Part shown: in pieces, positions 1-9,140 of the stretch
How the letters are laid out: the number at the start of each line of letters is the position of its first letter
Position numbering within the stretch: the stretch's first letter is position 1
Assembly (NCBI GenBank): GCA_001179505.1
Contig: CDMY01000945.1
Coordinates: 1-9,140, forward strand
Direction of reading: 5' to 3'
DNA from: Vitrella brassicaformis CCMP3155
Taxonomy: Eukaryota; Protista; Chromerida
Length of the DNA: 9,140 nucleotides
Position numbers and translations under genes: made by a program
The notes under the pieces: generated by a model
Databases searched by the model: none
Seen by the model: only the letters and a program-made list of their open reading frames with translations
Told to the model about the DNA's origin: nothing

Positions 1-85
1 GCTCGGTGGCCAGACCGCCACACACAGAGAGACAGCATCATGTGGGTGTGCACTGTGTCTCCATGTGTGTGACCGCGTCATGCGG

Positions 86-848
86 GTCTGAACTCGCGTA
101 TCGGCATCTCAAACGAAGCGTCGGCCTGCACATTACGCACACACACATCGCACAAACATGCATGCCTCTCTCTGTGTGAGGCATACGTCAGGTTTGTGTT
201 GAGTGGCGGTTCTCTGCTCGAGGCGACGGCTGAGCTGCAGATCTTACCTCTCATCGTCTACAGCTGCAAAGTTTGTCCAAAAGGCATCGAAGGTCTGTGA
301 ATGGATGGATGGATGGCCTGGTGTGTGTGCCATGTCTGTGTCTGTCTGTCTGTGTGTGCGTGGTGGATTGGATGGTGCAGGGACGGTGTTTGCCATCCTG
401 ATGAGTGTGCGCAACGCCGGGGCCCTGCTCAGCAAAGCCACGTACAGACTGACAGACAGACAGACACGGGCCGATGTGATGGGCACACCCATTTCTCTCT
501 GTGTTTGCTCCACCACTCAATGTACTCATCTCTCTCTCAGGTCCGCATTTTTCACTTATGAGCTCGGAATCACAGCAACAGACTTCACCAGTGAGTAACC
601 GACCACACACCACACCCCACGCCCACACACCACACCCACAAGTATTATATGCATATATTTCTCCGTCTCTCTGTTTATGGGATGCGTCTCTCTCTATAGA
701 TCTGCCCTTTTACGTGTGCATCTGCTCTGTCTGCCTGCTCCTGCCCCTCCTGCTGCTCAACAACATCCCCGACGAGAAAGACATCCCCGAGGTCATCAGA
801 GAAGAAGAAAAGGCCCTGCTCGGCGAACCGTCTCGAGAGGCAGCATGA
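86..848 (+). CDS. 3' part of a BT1-family (folate/biopterin transporter, MFS) gene; exons ~86-119, 192-292, 381-441, 541-590, 700-848 (stop TGA 846-848)
   Basis: Manual splicing at GT..AG introns 120-191, 293-380, 442-540 and 591-699 keeps one frame: GLNSRIGISNEAFVLSGGSLLEATAELQILPLIVYSCKVCPKGIEGTVFAILMSVRNAGALLSKATSAFFTYELGITATDFTNLPFYVCICSVCLLLPLLLLNNIPDEKDIPEVIREEEKALLGEPSREAA*. The CPxGIEGTxFAxLMSxxNxG motif and LGITxTDFxNL...LLPL pattern match the C-terminal helices of BT1 transporters as I recall them. The 5' part lies outside the window, and the start of the first exon is approximate. Confidence 0.85.
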
Positions 849-973
849 ACCAAGGAACGAGTCAGTGAGAGCGTGAGGGAGGGGCACCAGCACCCACAAG
901 GACCGACAGAAACACACAAAAAAGGACAGCCCCCTCATCCACACAGACTGTGAGTGAAGCATGACAGTGATCA

Positions 974-1609
974 TCATGACTTGGTGAGAAAGTCCGTCTC
1001 AACGAAATGCCTGACGCACATCCACACGCACAAAGCCACCCATACACACCGCGACACAAGCATGTACGCGACACACTTAACTTACTGGAAGCACTGCAGC
1101 AGCAGCGTCTCGAAGTCACGTATCTCCGGGGCCAGCAGCTGGTACAGGAGGGGCGGCCGACGACGCATGATAGTGGGGCTGCTGTCGCCATCAACGAATG
1201 ACGTGTACCGGGGCCGCTTGCACGGCCCATCAACCTGATGACGTGACGCACCGGAGTGCATACCATACATCAGTGAGTGGCGTGTGTAGATATACGCGTC
1301 ATTCTGACCTGTCCTTCCTCCAGCTGAGTGTCGTCGCCAGCTGCGTCGCCGTCGAAGCTCTCACCTGCACGAATGCACGCAGGCAGCCAGGCAGACGCAT
1401 ACCAACACAGGCAGCTCTGTTTTGCTAATCGTGCTGACTCACCTCTGCCCCTCCCCCGCCCGATGCCTCCTCGGTCCCGCCCTCCACGGCCCCTCATGAG
1501 CCCACGGCCCCGTCCCCTGCCGCGGCCGCGCGCATCGGCTGCGCACCCGAAGGCAGGGTGCAGGTGCCGCTGCTGCTGCTCCAACATCGCTGTCCGACCG
1601 AACGCAGAC
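974..1609 (-). CDS. NUFIP1: 3' part of a NUFIP1/Rsa1-like gene (box C/D snoRNP assembly factor); exons 1609-1443, 1364-1309, 1234-1086, 1010-974
   Basis: GT..AG introns with consistent phases give ...SAFGRTAMLEQQQRHLHPAFGCAADARGRGRGRGRGLMRGRGGRDRGGIGRGRGRGESFDGDAAGDDTQLEEGQVDGPCKRPRYTSFVDGDSSPTIMRRRPPLLYQLLAPEIRDFETLLLQCFQHFVETDFLTKS*. The terminal LLxxLLAPEIRxxxxxLLQCxxxxVxxxF segment matches the NUFIP1/Rsa1 C-terminal motif, and the RG-rich tract fits an RNA-associated protein. The 5' boundary (GAG acceptor at 1610-1611) is uncertain, and I could not locate the N-terminal exons. Confidence 0.65.
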
Positions 1610-1853
1610 CTCACGGCATCGCACCAGCGCACCACAACACCCTCAGTCAGCACGAAGGCCGCCACTCAACACACACGAAAGAGATGGAGGGGCGGGAGAG
1701 GCTGGACGAGACGAAACAGATGCGTTCTGCCGCCTGCAGCCGCCCGCCGACTCGACTGGCGACACTGCTGGCTGGTGTCGGGCACACACGAATGTGTAGT
1801 GCGCGATACACGAAGCCGAAACGTCACCGGGACTACAAAACACGATGTAAACG

Positions 1854-1879
1854 GAAGAGCACTATCGAAGAGCACTATC
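1854..1879. repeat. Perfect 13-bp tandem duplication (GAAGAGCACTATC x2)
   Basis: 1854-1866 and 1867-1879 are identical. Confidence 0.9.
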
Positions 1880-1890
1880 ACACCACTAAA

Positions 1891-1921
1891 CGTGTGGCTG
1901 GGGATGGCACCCAGCCACACG
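1891..1921. repeat. Perfect 12-bp inverted repeat with a 7-nt loop (hairpin)
   Basis: CGTGTGGCTGGG (1891-1902), loop GATGGCA, CCCAGCCACACG (1910-1921). Confidence 0.85.
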
Positions 1922-2095
1922 CGCACCACACGTTCCAGTCATCAGTTTGCAAAGAGTCGTGCGCATCAAGGCGGCCCCCTGGGTGGTTTTGGGGGGTAAC
2001 GTGCGGACCTATGGTTGTGTGTGCATCATGACCGCGCTGCCGAGGGCTACACACACACAACAGATCAGCCCCAGACACCTCGACCGTGTCGAGAT

Positions 2096-2139
2096 TCGCG
2101 AACCCTGAACCCTATAAACCTCGCGAACCCTGAACCCTA
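2096..2139. repeat. Two copies of TCGCGAACCCTGAACCCTA; interstitial telomere-like heptamers (TT[T/C]AGGG-type on the - strand)
   Basis: Identical 19-mers at 2096-2114 and 2121-2139. Each holds AACCCTG AACCCTA, and a degenerate TAAACCT lies between them. The resemblance to the apicomplexan-type TT(T/C)AGGG telomere repeat is from prior knowledge. Confidence 0.7.
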
Positions 2140-2380
2140 GAGGCATGATGTTGATACCAGCATGACCGCGTCTCCGTCCTGAGCAACATGGGCGTCACAG
2201 ATTGTCCGTACGAGGTCAAGATCACGAGATCTGATCTCCCCAACAAGACATTAGGGCGGCCATTGCGCAGCAACCACGGCGAATGAGCTCTCGATGAGTC
2301 AGCCATTTTGACCGCCCTGACGCACTGACTCATTCATCTGCCCCTCTCGACCCCGCCCTCCCTCTCCCTCCCCCTGCAGC

Positions 2381-2597
2381 GACCCACCTGAGGTCTGCCA
2401 ATCACTTCCCCCTCTGCCGCACATCGACCGCCGGCGCCATCGCGTCCTCTCCCGCAGCGCCGCATACAAGACGTCCGGCTGGCTGACCACCCTCCCATCG
2501 ACAGACAACAACACTGGTCTTGATGCTGCGGAGTTTCGAGATGCCCTCAACATGCGATACGGCCGTCACCCCCCTGGCCTCGCTGCACGCTGCGAGC
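2381..2597 (+). mobile_element. Fragment of the post-RT C-terminal region of a CRE-like (restriction-like endonuclease) non-LTR retrotransposon, cut by the gap
   Basis: An open frame not fully shown in the ORF track reads DPPEVCQSLPPLPHIDRRRHRVLSRSAAYKTSGWLTTLPSTDNNTGLDAAEFRDALNMRYGRHPPGLAARCE(gap). SGWLTxLP...EFRDALxxRYG...C is the pattern I recall just before the CCHC zinc knuckle of CRE-type elements. No RT motifs are seen upstream. Confidence 0.65.
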
Positions 2598-2897
2598 NNN
2601 NNNNNNNNNNNNNNNNNNNNNNNNNNNNNNNNNNNNNNNNNNNNNNNNNNNNNNNNNNNNNNNNNNNNNNNNNNNNNNNNNNNNNNNNNNNNNNNNNNNN
2701 NNNNNNNNNNNNNNNNNNNNNNNNNNNNNNNNNNNNNNNNNNNNNNNNNNNNNNNNNNNNNNNNNNNNNNNNNNNNNNNNNNNNNNNNNNNNNNNNNNNN
2801 NNNNNNNNNNNNNNNNNNNNNNNNNNNNNNNNNNNNNNNNNNNNNNNNNNNNNNNNNNNNNNNNNNNNNNNNNNNNNNNNNNNNNNNNNNNNNNNNN
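2598..2897. other. Assembly gap (300 N)
   Basis: Run of N. ORFs that cross it are artefacts. Confidence 1.
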
Positions 2898-3191
2898 GCA
2901 CACTTTTCATTGTCAACTCTTCCCCCATCCCCTCACTCAGGTTGATTGTTGGTCGTTTTCTCGGCGAATTGCAGATGCCGCCGGCCTCTCTGTAGAGCAT
3001 GACTGAGGCCACCGAACGCACTATCATCTGAGGTACACACATGAGGGCACACAGGGCATCCACATCTATATATGTACAGCCAAATATGGATATGTATACA
3101 TACATACATACTGTGTTTGCTCTGTGCTGCTGTGTGGTGTGCTGCGGTGTGCAGGTGTGCAGGTGTGTGGTGTGTAGTTCTGTCGTGGTGG
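2898..3191 (+). repeat. Left inverted repeat (294 bp visible)
   Basis: Begins GCACACTTTTCATTGTCAAC and ends ...GTTCTGTCGTGGTGG. It differs from the right copy by 3 substitutions and an extra GTGTGCAG (8 bp) near 3155-3162. Confidence 0.95.
2941..3032 (+). other. Putative non-coding 5'-UTR exon inside the left repeat (mirror copy 9097-9006 on the - strand)
   Basis: A pyrimidine tract and CAG acceptor end at 2940. A GAG|GTACAC donor starts at 3033, followed by an intron-like CA/GT-rich stretch ending in GTGTGCAG (3154 or 3162). All three frames of the exon contain stops. The next long-ORF ATG is at 3253 (left) and 8852 (right). Confidence 0.55.
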
Positions 3192-3252
3192 CTCACGCGG
3201 TGGTGGCTGTTGCCATCGCTTCAGTTACTTTGTTGATCGTTCATCACTCGCT

Positions 3253-4554
3253 ATGGAGGCCCAGCAATACCTGCACCGCCCCAGAGCTGACGGCACGAGG
3301 GACGTGACGGTTCTGAAGAAGAATGGAGACATGGTGACAGTCAGCATCCCGCGAGCCCTGTCTGACGACATGAAGAAACAGCTGACGGGCCGAGCGGCTG
3401 ACTCCACACTGGACAACATGCTGCTGTCTGGGTGGGTTGGTATCCGGCGATATGGCCATGGGCTGGGAGATTGGCTGAAGCGGCATCGAGCCGTCTATCT
3501 GCGGTTTGTTCCCACCATGGACGAATCTGCCAGATCCACTCTTCCACGCAGCCTCTCAACTGATGAGCTCCAGCAGCTTGTCGACGAGGCCCACCGGTGT
3601 GTGCCTGACTTGGGTATCGATCCCGTCGCCAGCCACCCCTCCGCCCTGCGTCTTGATAGAGGAGTGATCGAGCATGAGGTCCTGATGGCACTGGAGAGCG
3701 ATGAGCCCTTCCCACTGCTGCGGTCGCTGGGGCTGGAGGACCTCCTCTTGTCCAACCACGCCCAGTACAGCTCGAAGATCCCAGCCATCCCACCAGCACC
3801 ATCGCGGCGCAGGAGACGTGACAGTGGTGACGACGATGACAGCCACCGCCCGTCGAGGAGACGTGCTTCTCGTCTGCCGGCCGTCGCCGCACACCCATCT
3901 CGCCAGCCCAAGAGAAAGGCGAGGTCTCCTGCCCTCGATCCAGCTTTCCCGCAGATTTCCAGTCCACTGAGGAAAGTGCCGTCTCCTGAGCGGGACAAGG
4001 GGAGGGACGTCGCTGCGGCTGCTGCTGCTGCCCGAGGCCGATCTCCGCCCCTATCGCCTCAGCCAATGGACGAAGATCCTCCCCCACCGGCAGCCGCTGC
4101 TGCTGCTGCTGCCTCTGTCGTCATGCCCAAGGCTGCCCCGGCCCGTCCGTCAGCCGCGGCGCCGGCTGCCAGACGCCTCCCTTCCCCTCCTCCCTGGGCT
4201 GTCCATCCGCAGCCGGCCGCATTGGCGTCTCCTCTGCGTCGATCGAACCCCCCACCACCAGCAGCTGCATCTCCGGAGAGGTCCCGTTTCTCGCGTCCGC
4301 TGCAATCTCCTGCCTCTCCCCCACCACCACCACCACCGCTGCTGTCTCCCCCACCATCACCACCGCCAGCAGCAGCAGCAGCAGCAGCCCGCCAGCCCCG
4401 GCCTGCCGGCCCTTCTGTGCACTCGGTCGACCTATTCTACGACTCTGACGAGGGCGAGGCGGAAGAGGACGAAAGCGACAGGGATGAAGAGTCACATGTT
4501 GGCGGAGATTATCCCGTGTGTGTTCGACCCTTCCGCCCAGCTGCCGTGGCTTGA
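3253..4554 (+). CDS. 433-aa ORF: a ~175-aa unrecognised N-terminal domain followed by Pro/Ala/Ser-rich and acidic low-complexity sequence; probably the N-terminal part of the transposase gene
   Basis: Long ORF starting 62 bp inside the left repeat boundary. It overlaps the transposase frame around 4430-4554. A 43-nt (4498-4540) or 25-nt (4516-4540) GT..AG intron would fuse the two frames. Confidence 0.6.
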   Translation: MEAQQYLHRPRADGTRDVTVLKKNGDMVTVSIPRALSDDMKKQLTGRAADSTLDNMLLSGWVGIRRYGHGLGDWLKRHRAVYLRFVPTMDESARSTLPRSLSTDELQQLVDEAHRCVPDLGIDPVASHPSALRLDRGVIEHEVLMALESDEPFPLLRSLGLEDLLLSNHAQYSSKIPAIPPAPSRRRRRDSGDDDDSHRPSRRRASRLPAVAAHPSRQPKRKARSPALDPAFPQISSPLRKVPSPERDKGRDVAAAAAAARGRSPPLSPQPMDEDPPPPAAAAAAAASVVMPKAAPARPSAAAPAARRLPSPPPWAVHPQPAALASPLRRSNPPPPAAASPERSRFSRPLQSPASPPPPPPPLLSPPPSPPPAAAAAAARQPRPAGPSVHSVDLFYDSDEGEAEEDESDRDEESHVGGDYPVCVRPFRPAAVA

Positions 4555-7187
4555 GAGGGACGGCGAGGGAGGCGGCGAGGGGGCTGCTGCCGCGCCCCCT
4601 GAGGGTGGATGGATGAGTGATCAGATATCCCTTGACAACTCAGTCGACGGGATCGTGTCTGCCCTGGTCGACTTCTTGTTCTGGATGCCGGCGGAGGGTT
4701 TCCAGGACTTTATGCGTCGACTGTGGACGGTGTATCAGGAGCGGCACGCCGGGCGGCTGGTGTCCACCTCGACACGGCTGAAGGCACTGGAGGCGGGCTT
4801 CAACAAGCTGGCCGTGCTTTACGCCGACCACACATGGCAGGTGCCATGGAGCGTCTGGAAGTCGGTGACTCTCGCGACCAAGAGCAGCCAGAAGAAGACA
4901 CAGGTCTTCCGCAACATCCTCACCGGCCGCTTCGATCATCAGCGAAGGCGGTGGTTTCGAGACTTCACGCGGCCCTCCATCGTGCCGAGCGAGAAGGTCG
5001 TGAGGGGGGAGATGGACAGCCTGTTGAAGATCGTGGTGAAGGATGAGCAGGCGGTCGGTGCTGCCGACATGGGCGACGATGAGGCTCACCGACAGCTCGG
5101 ACGTCTCCCTGACCCAAACACGCTGGAGTTCTATGTGCCGCCGAAGGAGAAGGGCAAGTCCTTCGGCAACACATGGGTCGATCCTGCCGACATGTTCTTC
5201 CGCTTGTTCACTGACCATCCAGCCATCCTTTCGGAGTGTCTCGGCATCACTCTGCCGAAGAGACCTCGCGGCAGCCGCGAGCCACCGACGATCGACTTGG
5301 ACGCGTGCTTCTCAGGCGACGGCAGCATCTTTGCGAGAAGCAGGCACAACGCACAGGTTTGCTCACTTTGTTTGTTGTTTCTGTGTGTTGTTTGTCTCTT
5401 CCACAGGCTGTGACACTCGCCATTCGCTTGCTGCCAAGTGAGGTCAGCCGTGAGAAGCCGGAGCCCCAGTTTTCCGCCAACTCGTTCGAGGCGGTCTTTC
5501 CCTGTCTGCTGGTTTACGGCAGCGAGAAGTGGGAGTCTCTGCTGCCCTACAAGGCGCGGCTCAACAGTGCACTCAGGAGGATGAAGGAGGGAGTGGAGCT
5601 GACCATCAACGGGCGCACCTATCGTCTCAGATTTCATTTCTGCGCAACGTCTGACCAGGTAAGACAGTCACCCATTCCACTCACTGTGAGTCACTGTGTA
5701 CGTGTGTCTGTGTGCTGTGTGTAGTGTGTGCAGAAGTTTCACTCGATCCAGATGGGCCACGTCGGGCCGTCTGGCAACTTCGGTTGCCAGTTTTGCTTCA
5801 CTCACAAGGACCACTACAACAGTGAGCTGCTCGCCCTCCATTACCTCGGCTCTCCCATCGACCCAATCGCGGCCGTCGCACGCCCTCCCACCCGCACAGT
5901 CGCGGCAATGAAGCAACGGGCCGCCATCAGCGAGTCCAACAACGGTTGCTGGTTTTGTTTTCATGTCTGGACTCTCAGAGTGGTTGGACGAGCGGGGGAT
6001 CCAAGTGCGATTTCTACCTGTCATCTGCAAGACGCACCCACGTCAGACACACCACAAAAAGGAAGCCGCACGCACCCGTCATTTCTCATTCTCGGTCTGC
6101 GTGATTGATGCAGCGGCCACCGTCAACCCAGCTGGAGCAACGGCCAACCCTCGGGCTGACCTGCTCGAGTTCGTGGATGATGATCTCTTCGACGAGATGG
6201 ACCCGGCCGCCATGGCACGCGAGGCGGCCGAGAACAAGGCCATTCTGGGCGAGACGACCCTGGTGCTGGAGCTTTTGAACGGGCGCCTGCATGCCCGCGA
6301 CATCAAGAGGTGGGTGGACGACATGGTGTCGTTCATGGAGCTCTTCGAGCAGTTGGACGAGTCGAGGACCAGCAGCTTCCATGTGCTTCTCGAGAGCTAC
6401 GCTTGGGTGTGGCCCTTCCTTCTGCGGTCTTGCAAGTCGACGGAGAAGCAGCAGGCGCTGTTCCGGACGGCTATCTGGCAGATCAGGATGGCAGCTGTCG
6501 AGAGGTGAGGCGTCAGCAGCTCCATTCAATCAACCCATGTATGTGTGCTGCTTGTGTGTTTGTCAGCCTCGGTTGGGGCGACATCTTTAGCCAGCCGTCC
6601 TTCCACCTCCTCATGTGCCACTCCTTGTATGGTGCCGTCATCACAGCCGCAAGCCCATCGGTGTGTCGAGCAACATGAACGCCCATGAGTCCATGAACCA
6701 CCAGCTGCACGAGATATTCGAGCGACAGACGATGAAGGGCGGCGGAACAAGTGACAAGACCACCCTTCCCGTCGCCGCCATCTCTCAGTCCGCCTCTCGT
6801 CTGCTGCTCGCCTCCAAGGGGCGAATCGAGCAGTGGGTGTTTTGCAACGCGGCCAGCAAGAAGAGCACAAGGATGCTGCCCCAAGACGAGTACGACAAGC
6901 CGCTCCCGCGCCTCAGGAGGTTCGTCATCGAGAGGCGGAGCCGCAACCCACAAGGCGTGCATCAGGGCGGCATGACGGAGCCCACTGCTGAGTGGTGGGC
7001 CGAGCGGCTCGACACCGCCCGACAGTTGTATGAGAGGGGTGACTTTTCTCGGTCGCGCCAGGAACTCGAGCAACGGGCAGCAGACCAGGCCGCTGCCAAG
7101 GCCAAGGCCAAGGCAATGGCTAAGATCAAGACCAAGGCCAAGGCAAAGGCTAAGGTCAAGGGCGCCAAGGGTGCCACGGATCGATGA
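4484..7187 (+). CDS. RAG1/Transib-type DDE transposase core; exons ~4484/4541-5356, 5407-5658, 5734-6004, 6114-6504, 6567-7187, with a probable 1-bp frameshift at ~6622-6646
   Basis: Introns 5357-5406, 5659-5733, 6005-6113 and 6505-6566 are GT..AG and phase-consistent. Motifs: FSGDG (D 5318-5320); ATSD|QKFHSIQMGHVGPSGNFGCQFC (D 5653-5655; K+2, G+9, C+19, C+22, the same offsets as RAG1 [23 protein letters not shown]); FHLLMCH (HxxxxH, 6604-6621); KPIGVSSNMNAHESMNH (E 6687-6689; compare Transib PIGxLSEEAQEARNK). In this model D-D is 95 aa and D-E about 263 aa. The C-terminus is an Ala-Lys repeat. Confidence 0.8.
7095..7169 (+). repeat. GCCAAG-type coding repeat giving the basic tail AKAKAKAMAKIKTKAKAKAKVKGAK
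   Basis: Hexamer periodicity is visible in the DNA and in the translation of ORF 6615-7187. Confidence 0.85.
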
Positions 7188-7231
7188 GTGAGGAGTTCGA
7201 CAGGCCTTGTTTGAGTGTCATGTGTGTTGGC

Positions 7232-7549
7232 GAGTGAGTGAGTGAGTCAGTGGCTGATTGAGCCGTTGAGCGAATGAATTGACTCACACCCATTGTGATT
7301 GACCTTGTGCACATGTCTGTACAGCGATGGATGCAATCAACACGTCATGCAATCAACACGTCATGAAATCAACGCGTCCCACCCACCTACCATCAATCAT
7401 CCACATCTAGTGATAGACAGGCCATCTGAGTGTAATTTGTGTTTGTGATTGAGTGAGTGACCGAGTGAGTGGCTAATTGATCCGTTGAGCGGATGGATTG
7501 ACTCACACACATATCTGTACAGCGTCATGAATCCACACGTCATGAAATC
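7232..7549. repeat. Diverged direct duplication and 16-bp tandem repeat in the spacer between the two convergent genes
   Basis: 7249-7289 and 7468-7508 match at 37 of 41 positions, with further shared TCTGTACAGCG and CACGTCATGAAATC blocks. ATGCAATCAACACGTC occurs three times at 7331-7378 (third copy degenerate). Confidence 0.8.
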
Positions 7550-7618
7550 CATGCATGGATGGACACGTACGGACGTCCAATCAGTCGCCACCCATCCGCC
7601 CACCCACCCAACCAGGCC

Positions 7619-8852
7619 TCAACCATCCCCATCTATCATCTCTTGGTTCTGGTTCGCGGCTGCCAGCATCTCTTGCTCTCTAGGATCCACCTCTCCCTCC
7701 GGCATGTGCGCGCCCATGAAGGCGGGCACTTCCTCGTCAGCCTGAGGATCCTCTCCCTCCCCATCGGCCTCCTCATCCTCCTGACCCTCGTCTTGGTCCT
7801 CCATGGCATCAGCTGCCGCAGCCAGCGCGTCGACCTGCACATACTCGACATGATAGTGGAAGTTGAGCTCGACGATGGGTTGGGTGAGGCGCAGGGGCGA
7901 GACTTTGATGACCAAGGGCTTCTCAGGTGTGACAACCAGCCGCATCTGCACACACACATACAGACACAGACACAGACACAGACAGACACAGACACAAGGG
8001 TGATGGTCTGACAGTGGTGATGTGTGTGTGTGTGTGTCAGGATGGTGTGAATGACCGTCTGATCGCTGCCGTTCTTCAACCTAATCGTCCGGCCCTCGAG
8101 GCATCGCGTGCTGTTCAGTAGCCTACCGACGAGCCCGGCTACTTCCCCACCATCCCCGCCCGCCTCGCCCGCCCCGCCCTCTCCGTTGATGACGACGGCC
8201 GACCACACTGCAGTGGCGTCGACGATCGCATCATCACTGCCCAGCAGCGCCCGCCGCTCCTCGTCACGCTTGATCTTGTCCAGCCTGTCGCGGCTCCACA
8301 TGAGCGTCACGCTCATGGCGGGGCGGGCTGAGCCGCCTGGCCCTCGGCATTCGGCAGAGCCGAATGGCGTAAGAACCACCTGGCTAGGATCACGGCGTCA
8401 TGGGCGCTGGCGGACGGGGCGATGCGTCTGACCTTTCCCTCCATCACCACCCCATCGCCGTGCAGCTGAGAGGGCTGGACCGGGACGAGCTTCGACCCGC
8501 GTGGGCAGGGACGGCCGAACAATGCCCACATCTTCTTCTCCCCGTTGTTGAAGACGGAGAAGAGGGAGGACAGGTCCCTGTACAGCTGTGGGTCGCCCCC
8601 CTCTCTCGCTCGCTGGAGAGTGGCCGCCCATCCGCCGTCGAGCACCTGCCCGTCCTTGAGGAAGTCGAGGCTCCCGACTGACGAGTGCGGGTTGCTGGGG
8701 CGGCGGTGCTGCTTCTCGACCTTCGGGTAGAGGGAGGGGAACCGCCGCATGGCGGCAGACGTGCCGTTGCGCGTGAAGGAGGAGAGGGGTGGCTTGCCCT
8801 CCTTGGCGCGTTGCAGGTTGCGCCGTGGTGCGAGTGGAGGATCCTCGTTCAT
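7619..8852 (-). CDS. Unrecognised ~356-aa transposon accessory protein with an acidic C-terminal tail; exons 8852-8433, 8379-8056, 7945-7619
   Basis: The ATG lies 3 bp inside the right repeat boundary. Phase-0 GT..AG introns 8432-8380 (53 nt) and 8055-7946 (microsatellite-rich) give a stop-free product: MNEDPPLAPRRNLQ...MEGK|VVLTPFGS...GSDQT|MRLVVTPEKPLVIKVSPLRLTQPIVELNFHYHVEYVQVD...EDQDEGQEDEEADGEGEDPQADEE...IDGDG*. I recognise no domain. Confidence 0.65.
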
Positions 8853-8854
8853 CT

Positions 8855-9140
8855 CCACCACGACAGAACTACACACCACACACCTGCACACCGCAGCACA
8901 CCACACAGCAGCACAGAGCAAACACAGCATGTATGTATGTATACATATCCATATTTGGCTGTACATATATGGATGTGGATGCCCTGTGTGCCCTCATGTG
9001 TGTACCTCAGATGATAGTGCGTTCGGTGGCCTCAGTCATGCTCTACAGAGAGGCCGGCGGCATCCGCAATTCGCCGAGAAAACGACCAACAATCAACCTG
9101 AGTGAGGGGATGGGGGAAGAGTTGACAATGAAAAGTGTGC
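8855..9140 (-). repeat. Right inverted repeat (286 bp visible)
   Basis: Ends ...GTTGACAATGAAAAGTGTGC, the exact reverse complement of 2898 onward. Confidence 0.95.

What the first reader, a model, noticed from the sequence alone, without database searches (positions are those of the whole stretch)
2898..9140. ProtoRAG-like architecture: a RAG1-type transposase and a convergent partner gene between long inverted repeats, in an apparently non-animal genome
Seen: two spliced genes point tail-to-tail between near-identical inverted repeats; one has a RAG1/Transib catalytic core and the other is an unknown protein with an acidic tail. Known: Transib elements usually carry a single transposase, whereas ProtoRAG/RAGL elements of invertebrates carry RAG1L and RAG2L tail-to-tail. 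Inference: this may be an undescribed two-component RAG1-like transposon family with an independently recruited partner, relevant to how RAG1-type enzymes acquire cofactors. The host assignment to a protist rests only on intron style.
Basis: partly seen in the sequence, partly recalled or inferred. Interest (0 to 1): 0.9.

Follow-up and report, generated by a model that had tools for sequence, protein, structure and literature searches.

The report
Two-gene RAG1-like transposon in alga
The alga Vitrella brassicaformis, a relative of malaria parasites, carries a damaged jumping gene whose cutting enzyme is a very distant relative of the immune enzyme RAG1 and sits next to an unknown second gene; that partner does not resemble RAG2, so only the layout recalls the RAG ancestor.

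Summary
The window is a whole 9,140-nt scaffold of Vitrella brassicaformis. Arms 2898-3191 and 8855-9140 are inverted repeats (3 substitutions, one 8-nt indel). They enclose two convergent, spliced, transcribed genes.

The + strand gene has D..D-19-CxxC..CxxH..HxxxxH..ESxN. HMMER finds no RAG1 match in Pfam or the PDB. A 27%-identical paralogue (P0001) lands on RAG1 clusters in the ESM Atlas (0.96; TM about 0.6), and four blocks match a published bacterial Transib by eye. These motifs are shared by the whole CMCT clade, so Transib proper is likely, not proven.

The partner (P0004, 366 aa, acidic tail) has no relatives and no Kelch signal. A second subfamily (L001/L003) also has it tail-to-tail (BLASTP 1e-6), so it belongs to the family.

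Every copy seen is broken. Here a frameshift, also present in the RNA, stops the enzyme before its catalytic E. The termini and target-site duplication cannot be seen: one arm abuts a gap, the other ends the scaffold, and paralogues share sequence beyond the left arm.

RAG-like transposons are already known in a protist (Aureococcus), and two-gene layouts in CACTA and MuDR. Earlier notes of this scan flagged related genes elsewhere in this genome. Verdict: a new variant of a known kind, of moderate interest.

The parts
2898..3191 (+). Left inverted-repeat arm (294 nt). Its outer end abuts the N gap. It ends 62 nt before the transposase ATG.
   Evidence: junction contigs
8855..9140 (-). Right inverted-repeat arm (286 nt). 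Its outer end is the scaffold end. It ends 3 nt before the partner ATG.
   Evidence: scaffold length
3253..4497 (+). Transposase exon 1: a small N-terminal part followed by about 350 aa of Pro/Ala-rich and acidic low complexity. Its link to exon 2, by a 43-nt GT..AG intron (4498-4540) or by a frameshift, is inferred.
   Evidence: paralogue P0001 has a similar long disordered N-terminus in one ORF
4541..5356 (+). Transposase exon 2 (272 aa): the region before the RNase H fold, up to the first catalytic Asp (SGDGS, 5312-5326).
5407..5658 (+). Transposase exon 3 (84 aa), ending in the second catalytic Asp (TSDQ, 5647-5658).
5734..5944 (+). Transposase exon 4 (70 aa), with CxxC (CQFC, 5785-5796) 19 residues after the second Asp.
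5979..6504 (+). Transposase exon 5 (175 aa): the CKTH motif (6026-6037), an acidic linker and helices. It is about 65 aa shorter after the C/DxxH motif than the type B copy. The 34-nt intron before it is inferred.
6567..7187 (+). Transposase last exon: HLLMCH (6604-6621) in frame 1, a frameshift near 6640-6660, then AHESMN (catalytic Glu, 6681-6698), TMKGGG, DEYDKPLP and a Lys/Ala tail in frame 3. As transcribed, the ORF stops at 6676-6678.
   Evidence: RNA contig with intron 6505-6566 removed and no gap over 6565-6802
7188..7618 (.). Tail-to-tail spacer holding both 3' ends. It has a 73-nt direct repeat (7221-7293 and 7440-7512) and four copies of a 16-nt unit (7331-7378 and 7530-7554).
8433..8852 (-). 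Partner exon 1 (140 aa).
   Evidence: homology to the type B partner
8056..8379 (-). Partner exon 2 (108 aa).
   Evidence: RNA contigs
7619..7945 (-). Partner exon 3 (108 aa plus stop): a strand-rich start followed by an acidic tail.
   Evidence: RNA contig joins 7945 to 8056
2598..2897 (.). Scaffold gap of 300 N that hides whatever lies outside the left arm.

Best explanation
This is a defective copy of a cut-and-paste DNA transposon family of Vitrella brassicaformis. The transposase belongs to the RAG1-like (CMCT) group of DDE enzymes, most probably the Transib superfamily.

The family carries a second, family-specific gene in convergent orientation. In this copy each gene starts just inside one arm of a roughly 290-nt inverted repeat. 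I infer that the repeat carries the promoters and 5' UTRs, and possibly the transposase binding sites.

Inferred mechanism: an intact enzyme would bind the element's ends, use the D-D-E site held together by a Cys2-His2 zinc site, and cut and re-insert the element. The partner would act as a helper or regulator.

Shown: the repeats, both spliced transcripts, the motifs, the partner's conservation in a second subfamily, and the damage. Inferred: that the repeats are the functional ends, that the partner works with the enzyme, and the chemistry.

As transcribed, this copy makes a 1,053-aa protein that lacks the catalytic Glu. It could move only with help from another copy, and none of the three other loci I read was intact.
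For: 1. Family. phmmer of exon 2 against 1.84 billion proteins finds only two Vitrella proteins. tblastn links the window to P0001 at 5e-35 and to P0003 at 7e-16.

2. RAG1-likeness. P0001 residues 280-660 hit RAG1 clusters first (PF26025, PF26100, PF26101) with score 0.96 and 194 of 256 shared features. Predicted-structure TM is 0.58-0.60 over 283-299 residues against RAG1 models. No CACTA-type Pfam family appears among the listed sets.

3. Motif order and spacing. The family gives D1-D2 95, D2-Cys 19, His-His 5 and His-Glu about 23-26. Mouse RAG1 gives 108, 19, 5 and 20 from D600, D708, C727, C730, H937, H942 and E962 (PMC4914335).

4. Match to a published Transib. By eye, four blocks match bacterial CthTransib_0091 from the supplement of PMC9435367:
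- LTGDGTQ against ISGDGSQ / FSGDGSI
- GGDWKFLALICGL..C..C against LGDQKWIGLILGL..C..C
- DSLHLFLRISD against DILHIILRSD
- MHAFAMH..E against MHLLECH..E

5. Partner. P0004 against the type B partner gives BLASTP 1e-6. The match is collinear and stops at the exon 2 / intron 2 border. The position is the same tail-to-tail one in L001 and L003.

6. Signs of mobility.
- IR-like contigs at 88-93% identity, and arm depth about 5 times that of the interior.
- Contigs in which an IR-like piece is joined through 7-10 nt of filler to short remnants of the partner gene, the pattern of internally deleted derivatives.
- Type B exists as two 97%-identical copies, one with a clean 1,555-nt internal deletion.

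7. Both genes are transcribed and spliced.
Against: - No HMMER-level similarity to RAG1 or Transib in Pfam at E up to 10, nor to PDB chains, which I assume from my own knowledge include RAG1, ProtoRAG and HzTransib.
- Both AlphaFold models were too poor to use (pLDDT 40 and 37).
- The Atlas score was not calibrated for parts of proteins, and its own model of P0001 has pLDDT 0.49.
- C(2)C and H(3-4)H are shared by the whole CMCT clade.
- Termini and target-site duplication are unseen.
- A roughly 290-nt repeat is much longer than the 38-bp Transib ends (PMC1131882).
- The type B copy shows no comparable repeat within the flanks available.
- Paralogous contigs share sequence to the left of the left arm (2348-2412 and, more diverged, further left), so 2898 may not be the end of the mobile unit.
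- The interior is single-copy at 95% identity or more.
Confidence: 0.68

Rival explanations
1. The transposase belongs to another lineage of the CMCT clade (EnSpm/CACTA, Chapaev, Mirage, ESTA, Plavaka, Lanisha, or a new one) rather than to Transib. The two-gene layout would then be the ordinary one of such elements.
For: [quoted passage not shown] The visible outer end reads GCACAC, and most CMCT elements start with 5'-CA. Twenty-seven of the 100 nearest Atlas clusters have no family name and could be such lineages.
Against: No CACTA-type Pfam family is hit at E up to 10, and none is listed among the nearest named Atlas sets. The D.LH..LR.SD block and the ESxN after the catalytic Glu match the bacterial Transib and RAG1. 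My recollection, unverified here, is that plant CACTA enzymes instead carry a D.MH.EKN block.
Confidence: 0.25
2. The inverted repeats are not transposon ends. They would be a local inverted duplication of a promoter region, or part of a larger repeated block. The gene pair would then be a relic or a host-retained pair rather than a bounded mobile unit.
For: The outer ends are hidden by the gap and the scaffold end. An RNA contig links a copy of 2348-2412 to an IR-like piece with only 138 nt between them, and the paralogue's similarity goes on to the left of 2348. No such repeat is found around type B. The interior is single-copy. Both genes are expressed although the enzyme is broken.
Against: The arms are 99% alike while the family's subfamilies are only 25-40% alike in protein. 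IR-like sequences occur in several diverged copies. At least one copy is joined to remnants of the partner gene through filler, as in deletion derivatives of DNA transposons. The assembler stopped both contig ends at the same base of the repeat, as expected if the flanks diverge there.
Confidence: 0.25
3. The partner is a RAG2-like protein diverged beyond recognition, which would make this a true RAG-like (RAGL) transposon of an alveolate.
For: The orientation is convergent, as in ProtoRAG (PMC10462144). Size is about 290 aa before an acidic stretch, which I recall RAG2 also has after its propeller. RAGL exists in another protist.
Against: There is no Kelch or other Pfam hit at E up to 10. The type B partner's nearest Atlas neighbours score only 0.70, and the PDB profile search gives only chance-level hits. 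None of the GG doublets that recur in AanRAG2L are seen. The low-confidence model mixes helices and strands. The transposase lacks the RING and CCHC-tail features of RAG1L.
Confidence: 0.05
4. The palindromic contig ends are an assembly artefact.
For: Both arms stop at exactly the same base, one at a gap and one at the scaffold end.
Against: The arms differ at 3 sites and by an 8-nt indel. Both variants, and both inner junctions, are found in independent assemblies of three DNA runs from different studies.
Confidence: 0.03

Closest known systems
Transib superfamily, especially the bacterial / subgroup I type (CthTransib_0091; Tao et al. 2022, PMC9435367)
   Same: A D-D-E enzyme with Cys-x2-Cys 19 residues after the second Asp, a D/C-x2-His block, His-x4-His and a Glu followed by x-x-Asn. 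Four blocks are alike by eye. The nearest named Atlas clusters are RAG1.
   Different: No HMMER-detectable similarity. A long disordered N-terminus, introns, and no CCHC tail (CTT1). A second gene is present. The repeats are about 290 nt against 38-bp heptamer-spacer-nonamer ends. The 5-bp duplication is unknown. The host is an alveolate, from which I found no Transib report.
ProtoRAG / RAGL transposons, including AanRAGL of the pelagophyte Aureococcus (PMC9435367; PMC10462144)
   Same: Two genes between inverted repeats, tail-to-tail as in ProtoRAG, with a RAG1-like enzyme. The visible end starts G-CACAC and the AanRAGL end starts CACACCCAAACCT.
   Different: The partner shows no Kelch / RAG2 signal. 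There is no RING finger or CCHC tail. AanRAGL has RAG2L upstream in the same direction and single-exon genes. Termini and duplication are not defined here.
CACTA/EnSpm and the wider CMCT clade (PMC12730594)
   Same: The C(2)C and H(4)H motifs. Ends usually begin with 5'-CA. Elements often carry a further gene (TET/JBP genes per PMC12730594; TnpA from my own knowledge).
   Different: No hit to CACTA-type Pfam families. The partner is unrelated to TET/JBP by Pfam. The motif blocks look closer to Transib.
MuDR of maize (Mutator superfamily)
   Same: Two genes, a transposase (mudrA) and a helper of unclear function (mudrB) (PMC6446971). From my own knowledge, not checked here, they are transcribed convergently from promoters inside long, nearly identical terminal repeats of about 200 nt. 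That is the same layout as seen here.
   Different: An unrelated transposase superfamily with 9-bp duplications. This is a likeness of layout only.

Membership tests
CMCT clade (RAG1-like DDE transposases) | [quoted passage not shown] | tested here: met
   CQFC lies 19 residues after the D of TSDQ. HLLMCH precedes AHESMN. The same motifs occur in P0001 and L003. Definition from PMC12730594.
CMCT clade (RAG1-like DDE transposases) | 5'-CA..TG-3' termini and 2-5 bp target-site duplications | not testable with these tools
   The outer ends are hidden by the N gap and the scaffold end. The visible end reads GCACAC. One contig runs 146 nt further out, but the two flanks cannot be paired.
Transib superfamily | Significant sequence or fold similarity of the transposase to Transib / RAG1 core | tested here: inconclusive
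   HMMER is negative against Pfam and the PDB. The Atlas features score 0.96 with 194/256 shared and TM 0.58-0.60 to RAG1 for the paralogue P0001. Four blocks match CthTransib_0091 by eye. The AlphaFold model was unusable.
Transib superfamily | 5-bp target-site duplication | not testable with these tools
   No copy with both flanks is available.
Transib superfamily | Short ends with a CACAATG-like heptamer, a spacer and an A-rich nonamer | tested here: inconclusive
   The visible end is G-CACACTTTTCATTG, but it may not be the true end.
RAGL / ProtoRAG | A RAG2-like (six-bladed Kelch) partner gene | tested here: not met
   No Kelch or other Pfam family at E up to 10. Atlas neighbours score 0.70 for the type B partner. 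The PDB profile search gives chance-level hits only. No GG-doublet repeats like those in AanRAG2L. The fold itself is unresolved (pLDDT 37).
RAGL / ProtoRAG | Convergent RAG1L and RAG2L genes between inverted ends | tested here: met
   Layout only: the genes run tail-to-tail between 99%-alike repeats.
RAGL / ProtoRAG | RAG1L-type additions: N-terminal zinc/RING region and a CTT1 (CCHC) tail | tested here: not met
   No Cys-rich N-terminus and no Pfam hit. The C-terminus is a Lys/Ala tail here and a plain tail in L003. CTT1 as described in PMC9435367.
CACTA / EnSpm | Transposase matching the CACTA-type Pfam families (which I recall as Transposase_21 and its companions) | tested here: not met
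   No hit at E up to 10 for any piece or paralogue.

The most novel reading that the evidence does not exclude
A Transib-type enzyme in an alveolate recruited its own obligatory cofactor, unrelated to RAG2. The pair has been kept together through a divergence deep enough to leave only 25-40% identity in the enzyme. It would be a second, independent origin of a two-subunit RAG1-like transposase.
Probability: 0.2. Interest if true: 0.8.

Novelty: new variant of a known kind. Interest (0 to 1): 0.5.

Why it matters
How RAG1 came to depend on RAG2 is an open question in the origin of V(D)J recombination. Current models posit a single capture of a RAG2-like gene by a Transib (PMC9435367; PMC10462144).

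A RAG1-like transposase lineage that keeps a different partner gene in the same tail-to-tail position would give an independent case for asking why such enzymes take on cofactors. I found no report of Transib or RAG-like elements from alveolates, so it would also extend their known range.

The value is limited for three reasons. All copies seen are broken. The partner's function and fold are unknown. Placement inside Transib rather than a sister CMCT lineage is not yet proven.

Tried and rejected
- Pfam scans of all exons, paralogues and the partner, at E up to 1 or up to 10: no relevant family; the only hits were three sub-threshold DUF matches to read-through or left-flank ORFs.
- phmmer and profile searches of PDB chains with exons, P0001, family profiles and the partner profile: no RAG1 or Transib hit, only chance hits.
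- Word-seeded homology search with the exon 2 ORF: nothing. With the family profile: only Vitrella proteins.
- AlphaFold2 of the P0001 core with a 6-row alignment (pLDDT 40) and of the partner with 2 rows (pLDDT 37). Both were unusable, and Foldseek against the PDB gave noise.
- Atlas search with the window's own exon 2: not informative.
- Scans of JGI metagenomes for the repeat's end and for relatives of the C-terminal block: nothing.
- Two scans of bacterial and archaeal genomes meant to fetch the published bacterial Transib for a scored comparison: nothing. That comparison therefore stayed by eye.
- Is the repeat the 3' tail of the very high-copy repeat at 2413-2597? Rejected: that repeat is 20-50 times deeper than the arms.
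- Does an alternative acceptor restore the frame to the catalytic Glu? Rejected: the RNA contig uses the acceptor at 6566/6567, and that route would skip HLLMCH.
- Is a frame-1 reading at 6067-6105 the C/DxxH block? Rejected in favour of CKTH in frame 2.
- Search for inverted repeats around the type B copy: none.
Full report
WHAT THE WINDOW IS

The window is a complete 9,140-nt scaffold of Vitrella brassicaformis CCMP3155, a photosynthetic relative of apicomplexans. The database protein that matches the partner gene is named for that organism, and its longest contig is 9,140 nt. Paralogues come from assembly GCA_001179505.1.

The scaffold is two contigs joined by 300 N (2598-2897). The finding occupies the whole second contig.

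THE INVERTED REPEATS

- The arms are 2898-3191 and 8855-9140. They differ at three bases and by one unit of a GGTGTGCA repeat.
- In three DNA runs from different studies, independent contigs cross the inner junction on the transposase side (3162-3228). They also read from position 3191 straight into the partner's start codon. Both arm variants are seen. The repeat is therefore real.
- Its outer ends are not visible. One arm abuts the gap and the other is the scaffold end.
- Both contig ends stop at the same base of the repeat. That is what an assembler does when the two flanks diverge there.
- However, one contig runs 146 nt further out.
- In addition, an RNA contig from a paralogous locus joins a copy of 2348-2412 to an IR-like piece with only 138 nt between them. 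The similarity continues, more diverged, to the left of 2348.
- The stretch 2413-2597 is a fragment of a very high-copy repeat, 150 or more times the single-copy depth. It looks inserted between those two pieces.
- So the mobile or repeated unit may reach beyond 2898. Whether the arms are the functional termini is unproven.

THE GENES

Transposase (+ strand):
- I read exons 3253-4497, 4541-5356, 5407-5658, 5734-5944, 5979-6504 and 6567-7187. All introns are GT..AG.
- Intron 6505-6566 is removed in an RNA contig.
- Junctions 5356|5407 and 5658|5734 are confirmed because the paralogue P0001 reads across them in one piece.
- The 43-nt and 34-nt introns are inferred.
- The same RNA contig reads 6565-6802 without any gap. 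The frameshift between HLLMCH (frame 1) and AHESMN (frame 3) is therefore real. As transcribed, the protein is 1,053 aa and ends at 6676-6678, before the catalytic Glu.

Partner (- strand):
- Exons are 8852-8433, 8379-8056 and 7945-7619.
- An RNA contig joins 7945 to 8056.
- The deposited protein P0004 has exactly these exons.

Each gene starts just inside an arm, 62 nt and 3 nt from its inner edge. The arms probably hold the promoters and 5' UTRs; this is an inference.

WHAT THE ENZYME IS

Sequence searches fail. There is no relevant Pfam family, even at E up to 10, and no PDB chain. phmmer of exon 2 against 1.84 billion proteins finds only two Vitrella proteins.

Three lines of evidence nevertheless point to the RAG1-like group.

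1. Atlas neighbours. For the paralogue P0001 (702 aa; 25-27% identical to the window, tblastn 5e-35), the ESM Atlas features place residues 280-660 next to RAG1 clusters (PF26025, PF26100, PF26101). The score is 0.96 with 194 of 256 shared features. Its Atlas model aligns to RAG1 models at TM 0.58-0.60 over 283-299 residues. Further neighbours are unnamed cnidarian, arthropod and fungal clusters, and no CACTA-type family is listed.

2. Spacing of the ligands (against mouse RAG1 residues from PMC4914335):

| Interval | Vitrella family | Mouse RAG1 |
|---|---|---|
| D1 to D2 | 95 | 108 |
| D2 to first Cys | 19 | 19 |
| His to His | 5 | 5 |
| His to Glu | 23-26 | 20 |

3. Match to a published Transib. 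The supplement of Tao et al. 2022 prints the bacterial CthTransib_0091 protein. By eye the family matches it in four blocks, around each Asp, the D-x-L-H block and the His pair with the Glu. One example is GGDWKFLALICGL against LGDQKWIGLILGL.

I could not score this comparison.

[quoted passage not shown] ESTA also hits RAG1 in HHpred. Membership of the clade is therefore safe. Membership of Transib proper is likely but not shown.

THE FAMILY AND ITS STATE

A second subfamily (type B) is spread over two loci.
- L001 holds the N-terminus to CxxC, and the partner.
- L003 is a 2,983-nt contig with the rest of the enzyme and the partner's last exon.
- The two are 97% identical where they overlap. 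L001 has a clean 1,555-nt internal deletion.
- L003 has lost the second Asp through a 10-nt deletion. It also has a frameshift near 1750 and a stop at 1833. The deposited model P0003 reads through the wrong frame there and skips the His-pair exon.

L002 is an N-terminal fragment among retroelement genes.

Relative to type B, the window copy also lacks about 65 residues after the C/DxxH block. Every copy I could read is therefore defective.

Signs of past mobility:
- IR-like contigs at 88-93% identity, and arm depth about five times that of the interior.
- Contigs in which an IR-like piece is joined through 7-10 nt of filler to 30-nt remnants of the partner gene, the pattern of internally deleted derivatives.

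Earlier notes of this scan report further RAG1/Transib-like relics in other pieces of this genome. I did not check those.

THE PARTNER

- P0004 has 366 aa (356 from the ATG) and ends in an acidic tail.
- It has no Pfam family and no PDB relative above chance.
- The type B partner's nearest Atlas clusters score only 0.70.
- The AlphaFold model is unusable (pLDDT 37).
- It shows none of the GG doublets that recur in the published Aureococcus RAG2-like protein.
- It is nonetheless conserved. P0004 against the type B partner gives BLASTP 1e-6 over 214 residues. The match is collinear and ends exactly at the exon 2 / intron 2 border.
- Type B also has a last exon with a strand-rich start, an acidic run and a shared [FY]MGA..EVD motif. 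That exon is not significant by BLASTP.
- The gene sits tail-to-tail after the transposase in both subfamilies.
- It is therefore a component of the family and not a chance neighbour. Its function is unknown; a helper or regulator of transposition is the natural guess.

COMPARISON WITH WHAT IS KNOWN

- The layout recalls ProtoRAG. The defining RAG2-like gene, the RING region and the CCHC tail were tested and not found.
- Convergent or two-gene layouts also occur elsewhere. MuDR has mudrA and mudrB (PMC6446971). From my own knowledge, CACTA elements also encode two proteins.
- A RAG-like transposon in a protist is already published (Aureococcus, with RAG2L upstream in the same direction).
- Transib is known from bacteria, fungi, plants and many animals.
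- I found no mention of Vitrella, Chromera or alveolates in that paper's supplements, and no paper holding both "Vitrella" and "Transib".
- The chromerid genome paper lists only unclassified class 2 elements.

VERDICT

This is a real, very divergent, two-gene member of the RAG1-like transposon group in an alveolate, with an orphan partner. It is defective and its ends are undefined. I rate it a new variant of a known kind, of moderate interest. It would become high interest if the partner proves to be an independently recruited cofactor.

Noticed in passing
window 2413-2597: Fragment of a very high-copy repeat: summed contig depth is 8,000-14,000 against about 56 for single-copy DNA in run X1, and also high in the RNA run. 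It translates to ...AEFRDALNMRYGRHPPGL..., which I recall as a motif of the C-terminal part of non-LTR retrotransposon ORF2 proteins. Pfam gave no hit. It seems to be inserted between 2412 and the sequence leading into the left arm.
   Followed up: partly
window 7572-7601, 8522-8555 and 8963-9034 (contigs): A contig present in three DNA runs and the RNA run joins an IR-like piece (93% identity) to 34 nt of partner exon 1 and 30 nt of the partner's 3' end, through 10-nt and 7-nt fillers. It looks like an internally deleted, possibly transcribed, derivative of the element at another locus.
   Followed up: partly
window 2348-2412 and 2940-3032: A 296-nt RNA contig from a paralogous locus holds copies of both stretches only 138 nt apart. 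Transcription there runs from outside the repeat into it, and the paralogue shares sequence beyond the repeat's outer edge.
   Followed up: partly
window 7221-7554: The spacer between the two 3' ends holds a 73-nt direct repeat (82% identity) and four copies of a 16-nt unit, ATGCAATCAACACGTC. Their function is unknown.
   Followed up: no
L003 623-2339 (protein P0003) and L001 275-2438 (P0001): The deposited gene models of the type B copies are wrong in places. P0003 reads about 30 residues in a shifted frame and skips the exon with the His pair. P0001 ends in intron or deleted sequence.
   Followed up: yes
window 7085-7170: The transposase reading frame ends in a Lys/Ala repeat (AKAKAKAMAKIKTKAKAKAKVK), encoded by a GCCAAG hexamer array. 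The type B copy lacks it.
   Followed up: no
window 4498-4540 and 5945-5978: The two proposed introns are only 43 and 34 nt long. If they are not spliced, the gene has two more frameshifts. No RNA contig covers them.
   Followed up: no
L001 2859-3158 / 3827-4126 and 3323-3526 / 4921-5124: Direct repeats of 99% identity lie on either side of N gaps around the type B partner.
   Followed up: partly

Follow-up and report, generated by a model that had tools for sequence, protein, structure and literature searches.

A decaying two-gene DNA transposon of Vitrella brassicaformis, probably from a divergent CMCT-clade lineage, with RAG1-like predicted catalytic spacing

The stretch of interest (the window; 9,140 bases) is the entire contig C945 of a 72.7-Mb, 1,064-contig Vitrella brassicaformis assembly. 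Judged by its sequence, the contig contains the greater part of a two-gene DNA transposon of the cut-and-paste type, whose known sequence relatives are confined to Vitrella. Our preferred reading, to which we give a probability of roughly 0.7, is that the window carries a decaying copy from a new lineage of the CMCT clade, very divergent and lying outside Transib and RAG1L. The plus-strand gene would encode a CMCT-clade DDE transposase, in which (i) the acidic triad (two Asp, one Glu) would sit on an RNase H-type fold and coordinate the catalytic metals, (ii) one zinc would be bound jointly by a CxxC lying 19–22 residues past the second Asp and by an HxxxxH that precedes the Glu by about 23, and (iii) this zinc would, as it does in RAG1, brace the large insertion that separates the Glu from the second Asp. 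The fold, the zinc binding and the cutting chemistry are predictions from sequence and motif.

The predicted transposase gene, its introns and its motifs are as follows.

3253–7187, plus strand: transposase gene of about 1,180 codons, drawn from open frames, GT-AG boundaries and phases, and exon-wise paralog matches
5318–5320, plus strand: predicted first catalytic Asp, in CFSGDGS; motif kept in the C226, C753 and C381 copies
5653–5655, plus strand: predicted second catalytic Asp, in SDQ, 95 aa past the first
5659–5733, plus strand: 75-nt, phase-0 GT-AG intron (GTAAGA...GTGCAG) separating the second Asp from the CxxC
5734–5796, plus strand: ZnC2-type CxxC (CQFC), with K+2 at 5734, G+9 at 5755, C+19 at 5785 and C+22 at 5794
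5945–6113, plus strand: ambiguous stretch, readable as a 34-nt intron (5945–5978), as a 169-nt intron (5945–6113) or as read-through to a TGA at 6106
6505–6566, plus strand: 62-nt GT-AG intron
6604–6621, plus strand: HLLMCH, predicted ZnH2-type His pair, frame 1; H-x-L/I-E-C-H in paralogs
6622–6686, plus strand: frameshift (frame 1 to 3) that falls after the His pair and ahead of the PIG and ExxN motifs, most likely near 6645–6653
6687–6698, plus strand: ExxN (HESMN), frame 3, with Glu at 6687 and Asn at 6696, both invariant in family alignment A3

The exons run 3253–4497, 4541–5356, 5407–5658 and 5734–5944 (or longer), and the 3' part consists of a stretch ending at 6504 followed by 6567–7187, which includes the frameshift. 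The N-terminal half of the protein is long and of low complexity. Exons were searched one at a time, and offsets that span introns were counted arithmetically. The first-pass annotation had proposed that the second Asp and the CxxC are split by the intron at 5659–5733; this agrees with what we find, and an intron of identical place and phase, between GDQ and KWIG, is present in P0001, the public model for a paralog on contig C226.

The same annotation claimed RAG1-like offsets for four residues past the second Asp: K+2, G+9, C+19 and C+22. Taking the Gln after the second Asp as +1, such that the next exon starts at +2, an exon-by-exon count gives the same four offsets, and all four are identical in P0001. 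RAG1 has K710 and G717. Mouse RAG1 also has D600, D708 and E962, with zinc ligands C727/C730 and H937/H942, a numbering that places Cys at +19 and +22 and gives the HxxxxH spacing (PMC4914335). The chance expectation of the Asp/Lys/Gly/Cys/Cys pattern, at the composition of this protein, is 1.3e-5 per protein; for the ordered set that includes HxxxxH...ExxN it is about 4e-8. The offsets match RAG1 as claimed, but the pattern is common to the entire CMCT clade rather than specific to RAG1: between their second Asp and Glu, EnSpm/CACTA, Mirage, Chapaev, Transib, Plavaka, ESTA, Lanisha and RAG1 are all described as having C(2)C and H(3-4)H (PMC12730594). Since these ligands are clade-wide, the motif set places the predicted protein in CMCT, not specifically beside RAG1, and motif spacing by itself is insufficient to assign a transposase to Transib or RAG1. 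The window carries the CMCT motif set, though its His pair and its Glu occupy different frames.

How far the Glu lies from the second Asp turns on the reading of 5945–6113. Both GT-AG introns preserve the frame. Frame 1 is open until the TGA at 6106, aligns weakly to the paralogs, and ends in a degenerate form of their P-P-D-I-L-H (D-x-x-H) motif. Because three models of this stretch are possible, the distance varies: about 242 aa if the 169-nt intron is removed, 287 aa if the 34-nt one is, and 298 aa if the frame is read through to the stop. The value of about 263 aa given earlier could not be reproduced under any of them.

The claim that HLLMCH is followed by ExxN holds in part. Both motifs are present, and so is the PIG reported ahead of the Glu (6654–6662, in KPIG, frame 3), but the His pair lies in frame 1 and the Glu in frame 3, with a frameshift between them. 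The second His and the Glu are just 68 nt apart, and the change of frame needs the removal of a length that leaves a remainder of 2 on division by 3; no plausible intron therefore joins the two. A 22-nt GT...AG mini-intron was considered and rejected as too short and in the wrong frame. In the copies on C753, C80, C909 and C381, the His pair, P-x-G and E-S/A-x-N lie in a single open frame. That these four paralogs are uninterrupted here argues that the window has either a frameshift or an assembly error near 6645–6653.

The transposase frameshift, the doubtful stretch at 5945–6113 and a frameshift in the partner gene (see below) suggest that the window copy is probably dead; the frameshifts could also be errors of the draft assembly. 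The window copy is broken and the element is low in copy number, which together make a direct biological impact small.

Six-frame searches of the genome identified diverged copies on C226, C33, C753, C80, C381, C909, C1026 and other contigs (E 4e-16 to 2e-4 for the seven named, and up to about 1e-3 overall), most of them truncated or broken. At just 25–45% identity, these paralogs still keep the motif of the first Asp, the second Asp together with its K, G and CxxC, the His pair and E-S/A-x-N. Residues 300–702 of P0001 align to window exons 2–4 at 25–34% identity (tblastn E 5e-35).

Searches for relatives elsewhere were blank. Firstly, an exhaustive phmmer search with P0001 against 1.84 billion representative proteins returned three Vitrella proteins and none from beyond Vitrella, and word searches with the P0001 open frame, the partner gene and the P0003 C-terminus returned the query's own record alone. 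Secondly, Pfam, including RAG1, Transposase_21 and Plavaka, gave no match to any exon, to the paralog open frames or to P0001–P0003 at E up to 1–10. The first-pass annotation had named a best profile match to CACTA, Plavaka or unrelated proteins as the outcome that would speak against it, and these Pfam searches returned none. Thirdly, three exons and family profiles A3, A5 and A6, run against PDB sequences with E up to 10, did not retrieve RAG1 or HzTransib. The Pfam RAG1 and Transposase_21 profiles were also blank against the whole genome, as were the controls of that search, which makes this blank uninformative.

The remaining features of the element are its arms, a candidate target-site duplication and a second gene.

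1959–1961, no strand: candidate 3-bp target-site duplication, GTG; the C273 empty site (L054 2784–2786) has one copy of the triplet, shared by both flanks
1964–3191, no strand: left inverted-repeat arm, about 0.9–1.0 kb of real sequence, holding an assembly gap at 2598–2897
7622–8852, minus strand: second gene, tail-to-tail with the transposase; public model P0004, 366 aa
8855–9140, no strand: inner portion of the right inverted-repeat arm, truncated by the contig end

The second gene would encode a protein of about 350 aa and, relative to its paralogs, has a frameshift at 8322–8361, which P0004 spans by means of an intron that deletes conserved residues. Diverged homologues lie tail-to-tail with transposase remnants on C909, C1026 and C608, and this repeated arrangement marks it as a conserved second gene of the family. 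For the second gene and four paralogs, Pfam and PDB searches were blank, with no detectable similarity to RAG2 or kelch. A low-confidence AlphaFold model of a second-gene paralog (pLDDT 40), too poor for a verdict on its fold, mixes helices with strands.

The two arms are 99–100% complementary where both are present (2898–3191 against 8855–9140), and comparison with other copies carries the left arm outward past the assembly gap, as far as 1964. The terminus of the window's left arm is CATCAAGGCGG, with an additional CG outside it at 1962–1963. Four of five element ends start with CATCAAGGCGG, three of them preceded by CG; the terminus CATCAAGG, of which the first 7 nt are CATCAAG, opens four of the five. 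As CATCAAGG starts with CA, the opposite end closes in TG. The copy on C1000 is a 3.2-kb deletion derivative, and window positions 1964–2415 are found at both of its ends; its arms are about 890 nt long (about 0.9 kb, versus about 1.0 kb in the window).

The candidate duplication comes from an empty site. There, on C273, the left flank of the C1000 copy adjoins the final 56 nt of the window's left flank, the triplet CAC/GTG forming the overlap between them. Over its outer 450 nt, the C1000 left arm is 98.7% identical to the window, versus 85–87% to the right arm of C1000. With the C1000 left arm nearer to the window than to its own partner, the C1000 left junction probably derives from a window-type element. 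We infer a target duplication of 3 bp, made by one insertion whose junctions now lie on two contigs; the extra CG is without explanation in this account. No 5-bp duplication was seen: no 5-mer is duplicated, and the flanks share just GTG/CAC with the C273 empty site. Two other sources were considered and rejected. The C1000 copy itself was set aside because its flanks derive from two separate sites and its arms are mismatched (98.7% against 85–87%), and the C932 junction, as a second case, because it is truncated.

A link to RAG1 came from language-model features and a predicted structure. In the ESM Atlas, the clusters nearest to P0001 residues 300–702 are RAG1 pre-RNase H, RNase H and ZnC2 (score 0.97; 196 of 256 features), and seven of the ten best family-bearing matches share a family or clan with the top match. 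A score of 0.97 is reached about once in 100 shuffled proteins. The other neighbours are unnamed animal and fungal clusters, and no CACTA or Plavaka cluster was among the matches for these residues. The Atlas model of P0001, itself of low confidence (pLDDT 0.49), superposes on RAG1 models at TM 0.52–0.62. For the C-terminal half (P0003 residues 117–450, from a flawed public model), the Atlas gave nothing above 0.88, with Plavaka at 0.86, and so no support for the ZnH2 half. An AlphaFold model of P0001, built from an eleven-row family alignment, has a mean pLDDT of 46, and Foldseek and VIA-align searches with it returned generic matches only, mostly helical bundles; given this confidence and these matches, the fold and the zinc site stay at the level of prediction. 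The model-based Atlas result is the sole positive tie to RAG1, and it concerns the paralog P0001 rather than the window itself; it supports a RAG1-type core indirectly.

Several other readings can, hypothetically, be placed on the same evidence. The element could be a genuine Transib-superfamily or RAG1-like member that has diverged past the reach of profile HMMs, its spacing a product of direct common descent with RAG1. The Atlas neighbours (RAG1 clusters plus unnamed ones from animals and fungi, with CACTA and Plavaka absent) fit this, as do the RAG1-type HxxxxH and a partner gene that is convergent as in RAG loci. Yet the duplication we propose is 3 bp, against the 5 bp that defines Transib, and CATCAAG is without the conserved third-position C of CACAATG. 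Transib elements have a 38-bp end with a CACAATG heptamer (CAC invariant) and a nonamer, make a 5-bp duplication, and carry a single gene of about 700 aa with 206–214 aa between the second Asp and the Glu (Kapitonov and Jurka 2005, PMC1131882); the Vitrella termini show no short end of heptamer, spacer and nonamer, and the corresponding distance is 242–298 aa. Pfam RAG1 and the RAG1 and HzTransib chains went unmatched. The Atlas result itself is open to another reading, since RAG1 is the sole well-sampled CMCT member in the Atlas and PDB and would draw any CMCT protein; members other than Transib, ESTA for one, also match RAG1 in HHpred (PMC12730594). We consider this alternative unlikely.

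A divergent EnSpm/CACTA- or Chapaev-type element, that is, CMC proper, would accommodate the 3-bp duplication, a CxxC near the second Asp, two genes per element and CA...TG ends. Against it, Transposase_21 and Plavaka are unmatched at E up to 10, the terminus reads CAT rather than CAC(TA), and the Atlas neighbours are RAG1 clusters, with Plavaka appearing at just 0.86 and for the C-terminal half alone. This makes membership in CMC proper quite improbable. Less probable still is an ancient kinship with the RAG transposon, in which the Vitrella family would be its two-gene relative, a RAG1-type transposase working with an obligate tail-to-tail partner that is a functional analogue or a very distant homologue of RAG2. 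The weakest alternative takes the motifs for a chance resemblance, either in an unrelated DDE enzyme (such as a MULE-like one, a group that also has an ESxN Glu motif) or in a protein that is no transposase at all. It draws on the lack of a profile match to any family. Against it, and making it very improbable, stand a joint chance of about 4e-8 for motifs that are kept in paralogs 25–45% identical, an Atlas score reached by about 1 in 100 shuffled proteins, and the 1-kb inverted repeats and deletion derivatives.

On the preferred reading, the Vitrella lineage would be distinct, with its own ends, a 3-bp duplication and a conserved partner gene. A chromerid lineage with the catalytic and zinc spacing of RAG1 would broaden both the diversity and the host range of CACTA, Transib and RAG1, and could serve as a distant outgroup for ancestral RAG1 features: the zinc brace, the long insertion and the dependence on a partner. 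Most known RAG1 relatives are from animals, with a few from fungi. Were the family truly a two-gene RAG relative, the two-subunit RAG architecture would predate animals and occur in an alveolate.

Among known systems, EnSpm/CACTA would fit a 3-bp duplication, while PF02992 (Transposase_21) is blank and the terminus is CAT rather than CAC(TA)...GTG. With ProtoRAG and RAG1L-RAG2L, the element shares two convergent genes between inverted repeats, one of them predicted to encode a RAG1-type transposase; its ends and duplication differ, and its partner has no detectable similarity to RAG2 or kelch. With Transib it shares the catalytic motif set and a long second Asp-to-Glu distance, and it departs from Transib in its 3-bp duplication, CATCAAG terminus, 1-kb arms, two genes and 242–298 aa spacing.

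The RAG1 core is similar in C+19 and C+22, in HxxxxH, in an ExxN some 20–25 residues past the His pair, and in being the Atlas neighbour of the paralog. From the second Asp to the Glu, RAG1 has 254 aa and Vitrella 242–298 aa. The first and second Asp are 95 aa apart in Vitrella, versus 108 aa in RAG1, and the Vitrella protein is without a RING, an N-terminal RAG1 domain or an HMM match to Pfam RAG1 or RAG1 chains. RAG1 is, moreover, a host recombinase, whereas the Vitrella system is read as a transposon in an alga.

The CMCT clade as a whole, to which we provisionally assign the element, mostly has CA...TG termini and duplications of 2–5 bp (PMC12730594). Within it, the Vitrella element would stand apart: at the sequence level it resembles no named lineage, its inverted repeats reach about 1 kb, its transposase has about 1,180 aa with a long, low-complexity N-terminal half, and its conserved convergent second gene lacks a known domain. 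What it appears to share with the clade is the DDE triad, C(2)C with H(3-4)H, a long insertion separating the Glu from the second Asp, CA...TG ends, and a 3-bp duplication that falls within the 2–5 bp range.

Inspection of the transposase N-terminal region, encoded at window positions 3253-3800, revealed that the first ~180 residues are retained in two further copies of the element (on contigs C753 and C584). These residues gave no match to Pfam, and may constitute a DNA-binding head. They are followed by a low-complexity, Pro/Ala-rich stretch of ~230 residues.

In four or more diverged members of the family, the transposase gene is arranged tail-to-tail with a second, partner gene:

Window copy and homologues of the partner gene
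Window, 7622-8852, minus strand: partner gene
L043 (contig C1026), 2094-3020: partner-gene homologue
L046, 2037-2757: partner-gene homologue
L042, 3682-3891: partner-gene homologue

Among the blocks kept across these copies are SVGSL-F and RLLGS-RC; comparison of the partner gene with Pfam and PDB yielded no match. The window copy differs from its paralogs, which have unbroken open frames, in that its frame shifts at 8322-8361. The public gene model (P0004) spans this break with an intron, and conserved residues are thereby lost. The second intron of the window copy (7946-8055) is a CA/GT microsatellite; a CA/GT microsatellite is also present at the matching position of the C1026 copy (L043, about 2100-2300), but there the open frame continues across it. 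Between the stop codons of the two genes (7221-7560) lie short direct repeats: two copies of a 73-nt unit and three copies of a 25-nt, AATCAACACGTCATG-type unit.

An internally deleted copy of the element was identified on contig C1000:

L055 (C1000), 807-3994: internally deleted copy of 3.2 kb, with arms of ~890 nt

The outer 450 nt of its left arm share 98.7% identity with the window, as opposed to 85-87% with its own right arm. Such a pattern points to recombination, to gene conversion or to a chimera in the assembly. In the window, a short direct repeat (a duplicated CGCGAACCCTGAACCCTA unit) lies inside the arm, at 2085-2140.

The DNA flanking the window element (1-1960) contains short open frames that look spliced, on both strands, together with GT/CA-rich tracts. 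An apparently empty target site is found at L054 (contig C273, 2740-2850), where the C1000 flank adjoins the window flank; ~500 nt beyond this site, C273 carries a partial second copy of the window flank. On its right side, the C1000 copy is flanked (L055, 3995-4248) by a member of a different repeat family, which numbers 30 or more copies and recurs at ~30 other places in the genome, and the same repeat adjoins a truncated element end on contig C932.
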